A stretch of DNA of 64,000 bases, taken from assembly GCA_021799535.1 (NCBI GenBank), contig JAJZAH010000003.1:58067-122066 (forward strand), in the 5' to 3' direction. The DNA comes from Nanobdellota archaeon. Lineage in GTDB: Archaea > Nanobdellota > Nanobdellia > Pacearchaeales > GW2011-AR1. The position numbers were made by a program, and so were the translations under genes. Positions 1 to 64,000 of the stretch are shown here, in pieces. The notes under the pieces were generated by a model. It had not been told where the DNA came from, did not search any database, and saw nothing but the letters and a program-made list of their open reading frames with translations. Positions within the stretch are counted from its first letter, which is position 1. Each line of letters starts with the position of its first letter.

Positions 1-323
1 TTTTTATTCAAAGTTTCATCTTCAGAAGGCTTGCACTTAGATAATCTTCCAATTCTCCCGATGAGTAGTTCAAGACTTTTGCCTTTTTTGAAGAATCCTT
101 TTTTAAACTCTTCCCCAGTAATCTTCTCCCCCTTGCCAAGATATTTAGTAACATATTCAATCAGATGATTTGTCCCAAGTCCGTAGGCTGCAATATTATT
201 TCCATCTTGATCCTCAATCAACAAATGTAGCTCAATAGGCACAAAGCATTTTGTATACAATAGCTCACTGTTTATAATTGTCCCCGTTATCCTTTTTTTG
301 ATTAAGCCGTTTTTTAATTCCAT
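1..323 (-). CDS. hypothetical protein, 3' end outside window (MELKNGLIKKRITGTIINSELL...)
   Basis: Translated by hand. ATG at 323 is open to the window edge. TATA TTTAAATT starts at 352, 29 nt upstream. Not in the ORF track. Confidence 0.7.
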   Translation of the reverse strand, partial: MELKNGLIKKRITGTIINSELLYTKCFVPIELHLLIEDQDGNNIAAYGLGTNHLIEYVTKYLGKGEKITGEEFKKGFFKKGKSLELLIGRIGRLSKCKPSEDETLNK

Positions 324-357
324 ACATACAAGAAAAAGATTTAGAATTTAAATTTTC

Positions 358-374
358 ACCCTTCTATGGAAGGT
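358..374. promoter_or_regulatory. 17-bp imperfect palindrome ACCCTTC-TAT-GGAAGGT, putative operator of the adjacent HTH-10 regulator
   Basis: 16/17 identical to the reverse complement of 1037..1053. Lies just upstream of the TATA box of the gene starting at 323. Confidence 0.6.
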
Positions 375-1036
375 TATTTAGATATAAGTTTGGGAAGCAG
401 CTTGAACTCAGCTTTTCTCAAATTTTCCCTGAAAGTCTGCTTGGAGACTTTTGCAATCTTAGAGAGCTTGTCAAGATTGGTCCTTCTCGGAAAACCATAA
501 TACCCGTTCTCAAACGCGAGTTTTATCGCTTCTTCCTGCCTTTTGGGCATTTTGGGAAGGAGCCTAGTCAGATAGACGTCCTCAAGGTCATTTTGCGAAA
601 ATCTCAATATCTCAAAATATGTCGTGTTCTTACCTTCTTTCATTGTCTTGATTAGATTCTCAAGGGGTTTCCTGTCCCAGCAAGCGACTTCTATCACTTC
701 AAAACCATCACTACTCAAATATGCAGGAGACGGGTAAATGAAAAGAGAGTTATAAATGGATTCATAAATCTTAAACTCTTTTTTGTTCTTTGCCAAAGTG
801 ATTATTGTACTTCCATGAACTTCACATTTCACAACCTGCTTATGGTCTTTCATGTATCTTGCATATTTTTGGATATCTTTTTCATGGCCATTCAATTGCT
901 GGATTGCAGAAGTATAGATATAATCCCCCTTAATGTAATGGCCAAGGTAATAAAAGAAAACAGAAAGTTTCAATTTAGAGAGTTTTGGGGCATAAATGCA
1001 GTCGTCATGCTTGTATTTGAATTTCAGATACCACAT
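374..1036 (-). CDS. HTH-10 (bacterio-opsin activator-type) transcriptional regulator
   Basis: C-terminal RQEEAIKLAFENGYYGFPRRTNLDKLS...TFRENLRKAE motif. Start set at MWYLK (1036) by the 29-nt TATA spacing and by the paralog start MWVAK. Confidence 0.85.
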   Translation of the reverse strand: MWYLKFKYKHDDCIYAPKLSKLKLSVFFYYLGHYIKGDYIYTSAIQQLNGHEKDIQKYARYMKDHKQVVKCEVHGSTIITLAKNKKEFKIYESIYNSLFIYPSPAYLSSDGFEVIEVACWDRKPLENLIKTMKEGKNTTYFEILRFSQNDLEDVYLTRLLPKMPKRQEEAIKLAFENGYYGFPRRTNLDKLSKIAKVSKQTFRENLRKAEFKLLPKLISK

Positions 1037-1053
1037 ACCTTTCATAGAAGGGT
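1037..1053. promoter_or_regulatory. second copy of the 17-bp palindrome, abutting the regulator's own start codon (autoregulatory site)
   Basis: ACCTTTC-ATA-GAAGGGT lies between the TATA box (start 1065) and ATG (1036). Confidence 0.6.
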
Positions 1054-1136
1054 TCTTTATTTAAGGGTTTCTATACCCATCTCCCGCAACATTTTTATAT
1101 GAACCACATTTCATATGTTCAAGGAGAACATACAAC

Positions 1137-2525
1137 ATGGCAGACAGAATACAACAGGCATATACGATGAGAAACCCGGAGAACCTAAAGTTCAAGAGTC
1201 CGGAAGGGTTGACTGAAGAGCTTGTCCGGCGAATATCAAAAGATAAAAATGAACCAGAATGGATGCTCCAGAGAAGACTGAAATCTCTTGAAATATTTAA
1301 TTCAAAACCAATTCCAGCATGGGGACCAAGCCTGAAAGATCTCAATCTTGACAAAATACATTATTATCTGCGACCTAACGCGAAGAACTCAAAATCATGG
1401 AAAGAAGTCCCAAAAGATATCTATGGAACTTTTGAAAAGTTGGGAATTCCTGAGGCTGAAAGGAAAGCTTTGGGGGGAGTTGGCGCTCAATATGAAAGCG
1501 AAACAATCTATCACAATCTCAAAAAGGATCTTGAGAAAAAGGGAGTAGTCTTCACTGATTGTGATACGGGTCTCAAAGAGTACGAAGAACTCTTTAAAAG
1601 ATATTTCATGACTACCTGCGTATCTCCCAACCTCCATAAATTCGCGGCCCTTCATGCCGCTGTATGGAGCGGTGGAACTTTCATTTATGTTCCGAAAAAC
1701 GTGAAAGTCGAGATCCCCCTTCAGGCATATTTCAGGATGAACGCGCAAAAAGGTGGGCAATTCGAGCATACTCTTATAATTGCGGATGAAGGTTCAGAGA
1801 TACATTACATAGAAGGGTGCAGCGCTCCGCAGTATCAGGAAAGCTCACTTCACGCAGGATGCGTAGAGATACACGTTTTAAAAAACGCCCGCGTTAGGTA
1901 TTCATCTATTGAGAATTGGTCAAAAAATACTTACAATCTTAACACTAAGAGAGCAGTAGTTGAAGAAAATGGAATAATAGAATGGGTGAATGGAAATTTA
2001 GGAAGTCACACAACAATGCTTTATCCCTGCAGTGTCTTAAAAGGAAAAAACGCGAAGTCCGATTATATAGGAATAGCTTACGCCGGACGCGGGCAATATC
2101 AGGACACAGGATGCAAAGTCTATCACTTGGAAAAGAACACTTCATCAACAGTATTATCAAAGGGTGTGAGCGTTGACGGCGGAGTAACTTCTTACAGAGG
2201 TCTCGTTCAAATAAATTCGGGAGCAGTAAACTCAAAATCAAGCGTGCGCTGCGATGGGCTCATGCTGGACAATAAGAGCAAAGCTATGACCTTGCCAGCA
2301 ATGGATGTGCATGAAAGCCAAGTAGAGGTTTCGCATGAAGCAGTTGTCGGAAAAATAGGTGAGGAGGATTTGTTCTATCTGATGAGCAGGGGCTTATCTG
2401 AAATGGAGGCAACAAAGTTGATTGTTTCAGGTTTCATAGAACCGGTCGTGAAAGAGCTTCCGCTTGAATACGCAGTCGAATTAAATAAGCTAATTGAACT
2501 CGAGATAGAAAACAGCATATGCTAA
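1137..2525 (+). CDS. sufB: Fe-S cluster assembly protein SufB
   Basis: WSGGTFIYVP, GQFEHTLIIA, YIEGCSAP, HEAVVGKI and FYLMSRGL motifs. SD-like AAGGAGA upstream. Confidence 0.95.
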   Translation: MADRIQQAYTMRNPENLKFKSPEGLTEELVRRISKDKNEPEWMLQRRLKSLEIFNSKPIPAWGPSLKDLNLDKIHYYLRPNAKNSKSWKEVPKDIYGTFEKLGIPEAERKALGGVGAQYESETIYHNLKKDLEKKGVVFTDCDTGLKEYEELFKRYFMTTCVSPNLHKFAALHAAVWSGGTFIYVPKNVKVEIPLQAYFRMNAQKGGQFEHTLIIADEGSEIHYIEGCSAPQYQESSLHAGCVEIHVLKNARVRYSSIENWSKNTYNLNTKRAVVEENGIIEWVNGNLGSHTTMLYPCSVLKGKNAKSDYIGIAYAGRGQYQDTGCKVYHLEKNTSSTVLSKGVSVDGGVTSYRGLVQINSGAVNSKSSVRCDGLMLDNKSKAMTLPAMDVHESQVEVSHEAVVGKIGEEDLFYLMSRGLSEMEATKLIVSGFIEPVVKELPLEYAVELNKLIELEIENSIC

Positions 2526-2526
2526 A

Positions 2527-2874
2527 ATGAGAAAAAACCAAGTTAATGGAATCTTAAACGATCTTATAAAACTAAATTCGTGGAACAGCCCAGCAAATAG
2601 CATGTGGATTCCAAAAAAATATGAAATTAACTTAATAACAGGTAAGGTGAAGCCAATTATTGGGAACGATATATCTGAATATCTGGATTATAAATCGAAA
2701 TGGTTTAAAGAGAGGATTAGGGAACTCGATGGTGACCTCAAAGATTTTCAAAAAGCGGCCATTACTCTCTTTGGAGCACGTGAAAAGGCTGTATTAATCT
2801 ACAAAGGGGAAGAATTCAAAAAAGATAAGTCTATAATAAAAAAAGGAGCAAGTTACTTTGAAAAATACTCGTAA
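2527..2874 (+). CDS. hypothetical protein inserted in the suf cluster
   Basis: 115-aa ORF starting 1 nt after the sufB stop. No recognisable motif. Confidence 0.6.
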   Translation: MRKNQVNGILNDLIKLNSWNSPANSMWIPKKYEINLITGKVKPIIGNDISEYLDYKSKWFKERIRELDGDLKDFQKAAITLFGAREKAVLIYKGEEFKKDKSIIKKGASYFEKYS

Positions 2875-2875
2875 A

Positions 2876-3238
2876 ATGAAAACCGACTCAATATACAAAG
2901 AAGAGATAATGGAGATATATTCAGAGAAGCCGAATTTTGGAAAGCTCGAGGGAAAAACCCATGAGGCGAAACTCAAGAATCCGGGATGCGAAGACGAATT
3001 CAAGATCGAACTCAAAGTTGAAGGTGGAAAGATAAAAGACGCAAAGTTCACGGGAAAAGGCTGTGTCATATCGACAGTCTCAACTGCGATACTCACAGAA
3101 AAGATAAAAGGAATGAGATTATCTGACGCTCAAAGGATGTCAAAAAAAGATATGGATAAATTTTTAGGAATGGAAGTCATACCCACGCGTATGAAGTGCG
3201 AACTACTGGGACTTGAGATATTAAAGAGAGTAAAATGA
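2876..3238 (+). CDS. sufU: SufU/IscU-family scaffold
   Basis: NPGCED, GKGCVIS and RMKC motifs supply the three conserved Cys. Start chosen at MKTDSIY. Confidence 0.9.
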   Translation: MKTDSIYKEEIMEIYSEKPNFGKLEGKTHEAKLKNPGCEDEFKIELKVEGGKIKDAKFTGKGCVISTVSTAILTEKIKGMRLSDAQRMSKKDMDKFLGMEVIPTRMKCELLGLEILKRVK

Positions 3239-3978
3239 AATCAAAAAAAATACTTGAGATAAAAAACCTTCACGTGGAAGTTGAAGGAAAGGAGATACTT
3301 AAGGGCCTGAACCTTACGCTGGAGCGCGGGAAAATAAATGCGCTTATGGGTCCGAATGGCTCCGGAAAATCCACGCTTGTAAACGCAATAATGGGTCACC
3401 CAAAATATATTGTGACAAAAGGACAGATTTTATTTGAAGGAGAAGACATAATAAATCTGTCTCCGGACAAGAGGGCAAAGAAGGGGATATTCTTATCATT
3501 TCAGTATCCGCGTGAAATCTCGGGAGTGGGCGTCTCGAAATTCTTAAAGACCATTTCAAAAAAACTCAATCCCGAATTTTCGCTTACTGATTTCAAAAAG
3601 AATCTGAAAGAAAACTCCGAGATTCTAGGGATATCGAAAGAAATGAATGAAAGGTATCTAAATGCTGGATTTTCGGGTGGCGAGAAGAAAAAGAACGAAA
3701 TCCTGCAGATGCTTATCATGAACCCTCAGCTAATGATGCTTGATGAAACAGACTCAGGCCTTGATGTCGATTCATTAAAAACCGTAGCTAAAGGGGTAAA
3801 TGCCGCAATGGGAAAAGATAAGTGTGTCTTTATCATCACACATTACAAAAGAATACTTGAATACGTGAAGCCCGATAAAGTCCTCATAATGATAAATGGC
3901 AAGATTGTGTTATCCGGAAGCGGAAAGCTCGCTGACGAATTAGAAAAAAAAGGTTATGAATGGATAGAGGAAGATTGA
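3235..3978 (+). CDS. sufC: Fe-S cluster assembly ATPase SufC
   Basis: GPNGSGKST, GHPKY, FQYPREI, FSGGEKK, LDETDSGLD and ITHY motifs. Confidence 0.95.
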   Translation: MKSKKILEIKNLHVEVEGKEILKGLNLTLERGKINALMGPNGSGKSTLVNAIMGHPKYIVTKGQILFEGEDIINLSPDKRAKKGIFLSFQYPREISGVGVSKFLKTISKKLNPEFSLTDFKKNLKENSEILGISKEMNERYLNAGFSGGEKKKNEILQMLIMNPQLMMLDETDSGLDVDSLKTVAKGVNAAMGKDKCVFIITHYKRILEYVKPDKVLIMINGKIVLSGSGKLADELEKKGYEWIEED

Positions 3979-4005
3979 TTCTTGGAAAATTATTTAAAAT
4001 ACAAA

Positions 4006-4019
4006 GCATACATGTTCGC
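4006..4019. promoter_or_regulatory. putative operator GCATACATGTTCGC abutting the start of the second HTH-10 gene
   Basis: 12/14 match to the palindrome GCGAACATGTTCGC. Core ACATGTTCGC recurs at 4690..4699. Confidence 0.55.
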
Positions 4020-4670
4020 ATGTGGGTTGCAAAACTTAAATGCCGACATGATTGCCTCATAGGAAACAGATGCAAAAAATATGGCATAGAGGCAAGTGCA
4101 TATGAACTTGGAAAAACTAAACAGGGGAATGTTCTTATCTCTAATTCCGTTCACCAACTTTTCGGAGAAGAAAAACAGATAAAGAAGTTCGTTGAAGACC
4201 TGAAAAAAGACAAAGATGTCATACATACAGAAATGAAAGGAGATATGTTATTCTTAGTTGAAAAGAAGAAAGGAACCCCTGTCAAGGAATATTCAAGAAA
4301 CATATTTTTCGCATCTCCGGTCACAGTCGACAAAAGAGGATATGAGTATTGGGAAATCGGGTCATTCGACAGGAATGAGTTAAATAAATTCATAAATAAG
4401 TTAAACAAGATTTGTTATGAACTTGATGTAATCTTTATCAAAGAGACACAAGCCCAGAATATATTCTTCCCGAAGATACTTCCAAATCTAACTGGTCTCC
4501 AAAAGAAGGCAATTGATTTGGCAATAAAGGAAGGATATTATCATGTCCCAAAGAAGATTTCTTTAAGACAACTCGCAAAACACATGGGGATTGCTCTTTC
4601 GACTTATCAGAGGCATCTTCAAGTAGCCGAAGCAAAACTCATCCCAAATCTTTCTTTTGACCTGAGATAG
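4020..4670 (+). CDS. HTH-10 (bacterio-opsin activator-type) transcriptional regulator, paralog 2
   Basis: LTGLQKKAIDLAIKEGYYHVPKKISLRQLA...STYQRHLQVAE motif. N-terminal MW..K.K..HDC shared with paralog 1. Confidence 0.85.
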   Translation: MWVAKLKCRHDCLIGNRCKKYGIEASAYELGKTKQGNVLISNSVHQLFGEEKQIKKFVEDLKKDKDVIHTEMKGDMLFLVEKKKGTPVKEYSRNIFFASPVTVDKRGYEYWEIGSFDRNELNKFINKLNKICYELDVIFIKETQAQNIFFPKILPNLTGLQKKAIDLAIKEGYYHVPKKISLRQLAKHMGIALSTYQRHLQVAEAKLIPNLSFDLR

Positions 4671-4684
4671 TCCCCTTCTTTGGT

Positions 4685-4735
4685 GCGGGACATGTTCGCT
4701 AGAAGGAATAAGTAGTTATTAAGTAGTCACTACTT
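4685..4735 (+). promoter_or_regulatory. promoter of the methyltransferase-radical SAM operon: operator copy 4685..4699, weak TATA AATAAGTA near 4707, perfect inverted repeat AAGTAGT-C-ACTACTT 4721..4735
   Basis: Repeats read directly from the sequence. Confidence 0.55.
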
Positions 4736-4736
4736 C

Positions 4737-5654
4737 ATGACAAATAGACTTCCGAAAATTATAAGGATTGGGAAAGACCCCACAACCGCAGAACTGAAAA
4801 ATTCATTGAGAAAAAATGAGATTCCATTAAAATTCTGCTATATGGGACAAGGGGCGAAATGCTGGAACAATCTGAGAGAAAGCAAAGAGTATAAATTAGG
4901 GGACAAATGGGTTTACATCCTAGAAAAGACGTTACCTCAGGTTAGGAAGAGATTAAACGGAGAAGATTACAATTTGATTCATGTTGGTCCCGGGAACGGT
5001 ATTGAGATCCCCTCATTTCTTGGAAGCATTGGATTAAATGGTAAAGCGAGATACTGCGGAATTGATGTAAGCAGAGACATGCTTGAACTGGCAATAGAGT
5101 CCAACAGGGACACCTTAAATCAGAAGAATTCAGTTTGGTACCAGTCCGATGTTGAATCAAAAGGAAATCTTGAAAGGATAGCTAAGGGCATTAGAAGAAA
5201 GTACTCGGAGAGGAGTCTTATTCTATTAACAGATGAAGGAACTCTCCTATCAAATAAGAGTATCTTCAAGGAACTCTACAGAGCCCTCGGTAAAGGGGAT
5301 TATGCCTTAATCACGATTGAAGGGGACAACCCGGAAAAAAGAGGGGAAATTTTGCAAACTTATTCTCTTCCTCAAACATTAAAGATACTATCAGTAGGCC
5401 TTAGGAAGGCAGGATATGATTATAATCGTGGAAGCTTTTCCTTTTCTTTCAATGAAAGAAGATCACGAGTGGAAGTTTATTTCAATACCCATGTGGGGAA
5501 TAAGCTTCTTTGCCTAGCCTCATATAAACCAAAAAAGGAGGAATTTTTCAATGAATTGAAATCCTTTGGATTTGATATCCCTTATTTCAAATTCCATGAG
5601 GAAGCCTGGGCTTTCTCAGTTCTCTTGGAGAAAAGAGACAAAAATGTTCAGTGA
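4737..5654 (+). CDS. EgtD-like (Methyltransf_33) SAM-dependent methyltransferase
   Basis: N-terminal IPLKFCYMGQGAKCW...EY motif resembles EgtD. SAM motif HVGPGNG, GIDVSRDML, FNERRSRVEVY and SYK. Confidence 0.75.
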   Translation: MTNRLPKIIRIGKDPTTAELKNSLRKNEIPLKFCYMGQGAKCWNNLRESKEYKLGDKWVYILEKTLPQVRKRLNGEDYNLIHVGPGNGIEIPSFLGSIGLNGKARYCGIDVSRDMLELAIESNRDTLNQKNSVWYQSDVESKGNLERIAKGIRRKYSERSLILLTDEGTLLSNKSIFKELYRALGKGDYALITIEGDNPEKRGEILQTYSLPQTLKILSVGLRKAGYDYNRGSFSFSFNERRSRVEVYFNTHVGNKLLCLASYKPKKEEFFNELKSFGFDIPYFKFHEEAWAFSVLLEKRDKNVQ

Positions 5655-6789
5655 ATTTTATCCATCTGCTGACAAGGAAGTTAGAAGTATCTTAAAAAAT
5701 GTGAAATCTCCATCGGAAGAAAAAGTTAAAGACATTCTTGAGAAAAGCAAAACTGAAAGTTTGGATTTACCTGAAATCGCTGAACTGTTGGAAACTAGGG
5801 GCGATCAAAGTTTTGAGATGATGAGGGATTTTACACTTGAAAATTTCAGAGGTCCAGAAGGCAATGAACTGAGGAATATCTCTCCAATTTACCTCTCAAG
5901 TCATTGCATCGATAAATGTGGTTACTGTCAATTCTCAGCGAGCAGAACCGACACACAAAGAACAAGACTTTCATTAAACCAACTTGAAAGAGAGGTTTTA
6001 TCTGTGATTGACGAGGGGAACAATGTGATAGAATTCACTCTCGCAACAGATCCTGACTTTACCCCGGGAAAACTTGCAGAATATGTAAATAAAACCAAAA
6101 AGATCTTGGGCGACAGAAAAGGAAGTGGCGTTCTCCTTTGTTCAGATTACCTCACAGAAGAAGATTACAAAAATCTCAAAGAGGCGGGACTCTGGGGTAT
6201 TATCCAATGGGACGAAACTCTTGACAGGTCAAAGTACGAAAAGTGGCACGGGCAGAGCCCCAGAAAAAAGAACTTCGAAGAAAGAATGGACAACCATGAC
6301 CGCGCCGCCAAATCTGGGCTTGAATCGGCAACGGGAGTCTTGTTCGGACTTTCTGACTTCAGATACGACGTCTTGATGCAAATTGCAAAAGCAAGGCATC
6401 TGCATAATGAATATGGGAAAAGGCCATTTGTTTTCGGAACCCCAAGATTAAAACCGATAGGGGGAAAGGAAATGCACCCAATAGATGAAGTTGATGACAG
6501 AAAGTACGAAACCGCCCTCATGGTTTACAAAATCGCGGAGCCTGATGTCGCGAGATGGCTCCAGACAAGAGAAATGCCTGAGTTGAATTTCAGGAATATG
6601 CTCGACGGAGATGTTTACACTTACAGATGCGGGGAAGTCAAACCTGGAGGTTACCAAGTCAATAAATCGACAGTCAACTCACTAAAAGGCGGGCAGTTTG
6701 GAGTGAATGAGATGGAAAGAATAGATTTCGAAGAGAAACTGAAAAAGACAAATTTCTCAGTTAATTATTCCTGGATTGGAGGGGATTAA
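5644..6789 (+). CDS. ThiH/HydG-family (BATS domain) radical SAM enzyme, divergent
   Basis: [18 protein letters not shown] (CX3CX2C), ET, GVLFGL, PRLKP, TRE, PGGY and QF motifs. Overlaps the upstream gene by 11 nt. Confidence 0.85.
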
Positions 6790-8747
6790 ATCCTCTTCCC
6801 CCTCAATAAATTTGCATTCGTGACAACAGTTATCGATGATAAAGCCATCGCAATCTCTGCAAATATTGGGTTTAAAACTCCCGCAACCGCAAGAGGGATC
6901 GCGATCGTATTGTAGATGAAGGCCCAGAATAAATTCTGCTTTATTTTTGAAAAAGTAGCCTTCGAGAGTTCAATCGCCTTAGGAACCCCCATTAAAGATC
7001 CATTTGTTAAGATTATGTCACCCGCTTCTATAGCAATATCCGTCCCCGTACCCATGGCAATCCCAACATTCGCTTGTTTTAACGCTGGAGCATCATTAAT
7101 CCCGTCACCTACAAAAGCAACAAGTCCATCCTTGCTTTCGGATTGGAGCTCGGAGACTTTTCTGGCTTTTTCCTCGGGCAGAACATTCGCAATTACTTTT
7201 TTTATACCGACGACTTTGGCTATCGCTTTTGCCGTTCTTTCATTGTCTCCCGTAATCATCACAGTACAATAATTTTTTTTATGCAGTTCATTTAAAGCCT
7301 CAGCGGAATCTTCCTTTACCGAATCGGAAAGCGCAAATACTCCATAAGCTTTTTTGTCCGTTTCACATGACAGGATTACCACCGTCTTTCCTTCATCTTC
7401 AAAGTGACTTATCTCCTTAGAAAATTTTTTAAGGTCTATCCCCGATTCAGTAATCAAACTTTTGTTTCCGATGAGGTATCTTTTTCCAGAAATGATGCCC
7501 TCCACCCCCTTACCTCGAAGGATTCTGAAATTATTTACTGTCTTATAATTCTTCAATTTTGAATAATTTACAACTGTTTTAGATAAAGGATGCTCTGAAA
7601 GTTTTTCTAGACTTCCCGCAATTTCTAAAAATTCCTTCTTGGTCGTGTCACCGGAAATCTTGACATCGGTCACTTCAGGTTTTCCTTTTGTTATCGTACC
7701 CGTCTTGTCAAAAATTACAGTTCTGACTTCTTTCATTGTTTGTATAGCTTCTCCTTTTCTTATTAAAATCCCTTTTTTTGCCCCCATACCTGATCCAACA
7801 GTAAGAGCAATCGGCGTCGCTAAGCCTAAAGCACAGGGGCATGAGATGACAAGAACCGAGATAGCTGCCCCAAAAGCATAACTAAAACTCCCGAAAAAAC
7901 TCCATGCTATGAAAGTTAAAACGGATATTCCCAGAACTAATGGGACAAATATCGCTGTGATTTTGTCTGCAAGTTTTTGTATCGGGACCTTGCTACTCTG
8001 CGTCTCTTCAACAAGTTCAATTATATGAGAAAGAAAAGTATCTGAACCCACCTTCAAGGCCTTGACATACAAAAATCCATCCTGATTTACTGTAGCTCCG
8101 ATAGCGTTATCCCCTTTTCTTTTGTCAACGGGAAAGCTCTCGCCTGTAATCATGGACTCATCGATACTGCTTTCACCTTTTATTACAACCCCATCTGTCG
8201 GAATTTTCTCCCCGGGTTTGATTAGCATGATGTCTCCAACTCTCACCTTGGAAATAAGAATTTCAATTTCTTCCTTGCCTCTAAGTACCCTAGCATTCTT
8301 GGCACCCATCTCCAAAAGCTTCCTTATTTCCTGTCCGGCCTTCCCCCGGGCTTTTGATTCAATATATTTCCCTGTGACAAATATTGCCATAACCATCGCG
8401 GAAACTCCGGAATAATTTTGGATGCTAAGAAAGAAACTGAGTATACCGGTCAGATATGCAACAACTGTCCCAAGAGAAATGAGAGAGTCCATATTGAAAT
8501 ATAAGCTTAAAAGACCATGAAATCCGGATTTTAATGTCTGAAGCCCTATTATGAATATGACAGGGAAAGATAAGACCAAAATTATCACAGACATCACACT
8601 TTCATCAAAAAGCATAAAGCCGAAAAGTTTCGTAATATACATAAAAAAGATCACGGGAACCAAAATTATCCAGCTCCAAATAAGCTTTTTTTTCCACATC
8701 TTCGATTCCTCATCCTCTAATTTTCCGGTTTTATTTTCTTTATCCAT
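6786..8747 (-). CDS. copA: Cu-translocating P1B-type ATPase
   Basis: [31 protein letters not shown] and MALSS motifs. Confidence 0.93.
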
Positions 8748-8762
8748 GTTCTAATTTGGAAA

Positions 8763-8972
8763 TTATTCTATCGAAATAGCTTTATAACCTGCTTTGGACA
8801 CAGCCTTTTTCAGATCTTCGTCACTTGTTTTGTCATTGCATTCTACAATCGCCTTTTTAGTCATTATACTTACATTTGCGAAAGAAACACCAGAAACTTT
8901 TTTTAGGCTTCTTTCAATATTTGTAGCGCAGGATGCACAATGCATGCCTTCAACCAATATCTTTTTTTTCAT
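8763..8972 (-). CDS. copZ: heavy-metal-associated (CopZ-like) chaperone
   Basis: 69-aa HMA domain with GMHCASC, directly upstream of copA. Confidence 0.88.
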   Translation of the reverse strand: MKKKILVEGMHCASCATNIERSLKKVSGVSFANVSIMTKKAIVECNDKTSDEDLKKAVSKAGYKAISIE

Positions 8973-9028
8973 TTTGCTTACCCCCTTACATTTTCTCTTT
9001 TACAGTTTCATGTTTATTTATTTTTATC

Positions 9029-9409
9029 TTACTCTACGATCAAAGTCCCAGTTCCCATTCCCATTATGCACGCAAAACGGAAGGTTCCTTTTTTGGTCGG
9101 CGTGAACTCAATGTAATCATTTGGTGTTGGAAGTGTTCTTACAATCCCAAAATCCTTTATCGTAAACGTCCTGTAACAACCTGAAACCGTACTGTCCAGA
9201 TAAATCCTGACAGGCTGTCCGACTTTCACCGTGATTGTGTTTGGATAATAATTCCCGTTCTTTATCCCTATCGTGACTTTCTGCACATTGGTTGAAGCTG
9301 AATTTCCATTTGTGGAATTACCGCCTGATGTGCTCGAGTTTCCAATGAAAAACCATCCTAACCCGACTACCAAGATTATCAGCAAAAAAGTCACAGTTTT
9401 GTCTTTCAT
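9029..9409 (-). CDS. membrane-anchored cupredoxin-domain protein
   Basis: N-terminal TM helix; YYPNTITVKVGQPV, GC and FACIMGM motifs. Confidence 0.8.
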   Translation of the reverse strand: MKDKTVTFLLIILVVGLGWFFIGNSSTSGGNSTNGNSASTNVQKVTIGIKNGNYYPNTITVKVGQPVRIYLDSTVSGCYRTFTIKDFGIVRTLPTPNDYIEFTPTKKGTFRFACIMGMGTGTLIVE

Positions 9410-10089
9410 GAAAATAAAACGCTCCTTGGCCCAAACACGATGAGCCAGGTTGTTATCGCAGTAAGTATTATGCTGAATAAAATCGTAAGCATGTGATCTT
9501 CAACCAATTCCCTTTCATTTTCCTTCATCTCTTTGTAAATCATATAATCTAAGGAAAAGATTATCCATGATGAAATCAAGAAAATGGCGACAGAAGCTAT
9601 TTTCAGATTATCGTTCAAAAGCATCACAGAAGTCATAGCTCCCATAAGCCCCCCCATGAACCCTGCCATCAGTCCTTCCATAATCCCCATGATTCCGCAG
9701 CAGTTTCCGTTCCAAACTCCTATGAATATTCCAAATGCCATTCCAAAAAACATCCCGTAAGAAAGCCCATTCGTCGCACCGATAAAATATCCAGGGAGGA
9801 ACCCTGCAATCATCCCTGACGTCATTCCAATCATCATTCCGGGCATGCATGAAAATTGCCTGTAAGCCCGAACCTGCCGCAGCGATGGCAAAATCATGCT
9901 GTAACTTAATATTGCAAAGAAGATAAAAAAACCGTATTTGGGCAGAAAACTATCAACATACCTTAATTTCAAAAAGTATAAAATAAAAAGAAGACCAAAT
10001 GAAAAAATAAGCGAGTAAAGAATAGTCTTTAGAAGTTCTCCCTCCACTCTTTCGCCATAAAGTTCTTTCTTAAATTCTTTCAATGTCAT
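9406..10089 (-). CDS. Met/Gly/Cys-rich multi-pass membrane protein, first gene of the copper operon
   Basis: CMPGMMIGMTSGM and CCGIMGIMEGLMAGFMGGLMGAM segments. ATGA-coupled to the cupredoxin gene. Confidence 0.75.
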   Translation of the reverse strand: MTLKEFKKELYGERVEGELLKTILYSLIFSFGLLFILYFLKLRYVDSFLPKYGFFIFFAILSYSMILPSLRQVRAYRQFSCMPGMMIGMTSGMIAGFLPGYFIGATNGLSYGMFFGMAFGIFIGVWNGNCCGIMGIMEGLMAGFMGGLMGAMTSVMLLNDNLKIASVAIFLISSWIIFSLDYMIYKEMKENERELVEDHMLTILFSIILTAITTWLIVFGPRSVLFS

Positions 10090-10127
10090 AGCAAGCTTAG
10101 AAAAACATTCTATTTAACCACTTCGGG

Positions 10128-10139
10128 GAAACTAGTTTC
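10128..10139. promoter_or_regulatory. perfect palindrome GAAACTAGTTTC upstream of the copper-operon TATA box
   Basis: Lies 9 nt upstream of minus-strand GTTAAATA. Related copy at 10678..10689. Confidence 0.55.
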
Positions 10140-10198
10140 ATATGCAAAAAAATTCAGATAACCTTAAGATATAAAAACTCATATTCCATTTTCTTATC

Positions 10199-10678
10199 AT
10201 GGAAAATAAAAAAGCCGGATGGCTGATAGTGGGAATTGCCGTAGCTATGGGGGTGATAGTTTGGATTTTTAATTCCCTTACGCAAAAAGTAATCAATGAA
10301 AACTGCATCATGGAAACAAACTGCATAATGCATGAGACCTCTTCCATACAGCTTTGGCTCGGACTTTCAATAATTGCAATAATTTTAGCCATAGGGTTTT
10401 ATATAATGTTCTCAAAACCCGACGAGAAAGTTGTGGTAAAAAAAGTGAAGGAAAAACAGAAGAAAAAGATGCTTGATCTTTCAGGTCTTGAGAGAGAGGA
10501 GAAAGAAGCAATAAAATTAATTGAATCTGAAGGAAAAGCTATGTTTCAGAAAGAATTAATGGAAAAACTAGGGGTTGGAAAAGTCAAAATGACCCGCCTT
10601 TTAGACAAACTCGAAGCAAAACAGTTCATAATAAGAAAAAGAAGAGGAATGAATAATATTGTGGTTTTGAAGGATTAG
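10199..10678 (+). CDS. membrane-anchored winged-helix transcriptional regulator (2 TM + wHTH)
   Basis: Two hydrophobic helices flank the loop NCIMETNCIMHE. C-terminal FQKELMEKLGVGKVKMTRLLDKLEAKQFIIRKRRGMNN wHTH. Confidence 0.8.
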   Translation: MENKKAGWLIVGIAVAMGVIVWIFNSLTQKVINENCIMETNCIMHETSSIQLWLGLSIIAIILAIGFYIMFSKPDEKVVVKKVKEKQKKKMLDLSGLEREEKEAIKLIESEGKAMFQKELMEKLGVGKVKMTRLLDKLEAKQFIIRKRRGMNNIVVLKD

Positions 10679-10689
10679 AAACCAATTTC
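10678..10689. promoter_or_regulatory. GAAACCAATTTC, second operator-like copy upstream of dsbA
   Basis: 10/12 match to the 10128 site. Lies 9 nt upstream of TTTATAAT at 10699. Confidence 0.45.
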
Positions 10690-10810
10690 ACCAAACAGTT
10701 TATAATCCGGCAAAGATAGATGAGTTTATGAAATATATTTTCAAATGTCCATTAACTTTAAATATGAAAAATATGTTAAAAATTAATAGAATTGAAAAGG
10801 AGGAAAAAAA

Positions 10811-11587
10811 ATGAGTGAGACAATTCAAATAAAAAAAGACACCTTCTATAAAGGTGCCATAGTTGTCCTTGCAGTTCTTCTAATCATTTCAATCTTCACA
10901 GGAGGTTTTGGTTTCGGGGGGACAGGAGCAGCGACTCGGAATAATAACGCTGCTGCCGCAGGAGCAGGAACCACTGCAGCCGCAACAACTTCTGCAGGAG
11001 ATGTCACAGCAATAACTGGGAACCCTACATTGTTCCCTCAGCTCGGACCATCAAACGCGAAAGCGACAGTGATCGAATTAGCTGATTTCCAGTGTCCATA
11101 CTGTGCCTTAGCCTCAGGTTTGCCAAACTGGACAAGCCAATACACTAGTCAGTACGGAAGCCTTATAGGATCGGCAGGAAATGCCGAGAAAGCCGCACAA
11201 AACGGTCAGATAAGATTCATCTTCGCGCCATTGAGTTTCCTTGGACAAGAATCGGTGAATGCCGCACAAGCAGCATTCTGCGCTGAGAATCAGGACAAAT
11301 TCTGGCAGATGCATGACGCTATTTATCAGGCAAGCACAGGACCAACTGAAGATGATGGAAAATACAGCATCTCTAATTTAGAGAAGATTGCTGTAGGAAT
11401 CTCCGGACTTGACACAGCTAAGTTCAACAGTTGCCTTGAAAGCAATGCAACACTCTCAGAAGTACAGCAGGTTATGAGCACTGTCCAGAATGCGGGATTC
11501 CAGATTTCGACACCTCAGTTCTGGGTGAACGGACAACAGGTCCAGCCTTCATGGTCTTCCATACAGGCTGCAATCAACGCCGCGTAA
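10811..11587 (+). CDS. DsbA-family thioredoxin-fold protein 1
   Basis: TM anchor, DFQCPYC, FWQMHD and cis-Pro STP. SD AAGGAGG upstream. Confidence 0.9.
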   Translation: MSETIQIKKDTFYKGAIVVLAVLLIISIFTGGFGFGGTGAATRNNNAAAAGAGTTAAATTSAGDVTAITGNPTLFPQLGPSNAKATVIELADFQCPYCALASGLPNWTSQYTSQYGSLIGSAGNAEKAAQNGQIRFIFAPLSFLGQESVNAAQAAFCAENQDKFWQMHDAIYQASTGPTEDDGKYSISNLEKIAVGISGLDTAKFNSCLESNATLSEVQQVMSTVQNAGFQISTPQFWVNGQQVQPSWSSIQAAINAA

Positions 11588-11706
11588 ATTTATTTTTTAT
11601 TTTTATTTTTATTTTAGTTTTGAAGGTAAAAAGATGGAGTTATGAATTTAATTTCATATCAAGAAGCCCCGTTAATTTTATATATAAAAAATTCCAACTT
11701 AGCCTA

Positions 11707-12408
11707 ATGAAAGGGACTATAAAAATAAAAAAAAGGGTCTTTTATGTATCACTAATTGCCTTTGTCATTCTCGCCGCCATTATTGTTCTGATAGTTGTTT
11801 CTTCATTGCCCAAAACCCAAAAAAGCAATTTTTCAGTTTTTGATGACGGCAACATATATCCTTCACTAGGTCCGGCAAATGCAAACCATACTGTAATAGA
11901 GTTCGCAGATTTCCAATGCCCTTGGTGTGCAGTTGCCTCAGGGCTACCTGCATGGGCTCAAAGTGCAGCGAACTCCAATTCCAATGTGGCAAGTATGCTT
12001 GGATCTGCCGGGAAACTGGAAAGTATGGCAGAAGATGGCCAGATAAAATTTATCTATGTTCCCATGGCTTTTTTGGGTGATGAGTCGGTCAACGCAGCAG
12101 AAGCCGCTCTATGCGCCAACAGGCAAGGTAAATTCTGGCAGATGCATGATGCACTGTTCACAGCAAATGATGGCAAAGAAAACGACGGTACTTTCACAAA
12201 AGACAATCTGGAGGCTCTTGCGCAAAGCGTACAGGGTTTAGATACTGCTAAATTCAACAGCTGTCTTGAAAGCTCAAGCACGATTTCTGACGTGATGGAA
12301 GCCACAAATGCAGCAGACCAATTCGTTCAAGGAACCCCCACGTTCTTTGTTGACGGAAAACAGATTTCAGGGACCTGGGCAAGTTTACAGGCAGCGTTGG
12401 GACAATAG
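11707..12408 (+). CDS. DsbA-family thioredoxin-fold protein 2 (tandem paralog)
   Basis: TM anchor, DFQCPWC, FWQMHD and GTPTF. Start chosen at MKGTIK. Confidence 0.9.
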   Translation: MKGTIKIKKRVFYVSLIAFVILAAIIVLIVVSSLPKTQKSNFSVFDDGNIYPSLGPANANHTVIEFADFQCPWCAVASGLPAWAQSAANSNSNVASMLGSAGKLESMAEDGQIKFIYVPMAFLGDESVNAAEAALCANRQGKFWQMHDALFTANDGKENDGTFTKDNLEALAQSVQGLDTAKFNSCLESSSTISDVMEATNAADQFVQGTPTFFVDGKQISGTWASLQAALGQ

Positions 12409-12414
12409 ACTAAA

Positions 12415-12927
12415 TTATTTCAACCGTTTATTTTCACAATGCATACTCCAAAGAGAACCATCTTCATCTGTAGTATAAGCATGAACATAAACACCTTCCC
12501 CTCCGCTAAGACCCCTTATCTTGTGCTTACAGGGATTAAGAGCGGTATGGGGAATCAAACCAAGATTTATTTGAGAGTTATTAATTTTAGACAAATTATT
12601 GATGTCCAAAATTCCAAAAAGGTCTTTAGAATGATAAAGTGTGAAAGTAGCGTCAAGTTCCCATCCCCCTAGACCCCCCAAATAGATGGAATCCGGATTT
12701 ATCGGGCGTTGATTAAACTTTTTTAGCTCACTTTCGATACTTCTGTACTTTTCAGAAATTGCCAATCCATCATATTCATGATTGTATAATTGATGGGATA
12801 TTTTATCTTTTAGTCTTCTCGAAGGGTAGTAAGAGAGTGTGTAAACCCTGAAAGTGCCAAACTCTCCAGACTTATCGGCACTCAATAAAAATTTTCTTAT
12901 CTCTTCATCTTCAAGAGGTTTTTCCAC
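12415..12927 (-). CDS. hypothetical protein
   Basis: 170-aa ORF with GTG start filling the gap. Confidence 0.6.
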   Translation of the reverse strand: MEKPLEDEEIRKFLLSADKSGEFGTFRVYTLSYYPSRRLKDKISHQLYNHEYDGLAISEKYRSIESELKKFNQRPINPDSIYLGGLGGWELDATFTLYHSKDLFGILDINNLSKINNSQINLGLIPHTALNPCKHKIRGLSGGEGVYVHAYTTDEDGSLWSMHCENKRLK

Positions 12928-12980
12928 TCCAAACTTTAAGGAATTTAATTTAAATAATTTTATATCTTAAGGGATATATT

Positions 12981-13790
12981 TCAGATATCAATTTCCCCGC
13001 AAATCTCTTTTATCTCATCAGTCAGTTTCAAAATAGTCTCTTTATCCAGCCTTGTTCTTCTCGAAAGATCATCAGGGGATCCTCTAAGAAGATCGCGTGC
13101 TATAACAATTTTTGCAGAATAAAGTCTATTTAATATTTCATCGGAGACCGAACTTAGGATAGTTATAGGATAGAGTTTCTTCTCCATTATAAGGTTCTGG
13201 AGGCTTTCATCCTGCGGATAGTTCCAGCTTGTTATTTTCAAATTTACCCCTCTTGCATACTCAACCGCATCATCGGAGCACTTCGTGTTTGTCACAAGCC
13301 AAGGGGCATCGAACCCATATTTTCCGAGGTCCAGGAATCTTGCATAGGTATACAACGCGGAGTGAAGATCTGTTATTGTTCCTGATTCATTATGGTACTT
13401 GCATTCAATCATCCACTTTTTCTTCCTGATCGCAACGATATCAACTTCGTGTATTATCCTTTTTCCTTTTAGTTTGTTGTCTGTAGTAGTTTGATAACCA
13501 TAATATTCAAGCACTCTAGCGAAAAATTGCTCGAATGGGAATCCCGTCGGACCAAGAGACATTATAGCTTTCTTTATTCCGTACCTTTGCGATACACCAG
13601 GCTCATTTTTCAAGAACTCAAGGAGAAATTCAAAAATCTCCTTTGTTGGGATATCTTCCCTATACATTTTTCTGACTTCATTGACTGCAGCGCCCGCGAG
13701 TTTTTTCGAGCCCCCGGCATTTCTTACAGCGCGATAGATCTTCTTATGATCGAATTTCTCAAAATCACCGGAAGACTTTATCACCTGCAT
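12981..13790 (-). CDS. ATP-cone domain fused to a Mrr-like PD-(D/E)xK restriction endonuclease domain
   Basis: N-terminal VIKSSGDFEKFDHKKI (ATP-cone); GFPFE, EVDIVA and IECKYH motifs. Confidence 0.8.
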   Translation of the reverse strand: MQVIKSSGDFEKFDHKKIYRAVRNAGGSKKLAGAAVNEVRKMYREDIPTKEIFEFLLEFLKNEPGVSQRYGIKKAIMSLGPTGFPFEQFFARVLEYYGYQTTTDNKLKGKRIIHEVDIVAIRKKKWMIECKYHNESGTITDLHSALYTYARFLDLGKYGFDAPWLVTNTKCSDDAVEYARGVNLKITSWNYPQDESLQNLIMEKKLYPITILSSVSDEILNRLYSAKIVIARDLLRGSPDDLSRRTRLDKETILKLTDEIKEICGEIDI

Positions 13791-13837
13791 TTTAAAACAA
13801 AATCAAAAGAAGTTATAAATTTAATGAATTGCCGGTT

Positions 13838-14473
13838 TTACAGCCTGACAATATACTTAAGCAGATCAAGAGATTCTATAACAATTGTAGGGTATAAATC
13901 TGCAAATTTGTGCTCCCCTCTATCAACAAATATATCTATGACCCCCGCATTTCTCGAAGCGTAAACATCCTCATCAGAGTTACCAACAAAAAATGCATCT
14001 TTTTTTCCAACACCAAGTTTTTCCAAACACTCATAAATACCCTGTGGAGAAGGCTTTGGTTGGAATCCATTATCGATATGCGCGACAATAATGCAGTCAA
14101 AAAGATCCTTTCCTATCATTTTGGACTCAAGTTCGGACATTTCTAAAGGGGCACTCGTGACTATTCCCGTTTTGTATCCCCGATTCCGAAGCCAAACAAT
14201 GGAATTTGTATCATCGTATGGCCTTGTGTATTTCTTCCTCAGAGAGACAGTGTCAAAGTTTCTATATATATCCCAAAATTCCGATGGATTGACACCAAAA
14301 ACATCTTTTATTATCTTGTCCCTGCCCCCCTCAAACCAGAATTTATCGATGTCTTCGTGTGAAGCTGATTTTCCGAACCCGGCAAGGGTATTTCCGACAA
14401 CAATCTCGCGATGACGATAATCTGTATGGACAAGCGTACCGTCAAGATCAAAGAGCATAGCTTTACCGCCCAT
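13838..14473 (-). CDS. HAD-family hydrolase
   Basis: FDLDGTL, VTS, KPSP and VGNSDED motifs. Confidence 0.9.
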   Translation of the reverse strand: MGGKAMLFDLDGTLVHTDYRHREIVVGNTLAGFGKSASHEDIDKFWFEGGRDKIIKDVFGVNPSEFWDIYRNFDTVSLRKKYTRPYDDTNSIVWLRNRGYKTGIVTSAPLEMSELESKMIGKDLFDCIIVAHIDNGFQPKPSPQGIYECLEKLGVGKKDAFFVGNSDEDVYASRNAGVIDIFVDRGEHKFADLYPTIVIESLDLLKYIVRL

Positions 14474-14579
14474 AGTAAAATATCCTAAAAGGGGGTTATA
14501 AATATTATTGTGTACAATCTTATACTTATGAGATTTACAAGTCCATAATCTTTATAAATGAAAATTTTTTCATACGACT

Positions 14580-15062
14580 ATGCCAGATAAAAGAAAGAAA
14601 ATACCAATTGTCTGGGAGGTTCTTGTTGCCGCCGTTGTTATTGTGATTGTTCTCATCTTAGTGTTCTCTGGTGGAAACAGCAGCAGTAAACCAAATCTGC
14701 CATCCGTACAACCTCCACAAACAGGAAATGGAACTCAGTCTTCAGCAGGAACGTTATTTTCAGATTCTCCTTACGCAAGTTATGCATACCTTATCTCTAC
14801 ATCACCGTTAAGCTCCCAGGCAAAAGAAGCTACAACCGGATTTGCCATAACCTCCGTGCAAAACTCAAACGGATCAGCCACATACAGGCTAGCCACGGCA
14901 AGGAGCAATTATGTGAACCAGACTTATACCCTTGAGCCTGGACAGAAACTCTACTTCATTGAAAGGTCTTTAGGTGATGACGACGCTTCATCAGACACTG
15001 ATTACATGTTAGGAGATGACACCGCGATTATCGTGGACACCAATGGATATATTGTGCAATGA
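14580..15062 (+). CDS. membrane-anchored extracellular hypothetical protein
   Basis: N-terminal TM helix and S/T/N/Q-rich body. TATA at 14551, 29 nt upstream. Confidence 0.7.
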   Translation: MPDKRKKIPIVWEVLVAAVVIVIVLILVFSGGNSSSKPNLPSVQPPQTGNGTQSSAGTLFSDSPYASYAYLISTSPLSSQAKEATTGFAITSVQNSNGSATYRLATARSNYVNQTYTLEPGQKLYFIERSLGDDDASSDTDYMLGDDTAIIVDTNGYIVQ

Positions 15063-15065
15063 TTT

Positions 15066-15434
15066 ATGAGCAGGATTAATTTAAGCAGATATTTAGTGCA
15101 TTATGCGGTTTCTGTGATTTTTGTCATTTTTGGTCTTTGGGAGATAATAGATTTCACATATTGGTCTTCTTTTATACCTGGATTTATCTCAGGTGTTATC
15201 AATGCTCAGACTGCTTTGCTGTTCCATGGAATAATACTGATGATCCTCGGGGTATGGATATTTTCGGGATATAAAATAAAAATTCCCGCATTTATAGGGG
15301 TGTTAATAATGTTTAGCATTGTCATCGACCTTCTTGCATCTTCAGGTTTTACTCCTGCTTTTGTGAGAGATTTTGTGATAATGCTTGTCACAGCGTCAAT
15401 AATTTTTGAAGATACTAAAAAAGATATATTGTGA
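15066..15434 (+). CDS. DoxX-like membrane protein
   Basis: Four TM helices and a VRD motif. Confidence 0.6.
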   Translation: MSRINLSRYLVHYAVSVIFVIFGLWEIIDFTYWSSFIPGFISGVINAQTALLFHGIILMILGVWIFSGYKIKIPAFIGVLIMFSIVIDLLASSGFTPAFVRDFVIMLVTASIIFEDTKKDIL

Positions 15435-16718
15435 TTATTCATATCTCAAGGCATCAACCGGTTTTAGTTTTGAAGCCCTATAAGCCGGAATCGCCCCGGC
15501 AATCATACCTATTATTACTGAGAATAACAGCGCCCCTATAAGGAGTGCCGGAGTGAGTGCCGTTGAACCAAAAACTCTCCCAAACCCCCTCCCTCCTGCT
15601 GCAGCGCCGGAAGCAAGAGATCCAATAACTCCTGAACCGATAGCTCCCAGGATTACCCCTCCAAGTCCTCCGACAAAACCTATCATGCCCGCGTTTATCA
15701 GGAAAATTACCATTATATCTTTATTCTTCGTACCTATCGCTTTCATTATTCCTATCTCCCTCGTTTTTTCAAGGACCGAAGTGAACATAGTGTTAGCAAT
15801 CCCTATAGCTCCAACAATCAGTGAGATAGCCGCGATTGCTCCAAGGAACAACGCAAGCATACCAGTTGTCTGCTCAATTGTCGACTGCAGCTGCGCCGGG
15901 TTCGAGACAGTGAAATCCTGCTGACTTGCCTGGATCTCACCTCTTTCAAGCATAAGCATTTTGGTAATCTCATTTACAGTCGCATTAGCCTCACTCACAT
16001 CAGATATTTTTACAGAGATAAACTGATAATCTTTCCCTCCGACGTCAAACATATTCCTTGCCTGATCTATTGGAATGTAAATCCCATTCCCATTGGAGAG
16101 TATTCCCACGACAGTAAAGGTTTTTCCGTCAATAGTTAGTTTAGAATTCAGAGGAATATCACTGAAAGTCAAGGTTGCAACATCCTGCCCTATTACAACG
16201 GCATTTGAATCTCCTACCGAAAGGAATCTTCCTGAAGAAATGGTGTCGGTAGTCACATATTTCCATGTTGAAGCATCAACGCCTGTTATGCCGAGAGTCG
16301 CAGATTTTGTGAGATAAGAAACTGTTTCTCTGTCAGAAATTTCACCCATCACATATTCAACATTCTGGATGCCTTTAATTGTATTTATGTCATTTATTGT
16401 AAGATTTTTCTGAGTTGCCGACGAAGAAGACTGCTCTAGAGAGTTACCCCGTCCCATCTGGACCACTTCTTTACCTCCGCTTCCGACAAAACCCGATGAA
16501 ATAAAAAAAGCCCTTGAGAAACCAGGACTCACAGTCAGAATATCAGCTCCGATATTACCTAATTGATTTTGGACTTGTTGTTGGGCTCCCAAACTTATTG
16601 AGACGATTGACACCACAGAGGCAATACCTATTACAATGCCAATTATAGTCAGCCAACTCCTAAGTTTTGAGTGTATGAGAATGTTCCATGCAAGGTGCGT
16701 CGATTTTTTGAGCTTCAT
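15435..16718 (-). CDS. MacB/FtsX-family ABC transporter permease
   Basis: RSWLTIIGIVIG, GIANTMFTSVLEKTREIGIMKAIG and PAYRASKLKPVDALRYE motifs. Confidence 0.93.
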   Translation of the reverse strand: MKLKKSTHLAWNILIHSKLRSWLTIIGIVIGIASVVSIVSISLGAQQQVQNQLGNIGADILTVSPGFSRAFFISSGFVGSGGKEVVQMGRGNSLEQSSSSATQKNLTINDINTIKGIQNVEYVMGEISDRETVSYLTKSATLGITGVDASTWKYVTTDTISSGRFLSVGDSNAVVIGQDVATLTFSDIPLNSKLTIDGKTFTVVGILSNGNGIYIPIDQARNMFDVGGKDYQFISVKISDVSEANATVNEITKMLMLERGEIQASQQDFTVSNPAQLQSTIEQTTGMLALFLGAIAAISLIVGAIGIANTMFTSVLEKTREIGIMKAIGTKNKDIMVIFLINAGMIGFVGGLGGVILGAIGSGVIGSLASGAAAGGRGFGRVFGSTALTPALLIGALLFSVIIGMIAGAIPAYRASKLKPVDALRYE

Positions 16719-17782
16719 TTTCCATTGGAAACACCCCTGGACTTCTCCTTTTTAATCCAATCCGGAATTTCTGAATTTTCTTTTTGAGATTTTTTCCCTT
16801 TATTTCCCGTGAAAAACCTCCTGAACCCTTCTGGGCTTTTCTTGTAAACAAAAAATACCAATCCTATTATAACAACAGCAATTATAAGAGCTAACCAGTT
16901 CACACCAGAAGAACTTGAGCTTCTTAATCCGTTCCTGAAAGTTGCATAGTTTCCTGATCCTGAAGCCGTGAGGCTTGTCAGATTCATTGATGAAACTGGA
17001 TTGAAAGTCACGTTCTCAAATACACTTCTTCTTACTCCGATGTTATCAGTATAATCTATTTCAACAGTCAGGTTATTATCTCTCTGGACTTCATAAGCTC
17101 CCTGATCTGCATAGCCCGACATCAAAGGGATGACATTGAAATTAACAAGAGAATAATCTCCTGCATTAAGATTCCCGACCATCTGAGCATTTGTCCCCGA
17201 AACTCTAAAATTCTTCTGATTGGGTATTGTCACAATCATGGAATTGGCAGTGTTTTCACCGATATTTGCAACTGCAAGAGAAATAGAAGTTCCTGATTCA
17301 TCCTGCATAACAGTTGCGAAATTTGTCTGCGCATCCATAACATAAATTCCAAGATTCTGCGTTGTATAAGCGCCAGAATCAGGATTTGTTATGACATCCA
17401 ATTCAAGATTGTTCATTCCATGAACAGCATTCGGACTTACCCTCACCTTGAAGTACATAACAATATCTCTAGACTGCATATTTGTGTAGACTTGATAAGC
17501 ACTTGTGTTGCTATCAACACTAAATGGAAAATTTTGTGCAATCACAAACTTTGCATAATTAACAGAACTTCCTAAAGAAGCTTCAACCCAAAGATTCATA
17601 TATTCTCCAGGATTTGCGGGATAAGGAGTATATTTTAGCGTCGTAATTTGGACGCCGTTGTAACTTGAGCTTACCGAATAGTTTGTGACATTCAGCGGTT
17701 GGGAAGATACCCCCGTTAAGGAAGAAACTGCTAAAAAGAGAATAGCTGCAAAAAGAAAAATGAAATTGCTCCTTTTTTTCAT
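16715..17782 (-). CDS. COG1361 S-layer-like secreted protein with C-terminal TM
   Basis: Signal peptide; YTPYPANPGE, ANIGENTA and VGNLNAGDY motifs. Typical partner of archaeal MacB ABC systems. Confidence 0.75.
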   Translation of the reverse strand: MKKRSNFIFLFAAILFLAVSSLTGVSSQPLNVTNYSVSSSYNGVQITTLKYTPYPANPGEYMNLWVEASLGSSVNYAKFVIAQNFPFSVDSNTSAYQVYTNMQSRDIVMYFKVRVSPNAVHGMNNLELDVITNPDSGAYTTQNLGIYVMDAQTNFATVMQDESGTSISLAVANIGENTANSMIVTIPNQKNFRVSGTNAQMVGNLNAGDYSLVNFNVIPLMSGYADQGAYEVQRDNNLTVEIDYTDNIGVRRSVFENVTFNPVSSMNLTSLTASGSGNYATFRNGLRSSSSSGVNWLALIIAVVIIGLVFFVYKKSPEGFRRFFTGNKGKKSQKENSEIPDWIKKEKSRGVSNGK

Positions 17783-17783
17783 T

Positions 17784-18473
17784 TTATTTTTTAACCCCCT
17801 TTTCAATTCTTCCATCTTTAATGTGGACGACTCTGCTAGCATATTTGACAAGGTCAAGATCATGCGTAATCAGTATGACTGTTTTACCTGATTTATTAAG
17901 TTTCCCAAGAAAATCCATGACAAATTTTCCTGTGTGAGAGTCTAAGTTTCCCGTGGGTTCATCAGCAAGTATTATCTCTGGATCATTCGCAAGAGCCCTT
18001 GCGATCGCGACTCTCTGCTGCTGACCTCCTGAAAGTTCTGTTGGTTTATGATGAAGCCTATCACCGAGTCCAAGCATAGTCAAAAGGTCAGCTGCCTTTT
18101 CCTTTGCCAATTTTTCCGAAACATCTAATATTTCCATTGGGAGCATCACATTCTGGAGAGCTGTTAATGTCGGGATTAAGTTAAACTGTTGGAAGATGAA
18201 ACCAATTGTTTTTGCTCGAAAAAAAGCCAAAGCAGATTCTCTTAAGTCTGATATATTTCTGTTTTTAAGATAAACTCCGCCCCAAGAAGGCTTGTCAAGA
18301 GCACCGACAATGTTCACCATCGTTGACTTTCCGGATCCGGATGGTCCTGTTATTGCGATGAAATCCCCTGTGTAAACTTTCAGGTTTATGTCCTTCAAAA
18401 CAACAAGAGGATCAGCACTTCCCATGTCATATTTTTTCCAAACGTTGCCAATCTTTATCACTTCCTCTTTCAT
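17784..18473 (-). CDS. ABC transporter ATP-binding protein (LolD/MacB type)
   Basis: GPSGSGKST, LSGGQQQR and ILADEPTGNLD motifs. Confidence 0.93.
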   Translation of the reverse strand: MKEEVIKIGNVWKKYDMGSADPLVVLKDINLKVYTGDFIAITGPSGSGKSTMVNIVGALDKPSWGGVYLKNRNISDLRESALAFFRAKTIGFIFQQFNLIPTLTALQNVMLPMEILDVSEKLAKEKAADLLTMLGLGDRLHHKPTELSGGQQQRVAIARALANDPEIILADEPTGNLDSHTGKFVMDFLGKLNKSGKTVILITHDLDLVKYASRVVHIKDGRIEKGVKK

Positions 18474-18474
18474 C

Positions 18475-18807
18475 TTACCCTCTTCTGAAATATCCTCCTG
18501 ATGAATCATTTATTAATGAAGAACAATATTGATTTTGAGGACTGACATTCCTGCAGTAATAAAAGCAATTGATCATATTCTGGGAGCAATATGAATTAAC
18601 TTCGCTCTGGTTTTGCGCGTCAGTGAACGCGGAAATCACTTCACTTTGCGCACTTGAATTTATCTGAAAACCCTGCCCTCTGTTAAAAGATTTGTAATTG
18701 GAATGTGACGGGAAAAGATAAGTCCCACCGAAGTAACCGGCGATAAGTCCGACTATCAAAAACACAACGGAGAAGAAGACTATTTTATTGGAATTTTTAA
18801 TTTCCAT
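18475..18807 (-). CDS. small membrane-anchored Cys-containing protein
   Basis: TM helix followed by YCSQNMINCFYYCRN...YC. First gene of the ABC operon. Confidence 0.65.
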   Translation of the reverse strand: MEIKNSNKIVFFSVVFLIVGLIAGYFGGTYLFPSHSNYKSFNRGQGFQINSSAQSEVISAFTDAQNQSEVNSYCSQNMINCFYYCRNVSPQNQYCSSLINDSSGGYFRRG

Positions 18808-18843
18808 AAGGATTTTGTGGAAAAATATCCTTTTAAATAAGTT

Positions 18844-18858
18844 GGACTTTCTGTCCAT
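18844..18858. promoter_or_regulatory. palindrome TGGAC-N5-GTCCA between divergent promoters
   Basis: Lies between the TATA boxes of the ABC operon and of the membrane protein-wHTH operon. Confidence 0.45.
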
Positions 18859-18896
18859 TCCGATTAGTATTTAAATTTGTTTTCTCAAATTAATCT

Positions 18897-19640
18897 ATGA
18901 CAATCATAGTAACGCAAGGGACAGTTGACCCAAACATAACGGCAAAGGTGGTTGTTTATCACGGAACTTTTCGCGCGACCAACTTTGGGCTTCCAATCAT
19001 AGCTCCCACGGTAGGAGCAGAGGTAATTTACTCATTTGCGATAATATTCTGCAGCCTCATGATATATTTCGGAACAAGAGAACTTTACGAACTTTCAACT
19101 TACAAGGGACTTAAATATTTCAGATGTGCATTCCTTTTTCTTGCAATTGCATATATTTTCAGATTACCAACAATAAGCCTAGCTCCCGGCCCTGAAATAA
19201 CCTCGCTCATATGGGTTTATATTTCACTTTTTGCATTCATGTATTTCAGTTCTATGGCAATTTTTTACTTAATAGAGGGCGTTCTTTGGAAAAATTTAAA
19301 AGAAAGCTCCAAAATAAGTTACCTGTTCCACGGCATTGCAATAATCATTTCACTTGCTACAATCATTTTTAACAATCCCTTTTTTTATCTGGGACTTAAC
19401 GTTATCCTTTTCATCTCTGCAGGCATTGCTATATATCTGGCATCGCACAATCATAAGCTCAAATCTAAGAAGAACTATTTTCACAGACTTTACATACTTC
19501 TTTTAGTTTTCCTTGTGCTTAATATATTCAGCGCTCTCGTTCCGATATTTATGGATACACTCAAATTATTCTTATACTTAGTATCGCTCAGTGTATTTTT
19601 TGTAATTTTATACAGAGTTCTTAAAAAATCAGGTGATTAA
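18897..19640 (+). CDS. 7-TM membrane protein, putative sensor
   Basis: About seven hydrophobic helices. Directly abuts a wHTH gene. Confidence 0.7.
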   Translation: MTIIVTQGTVDPNITAKVVVYHGTFRATNFGLPIIAPTVGAEVIYSFAIIFCSLMIYFGTRELYELSTYKGLKYFRCAFLFLAIAYIFRLPTISLAPGPEITSLIWVYISLFAFMYFSSMAIFYLIEGVLWKNLKESSKISYLFHGIAIIISLATIIFNNPFFYLGLNVILFISAGIAIYLASHNHKLKSKKNYFHRLYILLLVFLVLNIFSALVPIFMDTLKLFLYLVSLSVFFVILYRVLKKSGD

Positions 19641-19913
19641 ATGGCAAAGAGAGGAAGGCTTGAGATTATGGAGAACACACTTAAGATAATAAAAGAGAAT
19701 AGAAATTTCATACGACCCACAGTCTTACTAAGAAAATCAAAGATGTCCTCAATAAACTTCAAAGATTATTATAATGATTTAATAAAAAATGGTTTCATAA
19801 AAGAGGTATTTGACGACAATGACAAAAAACACGTGTCGCTCACTGAAAAAGGTACGAAGTTTCTTGAGAGGTATAAAGTAATCATAGAGTTTATAGATGA
19901 ATTTGAACTTTAA
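19641..19913 (+). CDS. small winged-helix transcriptional regulator (archaeal HTH_45-like)
   Basis: KRGRLEIMENTL...LIKNGFI...LTEKG motif. Confidence 0.8.
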   Translation: MAKRGRLEIMENTLKIIKENRNFIRPTVLLRKSKMSSINFKDYYNDLIKNGFIKEVFDDNDKKHVSLTEKGTKFLERYKVIIEFIDEFEL

Positions 19914-20467
19914 TTTTTCTTCTTTAAATTGCAGAAATACATATTTTTCGAAATTTTGATTATCGCAAATACAAGTATGAATATTGAAATGAGTGTGAAT
20001 TCAAAGCCATGATAAGGAAATATTGAAAGAAATCCTGCGCTTATCCCTAAGATAGAAACAAGTCCAACACCACAAGCTGCACATCCCGTAGCAAAAATCC
20101 CCGCAAAAGCTCCAAAAACCCCAGAGCCCATAATCCCAAAAAGACCGGATTTCTTCTCCGACGAGTCTTTGAAAAAATTCACCTTATAAAAAACCAGACT
20201 AAATAAAAATCCGAAAAGAAGGCTTATAACAATTACCCCGATGAAAGAATAGAGTTTCAAGATTATGGGCTTACTGAAAAGCATAAACAAAAAATCCAAA
20301 GCCCCTCCAAAAAATGTGGCACCCTGACCCTGGAGAGGGATAAAGTCCCAGTTAAGGATGAATATATTAAATGCGTAGAAGATAAATGATATAAAAAAAG
20401 CGATCAGAATATACTTCGGGCTCTTGTAAATATTGGCCCAGACTTTATACACTTCTTTTAAACCCAT
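19910..20467 (-). CDS. membrane protein with CxxC
   Basis: Multi-TM protein with a TGCAACG motif. Confidence 0.7.
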   Translation of the reverse strand: MGLKEVYKVWANIYKSPKYILIAFFISFIFYAFNIFILNWDFIPLQGQGATFFGGALDFLFMLFSKPIILKLYSFIGVIVISLLFGFLFSLVFYKVNFFKDSSEKKSGLFGIMGSGVFGAFAGIFATGCAACGVGLVSILGISAGFLSIFPYHGFEFTLISIFILVFAIIKISKNMYFCNLKKKN

Positions 20468-20543
20468 GCAAAAACAATGCGCGCCGGACTTAAAAAGAAT
20501 GTGGAGAAGAGAAATTAAAAAAATAAAAATAAAAATTCTCTAT

Positions 20544-21293
20544 TTAGTTAAGCTTGTATATAGCAGTCACTGAGGCTGTTACGTCCTGCTCTGTTGGCTG
20601 AATGCTTTTTACAGCACTCATCACTTCTGAAGAAGCAACTGTGCCTGCAGAGTACGCAACCCAAGGCATATAGTTATAGCTGTCAACTGAGACAGAGACA
20701 AGGTCCCCGACATTTTTCCCGAATCCTTTGGCAAGAGCCTCCGCTTTTGTTTCTGCATCCTGAGATGCCAATTCTATTGCCTGCGCTTTATATTGGTTTT
20801 GCAAACCTTGGCTTAGCTCAAAATCAACCGAACTCACTCCTGCTCCGGCATTTATCCCGTTATCAACAACAGAAGAAAGCCTGTTTGTCTCATTAGCAGG
20901 GAATTCAACCTTGACCATGTGAGTCGCAGTGAACCCTTCTGTTTTACTTCTTCCGCTCGAAGAGTCGTAAATTGTGTTTGGATAAACATTGAAGCTCTGT
21001 GTGCCTATCTGAGACTCATTGAAACCGTCTGAGATTAGGGCTGCGTAGAGCCTGTTGTATATCACAGTGTTTGCATCGTTAGCCTCAGCCGTCGTTGTTC
21101 CGTTAGTCTGAACATTAAAATAGACTGAGACCCTATCAGGAAGAACCCTCACAGTCGAAGTTCCCTGCACATTCATTGTGTTTTCATTTGATGGACCTTG
21201 ATTCCCCAAAATGAGCAAAGCAGCCAAAGCTATCACAAGTATGACCCCTGCAATGATAGAAGTCACAACAATAGGCGTATTTTCTTTTTTCAT
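20544..21293 (-). CDS. SIMPL (DUF541) domain protein
   Basis: VQGTSTVRVLPD and AETKAEALA motifs; N-terminal TM. Confidence 0.88.
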   Translation of the reverse strand: MKKENTPIVVTSIIAGVILVIALAALLILGNQGPSNENTMNVQGTSTVRVLPDRVSVYFNVQTNGTTTAEANDANTVIYNRLYAALISDGFNESQIGTQSFNVYPNTIYDSSSGRSKTEGFTATHMVKVEFPANETNRLSSVVDNGINAGAGVSSVDFELSQGLQNQYKAQAIELASQDAETKAEALAKGFGKNVGDLVSVSVDSYNYMPWVAYSAGTVASSEVMSAVKSIQPTEQDVTASVTAIYKLN

Positions 21294-21316
21294 TTTGGCC
21301 CCTCCTTTTTATTTTT

Positions 21317-21898
21317 CTATAATCTTCTCCAGTTTAATATCGAAGAAATCCCCAAGACTAAAAGCCCACCCACAAGGAACCAAAGCCACAAAGGACTTGA
21401 TTGCACAATTCCGACCGATCCACCGGCTGCTTTCGGCGCTGCGGTAAGGGCAAAATTCGTTGCCACTCCAGGTGTTCCTTGAATATAATTTTGGGTCTCA
21501 TTGGCACTCAGTCTCTGATAGACCCAAAGCGCAAAAGTCCCGGCTGCCAGAGTAATAACTGCCGGGAAGAGGGATTTCACCTTATCTTTTGCCATGTTCT
21601 GAGGGGATATTATTATGGACTTATTTGTCAGCTCATACATAACTATTTTTTTGCCTTTTTTGCTCCAAAAGAAATTTTTCCTCTTTTGCACAAACCCACT
21701 ATAAAGAAGTTTCTTCATATTATATTCTATAGTGTTCATGGCTATTCCGAGTGAATCCGATAGATCTTTCTCACTTGCCTCCTTATTCTCTGCAAGGTGC
21801 TCGATAATTTTTTTGCAAGTTCTATTCCCAAGAACATCAGAAAGGCTCTTTAGTCTTTCATCATCCATCGAGACAAGTACAAATTTCTCGTCTGCCAT
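21317..21898 (-). CDS. ArsR-like wHTH regulator with C-terminal TM helices
   Basis: LSDVLGNRTCKKII...SEKDLS...NTIEYNMKKL...WSKKGKK followed by two TM. Upstream palindrome TTCAA-N6-TTGAA at 21940..21955. Confidence 0.8.
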   Translation of the reverse strand: MADEKFVLVSMDDERLKSLSDVLGNRTCKKIIEHLAENKEASEKDLSDSLGIAMNTIEYNMKKLLYSGFVQKRKNFFWSKKGKKIVMYELTNKSIIISPQNMAKDKVKSLFPAVITLAAGTFALWVYQRLSANETQNYIQGTPGVATNFALTAAPKAAGGSVGIVQSSPLWLWFLVGGLLVLGISSILNWRRL

Positions 21899-22254
21899 AA
21901 CAGAGATAAGTTTTTGAAATTTATAAATAATTTGAAGAATTCAAACGGAATTGAAGTGATAAATCCTGATTTCGATTATTAAAGGAGAGGGAGTCGCCGC
22001 GCCCCGAAGAGAAGCATCTAACTACTAAGAAATATTCATCATCCTCTTTTTATACAGAATCATATTCTCCCTTAAAATACCCCCAGCGGTTTACCAGATT
22101 CATCAACCCATTCTTTCAGTTTTAACTCAGCATGCAGTAATTCTGAAACAGCCACATTTTGAGGGTTGCCCCAATCCATTTTGGACTCACCTCTTACAAG
22201 GCGATCTTTGTCAAGTGGAAACGACGCCTCAATAAATCTATCTTCAATTCTTAT

Positions 22255-23406
22255 TTATAATTTATCTTTCTCCGGCTTTTCAATTGTTAAGGTTATTTCT
22301 TTTCCAGTAAGCATATTCTTCAGTTTTATCTTATTTGTTTCCACTTCTTCCTTTCCGACAAAAATCACTTTCTTTATCCCATAAGAGTTCGCGTACTCGA
22401 GAGCTTTTGAGGGCTTCCCAAAATAAACACTTGCATTCTTTCCAAGTTTTCTCAGATCCATAGAAAGCTTTATCGCTTTTTTGTCTTCATTCAGCGAGAC
22501 CACTAAAATCTTGTCTATATCTATTATTGTATTTGACACTGCCATCATCCTCTCTATCGAAAATGAAATTCCAGCAGATTCAACTTCTCCAACAAGATAA
22601 GATCCTCCGCCGCAAATGGTCTCCTTTATGTCGGATTTAATCTCATAAACATTCCCTGTATAATAAGATAGTCCCCTTGCAAGAGTGGGCGAGAAAACAA
22701 CCCTCACCCCATAAAGTGAGGCGTATTTTTTTAGCTCATCTATTTCGGAGTATGAAGGATACTTCTTGAAAAATTCCTCAGGGTTCTTTACTATACAAAT
22801 AAGCTTTTCAGCCTTTATTTTTTTCAGATTTTCAAAAACTTCTTTTTCAGGAAGTTTGTCAAGCTTATCCAATTCCCTCATTGCTTCCTCTTTATTTTTT
22901 ATCCCGTTCTCTTCCATTATTTCATTTAAGAGTTTTCTATTATTCACAAAAATCGTATAGTTTATCTTGAGCGCGTTCATTATTTCGGCGAACGCAGCAA
23001 GCAATTCTGCCTGATCCTTCACTGTCGCACCAATAGTGTCTATATCACACTGGGTGAACTGTCTGAGCCTGTTTCCTGTCACCGGTTCATCCCTGAATAC
23101 GGGACCTATCTGGAACCTCTTAAAAGGGAGCTTTTGATTTTTCGCGACCCTCTTTAGCTGGAAGGTGAATTCATATCTTAATGCAAGATCCCTTTTCCCT
23201 TTATCCTTAAGTTTAAAGATATCTGAAACGGCTTCATCCTTCTTGTTGTCCCCTTTTACAAATTCCTCATATTCTATTATAGGGGTCTCTGCCTCCTGGA
23301 AGTTATATTTTTCAAAAGTCTGCCTTGCTACTTCACGTATAAACGCCGCCTTCTCTGCATCCTTTCCGATTTTATCTTTGAATCCTTTTACAGGTTCTGT
23401 CGTCAT
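22255..23406 (-). CDS. hisS: histidyl-tRNA synthetase
   Basis: PVKGFKD, LALRYEFT, FRDEP..NRLRQFTQCDID, ARGLSYYTG and ICGGGSY motifs. Confidence 0.93.
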   Translation of the reverse strand: MTTEPVKGFKDKIGKDAEKAAFIREVARQTFEKYNFQEAETPIIEYEEFVKGDNKKDEAVSDIFKLKDKGKRDLALRYEFTFQLKRVAKNQKLPFKRFQIGPVFRDEPVTGNRLRQFTQCDIDTIGATVKDQAELLAAFAEIMNALKINYTIFVNNRKLLNEIMEENGIKNKEEAMRELDKLDKLPEKEVFENLKKIKAEKLICIVKNPEEFFKKYPSYSEIDELKKYASLYGVRVVFSPTLARGLSYYTGNVYEIKSDIKETICGGGSYLVGEVESAGISFSIERMMAVSNTIIDIDKILVVSLNEDKKAIKLSMDLRKLGKNASVYFGKPSKALEYANSYGIKKVIFVGKEEVETNKIKLKNMLTGKEITLTIEKPEKDKL

Positions 23407-23834
23407 TTCTTGCCCCCCAGCTGTTTGCTTAACCATTCAACCCTCTCCATTATCCTCCTTAAGATATTTTCTATATCCCTCTCATTGCCTCCGTAATCAT
23501 CTTTTATTTTCCATACGATTACATCATTCCTAAACTTTCCGTAATTAAATATCTTTTTCGGGCTTGGAAGATCGTTTGTAATCAAAACTAGAAGGTCATT
23601 CCAATTGAGAAGATCCGTTGTAACTGGCTTCGGTCTGCCTTTAATCTCAACACCGAGCTTCCTCGCAACCTTGACCTCAGTCTTATCGAGAGGATATTCG
23701 CCTGGAAAGATTCCCGCGCTTTTCACAAGAATATTTTTATTCCTGTTAATCTTTTTAAAGTAAGCTTCCGCAAACTTGCTCCTGAACCGGTTGTGCCTGC
23801 ATACGAAAAGAATGTTGAATTTTTTGGTTTTCAT
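23403..23834 (-). CDS. low-molecular-weight protein-tyrosine phosphatase / arsenate reductase family
   Basis: ILFVCRHNRFRS P-loop (CX5R) and SAG motif. Confidence 0.8.
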   Translation of the reverse strand: MKTKKFNILFVCRHNRFRSKFAEAYFKKINRNKNILVKSAGIFPGEYPLDKTEVKVARKLGVEIKGRPKPVTTDLLNWNDLLVLITNDLPSPKKIFNYGKFRNDVIVWKIKDDYGGNERDIENILRRIMERVEWLSKQLGGKK

Positions 23835-23923
23835 TTTACCACTCCTATTTTGTTCTTGGTATAAGCGGGAAGAGCTTGCCCTTTTTTGGAACTGTCGGAC
23901 CTTCCGCCAGCGTTTCTTTCATA

Positions 23924-24049
23924 AGCGGGAGGAGGGAATCGAACCCTCGTTTTACGGATTTCGCGAGCCCGCTCGGAATTGCAAAGAGATTGCCCTTCGT
24001 AAACGTCGCTCACCACAACCGCACGTTCTGCCACTGAACTACAGCCGCC
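23924..24049 (-). tRNA. tRNA-His(GTG) with 54-nt intron (23959..24012) and encoded G-1
   Basis: D-arm GTTCAGTGGCAGAAC; anticodon arm TGCGG-TTGTGG/T-CCGTA; BHB helix UUGU:GCGA; T-arm GAGGG-TTCGATT-CCCTC. The acceptor stem has two mismatches. Confidence 0.88.
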
Positions 24050-24224
24050 ATCACAATTTAATCCACGAAAAAATGCTTTATAATATTTTTTAAAAGAGAT
24101 AAAGTTGGCACTAGAGTAATCCGTTCTAGTGATGGGGACAACTCCGCGTATTTACCATACTTTTCACCAGATTGAGAACTTTTTAAGGCTTTTGCTAACA
24201 AAAGATCCACAAGGTTTAAATACT

Positions 24225-24248
24225 ATATCGGATATCAGATATCGGATA
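24225..24248 (+). promoter_or_regulatory. ATATCRG heptamer tandem containing GATATC-A-GATATC, putative PadR operator
   Basis: ATATCGG-ATATCAG-ATATCGG-ATA lies between TATA (24215) and the padR ATG. Confidence 0.6.
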
Positions 24249-24258
24249 AACGATAAAG

Positions 24259-24693
24259 ATGGAAAAAGACAGCATAAAAGACTGGAGCAGCTCGGCAAGA
24301 TCTCATTGGAGGACGTCTTTTGGCAAAAAAGGGTGGCTAAGACCAATGGTTTTAGGAATCATCGAAAGAGAACCGATGAATGGTGTAGAACTCATAAATC
24401 GGATAAGTGAGATGAGCCATGGGTGGTGGAAACCTTCACCAGGATCGCTTTATCCTTTGCTCCAAGCGCTTTGCGAAGAGAAAATCCTTAAGAAAAGGGG
24501 TAATGGAAAATACGAGCTGACTGATAAATACAAAAAAGAGTTTGGGTCTAACGATGAGACTGAGAATATTCTCATAAATATTGAAAGTGAAATAACTTAC
24601 CTTGAAGAGCTTTCACAGAGCGATAAAAAAGGATTCGAAAGATACAAGAAAAAGATATCTGAACTTAAAGAGAAACTTTCTGGACTGAAATAA
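24259..24693 (+). CDS. PadR-family transcriptional regulator
   Basis: KGWLRPMVL...PMNGVEL...WKPSPGSLYPLL motif. Confidence 0.9.
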   Translation: MEKDSIKDWSSSARSHWRTSFGKKGWLRPMVLGIIEREPMNGVELINRISEMSHGWWKPSPGSLYPLLQALCEEKILKKRGNGKYELTDKYKKEFGSNDETENILINIESEITYLEELSQSDKKGFERYKKKISELKEKLSGLK

Positions 24694-24694
24694 A

Positions 24695-25507
24695 ATGACA
24701 CTTGAAAAAGAGAGAAATATAATAAAAGTAAAGAAACTCGTGAAAAAGTTCGGAGATTTCACGGCAGTCGACGGGGTATCTTTTGAAGTCAAAAAAGGGG
24801 AGATGTTCGCATTTCTTGGCCCAAACGGCGCAGGCAAGTCTACGACGATAAAGATGCTCACAACACTTCTTAACCCAACTTCCGGAGAGATAAGCATCGA
24901 TGGGGTCAATCCCAGAAAGAACAAAAATAAAGCAAGGAAGACTTTTGGGATAGTCTTCCAGGATCCAAGCCTTGACGATGATCTGACTGCTTATGAAAAT
25001 CTTGAATTTCACGCGGTTTTTTATGGGGTTCCTGAAAAAGAGAGAAAAGATAGGATTGAAAAGATGCTTAAATTTGTTGAATTGTGGGAAAGAAAAGATT
25101 CCCTCGTCAAAACTTTTTCTGGTGGGATGAAAAGAAGATTAGAAATCGCAAGAGGCCTCATACACCACCCAAAGATATTATTTCTTGATGAACCTACTGT
25201 CGGACTTGATCCTCAGACAAGGAATCACTTGTGGAAGTTCATAAAAGAGATGAATCGGGAAGAGAAGATGACGGTATTCCTGACAACGCATTATATGGAA
25301 GAGGCAGAGGATGTCGCTGATAGAATCGCCATAATGGACCACGGAAAAATAATAGAAAGAGGAACAGCTGGGGAAATCAAAAAGAAAACAAAGTCAAAAA
25401 ATCTGGAAGACGCCTTTTTGAAACTGACGGGACATGCTATAAGAGATGAGAGTGCCTCAAGTCTTGATCATTTAAGGAGCCGTGCGAGAGCGTGGGGGAG
25501 AAGATGA
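24695..25507 (+). CDS. DrrA-type ABC transporter ATP-binding protein
   Basis: GPNGAGKST, FSGGMKRR, LDEPTVGLD and TTHYMEEA motifs. Confidence 0.93.
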   Translation: MTLEKERNIIKVKKLVKKFGDFTAVDGVSFEVKKGEMFAFLGPNGAGKSTTIKMLTTLLNPTSGEISIDGVNPRKNKNKARKTFGIVFQDPSLDDDLTAYENLEFHAVFYGVPEKERKDRIEKMLKFVELWERKDSLVKTFSGGMKRRLEIARGLIHHPKILFLDEPTVGLDPQTRNHLWKFIKEMNREEKMTVFLTTHYMEEAEDVADRIAIMDHGKIIERGTAGEIKKKTKSKNLEDAFLKLTGHAIRDESASSLDHLRSRARAWGRR

Positions 25508-26250
25508 ACAGTCCTGTTTATACAATGTGGCTCAGGCAGGTTAAGAAATACCTGCGTTCAAAGTCAAGAATCATAGGATCCCTCGGTCAACCAATACTTT
25601 TTTTGGTGGCATTGGGATTCGGACTTGGTACACTTTATAAGTTAGCAAACGGCGGAAACTTCATGGACTTTCTTGCTCCTGGAATAATAGCAATGAGCAT
25701 ACTTTTCACTTCCATGTTCACCGGAATTGAGGTCATATGGGACAGGCAATTCGGATTTTTAAAAGAGACATTAGTCGCGCCAGTAACCAGATTCAAAATA
25801 ATGTTCGGAAGGACTTTGGGAGGCGCGACAACAGGAATTTTCCAGGGGATACTTGTTTTAATAATCGCGACAATAATCGGATTCAGACCTGAACTTGCAT
25901 TGATACCCGTCGCTCTTGTATTTATGGTATTAATCGGACTTTTTTTTACATCACTAGGGACCGCAATAGCATCAAAACTCGAAGATATGCAAGGATTTAA
26001 TTTAATAATGAATTTCCTTGTGATGCCTTTGTTTTTCCTTTCAGGAGCGCTTTTCCCGCTCCAGGATGCGCCGGGGTTCCTTAAGGTAATTTCATACTTT
26101 GACCCCCTAACTTATGGTGTAGATGGTCTCAGGGCGACGCTTGCAGGAGCCAGCCAATTCGGGATAGGGATTGATCTAGCAGTCTGTACAGTACTCACGT
26201 TGATAGTGCTGTTCATAGGTGCTAAGATGTTTTCGGATGTACAGATTTAA
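25504..26250 (+). CDS. ABC-2 type permease (DrrB-like)
   Basis: WDRQFGFLKETLVAP, FLSGALFP and PLTYGVD motifs. Confidence 0.9.
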   Translation: MNSPVYTMWLRQVKKYLRSKSRIIGSLGQPILFLVALGFGLGTLYKLANGGNFMDFLAPGIIAMSILFTSMFTGIEVIWDRQFGFLKETLVAPVTRFKIMFGRTLGGATTGIFQGILVLIIATIIGFRPELALIPVALVFMVLIGLFFTSLGTAIASKLEDMQGFNLIMNFLVMPLFFLSGALFPLQDAPGFLKVISYFDPLTYGVDGLRATLAGASQFGIGIDLAVCTVLTLIVLFIGAKMFSDVQI

Positions 26251-27422
26251 GAGAACTTTTTCCTGGCTTTGGCCCCTTTTCGTACAAGTTCTTCCGCTTC
26301 CTCTTTGGAAAGATAGATTAAGTGGGACGTATCCCCATGAACAAAAGCATTTTCCTTATCTGCTATCATATCTAAAAGAGATGGTCCAACAGGAGGTATG
26401 TGACCATGTGATAAAAGTCCGGGATAATACGTGTTGAAAAACTCCTTTTCCAGTTCAGAATCAATATGACTTTTACCCGGATGCATGGTTAGAAGAAAAG
26501 AAAGGCCCGCAGTTACTATCCCGATTGCAGCTGCGCTAGATATCTTCTTAATTGGAGAGATAGGAACAGAGACGACATTATACTCCTTGGAGCCTTTTCC
26601 CGTATTAACGATGACAATATTAGAATCATCTTTTATTCCACGCTCTTTTATTAATCTCTTGTTCACAATATAAAAAGCAGTCGAGCTTGATGGTTCTGTC
26701 TTGACATCATAGTGTTTGGACTCTCTCACTGCTTTGCGTTCCTCAGCAGGGGTCAGTTCATGGACTATATGACCTGAATTGATAGCTTCAAAAATTTCCT
26801 TTTTGAAATCTCCATATACATAAGGGGTGACAAGCTTGTCTGCAATGCTTTTTGAGGGCATCTTCCTAAAGAACAAATTTCCATCTTCTTCGTAAAGGCT
26901 ATTTGTAAATACTCCGTTCGCGCCTTTTGGAACAAATCCTACAAGCTTTGTCGCCAAGCCTTTTTCTTTAATCTTTCTGTATATAGAAATGAAATTTTTA
27001 CCGGATCCTATAGGTACAGAAACATAATCGGGATTAGACTTAAGTATCTTCTCTGACTCCTCTCCGTAAGCTTTTGGAATAAAGTCAGTAACGTCAACAA
27101 CTTTTCCATAATTCATCCCTGATTGCTTACCAAACTTGGCAATATACTCTTCCCTTTCTCCTGCATCCCTTAGAATCCTACCATTTTCCATGGTAATTGC
27201 TCCTTGGGAACGCCTGCAAGATTCATTAATCAGATTAATTAAATTGAGTTTCCTGCCGGATCTTTTTATGGCGTCTTTTAATTCCATAAGAAGATTTCCG
27301 GAACTTATCACTGCGATAGTATCTGCATTTTTGCTTAAAGCATAGCTAATATATTCATCGATCCCTGCTCTTTTATGGGTTGTGCCAAAGCGTTTGTTAA
27401 AATCATAAATTTTGACATCCAT
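26247..27422 (-). CDS. PLP-dependent fold-type II enzyme (threonine/cysteine synthase-like) with C-terminal TM and tail
   Basis: THKR (candidate Schiff-base Lys), SSGN, VPIGSG, EPSS and VNTGKG motifs, then a hydrophobic helix. Confidence 0.65.
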   Translation of the reverse strand: MDVKIYDFNKRFGTTHKRAGIDEYISYALSKNADTIAVISSGNLLMELKDAIKRSGRKLNLINLINESCRRSQGAITMENGRILRDAGEREEYIAKFGKQSGMNYGKVVDVTDFIPKAYGEESEKILKSNPDYVSVPIGSGKNFISIYRKIKEKGLATKLVGFVPKGANGVFTNSLYEEDGNLFFRKMPSKSIADKLVTPYVYGDFKKEIFEAINSGHIVHELTPAEERKAVRESKHYDVKTEPSSSTAFYIVNKRLIKERGIKDDSNIVIVNTGKGSKEYNVVSVPISPIKKISSAAAIGIVTAGLSFLLTMHPGKSHIDSELEKEFFNTYYPGLLSHGHIPPVGPSLLDMIADKENAFVHGDTSHLIYLSKEEAEELVRKGAKARKKFS

Positions 27423-27479
27423 AAAATCAGACAGACAAAGCAGTTTATAAATCTTATTATTGTTGTCCTTGTTTAGTAA

Positions 27480-28049
27480 CTAATTAATTTTCACAAAATT
27501 CTCAATTACTTCATGATTATAAACCTCAGGATGGAATAAGACCCCATAAATCCCTTTCGACCTGTGCTTTATCGCTTGTATACCTTTGTTGGATTTGGCA
27601 TAAACTTCAAAATTTTTTCCGACCTTTCTAACTCCAAGTTGATGAAGAGAATAAACTTTGTGTTTCCCCTTACTTATACCCAAAAAATCTTTTTCGAAAT
27701 TCACGGAATTAGCGCCTATCTCTACTTTATCTTTTACTTTTTTACCGTCCCCTTCAATCTTCCCTCCGAATTCATGCACAATAATCTCCATACCAGCGCA
27801 TATCCCAAGAACGGGTTTTTCACAATCTTTCAGCCATGAAAATTTATCCATGTGATTGAAGTAATCGAAATCCATAAGAGATGTGCCGGATAATAGCACC
27901 TTGTCTGCCTTTTCTAGATCAGTTTTGGCTACTTCTATATAATTTTTCACAGAACATTTTTCCCCTAATGAAGAAACAACCTTCTCAATCGGTTTAACGA
28001 ACTCAAGGTCGTGGAGTTTCTCTTTGCAAAGTGAAATTATAAGAATCAT
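27480..28049 (-). CDS. class I glutamine amidotransferase, stand-alone
   Basis: PVLGICAG and FHPE catalytic motifs. Start at MILIISL. Confidence 0.85.
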   Translation of the reverse strand: MILIISLCKEKLHDLEFVKPIEKVVSSLGEKCSVKNYIEVAKTDLEKADKVLLSGTSLMDFDYFNHMDKFSWLKDCEKPVLGICAGMEIIVHEFGGKIEGDGKKVKDKVEIGANSVNFEKDFLGISKGKHKVYSLHQLGVRKVGKNFEVYAKSNKGIQAIKHRSKGIYGVLFHPEVYNHEVIENFVKIN

Positions 28050-28795
28050 TTTATCTCCAATCCAACAGGACAATGATCTGAACCCATCACCTTGTTCAGA
28101 ATGAAGGAACTCTTCACCTTTTTTATGAAATTTCTCGATACAAGGAAATAATCTATCCTCCAGCCAATGTTCTTTAAACGCATATTTCTCCAAGGCTGCC
28201 AGTAAGTGTACCGGCCAGGGGATCTGTCAAACTCGCGAAATGCGTCGACAAAGCCGTTGTCAAAGTATTTTTGGATCCCATCTATTTCATACTGCATATA
28301 ACCAGCTGTTTTATTGTAATTCAGCTTGGGGTTTGCCAGGTCTATATCTTTGTGTGCAACATTAAAATCACCACAAAGCACCACAGGTTTTTTCCTTTCA
28401 AGGGATTTGATGAACATTAAAAAGTTTTTGTCCCATTTTTTCCTTATGCTAAGCCTGGGCAAGCCTCTGCCTGAATTCGGGACGTAAACATTTACTAGAT
28501 AGAATAGCTCAAACTCTATTACAAGAACCCTCCCTTCATCATCTAAAAAGCCTGTTTTCCGGGCCATAGATAAAGGCTCCAACTTCGAGAAAATTGCCGT
28601 TCCAGAATAACCTTTTTTCCTCGCTGGATTCCAGTATTTGTAAGGGTAATCATCCATCCCTATATCAATCTGATCTGGACTTGCTCTCGCTTCCTGGATG
28701 CATATTATGTCTGGATTTTCAGATCTTATAAAATCAAGAAATCCTTTTTTCACAATTGCTCTTATACCATTGACATTCCATGAAATAATTCTCAT
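28046..28795 (-). CDS. xth: exodeoxyribonuclease III / AP endonuclease
   Basis: SWNVNG, GYSG, YVPN, GDFNVAH, GWRIDY and GSDHCP motifs. Confidence 0.95.
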   Translation of the reverse strand: MRIISWNVNGIRAIVKKGFLDFIRSENPDIICIQEARASPDQIDIGMDDYPYKYWNPARKKGYSGTAIFSKLEPLSMARKTGFLDDEGRVLVIEFELFYLVNVYVPNSGRGLPRLSIRKKWDKNFLMFIKSLERKKPVVLCGDFNVAHKDIDLANPKLNYNKTAGYMQYEIDGIQKYFDNGFVDAFREFDRSPGRYTYWQPWRNMRLKNIGWRIDYFLVSRNFIKKVKSSFILNKVMGSDHCPVGLEIK

Positions 28796-29463
28796 TTTAG
28801 TTTGATCTCACCGCGAAAAGCATTCTCACCTTCCTTGATTATCTTTCCCCCACAAAATTTCAGGCTTCTTGAATACAGCGGGCAATTGATGACAAAAGTC
28901 TCAAATTCCCCGCCTTCCCCTGCAGGATGAATTTTATATTTTTTATTCAAAACATCCATTTCAGCAATGAATTTTTTGTCTATTTTCCTGAAAATCCACT
29001 TATTATCCAAAGGATAGGCAAAAACTCCCGTCAGGATCACTTCAAATTTGTTATCAAGAAGCTCAGCTAAGTACGCATTCCCATCTTTTTGCCAAAGGGG
29101 GTTGAAACATTCCAGCCCGGCTTCGTCACAAATTTTCTGAACTCTTGAAGCCTGGTAGACTGAACCTATCGCCCCTGTCACAATACCTCCTATTTTATAC
29201 TTCTCCTTCGCAGATTTTATCGCAGTCTCAAGGTCTTTTAATTCATCTTCTTTCCTTCCTTCGGTCTCCCGGATAACTAAAGGTAAACCCATAACTTTGG
29301 CCTGGAATTTTGTTTTTCTTATTGAAGGTGTATGAAACATGAAACTTTCTTTATTTTTTGAATAAACTGAAATGAGGCATGAAAGCTCATAACCCATGGT
29401 TTTGGCAACGTAAGCTGAATAAACAGAATCTTTTCCGCCAGAAAAAAGGACTCCCAGTCTCAT
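28792..29463 (-). CDS. dph6: diphthine--ammonia ligase
   Basis: FSGGKDS, SFMFH, PLW and GEGGEFET motifs. Confidence 0.9.
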   Translation of the reverse strand: MRLGVLFSGGKDSVYSAYVAKTMGYELSCLISVYSKNKESFMFHTPSIRKTKFQAKVMGLPLVIRETEGRKEDELKDLETAIKSAKEKYKIGGIVTGAIGSVYQASRVQKICDEAGLECFNPLWQKDGNAYLAELLDNKFEVILTGVFAYPLDNKWIFRKIDKKFIAEMDVLNKKYKIHPAGEGGEFETFVINCPLYSRSLKFCGGKIIKEGENAFRGEIKLK

Positions 29464-29487
29464 GAATAATCAAAAACATGAAGGTTT

Positions 29488-29736
29488 TTATTTTTTTGGA
29501 AAATACTTTCCGTAAACATAAGTGGTTCCGTCAAGGTAAGAGGAATCGATGCTCATTGGGCTATCCTGAAAAGTATATTTCTCAAGCTTCCCCAATTTGG
29601 GCTCATGAGAAACATTCCGGTTTTTGTAATCATAAGTTCTCGCATCATAATTCGCACAGGTTCCCAAGGTCATAGCTGTAAGAGCAACGGCAAAAACAAG
29701 GTATTTGACAGCCCGATCTATTTTATCTTTTTTCAT
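29488..29736 (-). CDS. small secreted or membrane hypothetical protein
   Basis: 82 aa with an N-terminal hydrophobic segment and Cys; TATA upstream. Confidence 0.55.
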   Translation of the reverse strand: MKKDKIDRAVKYLVFAVALTAMTLGTCANYDARTYDYKNRNVSHEPKLGKLEKYTFQDSPMSIDSSYLDGTTYVYGKYFPKK

Positions 29737-29779
29737 CCAATTACAAAAACCCCCATTTTTATAAAGATTCCTGAGCTCA

Positions 29780-30658
29780 CTAATTCTGGCTTTCCTCTGC
29801 GGCCACGTCTTCGGAGGGCTCGAACTCGTCAGTTAATAACTCTCCTTCTTCAAGGGTTTCCTCGCTCCAGTCACCGCTTTTCAGGTCTGCATAAGGGTCT
29901 GGGTTTTCTTTAAGAAATACTTTTTTAAGCCAAATGTAGATTTCATCAAAATGTTTCTCCTGCTCAAGCCACACTTCTCCGTTGTTTTCAAGTTGGATCA
30001 CCGGAAAAAATGAGAGTGCCCTCTCCTCCTTCTCTTTCCCCACTATCTCCGTATAAGGTACCTTTTTTTCCTCTTTGTTTGAGTCAAAATATCCCCTGAT
30101 TTTCTCATGAATCCCTTTCATTTTGTTGATTATACTGTATTTCCTCTTTGGAAGGCTTATTCCACTCTCCCGCAGCGCATTGTTATCCACAATCGCTTTT
30201 TTTATCCTCCTGTTTTCAGTTATTATCGCTTTGTTCAGAGATTCTATGAGTTCATTCAGAGTTACTTTTCTGAACCTTGGGACCGGGCTTCTAAGAACCA
30301 GTTCAGGAATCTCTTCTTCAAGTTCTATCCTCTCCATCTCTTTTGGTTTTTTCTCCTCTTTTTCACCAAAAAGGATGCTGTCTATGCTCTTCATGTAACG
30401 GCTAAGAAGGAGTTCGGATTTTATCCTAAGGAGAAGTGCAGCAGCCAAAAGCACTTTGCTTGAGATGAAAAAATCGGTCTCTTCATACTGCTGAATCCTC
30501 AGCAAAAAGCCTTCCGCAAGCCGCCCAATATCTATATCCCACGGGTCAAGCTGCTCTGTATTGATCAGATCGTATATGATTTCTTTCCACCCTATCTCAC
30601 GATTAAACAAAAGATCCTCAACCTCTTTCTGACTAACCGTCGACTTCACCCCGTCCAT
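29780..30658 (-). CDS. scpA: segregation and condensation protein A (kleisin)
   Basis: LDPWDIDI, LLAAALLLRIKS, RKVTLNELI and LEQEKHFDEI motifs. Confidence 0.88.
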   Translation of the reverse strand: MDGVKSTVSQKEVEDLLFNREIGWKEIIYDLINTEQLDPWDIDIGRLAEGFLLRIQQYEETDFFISSKVLLAAALLLRIKSELLLSRYMKSIDSILFGEKEEKKPKEMERIELEEEIPELVLRSPVPRFRKVTLNELIESLNKAIITENRRIKKAIVDNNALRESGISLPKRKYSIINKMKGIHEKIRGYFDSNKEEKKVPYTEIVGKEKEERALSFFPVIQLENNGEVWLEQEKHFDEIYIWLKKVFLKENPDPYADLKSGDWSEETLEEGELLTDEFEPSEDVAAEESQN

Positions 30659-30774
30659 TTTTTGAAAAAGCTTCCAAGTTTTATAAATTTATTATATGAA
30701 AAGAGGAACGCCATGTCATTTTTAAAGAGTAACATAATCGAAAGGTTTATATAGGGGAGTGACTACCAATTACT

Positions 30775-30847
30775 ATCACCTCTTTTTACCCAGGAGAGGA
30801 CGCAAGTCATACTATTTGATTTGGCTTGAAGAATCTCCTAGGTTTTT
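30775..30847 (+). ncRNA. candidate small structured RNA
   Basis: Strong BRE/TATA (CGAAAGG-TTTATATA, 30746) with no ORF downstream. Stems ACC-C-AGGAGA/TCTCCT-A-GGT and CAAGTCA/TGGCTTG followed by a T run. Confidence 0.4.
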
Positions 30848-30868
30848 ATACCAAGCCGGGGAGAACTC

Positions 30869-31342
30869 TCAGATTTTTCCTTTTACCAGTTTTTTGTAAT
30901 CCCAGATTATGAAAGATATCACTATAAAATCGATAATTGTAAGCAAGATGTAGAAAACTGAGTAAATTAACACCACAAGATAAATTTGATATATCAAAAA
31001 GGCTATCAGTATCCAAACTGCCAAAGGGTAAACCCAAACTTTTCTCTCGAGAAGCCCTGCAACTAAACCAAGCTTGATTATGCCATGCAATATGAGGAAG
31101 GCGGCCCAAAAATAATCTACCCCCTGAGGCATTGAAGAAAAAGTGTGTATAAGCGCATTCGCAAGCAGATCTTTGGGATCTTCAACAAGTTCATGCGAAA
31201 AAACTGCATTAAGGAGGCCAAGGATAGAACTAAGGGGAAAAAAGAGAAGGAACATTCCTGAAAACAGTTCAAAAAGACCATCAGCCCCTTTCAGAAAAAG
31301 GCTGTACTCATATGCAAGTCTGAATAGTTTCTTGAAATCCAT
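30869..31342 (-). CDS. DUF2127-family membrane protein
   Basis: LKGADGLFE, HELVEDPKD, HGIIK and WVYP motifs. Confidence 0.8.
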   Translation of the reverse strand: MDFKKLFRLAYEYSLFLKGADGLFELFSGMFLLFFPLSSILGLLNAVFSHELVEDPKDLLANALIHTFSSMPQGVDYFWAAFLILHGIIKLGLVAGLLERKVWVYPLAVWILIAFLIYQIYLVVLIYSVFYILLTIIDFIVISFIIWDYKKLVKGKI

Positions 31343-31402
31343 GCAACTAAAAGGAACCCACGATTTTAAAAGTTATGAAAAGTATTTATACTTAAAGGGC
31401 TT

Positions 31403-31696
31403 TTGAAATGTGTGAAAAACGTCGAATTGCTGGTAATTGATATCAACGGACATTTCACTTTCCTTGAAAGATTCGATTTAATCGGACTTGATGTGAACCC
31501 TGTGATAAAATACTGCTTCTCAGGAGATCACGCAAAAAGTGAGGGCGAAATAAAAGATGAAATAGAAAAGATATTATTTGAAAAATACCTTAAGTGTGAC
31601 AAAAGTTTCGACACGAACTTCATGTATAATCAGATGACTGGAAATGTAGAAAAGGCAAAAGTGGAGTTTATTTATGATTCTCGGCGCTTCCGATGA
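31403..31696 (+). CDS. hypothetical protein
   Basis: 97-aa ORF filling the gap; start uncertain. Confidence 0.45.
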
Positions 31697-31889
31697 ACTC
31701 AGCGTAATGGCACTTTCCGCAGTAAAGTCGGTCCTTTGATTTCATAAGGAAAACACCAGGCCCGCATCTCGGACAAAACCTTTCCTTTTTCAGGGAGCTT
31801 CCCTCAACTTTGTATTTTGAATATTTCTTTGAAGTTGGCTTATTTTTGTGAGGTTTCTTTCCTTTCTTTACAATTTTCTTCTTTCCCAT
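31668..31889 (-). CDS. rps27ae: 30S ribosomal protein S27ae (eS31)
   Basis: [10 protein letters not shown]...RLYCGKC motif; conserved gene order. Confidence 0.95.
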
Positions 31890-32209
31890 TATTGAGCACC
31901 CCCCTCAGAAATCTTCTTTGTTTCAGCTTCTTTCTTCTCTTTTTCCTTTTCTTTTTTTGTCTTTCTCACAACCCTGTCAAACTCCGCTTTGGAAGAATAA
32001 ACATCAGCCAAGACCTCGAAAACCCGGTTTCCGAATTTTCCCACAATTCTATTCGTCCTGACAAGCTCAGGTTTGATTGAAAAATTCTCAAAGAGCAGTT
32101 TTTTCACTTCATCATGACTTGGAACGATTTCTGACTTTATCTCGAACTTCATCTCTTTCCTTGAAAAAAGAGGATTCTCATTTTCTGATATCAACTTTAT
32201 CTCTGTCAT
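31889..32209 (-). CDS. rps24e: 30S ribosomal protein S24e
   Basis: [11 protein letters not shown] and KFG motifs; conserved gene order. Confidence 0.88.
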
Positions 32210-32400
32210 CTTGTCTTTATCGCAAACTCGCCGTTTGAATTTAACCCTATATTCTTTGCAATCTCCGACTTTTCACTGTTGAGGACGAAAATTTTTCCCT
32301 TGTAAGAATCTGTAAACTCCTTGGACCCGCAGTTTGGGCATTTGTCGCCTTCATAAATTGTCTTGCAGATTTTACATGCCTTATCTTTCACTTTTGCCAT
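32206..32400 (-). CDS. spt4: transcription elongation factor Spt4 (RpoE'')
   Basis: ACKIC...CPNCGS...SEIAK motif. Confidence 0.93.
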   Translation of the reverse strand: MAKVKDKACKICKTIYEGDKCPNCGSKEFTDSYKGKIFVLNSEKSEIAKNIGLNSNGEFAIKTR

Positions 32401-33011
32401 TATTTCTTCTTAGCTCCTTTTCCTTTTGACTCTTTCCCCGATTCTTTCCTGGCTACTTTTTTTTCTTCAGCTTCTTTTTTTGCTTTGTCTTCTTTCACCC
32501 ATTCAATCTTTCCAAGACCCGGTTGCCTCATTGTAAGGCCGACTTTTGGCTCATCGCCTTTATGGGAGATAGCAACAATTCTCGCAATGCACAGATCTCC
32601 TTCTTTCAGAGCTCTTCCGCTTGATTTGCCAGAGAGACTTCCTGAATCACTGAAACTGACATAATCGTCCATAGTCTGGCTTATGTGAATCATTCCTTTC
32701 ATGACCCCAAGGTCGATAAAGGCACCGAAATTTGTTATTTCCGCTATTCTCCCGTAAACCAATTCCTGCAGTTCAGGTTTCCAGACAAGAAGCTCAAAAG
32801 TGCATTTGTAATATGCAGCACCATCACCAGGGATTATAACCCCCTTGCCCACATTTATCACTTTCACAACTGCAACGACTTTTCCAAGCTCTTTTTCATA
32901 GTAATCCTTGTAAGTCTCTTCAAGCTGCTGCTCGATGGACTCCGAAGTAGGCAAGCCAAACAGCTTCGGGTCAACTCTTACATAATCTTCAACTTCAGAC
33001 AAATAAAACAT
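32400..33011 (-). CDS. rpo7: DNA-directed RNA polymerase subunit E' (Rpo7)
   Basis: IPGDGAAY, FGAFIDLG, HISQ and GLTMRQPGLGK motifs. Confidence 0.95.
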   Translation of the reverse strand: MFYLSEVEDYVRVDPKLFGLPTSESIEQQLEETYKDYYEKELGKVVAVVKVINVGKGVIIPGDGAAYYKCTFELLVWKPELQELVYGRIAEITNFGAFIDLGVMKGMIHISQTMDDYVSFSDSGSLSGKSSGRALKEGDLCIARIVAISHKGDEPKVGLTMRQPGLGKIEWVKEDKAKKEAEEKKVARKESGKESKGKGAKKK

Positions 33012-33059
33012 CTTTAATCGGAATTTAAAGCAAAAATTGGTTTTTAAAGATTGTGATTT

Positions 33060-33386
33060 CTATTTTAATTTCTTATTCATAATTAAGGAGGTTACATGAA
33101 AACCTAATTTCTCATAGAAGTTTCTTAACCTTTCTGGACAGTTAAATTTAATTTGACGAATTTTGCGTTTTTTGGCTTCTAGAATAGCCAATTCAATCAA
33201 TTGCGTAGCTATCCTTTATTTCTAAATTCTTTTAAAATATAAACATCTTCCAAAATCAAGATTTTATCACAAATTCATAAACTCTCTCTTACTGAGGGAA
33301 ATCCACCATTTAATCTCCTTGCGAGCTAGTTTGTCTAATTTAACCAAATCATCCAGATCTTTTTCAGTTGCTTTTTTTATTATCAT
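33060..33386 (-). pseudogene. GNAT acetyltransferase pseudogene
   Basis: MIIKKATEKDLDDL...FMNL* followed by out-of-frame LEDVYILKEFRNKG / IATQLIELA...NFYEKLGF. Two frame breaks and an apparently missing middle. Confidence 0.8.
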
Positions 33387-33390
33387 ATTC

Positions 33391-33762
33391 TTATTGCAGT
33401 TCCAGTTTTTTCCTATTCCTTATGACTATTTTCCTGTTATTCACTGACTTTTTCAGCTCGTAATCCATTGTCGCAAGCACAAAATCTGGGTGCGAATCAA
33501 GGTAGTTTTTTATGCCAGCATCCGGATATTTGCCGGGACAGCTTACACTTTTGTAGTTACCTGATTTTATCATTTTAAGGGCAAGTTCAGATTCACTCTT
33601 TACTTTCAGCGATTTTGTGGAACTGCCAATCCGATTAATCTCTGCCAAAACCTCCTCGGGAATGAAAACAGAATGCCCCATGTTCAAGAGCTCCTCAAAG
33701 AAGTCAAGTTTATTTCTTATAGAACTCAGGATAAAACTTGTATCCAATAGGACATTAGCCAT
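33391..33762 (-). CDS. PIN-domain protein (Fcf1/Utp24-like)
   Basis: VLLDTSFI, IPEEVLAE and LATMDYEL motifs. Conserved position upstream of rpo7. Confidence 0.85.
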   Translation of the reverse strand: MANVLLDTSFILSSIRNKLDFFEELLNMGHSVFIPEEVLAEINRIGSSTKSLKVKSESELALKMIKSGNYKSVSCPGKYPDAGIKNYLDSHPDFVLATMDYELKKSVNNRKIVIRNRKKLELQ

Positions 33763-33829
33763 TTTATTACAAAGCGGACAAGATATAAAAAACTTACATT
33801 TATAATCCAGTTTCACTATATGTCTATAC

Positions 33830-34360
33830 ATGATAACAAAACTTGCAGAAGATTTTGCTAAAAGGAAACACCTTGGACAAAGTCGAAAACTCCAGAATGA
33901 GCCATATTTCAACCATGTTGAAAGGGTATCAAAAATACTTAAGGAACATAAAAAGAGCCACGCAATAAATGAACTTGTCGCTGCGGCCCTGTTGCATGAC
34001 ACTCTCGAAAATACAGATACTAATGAAAAAGAATTGAGAGAAAATTTTGGGGAACTTATAACGTCGCTCGTAAAAGAGCTCACGACAAATAAGTCTGAAA
34101 GCAGATCAATCGGGAAAAAAGAATACCTCGCTGAAAAGATGAGCAACCCCGCTAAAATGAGCAGTTGGAGCCTTGCGATAAAACTTGCAGACAGGCTGGA
34201 TAATGTTTCCGATCTCCAAAACGCAACAAAAGATTTCAGAAATAGATACATTGATGAGACAAACCACATACTGAAAAATCTCGAGGAAAAAAGGAAGCTG
34301 ACAGAGACCCAAAAGAACCTTGTCCAGAAGATAAAAGAGAAAATAATGAAATTCGAATGA
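33830..34360 (+). CDS. stand-alone RelA/SpoT-type HD hydrolase (Mesh1/SAH-like)
   Basis: HLGQSRK...EPYFNH, AALLHDTLE and IKLADRLDN motifs. Confidence 0.88.
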   Translation: MITKLAEDFAKRKHLGQSRKLQNEPYFNHVERVSKILKEHKKSHAINELVAAALLHDTLENTDTNEKELRENFGELITSLVKELTTNKSESRSIGKKEYLAEKMSNPAKMSSWSLAIKLADRLDNVSDLQNATKDFRNRYIDETNHILKNLEEKRKLTETQKNLVQKIKEKIMKFE

Positions 34361-34852
34361 CTATTTCTTTTTTATTTCGGGCAATGACTTCTGTTGTCTC
34401 ATAAATTCATACAGTATTATTCCGTAAGCCACAGGGAGGCTGAATGGTTCATCGACGTTCACGATTGGTATGACTATTCTCTCTATCCCTTTCATATGGC
34501 TTATCTTTCTCGGTATACCCTCACGCTCGTTTCCAAAGATAATGAGCGGATCAGTTAAGAATTCGACATCAGGTTTATCATACCCCAACTTCCTGCTATT
34601 TTTGCTTATGACCGTCGCATATTTATTCTTATACAGATTTATGAAATCAACAGGTTCGTCAACTTCGGTGATAATTATTCTGTTTTCTCTGCCATTCCTG
34701 CAAACGCCTCTTACCCTGTCTATGTTTTTTTTATCCCGCAGGATGCCGAAAGAATCATAAATGTAAATTCTGTTCATGCTGAGAGCGAGGCTCGTCCTTA
34801 TTATGCTGCCGAAGTTTGACGGATCTTCAGGATTGTAAAGCAAGACATCCAT
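34361..34852 (-). CDS. SpoU/TrmH-family RNA methyltransferase
   Basis: PSNFGSIIRT, IIFGNEREGI and IPI...SL motifs. Confidence 0.8.
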   Translation of the reverse strand: MDVLLYNPEDPSNFGSIIRTSLALSMNRIYIYDSFGILRDKKNIDRVRGVCRNGRENRIIITEVDEPVDFINLYKNKYATVISKNSRKLGYDKPDVEFLTDPLIIFGNEREGIPRKISHMKGIERIVIPIVNVDEPFSLPVAYGIILYEFMRQQKSLPEIKKK

Positions 34853-34888
34853 AAAAAGGTTTAATAAAATTTGTTTATATTAATTTCT

Positions 34889-35632
34889 ATGATTCAGGAT
34901 AAGGAAAAACAGCAGCACTTTCTGAAAAACGCTGAAATACTTGGAAGGGAAATCAATGCTGCAAACATTACGGCAAAAGACAGTGTTATAGAGATAGGAG
35001 CAGGCGACGGAAGGCTGACAAGATTAATCTCAAAAAAAGCAGGCTCTGTAACTTCATATGAGACTGATGAAAGTTTCAAAAATAAACTTGAAGGATTGAA
35101 ACTCAGCAATGTAAAATTTACATTTCACAATGCACTTGAAGACTCATGGAAAGGGCATAATAAAATTGTCTCCAATATTCCATATTCACTTTCAGAACCG
35201 GTCGTGATGAAAGCCATAAGAGAGGGGATAGACGAGCTTATGTTAATTGTCGGGGAAAAATTCGCGAATTTGCTCAAGAAAAAGGAAACCAAGATCGGGA
35301 TAATCACAGAGTTGTACTTTGATACTAAATTTATCTGCAAGGTGAAAAAAGAAGAATTTGAGCCGTCGCCGAGAGTTAATTCTTATATGATCTGCATGAA
35401 AAGAAAAAAACCGGCTGCAACAGAGAGATTCCTTCAGTCTGTTCTTGAGAGAGACGGGAAAACGAAAAATGCCATTATGAAAGAACTTCAAAATCACGGG
35501 AAAACGAAAAATCAGGCGCGCTCCATCGTAAAAGAAATGGGATTGAACAAGGAGAGTCTGGAGAAACCGGCTTCGACATTGTCAGGGAAGTTTATCGAGA
35601 GGCTTAAAGAGAGTGTCGGAGGATTTCTGTAA
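34889..35632 (+). CDS. rsmA: 16S rRNA adenine dimethyltransferase (KsgA/Dim1)
   Basis: QHFL, EIGAGDG, SNIPY and FEPSPRVNS motifs. Confidence 0.8.
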   Translation: MIQDKEKQQHFLKNAEILGREINAANITAKDSVIEIGAGDGRLTRLISKKAGSVTSYETDESFKNKLEGLKLSNVKFTFHNALEDSWKGHNKIVSNIPYSLSEPVVMKAIREGIDELMLIVGEKFANLLKKKETKIGIITELYFDTKFICKVKKEEFEPSPRVNSYMICMKRKKPAATERFLQSVLERDGKTKNAIMKELQNHGKTKNQARSIVKEMGLNKESLEKPASTLSGKFIERLKESVGGFL

Positions 35633-36513
35633 TGGATTACAAAAAGTACAGAAAAGAAATGAAAGAGGTTCTGTCTATCACCAAAGATGAAAAGGTATAT
35701 GATTATATTCTTGAAAATCTGAAATCAAGTTTATCTTCCATAGGTTTCTCAAAAGATTTTGTGAGCTATCTTTCTAACAATTTTTTCAATCTTGATTTTG
35801 AAGAGTTCTACGATAAATTTAATCATGAACTTACCGAAGTCTATAATGTCAAGTTTTTCCAGAAAATTGTTCCGGAATATTTCAAAAAGGAAGTTATACC
35901 CTCAATTCCTGTTTCAGACAAGATACTGGACATTGGATGCGGAACCGGGATCTTGATACATACAATCGCTTCAGATCCTAGGTTTAACAAATTAACTGGA
36001 ATAGACCTCCATGAATATCCAGAATGGAAAGAGTTCAAAAATCCGAAAGTGCAATTCCTCATTGTCGAAAAGAAGGATTTTGAAAATTTCCTGAAGAAGC
36101 TACAACCAGATAACATTGTAGTAACGTGGACCCTCCACCACATGGATTATAAAGAGCAAGAAAGATATCTCAAAAAGATATTCAAGAGCATGAAAAATGG
36201 TTCGAGATTAATACTTCTCGAGGATTCATATTCGGAGAAATTACCTCCAAAGAAGGGGAAGAAAATTTACGATTCGTTCATAAAATTCGATGAAAATGGT
36301 AAGAGGAAGGTAATGTCAGTTTATGATTGGGTCGCAAATAAGATTCTTGCAAAAAGAGAAAATATTCCCATGCCTTTTGGTTACAGAACTTTGGAAGAGT
36401 GGGAAAGACTATGTACAGAGATAGGATATAAAATCATAAATAAATCTTTCATAGGATTTCCTGAAAAAAGAGATATAAACACGCCACAAAGCTTCTTGGT
36501 TGCTGAAAAATAA
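35632..36513 (+). CDS. class I SAM-dependent methyltransferase
   Basis: ILDIGCGTG, GID and LHH motifs. Coupled to rsmA. Confidence 0.85.
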   Translation: MDYKKYRKEMKEVLSITKDEKVYDYILENLKSSLSSIGFSKDFVSYLSNNFFNLDFEEFYDKFNHELTEVYNVKFFQKIVPEYFKKEVIPSIPVSDKILDIGCGTGILIHTIASDPRFNKLTGIDLHEYPEWKEFKNPKVQFLIVEKKDFENFLKKLQPDNIVVTWTLHHMDYKEQERYLKKIFKSMKNGSRLILLEDSYSEKLPPKKGKKIYDSFIKFDENGKRKVMSVYDWVANKILAKRENIPMPFGYRTLEEWERLCTEIGYKIINKSFIGFPEKRDINTPQSFLVAEK

Positions 36514-36517
36514 AAAA

Positions 36518-36643
36518 TGGGCGCGGAGGGAATCGAACCCCCAATCTTTCGGTTACTCTCGAACTCGCTCACGATTACGGATTAATTTCCGCCCACGAAC
36601 CCATTCACTGGAGCCGAACATTTTACCACTAAACTACGCACCC
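36518..36643 (-). tRNA. tRNA-Trp(CCA) with 54-nt intron (36554..36607)
   Basis: Acceptor GGGTGCG/CGCGCCC; anticodon arm TTCGG-CTCCAG/A-CCGAA; T-arm GGGGG-TTCGATT-CCCTC. Confidence 0.9.
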
Positions 36644-36687
36644 ATCAAAGATTAGGGTTATCAGAGGTTTTTAATAATTTTGATTTG

Positions 36688-37932
36688 TCAAACCCCGAAA
36701 AAATCTTTTCCTATCGCATAAACAAAATCCTGCGCTTTTACAGAATCATCCCTTGGATAAGTTACAAGAGCGGGAATAAGTTCTCTAAGACTCTTTGGTA
36801 GCTTGTCAGAAAAATAAGATGAATAAGCCCTTTCATTTTTCAGTGCAAAATTTTTCAGCCTTTTCCTTGTTGAGAAACCGACTTTCAAAAAAGGGGTTCC
36901 AAAGATTAGATGGTGGATCATGAATGAGAAAGATTCCAAATCCGAGGAAATGCTAGGGATTTCTTTAGTGAAACATTCTCTATAAGGCGATTCAAGATGA
37001 CAGGGATAATTGAATTGTGGATCAAGTTTTTCAACTGAAGTCAGAAAATCGATGTCGACTATCTTGGAATCCCCTTTTTCATCAATCAGTATAGAACTCA
37101 GCGAATTATCAATGTAAATATAGTTTTTAGCATGTATCTCTTTTAACATATTCGCATAGTTAAGAAGGACTTTTCCTACAATATCCCTGCTTAAAGTGTC
37201 TTTTTTATTTCCGGCTAAATCTCTGAGATTTCTCCCAGGAAGATAGTCCATCAAATAAGCCCATTCTGTTTCAAGTGAATCCCGCATTCTCCCTAGGCAT
37301 TTCACGTCTGGAAAAAAATTTTTGAAGCTATCATCACCCTTGGAAAACCTGAAAACATTCTCCTTTATTTTATCCATCGCAAACCTTCTGGGATTAAGTT
37401 CATAATCAGGATTGAAGAAGAAACTAGGGAAGAATAATTTCAAAGCATATTTCACTTCCCCATTTTCACTTACAGGATAAATCTCCCCGAATCCGCCTCT
37501 CGAAACAGGTTTTGGATCAAATAAGAGATTTTCAAGATTTATTTCACGCCTGTTTACAATTAAAAAATTCCTCATGGAACCACTGAAATCTCCCCAGTGG
37601 GGGAAGAACTCGCTCAAGGAGATTTTCCTTAGCTCTCCTGAATCTAATCTTGAAAGTGCAAGAGAGTGCTCGGAATTTATCAAAAATTTTCCGTAATCTT
37701 CTGTCGCCTCTTCCGGAACCTCATCCCCAAACAATCCCTTAATCTCCAAGAAATCTTCTTTTTCACCCTTGAGCCACTTCTCTATTTCATCCCTTGAATG
37801 CTGGTAAGGCCAGAATGGAGGATTATGTTCACCCTTAGGAATCCAGCCTGTCGTTCTGAAATTAGAATATATCTTTTTCTTTTCCTCAATTGAATTTGCC
37901 TCCGAGATATACTTTGCAACTACACTGCTCAT
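36688..37932 (-). CDS. protein-kinase-like fold protein with degenerate catalytic loop
   Basis: SRGGFGEIY, YALK, LMDYLPG, YIDNSLSSIL and IVDID motifs. Confidence 0.75.
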   Translation of the reverse strand: MSSVVAKYISEANSIEEKKKIYSNFRTTGWIPKGEHNPPFWPYQHSRDEIEKWLKGEKEDFLEIKGLFGDEVPEEATEDYGKFLINSEHSLALSRLDSGELRKISLSEFFPHWGDFSGSMRNFLIVNRREINLENLLFDPKPVSRGGFGEIYPVSENGEVKYALKLFFPSFFFNPDYELNPRRFAMDKIKENVFRFSKGDDSFKNFFPDVKCLGRMRDSLETEWAYLMDYLPGRNLRDLAGNKKDTLSRDIVGKVLLNYANMLKEIHAKNYIYIDNSLSSILIDEKGDSKIVDIDFLTSVEKLDPQFNYPCHLESPYRECFTKEIPSISSDLESFSFMIHHLIFGTPFLKVGFSTRKRLKNFALKNERAYSSYFSDKLPKSLRELIPALVTYPRDDSVKAQDFVYAIGKDFFGV

Positions 37933-37976
37933 ACAAAATCTCCGGAAGCCCGGTATAAAAGAATTATTACACTGAT

Positions 37977-40529
37977 TTATTCCCCTTTCTCAACATCTTT
38001 TCCATTCCCCACCTCATCGTCATGAACTTTGACGACGTCGGTCACGCTGTCACCTGACTGGAGCTTTACGACACGCACGCCCTGCGCTGCGCGACCCATC
38101 ACTCTTATCTGCTTAAGACTCACCCTTATGACCTGGCCCATAGCTGTCGTGATTATTATAGAATCATCATCGTTGACGGATATTGTATTGACTACGGGTC
38201 CGGTCTTGTCGTTAACCTTAAGGTTTATCACTCCCTTGCCGGCTCTTGCAGTCTTTCTGTAATCGACAACTGCTGTTCTCTTTCCGTAACCGTTCTTTGT
38301 TATTGTGAAAACAGCCTCAGTCTCAAGGACTTCCATAGATACAACCATATCTCCTTCTGAAAGCTTTATCCCGGTGACACCGTAGCTTGAACGCCCCATC
38401 TGCCTTACCTCATTGGAACTGAATCTTATGGCTTTTCCATCTTTAGTCGCAAGGCTTATCTCCTGGCCATCTTTCACAACTTCCACTCCGATAAGAGTAT
38501 CTGAGTTGTCCGGAGGCAGATTGATAGCCTTGAGCCCTGAAGCCCGAGGATTCGCGAAATAAGACAACGATGTCTTTTTGACAATGCCTTTTTTCGTCGC
38601 CATCATCAGATAATTCTCAAATTTCTCAACAGATATAACTTTCGTGACCGTCTCTTCTTTCAGCCCAAGCATATTGATCAGAGCCTTGCCCTTGCCGTAC
38701 CTTTCAGCCTCGGGAATATCATAAGCCTTGAGCCATAAGACTCTCCCGCGGGATGTGAAAAACATGAGATAATCATGAGTGGAACAGGTAAGAATCTGTT
38801 TTGTGAAATCCCCGGTCGTGAGGTTGCTTCCTATGACACCCCTTCCTCCGCGCCTCTGCTCTTTGTAAGTTTCAACATCCATCCTTTTGACATATCCTTT
38901 GTCTGTGATGGAGATCACAACTTCTTTCTCCTTTATCAGATCTTTCTCCGAAATCTCATTAAACCCTCTTTTGAATATCTGCGTCTTTCTTGAGTCGCCG
39001 TATTTTTCCTTGAGCTCGCCCACTTCCCTCTTTATTATTTTCAAAATCTCTTTTATGTCACCCAAAATCTTTTCATATTCTTTTATCTTCTTTTCAAGCT
39101 CCTTGTGTTCATCCTTAAGCTTATCATTCTCAAGGGCCGTGAGCTGCCTCAGCCTGGTTTCAAGGACCGCTCTGACCTGGTTCTCAGTAAATTTGAACTT
39201 CGACATTAACTCCTCCTGCGGATTTTTCCCGAAGCGTATCACTTTTATGACCTGATCCACATTATCAAGAGCCTTCAAAAGACCTTCGACAATCTCCTGC
39301 CTCAGCTTTGACTTATTAAGTTCAAATTTGGTCCTGTTCGTTATTATCTTCTTCCTGTGCGAAACATAATTCTCAAGAACCTCTTTGAGCCCAAGAACCT
39401 TAGGCTTTCCTGCCACCAAGGCAAGAAAGTTCACATTGAAAGAATCCTGAAGCCGCGTATATTTGTAAAGCCCGTTTATCACATATTTTGGACTCGCGCC
39501 TTTCCTAAGCTCAAGTACAATTCTTATCTTCCCTTTGTTTGATTCATCCCTGAGGTCAGAAACGTCTTTTATTTTCTTATCCCTTACCAATTCAGCGATC
39601 TGGGTGATAAGATCCGACTTATTTATCATGTAAGGTATCTCGGTTATCACAAGGACTTCTTTATTCTTCTTCTCTTCAGTCTCAACCTTCCCCCTTACAA
39701 TTATCTTGCCTTTTCCGGTTTCATAAACCTCCTTCATGTCTCCCTGGATGATTCCCCCGGTCGGGAAATCGGGGCCTGTCACAATCTTTAGGAGATCCTC
39801 CAGCTTGATTTCAGGATTGTCCACATAAGCGATAATAGCATCAGAGACTTCTCTTAAATTATGGGGGGGGATATTAGTAGCCATTCCGACGGCAATACCT
39901 GTCGCGCCATTAAGTATGAGCGCCGGGAGTTTCCCCGGAAGAAGCGCCGGCTCTTTTGTAGAATTGTCAAAATTAGGGATCATCTCAACGGTTTCTTTAT
40001 CTATATCTTCAAGTATCTCCATAGCAATTGGCGCAAGGCGCGCCTCGGTGTACCTGTATGCAGCAGCGGGATCTCCATCAATAGACCCGAAGTTTCCTTG
40101 GCCAAAAACAAGCGGATAACGCAAAGAGAAATCCTGAGCCATCCTTACAAGAGCGTCATAAACAGAAGCATCACCATGGGGGTGGAATGACTTTAAAACT
40201 TCACCAACAACAGCAACTGATTTTTTCGTCTGTTTGTTCGCCTGAAGTCCAAGTGAATTGTCCATTGCGTACAAGATCCTCCTTTGAACAGGCTTCATAC
40301 CGTCTTCTACAGAAGGAATGGCACGCGAGACAATGACACTCATAGCATAATCAAGATAAGCTTTTTTCATTTCACCTGAAACTTCAGAATTGAGGATGCC
40401 TTTTTCATCTTTCGGGGGGCTCATTTTCCTTTCAGGAGATTTATCTTCCTCGGACATTTCAGATTCGTCTTCTGAGGGAACCTCATCAGCCTCTTCAGTT
40501 TCTTCGTCGATATCTTCTTCTTTTGACAT
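37977..40529 (-). CDS. gyrA: DNA gyrase subunit A
   Basis: [23 protein letters not shown], GyrA-box QRRGGRG and C-terminal pinwheel repeats. Confidence 0.97.
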
Positions 40530-40547
40530 TTTTTATTTTATATTTTT

Positions 40548-40958
40548 TTAATTTATTTTTTTATTTATCCAATCTAGACGCTCCATATTTTTAGTTCTAA
40601 TATACTTAAAAACCCAGTCTATAACATGTTGCGAATCACTTCTCTTATCTGAGAGGCCTTTCATATAAGAAAAATAATTTCCATGAATAAGTTTAACTTT
40701 TTTTGGCATCTTTGATTGACTCCCAATTCTATACTTTCCAAACCAAATTGAAATTAAACAAATTTTTTTGTTTACAAAGACAATTTCATAATAAGGTTTT
40801 AATTTTTTGTTTGTGTAAATTTCTAAATCAAAGTCACAAAAATCTTTAACGGGTTCATTAATCATAGAGCCCCTTAATAAAATTGTTCCTTCATTCAATA
40901 TAAATTTCTTAATTAGATAAATAAAAACTTCCTTTTTATTTTTGAAACTTTTTATCAT
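40548..40958 (-). CDS. AT-rich hypothetical protein with nucleotidyltransferase-like motif
   Basis: LLRGS-x10-DFDL motif. Confidence 0.55.
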   Translation of the reverse strand: MIKSFKNKKEVFIYLIKKFILNEGTILLRGSMINEPVKDFCDFDLEIYTNKKLKPYYEIVFVNKKICLISIWFGKYRIGSQSKMPKKVKLIHGNYFSYMKGLSDKRSDSQHVIDWVFKYIRTKNMERLDWINKKIN

Positions 40959-41305
40959 TCTCCAGCCTCCGCTTCGTCCCCATCTTCACTTTCATCCTCA
41001 TTATCTTCATCTTCTTCATCATCAACCTCTTCATACTCAATAACAGCTCTTGATCTGGCTCCGCCATCCTCACCTGAATCTGAACCGCCATCATAGTTTA
41101 TCAAAAGCTCATTTTCATCGTCCAAAGGCAAAGTGGCCTGCCCGGATTTGTTCTTCTTGAGCTCCCCAAGCTCCGAAATCCAATAGTCTATCTCATCTTC
41201 AGTCAAAGAAGCTTCAGTTATCTCAATCTCAACTTCTTCATCTTCATCGGAACTTTCAATATTTATCTCTTCATAGTCTTCGTTATCTTCATCTTTCCCA
41301 GTCAT
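40955..41305 (-). CDS. hyper-acidic hypothetical protein
   Basis: 49 of 116 residues are D/E by hand count. ATGA overlaps on both sides. Confidence 0.75.
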   Translation of the reverse strand: MTGKDEDNEDYEEINIESSDEDEEVEIEITEASLTEDEIDYWISELGELKKNKSGQATLPLDDENELLINYDGGSDSGEDGGARSRAVIEYEEVDDEEDEDNEDESEDGDEAEAGE

Positions 41306-41562
41306 TTGGCCTCCTCCTCTTTTTTATCTAAGTACTCCATAAATTCGTCCTCACTAAGCTCCTGCTCCTTAGGATTCGCGCCTTTCCATTTGCAGCTCTT
41401 GCACTCCCAAAGCCCAATCTCGCCTATGACAACAGAGACTTTGTCTGAATTACATTTTGGGCAAAACCTTACTTTGAAAGTTTTACCTTTAGGTTTGCTT
41501 TTTGGAGATTCTTCACCTTTCAAAATCCAGTCAGGGGTTTTTATTTTTGATCGTTTCGCCAT
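41302..41562 (-). CDS. small zinc-ribbon protein
   Basis: CPKC...WECKSC motif. Confidence 0.75.
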   Translation of the reverse strand: MAKRSKIKTPDWILKGEESPKSKPKGKTFKVRFCPKCNSDKVSVVIGEIGLWECKSCKWKGANPKEQELSEDEFMEYLDKKEEEAK

Positions 41563-41930
41563 TCCGGGACAACCTCCACTTGCATGAATCTTCTCACAAT
41601 ATCACCTTTTCTATAATGATTAATACCTATGTTCATATCTGATTCGAGTCTTATCTTCTTATTAAATTTCCCAATGGACTTGTAAAAGAGACTTCCCGCC
41701 GGAATGCCGTTATGCTCCAATATATTCTTCATTATCATAATCTGACGGGTCGGGTTATCAATATTAAAGACAGGACCAAAAACGTCATAGTTTCTCTTCT
41801 CTTTCATGTCAAAATAAGCCTTTGATTCTCCTAAGGAGTTATAGCCCAAAAAATGAAAAATCGGAGATAAAAAGGCTGGGGATCCCAATCCCGTAAAATC
41901 CAGGCCATCAAAATGGTCAAAAAGGCCCAT
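41541..41930 (-). CDS. hypothetical protein
   Basis: ATG lies 1 nt after the gyrB stop; overlaps the next gene. Confidence 0.6.
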   Translation of the reverse strand: MGLFDHFDGLDFTGLGSPAFLSPIFHFLGYNSLGESKAYFDMKEKRNYDVFGPVFNIDNPTRQIMIMKNILEHNGIPAGSLFYKSIGKFNKKIRLESDMNIGINHYRKGDIVRRFMQVEVVPEWRNDQK

Positions 41931-41931
41931 T

Positions 41932-43815
41932 TTAGATATCCAAACTGGCTTCATGAGCATTCTCTGCTATAAAGTCCTTCCTCCCTTGCACATCATCTCC
42001 CATAAGCATAGAGAAGACCTGATCGGCCTCGACTGCATCTTCGATGAATATCCTCTTTATCTTCCTCGTCTTCGGATTCATAGTTGTATCCCAAAGCTGT
42101 TCAGAGCTCATCTCCCCAAGACCTTTAAAACGGGTGACATTTGCTGTGTCATTCCCCTTCGTCTCTCTTTTCAACTCTTCATCAGAATAAACGTAATAAT
42201 CTTTTTTCTTCCTTATCCTGTAAAGAGGCGGCATTGCGACGAAGACATGCCCGTCCTCGATAAGTTTAGGCATGAACCTGAAAAAGAAAGTCAAAAGAAG
42301 CGTCTTTATGTGCTCCCCGTCAACATCCGCATCAGTCATTATGACGATCTTATTGTACCTCAACTTTGATCCGTCAAAGTTCTCGCCGATTCCTGTGCCT
42401 ATAGCGGTGATCATATTAGTAATTTCCTCTGAAGACAGAGCCCTTGAAGGGTTTGCTTTTTCAACGTTCAGTATCTTACCTTTAAGCCCAAGAATAGCCT
42501 GTGTTTCCTTGTTTCTTGCACTCTTTGCCGAACCCCCTGCCGACTCCCCCTCAACCAGATAAAGTTCAGAGTCGTCCGATTTTTTCGATGAACAGTCGGC
42601 GAGTTTCCCGGGAAGGCCCCCGAGCGAAAAAGCATTTTTTCTCCTGACAAGATCCTTTGCCTTCTTTGCGGCGAGTCTTGCTTTCGCAGAGTCAAGGGAT
42701 TTTTGTATAATTACCTTTGCGACATTCGGATTTTCTTCGAAAAACTCTGAAAGGAGCAAGGTCACAGCAGAGTCTACATATCCCTTGACTTCTGAATTCC
42801 CGAGCTTCCCTTTTGTCTGCCCTTCGAATTGCGGATCAGGGATTTTCACACTAACAACAGCCGTAAGGCCTTCTCTGACGTCTTCTCCCATAAGTGTATC
42901 ACCGTTTTTAAGAAGATTCTTCTTTTTTACGTAATCATTTATGACCCTCGTGAGAGCAGTCTTCAATCCGGACACATGGGTTCCGCCCTCAACTGTATTT
43001 ATCGTATTCACAAAACCAAATATGTTCTCCTGATACCCAGAATTATATTGTATTCCTATCTCAATTGACACATTTTCAACCTCTTTTTTGAAATATATCG
43101 GTTTAGTGTGAAGAACCTCTTTTGATTTATTGAGCCATTTAACAAAATCCATAACTCCCCCTTCAGCGTGAAATTCTTCATCCTTATCCCTCACCTCATC
43201 ATGCAAAGTTATCTTGAGGCCCGCATTAAGGAAAGAAACTTCCCTGAACCTATTCTGCAAAATTTTATAATCGAACTCAAGCGTAGAAAAAATCTGAGGA
43301 TCGGGATAAAACCTGACCAAAGTTCCGGTTTCCTTTTCAGGGCACTTTCCGGTAACTTTCAGTTTTGTTGTCGGATAACCCCTGGAATATTCCTGTTCAT
43401 AAACCTGCCCGTCTCTTTTTATAACCACAATAAGCTTCTCAGAAAGCGCATTAACGCAGCTCAAACCGACGCCGTGAAGGCCTCCGGAAACTTTATAGGA
43501 ATTTTTATCAAACTTCCCCCCTGCATGAAGCTTTGTTAAAGCAACTTCAACCGCAGGGACTTTATAAACGGGATGAATATCAACCGGAATCCCTCTTCCG
43601 TTATCATCGACGGAGCACGACCCATCTTTATGGATGGTTACCTTAATCTGCGTACAATATCCTGCAAGAGCTTCATCAACCGAATTATCAAGAAGTTCAT
43701 AGACCAAATGATGAAGACCCTGCTTGTCAGTCCCGCCAATATACATTGCAGGCCTTTTCCTTACACCTTCAAGCCCTTCAAGGACCTTAATGTTTGATGC
43801 TCCGTATTCTGCCAT
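41932..43815 (-). CDS. gyrB: DNA gyrase subunit B
   Basis: VRKRPAMYIG, LHAGGKF, SGGLHGVG, LVEGESAGG, MTDADVDG and RFKGLGEM motifs. Confidence 0.97.
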   Translation of the reverse strand: MAEYGASNIKVLEGLEGVRKRPAMYIGGTDKQGLHHLVYELLDNSVDEALAGYCTQIKVTIHKDGSCSVDDNGRGIPVDIHPVYKVPAVEVALTKLHAGGKFDKNSYKVSGGLHGVGLSCVNALSEKLIVVIKRDGQVYEQEYSRGYPTTKLKVTGKCPEKETGTLVRFYPDPQIFSTLEFDYKILQNRFREVSFLNAGLKITLHDEVRDKDEEFHAEGGVMDFVKWLNKSKEVLHTKPIYFKKEVENVSIEIGIQYNSGYQENIFGFVNTINTVEGGTHVSGLKTALTRVINDYVKKKNLLKNGDTLMGEDVREGLTAVVSVKIPDPQFEGQTKGKLGNSEVKGYVDSAVTLLLSEFFEENPNVAKVIIQKSLDSAKARLAAKKAKDLVRRKNAFSLGGLPGKLADCSSKKSDDSELYLVEGESAGGSAKSARNKETQAILGLKGKILNVEKANPSRALSSEEITNMITAIGTGIGENFDGSKLRYNKIVIMTDADVDGEHIKTLLLTFFFRFMPKLIEDGHVFVAMPPLYRIRKKKDYYVYSDEELKRETKGNDTANVTRFKGLGEMSSEQLWDTTMNPKTRKIKRIFIEDAVEADQVFSMLMGDDVQGRKDFIAENAHEASLDI

Positions 43816-43882
43816 TTTTCAATATCCAATTTTGCATTTAGAAAGGGGAGTCTTCCCTTTTTCCAAACAATAATTTACGACC

Positions 43883-43898
43883 TTTTTACATGTAAAAA
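43883..43898. promoter_or_regulatory. perfect 16-bp palindrome TTTTTACATGTAAAAA over the predicted gyrB transcription start
   Basis: TATA TTTATAAA at 43911..43918 predicts a start near 43889. Confidence 0.45.
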
Positions 43899-44084
43899 AA
43901 GCCAATTCGGTTTATAAATCTTTATATCAAAAAATGCCCTTTATCGACGGGACAAATAGTATAAATATTATTTAGATCGTAAATTGTTAAAAATATGAAC
44001 AGCCATTGAATTTCATGGAAAAAAACGAAAAATTACGTGGAATGCGATGGGCAAGGATTAGTCAGCATAAACGAATCAAGAAAA

Positions 44085-44279
44085 TCAGTTTTTTGCTTTT
44101 ATTTTATTCTTAGGGTTGAATTTGAGATGAGCCGGAAGCCACCTCACCTTTCTTCTCCCCATAAGCATGTTCTTCCTGCATTTTGAAGAGCAAAGATAGT
44201 TGACGGTACCATCTTTCATCACAAGCGTCAGACCTTTTGGAAAGCTGTAATTTTTTTCGCAATAAGCACACTTGGGCAT
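44085..44279 (-). CDS. rpl24e: 50S ribosomal protein L24e
   Basis: CAYC...G...KDG...CSSKCRKN...W motif. Confidence 0.95.
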   Translation of the reverse strand: MPKCAYCEKNYSFPKGLTLVMKDGTVNYLCSSKCRKNMLMGRRKVRWLPAHLKFNPKNKIKAKN

Positions 44280-44281
44280 TT

Positions 44282-44572
44282 TTAACTATAAGACCCCTTT
44301 GTAATATTTGATCTTATCCTTCTGGCTTCAATCTCGGTTTCCCTCAGAACAAGGACATCTCCCACCCTTACAGCCCCTCGGACATTTCTTCTCATGGTCC
44401 TTCCTTTATCTTTTCCGGCCTCAACCAAAACCTTAACTTGAGTAATCTCCCCTCTAAAACCAGTCCTTCCAAGCAGTTCCTTAACTGTTGCGGGAACAGC
44501 CTCTCCCAAAATCTTTTCGCTTCCTTTTGAAGCCTGCGACTTCTCCTGTTTTGCCTTTTGAGTTTTTGCCAT
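44282..44572 (-). CDS. rps28e: 30S ribosomal protein S28e, with basic N-terminal extension
   Basis: [15 protein letters not shown]...[20 protein letters not shown] motif. Confidence 0.93.
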
Positions 44573-44598
44573 ATTCACGAAAATTTGATTTAGTTGAA

Positions 44599-44901
44599 CT
44601 ATTTCTTAAGCGAAGCTATGTCTTTTTCAGCATCACCGGCAATTATAATTGTGACAGAAGAAGCTGCTACTGGGAGTCCTATTGCAACACCGAGTTTTTG
44701 CTTGCTGTCTACTTCAAGGCAAGGTATGCTCTTCTCTTTGCACAGAAAAGGCAAGTGAGCGACGATCTCTTTTGGTTCCACATCCTTTGCATAAACAACA
44801 AGTTTTGCGGTTCCCCTTTCGATCGCTTTCGTCACTTCATTCGTGCCCTTTTCAACTTTTCCGGTTCGTCTCGCTTTCTCAACAATCTGATATGCGTCCA
44901 T
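44599..44901 (-). CDS. rpl7ae: 50S ribosomal protein L7Ae
   Basis: [13 protein letters not shown] and [14 protein letters not shown] motifs. Confidence 0.95.
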
Positions 44902-44933
44902 TTTTAATTTGTCGTCGTGTTTAATTCCCGGAA

Positions 44934-44966
44934 GAACAATCTGACTCTTCATCTGAACACTTGTCC
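44934..44966 (-). promoter_or_regulatory. k-turn-like element in the rpl7ae 5' leader
   Basis: GGACAA/UUGUUC stem, 7-nt bulge, tandem G.A/A.G pairs, then UGA/UCA stem. Confidence 0.5.
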
Positions 44967-45013
44967 ATCCGATAGGAATACTAGGCAGTTTTTGGTTTAT
45001 AAAGTTTTCTTAA

Positions 45014-45309
45014 GCTGAGAGGGTTAGGAATTGGGAAGTTATCGTCTCATTTTCTTCTCATGTTAAGCTCGTGGCTTTTCATTAGTATCGATACTGATGT
45101 CAACAGCGTCAACATGTTGATGACAATTTAAAAAGAAGTTTCAGTTCTCTTTTTTAACATGTATGGGAAATAGTTTCACACATGGCTGTTTCTCGCACAT
45201 CAACTAAATTGGAAAAAGAGACTATAGTGTTGCTGTGTTGCTTGCTTTAACTAGCCTGAACAACGCAAACATCTTCACCAAGAACTCCCTGTCTTACAAC
45301 CAGTCCCGC
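45014..45309 (-). ncRNA. candidate ~296-nt multi-branched structured RNA, family unknown
   Basis: No long ORF, own TATA (start 45345), ends pair with each other, several internal hairpins. Most non-WC pairs are G-U on the minus strand. Confidence 0.55.
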
Positions 45310-45349
45310 GATTCATTAAGATTATAAATAAAAGACTTTAATAAATAGC

Positions 45350-45919
45350 ATGAAAAAGAGGACAAAAAATATTCTTGGGTTTTCCATCCTTATCCTGCTT
45401 ATCATCTTTTGGGTAGTCCTCTTCAGGTACATTAACCCTCAACTGCTCGTCGCAAAGATAGGAGCTACAAATGGTTATCTGATTCTGTTCCTTCTCGGGG
45501 CCCTTGGAGGGGTGTCAATTTTCACCGGTCCGTCATATTTCATCGCACTGACAACGCTGGCAATAGGTGGCCTTAATCCGTTGCTTCTCGGGCTCGCCGG
45601 TGGATGCGGGGTCACCATAGGAGATTCGGTCATATTCCTCCTGGGTGTAAGCGCGGGAAAAAAAGCTCCAGAGAAATTCCAAAAAAAACTTGAAGGGCTC
45701 GAAAAGAGGACAAAAAATAAACCCGACTGGCTTGTAAACCTTATATTATATTTATACATTGGATTTACACCTCTTCCAAATGAAATCGCAACAATAGCCC
45801 TTGGTCTTATAGGTTATAAGAAAAAGGTGATTATATTCTTTCTCCTCCTAGGCAACATAACAAGTGGAATCCTTACTGCAATGCTTATAAAATTCGGAAT
45901 AAGCCTGTTCGGAGGGTAA
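45350..45919 (+). CDS. VTT/DedA-like membrane protein
   Basis: GGCGVTIGDSVIFLLG and TPLPNE motifs. Confidence 0.75.
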   Translation: MKKRTKNILGFSILILLIIFWVVLFRYINPQLLVAKIGATNGYLILFLLGALGGVSIFTGPSYFIALTTLAIGGLNPLLLGLAGGCGVTIGDSVIFLLGVSAGKKAPEKFQKKLEGLEKRTKNKPDWLVNLILYLYIGFTPLPNEIATIALGLIGYKKKVIIFFLLLGNITSGILTAMLIKFGISLFGG

Positions 45920-45920
45920 A

Positions 45921-46730
45921 ATGGAAACCGCTCTAATATTAATGGCTGCGGGAGCCTCGTCAAGATTCGGCGGAAAAGCGAAACAATTTGCCCCCGTCGG
46001 CCCAAATGATGAGACTTTAATTGAATACTCTGTGAATCAGGCAATAAAATCCGGGTTTGATAAGATGATACTCGTGACAAGCGATAAAACCCGGAAAGGG
46101 CTAAAAGATATATTTGGTTCATCATACAAGAGCATACCTATATTTTATACCACCCAGCATTTCGATGAAAAGGAAAGAGACAGACCATGGGGGACAACAG
46201 ACGCTTTATGCTCCGCAAAAAACCTCATTGACTGTCCTTTTGTCGTCTGCAACACCGATGATGTATACGGCGAGGAGGCGTTCAGAATATTAAAAAAGCA
46301 TCTCGACAATTCAAAAGACGGGGCTACAATATCTTACAACTTATTAAAGACCCTCCCCCCGTCAGGGGAGGTGAACAGAGGAATTTTCAAATTAGATTCT
46401 GACGGAAATGTAGCATCAATAACTGAAAACTTTGGCGTTTCAAGTGAAAATTTCGAATCCAGAGGATTAAAGCCAGACTCTCGGACAAATGTCAACCTGT
46501 TTGCGCTTCACCCTGAGACAATAAAGCTCCTGTCCTGCATACTCGACAAATTTAAGGAAGAACATCAGGGAGACAGAAAAGTCGAGTGCCTCCTTCCGAC
46601 GGATTTGTCTTCTCTGATAAACAGGGGTAGAATCAGAATAAAATGCTACAGAACAACCGAAATGTGGTCCGGGATCACTTATCCGGAAGATGAAAAAATT
46701 GTAAAAGGCCAATTAAAATCCCAAACATAA
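45921..46730 (+). CDS. sugar-phosphate nucleotidyltransferase family protein
   Basis: MAAGASSRFGG.KQ, PWGT, NTDDVYG and WSGITY motifs. Confidence 0.85.
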   Translation: METALILMAAGASSRFGGKAKQFAPVGPNDETLIEYSVNQAIKSGFDKMILVTSDKTRKGLKDIFGSSYKSIPIFYTTQHFDEKERDRPWGTTDALCSAKNLIDCPFVVCNTDDVYGEEAFRILKKHLDNSKDGATISYNLLKTLPPSGEVNRGIFKLDSDGNVASITENFGVSSENFESRGLKPDSRTNVNLFALHPETIKLLSCILDKFKEEHQGDRKVECLLPTDLSSLINRGRIRIKCYRTTEMWSGITYPEDEKIVKGQLKSQT

Positions 46731-46761
46731 CCTAAAGACTGTTGTGAAAAATTGCTTAGAG

Positions 46762-47259
46762 TTATTTCCAGATATTTCTTAAGGGCAATAAGTTCTTATT
46801 AAATGATTTTAGCGTTTTATGCTCACTGATTCTCCCGCCATGGTACAACAAGAGATATACGACTCTTTTGTTATGATAGATTTTCTCTTTTCCCTCAATA
46901 AGACCATGGTTTTCATTATAACTATTTCTGTATAACCATTTTCCCTCTTTGTATCCATTCTGTCCTCTATATTTTGACGAACCGGAAATGAGTACTCTTT
47001 TCAAAAATGCATATACTTTTTTTGTCTTAAGTTTATTGTCTGTGACCATGCCATAATAATTCAATCCATAAACAGGTTTTTTGTTCAGATAATACACAGT
47101 TTCCCCTATAAAATTTTCATCGCCACTGTATCTGTCAATGATTTTATAATTACCTTTTTTATAATAAATGACTTTAAAAAATGGCAAAAGTGGAGAGAGA
47201 TATTTCTTTGTGGCACCCCCATACCCCAATTTATCTTCCTTCATAATTCCTCTTTTCAT
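46762..47259 (-). CDS. DUF5680-like hypothetical protein
   Basis: DRYSG..FIGE, YGLNYYG, YRG, GKEKI and YHGG motifs. Confidence 0.6.
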   Translation of the reverse strand: MKRGIMKEDKLGYGGATKKYLSPLLPFFKVIYYKKGNYKIIDRYSGDENFIGETVYYLNKKPVYGLNYYGMVTDNKLKTKKVYAFLKRVLISGSSKYRGQNGYKEGKWLYRNSYNENHGLIEGKEKIYHNKRVVYLLLYHGGRISEHKTLKSFNKNLLPLRNIWK

Positions 47260-47321
47260 TCGTCAGAAAAGCCGAAAAACTATAAAAAATTAACCTTTTG
47301 CAAAAACAAATTTAAAGGAAA

Positions 47322-48311
47322 TTACTTCCATTTGACTTCAACTTCATCTGTTCTTTCGCGCGGTTTTATATCAAGTTTTTGCGCGTCATCACCTGAGAAT
47401 TTTATGCCTGAAGTGAACATAATCTCCCCAAGATAAGCAATCATCGCCCCATTATCAACCAGCAAACTCCTCTCTGGACAGAAGGATTTCGCTCCCCTTT
47501 CCTCGCACATCTTTTCTGCCATCTCCTGAAGGCGCAAATTACATGCAACCCCTCCCCCCAATACCAGTTCATCCTTCCCAATATGGGCAAGGGCTCTTTC
47601 GGCCGTCTCGACTAGCATCGCAAAGACAGTCTCCTGTAAAGAAAAACTTAAATCTTCAATGGAATAATCCCCCTTTTCAAGTTTCTGCCTCAGATTTGTC
47701 AATATCCCTGAAAAAGAGACATCCATTCCTTTCACAGCATAGGGCAATTCCACATAGCTCTTGCCTTTAAGTGCAAACTTCTCTATTTTAGGCCCACCCG
47801 GAAATCCGATACCAGCGTATCTAGCGAAAGTGTCTATGAAATTTCCTACACCTGTATCGAGAGTTTCTCCAAAGACTCGATATTTTCCTGAAGCATAGCT
47901 TATGACTTGCGTATTTGCACCCGAGCAGTAAAGCAAAACCGCATCCTTTGCCCCAGTGACGCCGCCTATTTCAAGATGTGCGACGCAATGGTTCACAGGT
48001 ACAAGAGGTTTTCCAAGTCTTTTTGACAAAGACTTCGCAAATTTCAGACCTTCAAGAAGGCATGGGGGAAGTCCAGGCCCCTGACTAAAAGCAATTGCAT
48101 CTATTTCGTCCTCATTGATACCTGCTTCAGATACAGCTTCAGAATAAATTTTAGCGGAAAGCTCACGATGATGCTTTGCCGAATCCACAGGGATTATCCC
48201 TCCAGATTCTGTGGTATACATATCACGCTTATTGGCCATAATCTTCCCATCCTTTACAATACCCACACCAAAAGTATGAGCCGTAGATTCAACACCAATT
48301 ATTAACGCCAT
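47322..48311 (-). CDS. kae1: tRNA t6A synthase Kae1
   Basis: GVESTAHT, GPGL, VNHCVAHLE, SGANTQ, GETLD and DNGAMIA motifs. Confidence 0.95.
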   Translation of the reverse strand: MALIIGVESTAHTFGVGIVKDGKIMANKRDMYTTESGGIIPVDSAKHHRELSAKIYSEAVSEAGINEDEIDAIAFSQGPGLPPCLLEGLKFAKSLSKRLGKPLVPVNHCVAHLEIGGVTGAKDAVLLYCSGANTQVISYASGKYRVFGETLDTGVGNFIDTFARYAGIGFPGGPKIEKFALKGKSYVELPYAVKGMDVSFSGILTNLRQKLEKGDYSIEDLSFSLQETVFAMLVETAERALAHIGKDELVLGGGVACNLRLQEMAEKMCEERGAKSFCPERSLLVDNGAMIAYLGEIMFTSGIKFSGDDAQKLDIKPRERTDEVEVKWK

Positions 48312-48483
48312 GCAGAAGAAAAAAAGTTTTTATTATTTAAAACTAACTGCACACACGACCTCCCGTCGCGCGCATGGGACAAATCAAAGAAAATAAATAA
48401 CAGTAAGATAAAAATAAACCAGTCCGGGAAATTCCCTATATTCACCTCAATTTACCCGGAAATTAAAGAATATAAAGGGAAAC

Positions 48484-48627
48484 TTACTTTCTCCTCTTTG
48501 ATCTCTTGGCAGCCTTCTTCTTGCCGCCTCTTGCCATCTTGGCCTCACAAACATTCCCCTTACCATCTACATAGTAAAGGTATCCTGGTTTTCTCTTAAC
48601 AGCGTTCTTTACAATTACTGTTCCCAT
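48484..48627 (-). CDS. 47-aa highly basic protein (MGTVIVKNAVKRKPGYLYYVDGKGNVCEAKMARGGKKKAAKRSKRRK)
   Basis: Translated by hand; below the ORF-track cutoff. Perfect SD GGAGGTGA and a TATA starting 29 nt upstream (48656). Confidence 0.85.
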   Translation of the reverse strand: MGTVIVKNAVKRKPGYLYYVDGKGNVCEAKMARGGKKKAAKRSKRRK

Positions 48628-48705
48628 ATCTTCACCTCCTTTTTATCAAGTATAAATTCCCACAAAGAAGGGAATTGTTTTTTCTAGTTAAATAAAACAA
48701 AACTC

Positions 48706-49062
48706 CTATTTAAATCTTTCTTTCGCCGTCGGGAATTCAAAAAAATCATATCTCTCGTTTGATGGAATTTCCAGAAGCCTTGTAAATTTCTCCGACGGCG
48801 AAACGCCAAACTCAAAGGGTTTTACAACTTTCACATCGATAATCCTCCATTTCTCATCCATCCATATTGCAGTAAATGGGAAAAAAACAAAAAACGAGTG
48901 TATCGGCATCCTCACAGGATTCCTGAATCCAAAAAGTAATGCTTTCGCATTTTTCCGACGATGGAACATAAGCCCTATACCTTCATACCACTTCGGAACC
49001 ATATAGGCTTCAATATCTATTCGTTTGCCGTTGTACTTCAAACCAATCAATTTTCTTTTCAT
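48706..49062 (-). CDS. DUF192-family protein
   Basis: GLMF, IHSFFVFFP and LLEIP motifs. Confidence 0.8.
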   Translation of the reverse strand: MKRKLIGLKYNGKRIDIEAYMVPKWYEGIGLMFHRRKNAKALLFGFRNPVRMPIHSFFVFFPFTAIWMDEKWRIIDVKVVKPFEFGVSPSEKFTRLLEIPSNERYDFFEFPTAKERFK

Positions 49063-49429
49063 TCTGAACGCAGTTTTTGTATGCATTATAACATTTTTCA
49101 ACATTCTTCTCACAAACCACGTCGTGGTTCTTGAATCCGCCACCAAAAGTTTCCGGGATATGCATAAGTTCGTGTATGACAACCTTTGTTTTTTCATCAC
49201 TGTCAAGCTTGTCAAACTTCTCCCCTAAAAATTCCAGAGCGTAGAAAGCCTCAACTCCCATGGCTTTCTGGAGTAGTTTCCCTAAAGCATGGCACCTCGC
49301 AATTGTCCCCCTCGTCGATGACCCGTAACTTCTGAAACATTTTATTCTATCAATCTTTACATGAGGAAAGATCCTTTTAGATATGTCCTCGGCAAGAATC
49401 TGGAGACTCGGTGAAAATTCATATTTCAT
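49010..49429 (-). CDS. putative zinc metallopeptidase
   Basis: VVIHELMHIP...GGFKNHD motif. Confidence 0.8.
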   Translation of the reverse strand: MKYEFSPSLQILAEDISKRIFPHVKIDRIKCFRSYGSSTRGTIARCHALGKLLQKAMGVEAFYALEFLGEKFDKLDSDEKTKVVIHELMHIPETFGGGFKNHDVVCEKNVEKCYNAYKNCVQNEKKIDWFEVQRQTNRY

Positions 49430-49920
49430 TTTAATTTAAACTCCTTAATCCACTTCTCCATCCCTTCCAAAAAATTAGATGGGTTATTTTTAGTTAACAC
49501 CAATAAGTCTTCCTCTTTGAACCACCTAATTTCCTCCACTTCTTCTTTTTGATATTGAAATTCTTTAACGTCGTTGAGAATTATATAAAACCATTGGGTA
49601 AAATGTTGATATTTATTTTTTACAAATTCTTTTCTTAATTTTAAAGGATTAACATTAATCAAACCCAGCTCTTCCCGAGATTCCTTTATGATGTTTAATT
49701 TATAGGTTTCCCCGTCGGCATTTGTCCCTGCAACGGCAGGTCCCCATTTGCCAGAATTGTGTTTTTTGGTCAAAGACCTTCTTGCGAGAAGGATCTCTCC
49801 TTTTTTATTTTCTATCCACAATGCAGAGACGCGATAAATATCTGTTCTGCAATTTGATTTATACCTGTCCTTGCACCCGATTACTTTGTCTTTATCATTA
49901 ACAATTACTATTTTTTCCAT
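49426..49920 (-). CDS. NUDIX hydrolase (IDI-like)
   Basis: AVAG...GETY...KESREELG and EEVE motifs. Confidence 0.85.
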   Translation of the reverse strand: MEKIVIVNDKDKVIGCKDRYKSNCRTDIYRVSALWIENKKGEILLARRSLTKKHNSGKWGPAVAGTNADGETYKLNIIKESREELGLINVNPLKLRKEFVKNKYQHFTQWFYIILNDVKEFQYQKEEVEEIRWFKEEDLLVLTKNNPSNFLEGMEKWIKEFKLK

Positions 49921-49921
49921 T

Positions 49922-50290
49922 TTAATTCTTCTCCGAAAATTCCCAAAAATTTAATTTGCCTAGAACCTGCGGACCGTCAATCCTACGGGCATTTTTAAGG
50001 ATGAATCCATATCTCCCCCATGATGAATCAGCCAGATGCTTCAATCTATCCGCAGCATGCTCTTTTTCATCTCTGTATGTTTTTATATCAACAAGCTCGG
50101 CCTCACCCACTATTTTTCCTACGGGCAAGGCAGAAAAACCAAATTTTTTCATTGATTTCAGATCTTGGATCTTCGATGCATGGACCAAAAAATTCCCCCT
50201 GAATTTTGTAGTCCAATTTCTCAGCTCTATCGTTTTCCTACCAGAAACGACAAGTTCCGCAAAAGGTTGCTTTAATGAAAGGGTTTTCAT
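49922..50290 (-). CDS. ASCH-domain protein
   Basis: LSLKQPFA...GRKTIELRNW...LVHAS motif. Confidence 0.9.
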   Translation of the reverse strand: MKTLSLKQPFAELVVSGRKTIELRNWTTKFRGNFLVHASKIQDLKSMKKFGFSALPVGKIVGEAELVDIKTYRDEKEHAADRLKHLADSSWGRYGFILKNARRIDGPQVLGKLNFWEFSEKN

Positions 50291-50320
50291 GGTTTATGAA
50301 AATAAGTTTGATTAATAAAA

Positions 50321-50533
50321 TTAATCCTGAACTTGTACAAACTTTATTTTTGAACTGAAACCTGAAATGATTTTACATTTAGACCCAAAACATCTGCTCA
50401 GAGTCTTCTCAAGATGTTTATTTGCTTTTCCACCCACAGGCTTTTCTTTTATCCAAACCTCAAATTCGCCGTCGGAAATTTTTGCAACTCTCTCAATGGA
50501 AGAATTTACATGAACCTTGAGTTTTATCTTCAT
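50321..50533 (-). CDS. DUF167 (YggU-like) protein
   Basis: KPVGGKAN and IISGFSSKIK motifs. Confidence 0.85.
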   Translation of the reverse strand: MKIKLKVHVNSSIERVAKISDGEFEVWIKEKPVGGKANKHLEKTLSRCFGSKCKIISGFSSKIKFVQVQD

Positions 50534-50991
50534 TATCTATTCTGGGGTCTCTTGTACCTCCTGCCAAGGGCTTTGTAAATTTCATGCTCAGTTCTCCCTG
50601 CAATTTCTTTCCCGTTTTTGAAAAGCCCATGCTGGGTCAACTTCATACCTTTCCTTTTAGCGACGAGACGCAGACCAATATTGGATCCCTTCTTACCGGA
50701 GTAAGCGATAAGTTCAGCCCCCCATTCGTCTTTTGTAGTATAATATAATTCCACTTTCACTCCATCAATCTTCCAGGTGGATTCATGTTCCCCGCCCCCT
50801 ATGAACTCCCCTTTAGTTGCCATGAATCCTTCAAGGCTTAGTTTATCTTTAGGGATCAGGACCATGTCAATATCCCCTGGATCCTCAGAATGACGACGTA
50901 TGCTTCCCGCAACCTCGACTCTCTTACAAAAAGGCTTCAGTTCCCCTTCAAGCTTCCTCGCGAGACTTAAAACTTTTTCACCCCTTTCCAC
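50533..50991 (-). CDS. minimal family X DNA polymerase (palm + thumb only)
   Basis: VAGSIRR, GDID, AKRKGMKLTQHGL and TEHEIYKALG...P..R motifs. GTG start 29 nt from TATA (51020). Confidence 0.85.
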   Translation of the reverse strand: MERGEKVLSLARKLEGELKPFCKRVEVAGSIRRHSEDPGDIDMVLIPKDKLSLEGFMATKGEFIGGGEHESTWKIDGVKVELYYTTKDEWGAELIAYSGKKGSNIGLRLVAKRKGMKLTQHGLFKNGKEIAGRTEHEIYKALGRRYKRPQNR

Positions 50992-51025
50992 ACCAAAGCA
51001 ACGGAAAGTGAAAATATAAAATTAT

Positions 51026-51502
51026 CTAAATTATAACAATTTTGTTCTTCAGACTGCTTATATACTTCCGGAAATCTTCACCGCTTAATTCAAGAGTCTC
51101 TGTATTGTCGTTCGGATGGAAGCCAACTTTATCACCGTCCCAGATAGCCTTTTCTATGAGTACAATTACCTTTGAAGCGTTCTCATTCATAAGGGAAAAA
51201 GGTCCAACGGCTCCTGGATAAATATTCAAGATTCTTGCCAAATCCTCTTTGCTTGCAAAAGTAAGCTTCTCATGCAAGCCAGATTCAAGATATTTCAGGT
51301 CTAATCTCTTGTCTGCAAGCATTATTACCATGTAGAAGTTCCTAGATTTTTTCCCTTTTATGAAAAGGCTCTTACAATGCATAAAATCAAGATCCCCCTC
51401 GTACCTGCTGGCTTCCTCGACTGTATAAACTGCGGGATGCTTGTGTTCTATAAAGTCTATCCCGGATTTTTTGAGATAAAACTTAAGTTCGTCCTTGTCC
51501 AT
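51026..51502 (-). CDS. YbaK/ProX-family aminoacyl-tRNA deacylase
   Basis: HPAVYTVEEA, CKSLF, PGAVGPF and FHPNDN motifs. Confidence 0.9.
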   Translation of the reverse strand: MDKDELKFYLKKSGIDFIEHKHPAVYTVEEASRYEGDLDFMHCKSLFIKGKKSRNFYMVIMLADKRLDLKYLESGLHEKLTFASKEDLARILNIYPGAVGPFSLMNENASKVIVLIEKAIWDGDKVGFHPNDNTETLELSGEDFRKYISSLKNKIVII

Positions 51503-51503
51503 C

Positions 51504-52688
51504 TTATCTAGTCACAATCTCCAGAGCATCACGGGGTTTAAGTTTGTAATCTTTTCCAAGCGCCATCTTAGTCTTGGCATTAATAGCTTTTATGAAGTTC
51601 TTCCCGAAATCGGTGTGAAGGAAATAGGCAAAATCAAGCGCTGTTGATCCCGGAGGGAGCAAAAAGCAATCAGGGAGTATATTCCCTTTGCTGTCACCCA
51701 ATTTCGTTGCACCTGCAGGGAATATGGGAAGATATCCGAGAAGGTCAAAAACGGCGGTGTTCAAAATCTTTTGAACTCCCGTCCCATCTGGAAATTTCTC
51801 CAGCACATTCGTTTTTATCCTGCTTAGAGCCTCACTCTGTCTTTGGTTCAGTTCTTTCAGGATTTTGAAATACTTTTCTCCCGGGATGTAATCGATAAAT
51901 CCGGCTTTTGCGGCTTGGCGGAGTGCGAGTTCTGAATCCGCTGAGCACGGAATGACTAGGAGGTGAGGAAACATAACTTTTATCCTTTCAAGATTTTCTT
52001 CGCCTTTTTCGAGGTCCATTTTATTAGCTGCAAGTATCATTGGTTTGGAAATTCTCCTGAGCTCCGATGCAAACCTCTTCAGATCATTGTCACTCCATTC
52101 ACTTCCTTTTTCATTGAATTTATTTTTTAGCAAGACTTCCTTGATCTGCTCTTCATCAACTTTCAGCCCCGAAAATTGCTTCGCAACGGCCTCTGCAAAA
52201 TTTATATGTTCCATTTCGGTTTTCCTTGAAAAAGTCTTCCAGACTTTCATGAGGATATTGAAATACCAGAGATTAAGCTCTTCTTCAAGGAAGTTTATAT
52301 CTTCAATAGGATCATGATTTTTTGAAGGCTTTCCTTCAATGTCGGTCTCGCCAGAAACGTCAACTATGTGTATAAAAGCATCTGCTTGTCGCAGATCGTC
52401 CAAGAATTTATTTCCGAGACCTTTGCCTTCAGATGCCCCGGGAACAAGCCCTGCAACATCCATCAAATCTATTGGTACAAACCTATTTCCATTTATGCAA
52501 AATCCGTGATTCGGATTGCACTTCACCCCAAACTCCTTTTCTATACAATCCACCTTTACATAACCTACACCGTGGTTTGCTTTTATCGTCGTAAAGGGGT
52601 AAGAAGCTATCTCTACTTCCGCTAGTGTCGCCGCTTTGAAAAAAGTTGACTTCCCGACAGAAGGCTTTCCTACAAGTCCTATTAGCAT
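51504..52688 (-). CDS. ychF: archaeal YchF/Obg-family ATPase
   Basis: GKPSVGKST, YPFTTI, DVAGLVPG and NKMD motifs plus a TGS domain. Confidence 0.93.
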   Translation of the reverse strand: MLIGLVGKPSVGKSTFFKAATLAEVEIASYPFTTIKANHGVGYVKVDCIEKEFGVKCNPNHGFCINGNRFVPIDLMDVAGLVPGASEGKGLGNKFLDDLRQADAFIHIVDVSGETDIEGKPSKNHDPIEDINFLEEELNLWYFNILMKVWKTFSRKTEMEHINFAEAVAKQFSGLKVDEEQIKEVLLKNKFNEKGSEWSDNDLKRFASELRRISKPMILAANKMDLEKGEENLERIKVMFPHLLVIPCSADSELALRQAAKAGFIDYIPGEKYFKILKELNQRQSEALSRIKTNVLEKFPDGTGVQKILNTAVFDLLGYLPIFPAGATKLGDSKGNILPDCFLLPPGSTALDFAYFLHTDFGKNFIKAINAKTKMALGKDYKLKPRDALEIVTR

Positions 52689-52792
52689 GGTAAAAAAATA
52701 ACCGGCTAGTTTATATTTGTTTTTATAAAACCATTGCTTCTTAAAGAAAATGTGAGATTTTAGAGTTTTAGCAAGTATAGATGAAAAACAAA

Positions 52793-52813
52793 ACGGGGCC
52801 TTAACGGCCCCGT
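52793..52813 (-). terminator. GC-rich hairpin with T tract downstream of tRNA-Tyr
   Basis: ACGGGGCC-N5-GGCCCCGT followed on the minus strand by TTGTTTTT. Confidence 0.6.
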
Positions 52814-52819
52814 AAATCA

Positions 52820-52962
52820 TCCGCCCACCCAGACTCGAACTGGGGATCTCTCGGGCACTGCTTAAGATCATGGCTTTTAGGGCTTCATCCAGTTTCCTTA
52901 ACGGAATGTCCACCTTAGTTCTAAACTACAGCCAAGCGCTCTAACCACTGAGCTATGGGCGG
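52820..52962 (-). tRNA. tRNA-Tyr(GTA) with 70-nt intron (52856..52925)
   Basis: Acceptor CCGCCCA/TGGGCGG (C1:G72, archaeal type); anticodon arm CTTGG-CTGTAG/C-CCGAG; BHB helix CUGU:GCAG. Confidence 0.92.
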
Positions 52963-53012
52963 TTATGAAAATTTTAGTCAAAATTTGTTTTTAAAAGTTT
53001 GGTTACAGAAAA

Positions 53013-54386
53013 TTATTCACTTTCATGTTCGCTAGCGAGGAAGAATGCCTCGTTTGAATAAACTTCCTTTGGTTTTCCTTCCTTCGTGAAAGTGGCATAA
53101 GTCGCAGGAAGCGCAAACCTTCCCAAGACCCCCACCCTTGAATAAATTATATAAGAGAACGTTCTTCTTTCGCCTGCTTCAAGATTTCCGAGCTCCCACT
53201 CAAAAACCTTCTTTGTTTTATTGAACCTCTTTGGTATAACCCCGCCAAATTTCTCATAAATTTTTACAAGAGGGGGCAACCTATCAAAAACTTTCACATT
53301 TTCGACGAATTTTCTTGCCTCAACGTTTACCATTATTTTCAGTGCGAATTCTCCGCCTTTTGCATTTATGAAAACCACCCTTTTCCTTAATATAAGGTCA
53401 GTCCTAGAATATTTACCTGCAAAGACAACCACAAGGACAGCTAGTATGATCACAGCAAGAGGGATGATCCAATTAGTTGTCACATCAACTTCATAGGACT
53501 CTCCGGGATTCAATTGTCTGTTCCATGTGTAAAAAATATTAAAGCCAGTCCTATTGACTAAATCGGGGGTCTGCGAAAAACTTGTAAAAAGTCTTGAGAT
53601 TATATTTTTCTCAACAGTTATCTGGGCATTGCCCGCGACATTTCCATTGTTAGATTCTTTTATTAAAGTAGTCTGAATTATGAGACCATACTGATTCCTG
53701 CTTTCGTTTATTATGTTCTTTTCCGTAAAGTCAATAGACTCACTTATATTAGCCAAAACCCCACCTACTCCGAGATTTGCGCTAATAGTATAAAATCCTG
53801 AGGTAAGCTTCGCAAAATCACTTTTCTGGAGAGTTATCGTGAAAGTTTTCTTCTCATAAGGCGCAAGATTGACTACCCTACTTGAAGTAAAGAAGGGGGA
53901 GGTAAAGTTTATGCTTAAATTCTGGAAGTTGAAATTCACATTATTATCTAAGTATATCTGGACTGAATTTGAGTCAGGGTTTATTGAGTCAGAGCCCAAT
54001 GAAAAAGCATCCCCCAAATCAATTATTTTCGTAGTCAGACTCTCTTCAACTTTTGACCTGTCCATGCCTTCTATATAATAATTAAATGTCACGTAACCCT
54101 TTATGCCGAGATCTGTCCTTGGTGAGATATACAAATCAACTTCTTTGGATTCTCCGGAGTTTATTGCTATGGGCGTGGCGGGGGTTATTCCTGTCCCGAA
54201 AAAAGTGTAAAAGGAAAGGTTGTCCGAAGGACCTTTGTTTGTGACATTAAGTCTGAAGACAGCCGGCTCATTCAGCCCTGCAACCATTATTTCATTAGAA
54301 CTTAATTTTTGCACGTTAAGACTCAGCGCAAGAATGGGCTGAACCAGAAACAATCCAAGAATTATGAGCAAATACCACTTTTTCAT
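53013..54386 (-). CDS. secreted/membrane protein with Ig-like beta domains
   Basis: Signal peptide MKKWYLL, beta-rich body, TM helix and cytoplasmic domain. Confidence 0.7.
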   Translation of the reverse strand: MKKWYLLIILGLFLVQPILALSLNVQKLSSNEIMVAGLNEPAVFRLNVTNKGPSDNLSFYTFFGTGITPATPIAINSGESKEVDLYISPRTDLGIKGYVTFNYYIEGMDRSKVEESLTTKIIDLGDAFSLGSDSINPDSNSVQIYLDNNVNFNFQNLSINFTSPFFTSSRVVNLAPYEKKTFTITLQKSDFAKLTSGFYTISANLGVGGVLANISESIDFTEKNIINESRNQYGLIIQTTLIKESNNGNVAGNAQITVEKNIISRLFTSFSQTPDLVNRTGFNIFYTWNRQLNPGESYEVDVTTNWIIPLAVIILAVLVVVFAGKYSRTDLILRKRVVFINAKGGEFALKIMVNVEARKFVENVKVFDRLPPLVKIYEKFGGVIPKRFNKTKKVFEWELGNLEAGERRTFSYIIYSRVGVLGRFALPATYATFTKEGKPKEVYSNEAFFLASEHESE

Positions 54387-54451
54387 ACAAGGAATCATCA
54401 GAATTTGTATATAAACATTTCTATACCAGTCTAAGAATCGGAATTTTCACC

Positions 54452-54958
54452 TTATTTATCAGCACTTTCCAAATCTAAAAAAGCTTTAGCCTGGCTAAGA
54501 AAGCCATCTGCGAGTCCGGAAAGCTTGTCTTCAAACTCAGTGACCCTCTGAGAGATTATCCATTTTTCGTATATCCCTCTCCAAACTTTCATCTTGCTTG
54601 AAGTTTCAAACTTTCCTTCATAATCTCTGATTAAGTTGGCTGATGCTTTTATTGTCACGCTTCCCTGGTTCGTCTTGACCTTTGCCCCTCCCTGATTAAT
54701 TTCAACTTCCGAAAGCTTCTTGACATCAAAGCTAGCCTTAACTTCAAACTCGAAATAATCAGTCACCTTCCTTGTTCCTTTCCAGCTAAACTTTATGTCT
54801 TTTGTCGGACCTGATATTTTTTCTGAGTATTCCCCCTCTTCCACGGACAATCCAGCTTCTTCCGAAAGCCAGTTATAGCAGAATTTATAAAGATCCTTAA
54901 AGCTGAACACTCCGTCGTAAGAAATCTTACTCGAATACACCTCATCTGACTCTGACAT
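54452..54958 (-). CDS. hypothetical protein
   Basis: 168-aa ORF (MSESDEVY) with typical codon style. Confidence 0.7.
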   Translation of the reverse strand: MSESDEVYSSKISYDGVFSFKDLYKFCYNWLSEEAGLSVEEGEYSEKISGPTKDIKFSWKGTRKVTDYFEFEVKASFDVKKLSEVEINQGGAKVKTNQGSVTIKASANLIRDYEGKFETSSKMKVWRGIYEKWIISQRVTEFEDKLSGLADGFLSQAKAFLDLESADK

Positions 54959-55034
54959 GTTTTTATAATGAATTTTTATTTTAAATACTTTCTGGCGCAA
55001 TAATCTTTAAATAATTCATGGAAGTCAATTTTTT

Positions 55035-56651
55035 ATGGATAAAAAGGTCGATTTTATGCCTGAAAATACAGAAAGGTTCATGGGAAAAGACGCCCAAAGG
55101 AACAACATACTTGCTGCAAAGCTCGTTTCAGAAGTTGTAAAGACTACACTCGGACCACGCGGCATGGACAAAATGCTTGTTTCACCTACAAACGATATAA
55201 TAGTTACAAATGACGGCGTGACAATACTTTCTGAGATGCAGATAGAACATCCGGCGGCAAAAATGATGGTTGAAATCGCCAAAACCCAGGAAAAAGAAGT
55301 CGGTGACGGGACGACTACCGCAGTTATGATTGCGGGAAAACTCCTTGAGAATGCAGAAAAACTCCTCGATAAGAAAATCCATCCCACAGTCATTGTGAAA
55401 GGTTATAGGATGGCACAGGAAAAAGCACAGGAAATATTAAAAGAGATTTCACTTAAAATAGTCCCCTCAAACACAGAAGTCCTTAAAGAGATTGCTATGA
55501 CTGCCATGACGGGGAAAGGCGCTGAAGATGAAAAAGAATTCTTTTCCGGCATGCTCGTGGATGCTGTAAAAGCCGCTGGAGTCACAAGAAATTCCGATAT
55601 AAATGACATAAAGATAGAAAAAGTCGTCGGCGAAGGGATAAGAAACACCGAGCTCATCAAAGGGATAATGATTGACAAAGACAGAATATCAATTGACATG
55701 CCAAAAAAGGTCACCAATGCTAAGATACTCCTCATTGATTTCCCGCTTGAGGTAAAAAGCCCTGAAATAGACACTAAAATTTCTATATCCAGCCATGATG
55801 AGCTGCAGAATTTTCTCGATGAAGAAGAGAAGTCAATAAAGGGAATGGTGCAAAAGATCCTTGCTACGGGAGCAAATGTTTTATTCTGCCAAAAAGGTGT
55901 TGACGACTTTGCAAGATACTTACTCTCGAAATCCGGAGTTTACACATGTAGAAGAGTGGCTAAATCCGACATGGATAGGATATCGAAAGCTACACTGACA
56001 AAAATAGTCTCAAATATAAATGAGATAATTTCTGTGACATTAGGGGCTTCAGAAGTGGTCGAAGAGATAAAGGAAAGCGGCGAAAACATGACTTATATAA
56101 GCGGATGCAAGAATTCCAAAGCAGCCACGATTCTTGTCCACGGAGGAACAATACATGTGGTTGACGAGGTCGAAAGAGCACTGCTTGACGGACTGGGGGA
56201 TATAGCAAGTGCGCTTGAGACAGAACTTGTCGTCCCAGGGGGCGGAGCTATAGAGATGGAAGTCTCAAAAAGGTTAAAAGAGTACAGTCAGAAATTATCC
56301 GGCCGCGAAAGGCTCGCAGTTGAAGAATATGCTGACGCGCTGGAGTTCATTCCAACAACCCTTGCTGAAAACGCTGGGATGGACCCGATTGATGTGCTGA
56401 CGGAACTAAGGTCAAAGCACGACTCTGGGAATATGAGCGCGGGACTCAATCTGTTCACTAATAAAGTCGAAAATATGATAAGCTCAAAGATCATAGAACC
56501 GGCGAAGATAAAAGTTCAGGCGATAAATTCCGCGACAGATGTCGCAGCAATGATCCTGAGAATAGACGATATAATCCTCTCAAAATCTTCAAAAAAAGGA
56601 AAGATGAATGACCTTGGAAGCCTTCCCGGATATATGGAGAGCCTAAGTTGA
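55035..56651 (+). CDS. ths: thermosome (group II chaperonin) subunit
   Basis: [31 protein letters not shown] and ILRIDD motifs. Confidence 0.96.
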
Positions 56652-57097
56652 AAGCTGACTATGAGGTGAAAGAACTGACACCGGAGGATTTTATTCTTTA
56701 CAATGAATCATTTTATCGGACACTTGAAAATCTAAGAGAAAGCCCTGTTCTCGGTATGAAAGAATCAAAATATTTACTCGAAAAAATAAATGCACAAGAT
56801 AGTCATATATTTGTTGCAATAAAAGATAAAGAGGGCATAATAGGAACAGCAAAAATCATAATAGAACAGAAATTTTTCGACGGAGGAAAAAAAGCAAGTC
56901 ACATTGAGGATGTCGTGACAAGAAAAGGGTTTGATGGAATAGGTATTGCAGGGATTCTTGTCAATGAAGCAATCGAATTTTCAAAAAGAGAAAAATGTTA
57001 TAAAGTAATACTTGACTGCGACGAAAAACTTCTTAATTTCTATGAAAAATTCGGCTTCGAGAAATCTGGTGAGTTCATGAGAATGTACCTGAAATAA
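56648..57097 (+). CDS. GNAT acetyltransferase (glucosamine-6-phosphate acetyltransferase-like)
   Basis: IIEQKF, HIEDVV, CYKVILDC and FYEKFGF motifs. Confidence 0.88.
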   Translation: MKADYEVKELTPEDFILYNESFYRTLENLRESPVLGMKESKYLLEKINAQDSHIFVAIKDKEGIIGTAKIIIEQKFFDGGKKASHIEDVVTRKGFDGIGIAGILVNEAIEFSKREKCYKVILDCDEKLLNFYEKFGFEKSGEFMRMYLK

Positions 57098-57101
57098 GCA
57101 T

Positions 57102-57386
57102 TCAACCTTTTGGGAGCCTTGTCTGCGCGGCAAATGCCTCAAATCTCTCAAGGTCACGATTGCCCACGGATTCATTTTTAATTTTATCAAAAAGGATTTG
57201 CACTTCAAGGGAATATCCCCAGCCCGAATGGATATTATCCACCAACTCGTATTTTAATGTATCAACATAGCACTTCATAGTATGAATGCCTGCAAGTGCA
57301 GATCCGTAGTCCCGGTTTAAAACCCCCGGTTTAACCTCAGAGAAATATATTTCATTAAGACTCAAAACGAGTTTATGCAGGTCCAT
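57102..57386 (-). CDS. hypothetical protein
   Basis: 94-aa ORF overlapping the upstream ORF. Confidence 0.5.
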   Translation of the reverse strand: MDLHKLVLSLNEIYFSEVKPGVLNRDYGSALAGIHTMKCYVDTLKYELVDNIHSGWGYSLEVQILFDKIKNESVGNRDLERFEAFAAQTRLPKG

Positions 57387-57615
57387 TTTTATTTATTTTT
57401 ATTTCCTCAACGAAACCCTCAGGATAATTAATCGTCCTTCTTTCAACAACAACTTTTCCATTGCCTTGCTCTTTATAAAGAACAATTTCTCCAGGGGAAT
57501 AGCTTTTTGTAATCCCAATTTCAAGATCTCTTCTTATCATACCAAGCTTAAGCCCTTTAACTCCTTTTCCCTCCAATTCTTTAAGCTCATTCAATTTTAC
57601 GCTTATATCTATCAT
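57373..57615 (-). CDS. hypothetical protein
   Basis: 80-aa ORF starting MIDISV with TATA-like sequence upstream. Confidence 0.5.
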   Translation of the reverse strand: MIDISVKLNELKELEGKGVKGLKLGMIRRDLEIGITKSYSPGEIVLYKEQGNGKVVVERRTINYPEGFVEEIKINKNGPA

Positions 57616-57675
57616 AAACCCTCGATTTGCCGGAAGCTTATAAGGATTTATATAGTGACATCGATTCCCAAAAAA

Positions 57676-58782
57676 ATGCATTATCACATCATACTCACCG
57701 AAACATGCAACTTAAAATGCAAGTACTGCTATGAAAAATCCATGCAGGAATTTGATAACGGCCTTGGAGAAAAGTGGGATTATGACGAAAGCACACCCTT
57801 TGATTCGACAATCCCTTTGGGAAAACTAAAATCTTTTTTGAAGCCGGACGACACGCTTATTTTCTACGGCGGGGAGCCTTTTGTTAAGTCTGACAGGATA
57901 AAAGAAATAATCGATAATGTAAACTGCAAATTCGCGATACAAACAAACGGCGTTCTTCTTAAAAGGCTTCCAATAAATTATATTAAGAAAATTGACAAAA
58001 TGCTTATTTCAATAGATGGTGACAAGGCAAGGACAGACTCAAACAGGGGAAATGGTGTTTATGATTTGGTCATCAAAAATTTAAGAGAACTCCGTTCATC
58101 AGGGTATACGGGAGAAATTGTTGCAAGGATGACTGTTTCAGCCCCAGACCTCTTTGAACAGGTAAGGTACCTGGCAGACCTTATAGACCAAGGAATTTTC
58201 AGTTCAATTCATTGGCAAATTGACGCTGGTTTTTACAAGTTCGATTTCGACGAAGAAAAATTCAAGAAATTTGTGAGCATGTACAATAGTAGCATAGACA
58301 AACTTCTTAGGTGGTGGGTTGAAAAAATCCGCGACGGAAAAGTATACAGGCTTTACCCGTTTATAGGCATCCTAAACAGACTGGCCGGAAGAGACTTTGA
58401 AACTGGGCTTCCATGCGGTTCAGGTTATAGAAATTTCACTTTCAACACCTTAGGGAAGCTTTCAGCATGCCCTATAATGAATTCCGTCAAAAATTTTTAT
58501 TGCGGCTCAATTGATGAAGGAATAAAAAAAGATATCCATGTGACTGACGAGAAATGCACAAAATGTAATTACTTCAAAATATGCGGGGGGCGATGCCTTT
58601 ACTGGCGCGACGCAAAACTCTGGCCTCCCGAAGGAGACGAAGCGATATGCACAACAATAAAATTTCTGATTGGTTCAATTTCACAGCATTCAAAAGAGAT
58701 TGCCAAGCTTGAAGGAGAAGGAGTTGTAAGATGGGAAGATTTCGATTATGAAAAATATTTTGGCCCGGAAATCATTCCTTAA
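57676..58782 (+). CDS. radical SAM/SPASM protein (AF0577/TIGR04084-like)
   Basis: CNLKCKYC, FYGGEP, QTNG, ARMT, CGSG, ACP and CxxC..CGGRCL motifs. Confidence 0.85.
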   Translation: MHYHIILTETCNLKCKYCYEKSMQEFDNGLGEKWDYDESTPFDSTIPLGKLKSFLKPDDTLIFYGGEPFVKSDRIKEIIDNVNCKFAIQTNGVLLKRLPINYIKKIDKMLISIDGDKARTDSNRGNGVYDLVIKNLRELRSSGYTGEIVARMTVSAPDLFEQVRYLADLIDQGIFSSIHWQIDAGFYKFDFDEEKFKKFVSMYNSSIDKLLRWWVEKIRDGKVYRLYPFIGILNRLAGRDFETGLPCGSGYRNFTFNTLGKLSACPIMNSVKNFYCGSIDEGIKKDIHVTDEKCTKCNYFKICGGRCLYWRDAKLWPPEGDEAICTTIKFLIGSISQHSKEIAKLEGEGVVRWEDFDYEKYFGPEIIP

Positions 58783-59506
58783 GCAGACAATTAAAGTTTC
58801 TTTCTATCTGTTTTTCAACTTCATCTCCGCTAACCTTCCAGATCTCGGAAATTTTTTTTATGGATTCGCTTATTAAGGCAGGTTCGTTCTCATGCCCGAT
58901 GAAAGGGGAAAGGTAAGGAGAGTCCGTTTCAGTCAGAATTTTTTCATGAGGAATATCTTTCACCATCTTCTGAAAATGCTCGCTCCTTGTAATGTTAGCA
59001 GGGATTGAGAAGTAACAACCAATTTCTATTCCTCTTTTCACAAGTTTGAAATTTCCAGAAAAGCAGTGCAGAATAACTTTCAGATCCTTGAATCCATCAA
59101 GTATATCTAAAACTTCTTTCTCAGCTTTTCTTGTATGAATTATCGCGAGGATTTTCATCTTCCGCGCAAGTTCGAGCTGTTTCCTGAAAATCACTTTCTG
59201 GATTTCGAAATTATCTTTTGTTTCATGCAAATCAAGACCTATCTCCCCGAGAGCTATAATTTCCTTTTTGTGCTCTTCAACGAATCTTCCAAAATCATCA
59301 AAATCAGATAATTTAAGATCTTTTTCAGGATACAAGCCTGCCGCTAATTTTATCTTAGAATATTTTTCGGCAATCTCAAGATTCTTTTCGCACGACCTTA
59401 AGTTCACAGAATTTGTCACAACGAACTTTACTTCCTTGTTTCTTTGAAGATTCTCTAGTTTGTTCTCTGAGAGGAAATCCGCATGCATATGAACATCAAT
59501 AATCAT
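58772..59506 (-). CDS. tatD: TatD-family nuclease
   Basis: DVHMH, GEIGLD, IHTR, LHCFSG and ETDSPY motifs. Confidence 0.93.
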   Translation of the reverse strand: MIIDVHMHADFLSENKLENLQRNKEVKFVVTNSVNLRSCEKNLEIAEKYSKIKLAAGLYPEKDLKLSDFDDFGRFVEEHKKEIIALGEIGLDLHETKDNFEIQKVIFRKQLELARKMKILAIIHTRKAEKEVLDILDGFKDLKVILHCFSGNFKLVKRGIEIGCYFSIPANITRSEHFQKMVKDIPHEKILTETDSPYLSPFIGHENEPALISESIKKISEIWKVSGDEVEKQIERNFNCLLKE

Positions 59507-59602
59507 AAGAACAAAACGACCTCTGGTTTATTAAACTTAACCGATTGTGATTCGAAAATGAAATCAAAAATTTAAAAACAACAGAAAATCTTTACACCCA
59601 AA

Positions 59603-60154
59603 ATGGTTCCGCAAAAAATATTCTTGACAAAAGGGGTCGGAGTGAACAAGGACAAACTCGCAAGTTTTGAGCTTGCTTTAAGGGATGCAGGAATCGAAAA
59701 ATGCAATCTTGTATGTGTCTCTTCGATTTTCCCCCCGAACTGCAAAATAATTCCAAAAGAGGATGGAGCAAAAATGCTGAATCCAGGGGAGATAACTTAC
59801 TGCGTAATGGCGAGAAACGAGAGTAACGAACCCAACCGGCTGATCTCCGCATCCATAGGGCTCGCCATACCAAAAGACAACAGCCACTATGGATATCTCT
59901 CGGAACATCATGCTTTCGGAGAGAAGGGAGAAAGATCAGGGGACTATGCGGAAGATCTGGCAGCGACCATGCTTGCAACGACTTTAGGCATAGAGTTCAA
60001 CCCAGACACTGCATGGGAAGAAAGAGAGCAGCTTTACAAATCCTCAGGCCACATCTTCAAAACAACGAATATAACCCAGTCGGCAGAAGGGAATAAGGAA
60101 GGCTTATGGACAACTGTGGTTGCAGTCGCTGTATTCATCAATCCAGCTTCTTAA
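59603..60154 (+). CDS. pdaD: pyruvoyl-dependent arginine decarboxylase
   Basis: [18 protein letters not shown] (self-cleavage site) and GYLSEHH motifs. Confidence 0.92.
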
Positions 60155-60193
60155 AAAATAAGTTTTTAAACAGGCAAAACAAGATAATCTCAA

Positions 60194-60264
60194 GCGGAAG
60201 TAGTTTAATGGTAGAATGCAACCTTGCCAAGGTTGTGACCCGAGTCCGATTCTCGGTTTCCGCA
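60194..60264 (+). tRNA. tRNA-Gly(GCC), intronless, T-loop TCCGATT
   Basis: GCGGAAG/TTTCCGC; CAACC-TTGCCAA-GGTTG; CCGAG-TCCGATT-CTCGG. Confidence 0.93.
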
Positions 60265-60268
60265 CTTC

Positions 60269-60982
60269 TTATTTGATATTCACATTTTTTTCTCCATGGA
60301 TATATTCATATATAGGAGCCCATGAGAGCCCAAAGCTCAATGCAAAAACTATCTCTTCAAGAGGAATTCCCAAGACAAAAAACCCACTCAGGTCTCTGAT
60401 ACTATAAAATTGGACCACAAAATGGGGAAAGATGATGCCAAATATAGAGAAAAAAATAAAATAGAAAGAGGCATAAAGAATGCCTCCAATAATTGAATGT
60501 TTAATCAAATCTTTTCTTTCAAACCAGATCACGATTGCGCTGCCCGCCCCAAAAGCGATTAATGCCCATATGAGATTCACACTTAGGAAAGAGATAACCA
60601 ATGCAATAAGGCCTCCAATAATAATCGCTAAAAAATGAAAATGATATTTCCTTTTGATAACTATTCTCTTTCTGAAGACATAATTGTACAAAAAAGTTAC
60701 AATTCCCCCACTAAAAAACATATAAAGAAAATCCTCAATCGAATACCCTCCCGTTATCCTACCAAGATTAAAGAGAGTATCAGGATTCCAGTAGCCTGGA
60801 ATTATTGAGATGTACTCGGGTCTTGAGATTGTGATTAATCTTATAGTAATGAATCCGATTGAGAGTACGAGAACATAATAAAAGCCACTCCGGACCATTG
60901 GCTTTTGTAAATCTTTTCTCAGAAAAAACATAATCAACCACAGGACCGCAATTATTCCGCATCCTATCAGATAATTGTACAT
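60269..60982 (-). CDS. lycopene-cyclase-domain-like membrane protein (two repeats)
   Basis: YW...SIEDFLYMF and GIPLEEIVFA repeats; multi-TM. Confidence 0.65.
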   Translation of the reverse strand: MYNYLIGCGIIAVLWLIMFFLRKDLQKPMVRSGFYYVLVLSIGFITIRLITISRPEYISIIPGYWNPDTLFNLGRITGGYSIEDFLYMFFSGGIVTFLYNYVFRKRIVIKRKYHFHFLAIIIGGLIALVISFLSVNLIWALIAFGAGSAIVIWFERKDLIKHSIIGGILYASFYFIFFSIFGIIFPHFVVQFYSIRDLSGFFVLGIPLEEIVFALSFGLSWAPIYEYIHGEKNVNIK

Positions 60983-61062
60983 ATTGTGGATATATTTCCC
61001 AATTCTTTTAAAATTATCTAACAGGAAACATTTTTAAAACTGCCAAACGGATTATCTTTGTC

Positions 61063-61133
61063 GGTCCATTAGTCTAATGGCAGAACATCTCGTTTACACC
61101 GAGAAAGCGGAGGTCCGATTCCTCCATGGACCA
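61063..61133 (+). tRNA. tRNA-Val(TAC), intronless, T-loop TCCGATT
   Basis: GGTCCAT/ATGGACC; TCTCG-TTTACAC-CGAGA; GGAGG-TCCGATT-CCTCC. Confidence 0.93.
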
Positions 61134-61147
61134 CTTTGGGTGAGAAA

Positions 61148-61723
61148 ATGACAATTGAAGATGGTGAGGCACAACTTGGGAAGGTTTCTGACATTGAGCT
61201 CTGGATAGGAGATTACGACTATATCTTCTCCGACTTTGACTCAAGACCATACTCCGAAAGGCTACTGTCTGAGGACCTCCTGTCAGAAATGAACCGCGTA
61301 AGCAAAGACAAGAAATCCGAGGAAGTGGAAGTCCAGTTCCTCATACCAAACGACAAAAGAGATCCGAAAAGAGAAGTTGTGATAAAAAAGAGATTAAAGG
61401 ATCAGTTCAGGATAAATTTAAAGAACCTAAAGGAAACAAAAAAGAAAATGCTGCGCCAGGGGCTTTTATTTGTCCTGTTCGGAGTTGTTTTTATGTTCAT
61501 CGCAACATTTTTTCTCACAAGAGGTGACGGAAATTATCTTATCACATTCCTCTCTGTGATCTCAGAACCGGCAGGATGGTTTCTCTTCTGGGAAGGTCTC
61601 AATCTTTTGATATTTGATATCAAGAAAAAAGTGCCGGACTTGGATTTTTACGAGAAGATGTCAAAGGCAAAGATAAATTTTGCCGATACCAATCCGGTTA
61701 AACAGACGCAAAACGCCTTGTAA
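61148..61723 (+). CDS. hypothetical membrane protein (2 TM)
   Basis: YDYIFSDFDSRPYSERLLSED and GWFLFWEG segments. Confidence 0.7.
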   Translation: MTIEDGEAQLGKVSDIELWIGDYDYIFSDFDSRPYSERLLSEDLLSEMNRVSKDKKSEEVEVQFLIPNDKRDPKREVVIKKRLKDQFRINLKNLKETKKKMLRQGLLFVLFGVVFMFIATFFLTRGDGNYLITFLSVISEPAGWFLFWEGLNLLIFDIKKKVPDLDFYEKMSKAKINFADTNPVKQTQNAL

Positions 61724-61774
61724 CCCCCGGCCGACTCCCCAAACTTTTATAAATAACCCACTTGTTTTTAGGAT

Positions 61775-63547
61775 ATGACTGGGGAAAACACTGATTCTAT
61801 ACCTGGTATGAACCTTAATTATTCAAAGCCGCAGATGCCCGCGACAAACCCGGAAGAAGAAAGAAAGAAATTTGAGAAGACCAAAAAAGAAATTGACAGA
61901 CTCAAGACTTTTATCCTTAAAAAATTCAAATATATCCTTGCATTTGGCATCCTGCCTCCGCAGTCCATCCCTAAATTCATAGAAGAGGAAGAGGCTCCTG
62001 AAAGCTCCAAAGACCACGTTCACATTGAGATAATTGTTCCGGATGAAAAAGTAAAAGAAATCCCGAAGATAAAACAGGAACTGATAAAGGAAATTGAAAG
62101 TGCCAAAGAAAAGGTCTGGGCTCATATAATGACTCCTTCAGAGGTATGGGAGATATGCATGGACCAGAAGTTTGACCTTTCGGGAGCTATATCTATGAGC
62201 TACCCGGTTTATGACAAAGGCATACTAGGAGCGCTGAGAGTTGCTGAAATACACAAATCTTTAGTTCTTCAAAAATTCGAGAAATATGTTGTGAGTTATG
62301 TAATTGGCGGAAGCCTTATCAGAGGCGATGCCGCAAAAACAAGCGACGTCGATGTCTTTGTCGTCATCAATGACACTGACGTTAAGAGGATGCCCAGACG
62401 CGAGCTCCTTGAAAGATTAAGGGGAATCATATACCAATATGTCGCTGAAGCAACACAAATTGCCGGCGTAAAGAACAGGCTTGAACCACAGATTTACCTT
62501 TTAACAGACTTCTGGGATGCAGTCAAAGATGCTCACCCTGTGATGTTCACTTTTATCCGCGACGGAGTCCCCCTCTATGACAGAGGAACTTTCATGCCAT
62601 GGAAAGCGCTCCTGAAGATGGGGAAGCTAAAACCCTCGCCCGAATCAATTGATATGTTCATGAGCATGGGTGACGGAGTAATCCAAAGAAGCAAAAGGAC
62701 ACTTCTCTCAGATATATTCACAAACATCTTCTGGGGTGTGACCTCTCCTGCTCAGGCAATGGTGATGCTAAATGGCGGCGCTCCTCCAAACGCTAAAAAA
62801 GAGCTCGTAAACGAATTCAAGAAAGAATTCTTGGATAAAGGTATGCTTGAGAAAAAGTATGTTGACTTCCTGGAAAAAATTGTGCAGACATGGAGAGACT
62901 ACGAGCACGAAAAGATAAAAGAAATCTCCGGGTCAGAGATTGATAAGCTGCTAAAGCAGACAGAGGAGTTCATTGACAGGCTCAAGAAGCTCAGGAAAGA
63001 GATTGAAGCAAAAGCGCAGGAGAAGACGGTGGAACAGATTTACGGGGACGTTATCGACCTCCTCAAAGATATAATCGGGAAGAAAACCCCGGAAAAGCTG
63101 GCAGAGGAATTTGACAAAGAATATGTGAAGAAAGCCAAATTCACAAACCAGCATTTGAGGATCCTGAAAGACGTGATAAAAGCCAAAAAAGAGTTCAAAA
63201 AGGACAAGGCAGAGTTCCATAAGATCGACAGAGTGAGAAAAGACGCAGATATACTGATAAAAGACCTGACAGAGTATATCCAAAGGAAAGATTTAATCCC
63301 AATAAACAAAGGAAAAATGACTCTCAAGACAAAGGATAAAAGCATTGAGATAGTGAACGCGAACGGAAAAACTTTCCTTTTTGAAGGCAATTCCGTAAGG
63401 ATTGTTTCAGATAAGATAGAGGAATCAAGCATTGAAGAATTCGAAAAGTCGATAGCAAAACAAAAAGAATCCCCAAGTGTTGAGATAGACTCTAAGGTCT
63501 TTGAAACCCTCAGGAAAAATTACGGAGAATTTGAAGTTGTTTTTTGA
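61775..63547 (+). CDS. nucleotidyltransferase-domain protein with helical (HEPN-like) C-terminus
   Basis: IGGSLIRG...SDVDVFVVIND motif preceded by a degenerate similar unit. TATA at 61746, 29 nt upstream. Confidence 0.8.
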   Translation: MTGENTDSIPGMNLNYSKPQMPATNPEEERKKFEKTKKEIDRLKTFILKKFKYILAFGILPPQSIPKFIEEEEAPESSKDHVHIEIIVPDEKVKEIPKIKQELIKEIESAKEKVWAHIMTPSEVWEICMDQKFDLSGAISMSYPVYDKGILGALRVAEIHKSLVLQKFEKYVVSYVIGGSLIRGDAAKTSDVDVFVVINDTDVKRMPRRELLERLRGIIYQYVAEATQIAGVKNRLEPQIYLLTDFWDAVKDAHPVMFTFIRDGVPLYDRGTFMPWKALLKMGKLKPSPESIDMFMSMGDGVIQRSKRTLLSDIFTNIFWGVTSPAQAMVMLNGGAPPNAKKELVNEFKKEFLDKGMLEKKYVDFLEKIVQTWRDYEHEKIKEISGSEIDKLLKQTEEFIDRLKKLRKEIEAKAQEKTVEQIYGDVIDLLKDIIGKKTPEKLAEEFDKEYVKKAKFTNQHLRILKDVIKAKKEFKKDKAEFHKIDRVRKDADILIKDLTEYIQRKDLIPINKGKMTLKTKDKSIEIVNANGKTFLFEGNSVRIVSDKIEESSIEEFEKSIAKQKESPSVEIDSKVFETLRKNYGEFEVVF

Positions 63548-63592
63548 ATAATACAGGTCTTAATGTAATATTTTAAATAAAAAAATATTTGT

Positions 63593-63994
63593 TTATTTTC
63601 TCCTGCTGTGCGCAAACCTCTTCCTGAAAATCAAAAACGCAAGCCATGACAAAAACGCCCCGATAAGAGCGTATATTATCGGGTCAATCAGCAGATTAAC
63701 ATAAATCCCTATCTGAATAACTGTTTGGATAGTTCCGGCATCGACTCCTTTTTTAACTGCTGCCTGTATCACTTGGGCTATTTTCTCAGGATAAATATAA
63801 TATGATACCACCCCTACAACAGCAGATGCAAGCCCCATCACCGCTCCGGAATAAGCCCCGGCCTTGGAGGGTTTAATTTCAACATTGTTTTTAGCGACAC
63901 CATACCCCACAAGCCCAAAAACATAAAATGCCACAAGGATTGAGATAACAGATGAGAAAGTCGCCCCGATCCAGCTTTCAACAGGCAATACCAA
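63593..63994 (-). CDS. membrane protein, 5' end probably outside the window
   Basis: Hydrophobic ORF open toward the right edge. Confidence 0.6.
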   Translation of the reverse strand: MVLPVESWIGATFSSVISILVAFYVFGLVGYGVAKNNVEIKPSKAGAYSGAVMGLASAVVGVVSYYIYPEKIAQVIQAAVKKGVDAGTIQTVIQIGIYVNLLIDPIIYALIGAFLSWLAFLIFRKRFAHSRRK

Positions 63995-64000
63995 GACAAG

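Follow-up and report, generated by a model that had tools for sequence, protein, structure and literature searches.

A regulated cassette pairing a methyltransferase with a divergent ThiH/HydG-type radical SAM enzyme, a candidate amino-acid modification pathway in archaea

The window, a 64 kb stretch of archaeal DNA, carries three consecutive genes on the plus strand that together form a compact cassette. The first, at 4020-4670, encodes an HTH_10 transcription regulator of 216 aa within a reading frame that is open from 3960; the second, at 4737-5654, encodes a SAM-dependent methyltransferase (MT) of 305 aa with the EgtD fold, assigned to cluster c10; and the third, at 5644-6789, encodes a radical SAM (rSAM) enzyme of 381 aa belonging to a ThiH/HydG-like clade. 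Pfam matches to all three genes bear out the arrangement described in the initial annotation, an HTH-10 regulator ahead of two overlapping enzyme genes, and its view of the three as a self-contained module holds once the starts of the regulator and rSAM genes are corrected. ATG 4020 is the most likely start of the regulator, giving a product that agrees in length with those of 10 homologues (216-219 aa). The start of the rSAM gene is ATG 5644, and the 11-nt overlap of this gene with the end of the MT gene, stop codon included, probably couples the translation of the two enzymes.

The cassette is inserted between sufC and an ATPase gene, which lie about 170-250 bp apart in two genomes of the same genus that do not carry it. 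The rSAM gene was absent from all 40 close relatives searched. The adjacent suf genes had been put forward as a possible source of the 4Fe-4S cluster, but this link is not conserved, as no suf genes were found beside the cassette in the neighbour clusters of other loci (about 40 neighbours were Pfam-scanned across loci, in a family of at least 268 members). The metagenomes that contain cassette DNA come from mine drainage, tailings and sediment, and no RNA dataset was listed among the sequencing runs containing it.

The HTH_10 domain of the regulator is C-terminal (Pfam E 3.3e-15; 56.1 bits against a gathering score of 23.1). The N-terminal domain was matched by no Pfam family and, informatively, by no PDB sequence, and its residues H10 and C12 are invariant in an alignment of nine orthologues and one paralogue. 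Thirteen further loci have an orthologue of the regulator next to the MT and rSAM genes. A TATA-like box on the plus strand, TTATTTAAAA (3990-3999), was read from the sequence about 26 nt 5' of the regulator start, a spacing at which the regulator mRNA would be leaderless; homologous loci have comparable A/T boxes at equal distance, and the box is the presumed regulator promoter. Two putative operator sites were recognised on the same strand. Site 1, CATACATGTTCGC (4007-4019), abuts the regulator start codon and is flanked by the TATA box on one side and the transcription start on the other, while site 2, ACATGTTCGC (4690-4699), precedes the MT start by 47 nt and stands directly 5' of a weak TATA-like stretch.

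Judged from the window alone, the case for an operator is weak, but the comparative evidence makes it strong. Exact matches to ACATGTTCGC occur twice in the 64 kb, at 4010 and 4690, and when one mismatch is allowed the core is matched five times against 2.0 expected. Across 17 cassette-type loci, all 26 distinct occurrences of ACATGTT[CT]G fall at two positions only: they precede the ATGTGG start of the regulator by 10-12 nt or the MT start by 46-69 nt. The former arrangement is found in 11 loci, with one mismatch in one more, and the latter in 14 of 14 regulator-bearing loci, where the motif mostly runs directly into TATAAA. Other loci gave seven matches in 633,554 nt. More generally, CATACATGTTCG precedes the regulator start and the MT promoter wherever the locus sequence reaches, and is found almost nowhere else. 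The earlier suggestion of an operator core both at the start of the regulator gene and before the weak TATA of the operon is therefore strongly supported by conservation across loci. A third site in the genome, on contig C5, lies inside a 409-aa reading frame and was judged a chance match. In the proposed scheme the HTH_10 regulator would bind CATACATGTTCG at both putative sites; site 1 would overlap its own leaderless start, where autorepression is expected, and site 2 would adjoin the TATA box that serves the two enzyme genes, where control of their operon is expected, the direction of regulation being one that we infer from the placement of the sites. An operator conserved at two sites in this way offers a ready model for HTH_10 regulators, a little-studied family.

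The product of the third gene is a member of the radical SAM superfamily (PF04055, 41.5 bits against a gathering score of 29.5), and its CX3CX2C motif, formed by C88, C92 and C95, is kept in 91 of 91 members of its family. Its best NCBIfam match is ThiH, with 159.4 bits (158.9 in the genome search) against a cut-off of 380 for the ThiH model TIGR02351, and the HydG model TIGR03955 gave 119.6 bits against a cut-off of 312, so that the protein falls well short of both. Its best PDB sequence matches are HydG structures (4wcx, 5e-32), weak matches to BioB were also obtained, and several homologues carry the JGI name '2-iminoacetate synthase'. In an exhaustive search the members of the clade scored about 395-420 bits, after which scores dropped to 177 bits (35% identity) for the next relatives; the tally of weak matches includes G284 and G372, at 122 and 113 bits, which enter into no other claim. 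The 91-row family is separated from its nearest relatives with 99% SH-aLRT support, and within it the enzyme of the window is sister to the group partnered by c11 methyltransferases (99%); rows L008 and L079, which represent a wrong overlapping reading frame, were ignored in the tree and left out of the 91 members counted for residues. A protein-cluster search matched only unnamed or rSAM/BATS clusters, and a limited literature search of titles and abstract openings found no published description of the clade or of its pairing with a methyltransferase. Judged from its sequences, this is a new and uncharacterised clade of the ThiH/HydG/NosL-type family. The initial reading of the enzyme as a divergent relative that is neither ThiH nor HydG is upheld by the profile scores, the exhaustive search and the pocket alignment, and the scores and the tree agree in placing it outside bona fide ThiH. 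The idea that the family could be the sole ThiH of Acidobacteria was rejected because all five acidobacterial genomes searched that carry it also have a closer ThiH/HydG-like gene (293-302 bits); ThiO did not exceed the cut-off in the acidobacterial search.

Comparison with solved relatives indicates where the clade departs from them. HydG (4WCX, 4RTB), the best-scoring solved relative, shares the N-terminal part and the core barrel, whereas its C-terminal auxiliary-cluster domain of roughly 90 residues is missing here: no cysteine lies beyond C329 and the protein ends at 381, in agreement with the absence of a HydG-type C-terminal CX2CX22C cluster first reported. The tyrosine lyase ThiH (T. 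carboxydivorans, 7PD1/7PD2) has in common with the rSAM enzyme the fold family, the length class, a CX3CX2C motif near the N-terminus, a 'TRE' motif and a GQF motif near the C-terminus. The motif changes QWDETL and LQTRE pointed out in the initial annotation are present, as is the third; the aligned motifs of T. carboxydivorans ThiH are YQEVY, LSTRE and SAGSCT..GG, so that YQE(V)Y of ThiH stands against QWDET of the clade, and the core motif residues do not vary among the 91 members. The tyrosine pocket of ThiH is described in section 7 of PMC9046217 as consisting of T299/R300 (backbone), E158 (carboxylate) and S318/S321/R306 (phenolate). According to the alignment, T299/R300, which hold the amino and carboxyl groups of the substrate, are kept as T308/R309, while E158 is replaced by C166 and R306 by N315. 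At S321 most members have E or D (E/D/N/K overall), and at S318 the archaeal members have R or K whereas 44 of the 67 bacterial members have S. C329 is new relative to ThiH. C166, N315, C329 and QWDET are each found in 91 of 91 members, save for one Leu at the Q. The full set of ThiH tyrosine-binding residues is thus not found, and with the phenolate-binding residues lost, tyrosine is not an obvious substrate; as aligned, the pocket is remodelled yet invariant, and it is not a tyrosine pocket.

The partner methyltransferase matches PF10017 (Methyltransf_33) at 43.2 bits against a gathering score of 23. Its AlphaFold2 model (pLDDT 86) has EgtD as the best PDB match (TM 0.73-0.77), the top 13 listed Foldseek rows (ranks 1-14) all being EgtD with TMq of 0.73-0.77 and the next matches falling to 0.37-0.50, and hhalign against bona fide EgtD gave an E value of 8.4e-5. 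The protein is thus EgtD-like, as originally called, both by fold and by profile comparison, and it shares the two-domain fold of the histidine N-alpha-trimethyltransferase EgtD (4PIM, 6FNR, 7SCF). Sequence identity to EgtD, however, is only 14-16%, and the histidine-specific EgtD equivalog TIGR03438 is matched at 30.2 bits against a cut-off of 290.9. Tyr39, Tyr56 and Tyr206 of EgtD contact the alpha-carbon and carboxylate of the substrate, and these residues align with Y35, Y52 and Y209 of the methyltransferase, which are invariant in eight sequences. Of the other EgtD contacts to the amino-acid backbone, Asn166 aligns ambiguously, with T169, an invariant N173 following four residues on, and the region of Ser284 lies outside the hhalign match; of the His-specific pocket residues, Thr213 aligns with Pro212 and Glu282 likewise lies outside the match. 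EgtB, EgtC and EgtE do not accompany the methyltransferase, EgtB by genome search. The c10 subfamily is small, with 16 proteins found.

The pairing of the two enzymes is conserved in other archaeal genomes, so that neither condition set at the outset for refuting the proposal (an unconserved pairing, or placement within bona fide ThiH) applies: within one clade of the rSAM tree, a SAM-dependent methyltransferase gene abuts or overlaps the rSAM gene in 21 of 24 rows. These counts overstate independence, since the contigs, taken from metagenomes, are relatives of one another and include identical pairs (L043=L045, L080=L081). The EgtD-like identity of the partner holds for the window but not for every cassette, unrelated methyltransferases taking its place in others; the 21 partners comprise nine c10, eight c11, three Methyltransf_11 and one Methyltransf_25 proteins, four unrelated families that imply that the methyltransferase has been displaced more than once. 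The c11 assignment as a methyltransferase comes from weak class I matches and its structural model is poor (pLDDT 66). An alternative in which c10 and c11 are divergent orthologues was rejected, as hhalign found no relation past the SAM motif (probability 0.25). The three remaining rows (L034, L035 and L041) have only small unannotated reading frames upstream. The archaeal methyltransferase types were not found by tblastn in 67 loci of the bacterial clade (three neighbours Pfam-scanned). The rSAM enzyme can evidently work without an adjacent methyltransferase, so that methylation may be peripheral. Unrelated methyltransferases exchanged repeatedly beside the same rSAM enzyme make this a clear case of non-orthologous displacement, and one that identifies methylation as a step of the archaeal pathway.

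Taken together, these features are best read as a horizontally acquired, autoregulated cassette whose rSAM enzyme would cleave or rearrange a free amino acid in a reaction coupled to methylation, a reading that is given about an even chance (probability roughly 0.5). The route by which an amino acid is probably processed would be a new one. In the rSAM enzyme the kept Thr308-Arg309 probably hold a free alpha-amino acid, the cluster at C88, C92 and C95 would yield the 5'-deoxyadenosyl radical, and the substrate would then be cleaved or rearranged. The methyltransferase would methylate either the amino-acid substrate or the rSAM product, and its EgtD fold in the window suggests N-alpha-methylation. 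The amino-acid nature of the substrate is suggested by two kept residues and the modelled methyltransferase fold, and the type and order of the reactions are likewise only predicted. The initial annotation had proposed that a methylated amino-acid derivative is either made or cleaved by the two enzymes, and this too is a prediction.

The nearest relatives of the rSAM enzyme suggest two other functions, of which neither fits the locus. A divergent but genuine ThiH, supplying dehydroglycine for thiazole synthesis, could account for the best NCBIfam match, for the naming of the homologues and for the kept T299/R300, but the score lies far below the cut-off, other residues stand in place of the tyrosine phenolate crown and E158, the close relatives searched lack the gene, and the five acidobacterial carriers have a much closer ThiH/HydG-like gene. 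ThiH works with thiG, thiS and thiE, whereas the rSAM enzyme is without these and has a methyltransferase partner and its own regulator. A search of the 747 kb genome (87% complete) found no real ThiG, Pfam giving only 53-position partial matches of 22.8 and 19 bits, and no ThiE (TMP-TENI, no match), and on all these counts the ThiH explanation is extremely improbable. A HydG-like maturase building metal-cofactor ligands is very unlikely as well: in its favour are the PDB matches to HydG, and the position of ThiH E158 differs in HydG too, according to PMC9046217, but the auxiliary-cluster domain is absent, the HydG score is far below its cut-off, the partner is a methyltransferase instead of HydE/HydF, and no [FeFe] hydrogenase large subunit (PF02906) was matched in the genome. 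EgtB was likewise not found genome-wide. The absence of thiG, [FeFe]-hydrogenase and egtB context, noted initially for the window, thus extends to the whole genome, and on the preferred reading the cassette serves neither thiazole/thiamine synthesis nor hydrogenase maturation.

The remaining alternatives turn on the two invariant pocket cysteines and on the methyltransferase. In one, the rSAM enzyme would insert sulfur or selenium by radical chemistry in the manner of BioB, with the cysteines holding a persulfide or a small auxiliary cluster, and together with an N-methyltransferase would make a thio-amino-acid betaine, for example by an oxygen-free route to a compound like ergothioneine or ovothiol. 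The EgtD fold of the partner, the ancestry shared with BioB, the mine-drainage and sediment origin of the hosts and the missing EgtB agree with such a route. It is nevertheless unlikely, as there are two cysteines only and no conserved sulfur-donor gene in the cassette, the EgtD-like partner is swapped for unrelated methyltransferases in other cassettes, retention of the His-specific residues is not demonstrable (Thr213 against Pro212), and EgtD exceeded the cut-off in only one of the five acidobacterial genomes with the rSAM gene. Modification of a macromolecule (a tRNA, rRNA or protein residue) in place of a free metabolite also appears unlikely. The replacing methyltransferases are generic class I enzymes and tRNA-modifying rSAM-methyltransferase pairs such as YtqA/MnmM exist (10.1101/2023.12.21.572861), but the partner that looks ancestral is of the EgtD fold and retains EgtD contacts to the amino-acid backbone, the characterised ThiH/HydG/NosL members treated in PMC9046217 all act on free amino acids, and a dedicated ligand-type regulator with a patchy distribution fits conditional metabolism better than housekeeping modification. 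A third possibility is a metalloid pair of the ArsL/ArsM or ArsS/ArsM kind, in which the rSAM enzyme would join carbon to arsenic (or a similar element) and the methyltransferase would methylate the product. The two-gene pathways to arsinothricin (ArsL/ArsM) and arsenosugars (ArsS/ArsM), as presented in PMC8552651, resemble the cassette in combining one rSAM enzyme, one SAM methyltransferase and a dedicated regulator and in being inducible and patchy, and the predicted inducibility and sporadic distribution of the cassette, its pocket cysteines and its occurrence in mine-drainage and tailings DNA would suit such a role. This likeness is one of pathway logic only. BgArsL has 428 aa with CX3CX2C at 194-201 (PMC8552651) against 88-95 of 381 here, a difference in architecture; the methyltransferases either have an amino-acid methyltransferase fold, as in the window, or are class I enzymes such as the Methyltransf_11 partner at L029, which is devoid of cysteine, although ArsM depends on conserved cysteines (PMC8552651); and none of the cassettes was seen to have ars genes next to it. 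Judged from this indirect evidence, a metalloid function is quite unlikely.

Returning to the preferred reading of amino-acid cleavage or rearrangement coupled to methylation, a bolder form of it can be offered tentatively, at a level well short of probable. Here the rSAM enzyme would carry out an undescribed reaction on a free amino acid using the two active-site cysteines, which may be, for example, an oxygen-free formation of a C-S bond or an unprecedented C-C scission or rearrangement, and N-methylation of the substrate or product would give a new small metabolite, the betaine of a modified amino acid, which archaea with reduced genomes would produce when needed. ThiH, HydG and NosL are a textbook case of small pocket changes redirecting radical chemistry on amino acids, and one more such clade, with cysteines in a pocket that does not vary, would probably extend the group by a new type of reaction. 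The cassette is minimal, comprising no more than a regulator, a pair of enzymes and a defined operator, and it is portable and occurs in hosts with almost no biosynthesis, which makes it likely that its product matters ecologically, whether in stress protection, in detoxification or in host interaction. These traits should also make it easy to test by heterologous expression.

Several minor observations concern the neighbouring genes. An Lrp/AsnC regulator adjoins one of the cassettes, and one c11 reading frame gave weak matches to the ACT domain, both of which point towards amino acids as a theme of regulation and so favour the preferred reading. Three c19 loci, grouped under 'cupin' in the tree labels, hold a reading frame that gave no Pfam match, and the one c5 neighbour that was scanned matched Cupin_2.

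Three co-directional genes on the forward strand sit between the suf operon and a P-type ATPase gene that converges on them (6786-8747, reverse strand). The suf operon encodes SufB (1137-2525), a NifU_N protein (2858-3238) and a SufC-like ABC ATPase (3235-3978). The first of the three genes encodes an HTH_10 regulator; because its homologues (n=10) are 216-219 aa long and begin MW, fitting the ATG at 4020, the gene is taken as 4020-4670 within an ORF open from 3960. It is followed by a Methyltransf_33 methyltransferase gene (4737-5654) and a radical SAM gene (ATG at 5644; 381 aa) whose start overlaps the methyltransferase stop by 11 nt. Between SufB and the NifU_N gene lies an unannotated ORF (2527-2874, forward strand; 115 aa) without a Pfam or NCBIfam match; DNA matches in two same-genus genomes, G006 and G011, skip this stretch (query 1434-1773). 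A second HTH_10 regulator (374-1045, reverse strand; 223 aa), divergent upstream of the suf operon, is 28% identical to the cassette regulator and has the same N-terminal MW..H.DC motif.

The host genome comprises 746,762 bases in 8 contigs and is 87% complete. Of the five tRNA matches in the window, three (at 23924-24048, 36518-36643 and 52820-52962 (-)) are 125-143 nt long, pointing to introns in these tRNA genes. On the grounds of these lengths, the presence of HTH_10 regulators and two close homologues carrying the NCBI names 'archaeon' and 'Micrarchaeia archaeon', the host is read as archaeal. Public runs in which the window DNA occurs are metagenomes from mine drainage, tailings and sediment; no RNA run is listed among them.

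Against NCBIfam models the radical SAM enzyme reaches 159 bits for ThiH (cut-off 380), 120 for HydG (312) and 58 for PylB (348). A word-based search with an E limit of 0.001 returned 268 homologues, with 51-74% identity among the 120 matches listed. When 1.84 billion representatives were searched exhaustively with HMMER, full-length matches scored 420 and 396 bits, the next being at 177 bits and 35% identity. Ten of these next relatives also fall under the ThiH cut-off (61-230 bits). A tree built from 93 family rows and 11 next relatives sets the family apart from the latter with 99% SH-aLRT support; the family comprises 91 rows once two wrong-ORF rows (L008, L079) are left out. The best solved relatives are HydG (4wcx, 5e-32), a point for the rival explanation of a HydG-like maturase, and ThiH (7pd1, 5.5e-18). 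The family scores speak against both that rival and a true ThiH, and judged from its sequence the enzyme is neither. The initial annotation's view of a divergent ThiH/HydG-type enzyme outside bona fide ThiH is thereby upheld. That annotation had also noted that thiG/thiS, hydEF and egtB are missing from the window. Genome-wide, no match was found for ThiE, EgtB or the large subunit of an [FeFe] hydrogenase, and ThiG gave partial matches alone (22.8 and 19 bits). Because the genome is 87% complete, these are genes not found rather than proven absences.

According to section 7 of PMC9046217, ThiH of T. carboxydivorans holds the amino and carboxyl groups of tyrosine by R300 and E158, and the phenolate by T299, S318, S321 and R306 (numbering in the PDB chain is shifted by 10 residues, as deduced from the alignment). 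T299 and R300 are common to both enzymes, as T308 and R309 of the present family, whereas E158 is replaced by Cys166, R306 by Asn315 and S321 by Glu or Asp (occasionally Asn or Lys), and a new cysteine, Cys329, lies between the S318 and S321 positions. At S318 itself, members of the archaeal clade have Arg or Lys, and 44 of the 67 bacterial members have Ser. Invariant in 91 of 91 members are C166, W189, D190, E191, T192, T308, R309, N315, C329, G330 and P334-G336. The hold of an amino-acid lyase on the substrate backbone is therefore retained, with a side-chain pocket and carboxylate partner that are different and fixed. The enzyme ends at residue 381 with no cysteine past 329; thus, unlike HydG, it has no C-terminal auxiliary-cluster domain. 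Both the altered pocket motifs and the missing cluster had been proposed earlier and stand.

None of 40 close relatives (22 of the same genus) holds the radical SAM gene. A search of 400 more genomes from the phylum yielded close orthologues in three (G247, 73% identity; G410, 53%; G169, 51%) and distant ThiH/HydG-like genes alone in 13 more (at most 135 bits). Methyltransferase and regulator genes abut all three orthologues, in the order HTH_10 regulator (51% identical to that of the window), 279-aa ORF and radical SAM gene in G247; TrmB regulator, radical SAM gene and Methyltransf_11 in G410; and Lrp/AsnC regulator, Methyltransf_25 and radical SAM gene in G169. Neighbour clustering of 93 loci (including 80 metagenome loci and 9 acidobacterial genome loci) showed the triad of HTH_10 regulator, methyltransferase and radical SAM gene in 13 loci besides the window, counts that are not independent, some loci being identical copies and all being related. 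The methyltransferase of the triads is one of two types: c10, which is EgtD-like and occurs in 9 loci (once internally truncated to 106 aa), or c11 (279 aa, no Pfam match), which occurs in 8. Two c11 loci are without a regulator, L036 begins inside c11 with its upstream region unseen, and in one c11 is a 672-aa ORF. A third type, c17 (Methyltransf_11), is 3' of the radical SAM gene in 3 loci. In the tree, the methyltransferase-linked radical SAM genes group into a single clade (24 rows, 21 with the methyltransferase present); the pairing noted in the window recurs in other genomes. In the other clade (67 rows, 96% support) all members with a name are bacterial (Acidobacteriaceae), and tblastn of its loci found no homologue of the archaeal methyltransferases or regulators. 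A small upstream ORF (c5) occurs in 23 of 69 bacterial-type loci, with a Cupin_2 match in the single member scanned, and DUF302, DUF2911 or NDH-2 genes lie near others. Among the papers listed by the library searches, no title describes the clade or the pairing.

At L042 (4679-4999) the EgtD-like methyltransferase is reduced to a 106-aa ORF of N- and C-terminal parts alone, with regulator, both operator sites and radical SAM gene intact. The 672-aa ORF (L052, 2981-4999) includes the c11-type methyltransferase and weak ACT-domain matches, in a locus with no HTH_10 regulator or operator motif. A phage-type integrase gene (L048, 3761-4738, reverse strand) just upstream of a family member basal in the bacterial clade fits mobility.

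The window methyltransferase is EgtD-like, as originally annotated. Its AlphaFold2 model (8 sequences; pLDDT 86, pTM 0.88) matches EgtD structures over its full length (E 5e-16, TM 0.73-0.77; next class I methyltransferases 0.37-0.50), and its profile aligns over 213 columns with an acidobacterial EgtD (hhalign probability 60%, E 8.4e-5). This bona fide reference (313 bits against a TIGR03438 cut-off of 291) was numbered against M. tuberculosis EgtD, in which, per PMC8593015, Tyr39 contacts the alpha-carbon, Tyr56 and Tyr206 the carboxylate and Asn166 the alpha-amino group. The three tyrosines have equivalents in c10-invariant Y35, Y52 and Y209; Asn166 aligns with T169, with invariant N173 four residues on in a gapped stretch. 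Because Thr213 is matched by Pro212 and the alignment does not extend over the Glu282/Ser284 region, histidine specificity is not supported. With 16 proteins found, c10 is a small subfamily, and apart from the SAM-binding motif it shows no relation to c11 (hhalign probability 0.25). Weak methyltransferase matches of c11 (E 0.009-0.015) are joined by a low-confidence model (pLDDT 66) whose top structural matches are all class I methyltransferases (E about 1e-3). The window radical SAM enzyme is sister to the c11-partnered group (99% support), yet its own partner is c10; c10 partners are spread over three subclades, and c17 and Methyltransf_25 partners fall inside a c10 subclade. On the simplest reading of the tree, c10 would be ancestral and replaced at least twice. 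Such repeated replacement argues that the methylation step is needed and the methyltransferase lineage immaterial.

The operator proposed from the window recurs at the same two places elsewhere. Its exact 10-mer occurs in the window at 4010 and 4690 alone. Over both strands, 17 cassette-type loci contain 29 occurrences of ACATGTT[CT]G, or 26 distinct sites, three palindromic sites being counted twice. All 26 lie either 10-12 nt before the ATGTGG start of the regulator (11 loci) or 46-69 nt before the methyltransferase start, the latter in 14 of 14 regulator-bearing loci. One more regulator-side site differs from the motif at one base, and two regulators lose their 5' end to a contig boundary. 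The three loci without a visible regulator, including the 5'-truncated L036, have no site. Other loci gave 7 matches in 633,554 nt, and the host genome gave 5 in 746,762 nt, two being the cassette sites. Another, a close copy (GTACATGTTCGCTAT) on contig C5 at about 12010 (L122:3011), lies inside a 409-aa minus-strand ORF and was judged a chance match. At the regulator, the extended sequence CATAC-ATGTTC-GTATG forms an inverted repeat with the start codon inside it, and a TATA-like box (3990-3999) precedes it by about 10 nt, a position implying a putatively leaderless, autorepressed mRNA. The methyltransferase site abuts its TATA-like box (TATAAA in most loci, weaker in the window) on the upstream side. 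The roles of both sites are inferred from position.

The sufC and P-type ATPase genes are syntenic in the genus (DNA search, 25 relatives). The gap between them is about 170-250 bp in G006 and G003, and holds about 1-1.6 kb of other, differing small ORFs in G007, G009, G011 and G013; in the relatives' gaps examined there was no homologue of regulator, methyltransferase or radical SAM enzyme and no operator motif. This gap (window 3978-6786; L112-L117 in relatives) is a variable spot of the genus. Because syntenic relatives are without the cassette, it is an insertion, and the adjoining suf genes are an accident of its site. The suggestion that they supply the 4Fe-4S cluster of the radical SAM enzyme is not supported, no suf genes having been seen in the neighbour clusters of other cassettes.

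Taken jointly, the distinct clade, conserved cassette, operator and insertion are very probably correct. The overall model, a regulated operon coupling radical chemistry on a free amino acid with methylation, is given a probability of about 0.5. A ligand-responsive HTH_10 regulator would control the two-enzyme operon, and the radical SAM enzyme would bind a free alpha-amino acid via T308/R309 and start radical chemistry with the 5'-deoxyadenosyl radical, in the manner of ThiH, HydG and NosL. The altered pocket (Cys for the carboxylate-binding Glu, a second Cys added, Asn and an acidic residue for the phenolate crown) would dictate a different substrate, bond fate or both, and its cysteines may serve as hydrogen-atom donors or sulfur carriers. 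The methyltransferase would act on the substrate or product of the radical SAM enzyme, probably at the alpha-amino group in the EgtD-like version. Sensors of amino-acid type recur near cassettes (the Lrp/AsnC regulator in G169 and the weak ACT-domain matches in one fused c11 ORF). A sulfur-inserting route to a thio-amino-acid betaine is a less likely rival; the two invariant pocket cysteines speak for it, the unsupported histidine specificity against it. Modification of a macromolecule by the pair and an arsenic-type pathway are further, less likely rivals, and the EgtD fold of the window methyltransferase speaks against both. Uncharacterised radical SAM subfamilies are common, and a distinct clade by itself is of modest interest. 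The interest of the proposed operon comes from several features together: the pocket is invariant and bears cysteines, in a family whose mechanisms are well studied; the methyltransferase has been displaced repeatedly; the autoregulatory operator is defined; and the cassette is mobile and resides in genome-reduced archaea.

Distant ThiH-like relatives from the exhaustive search (P0141, P0145, P0138, P0139) occur as fusions of two types: radical SAM, SIR2_2 and FCD domains (709-785 aa), or HypC, two radical SAM domains and BATS (881-906 aa). The acidobacterial carriers of the family (G438-G442, e.g. at G439:C14:286333-287406) also have a 471-aa ThiH/HydG-like gene (293-302 bits to ThiH) that adjoins another radical SAM gene; in G439 the EgtD match is in three pieces.
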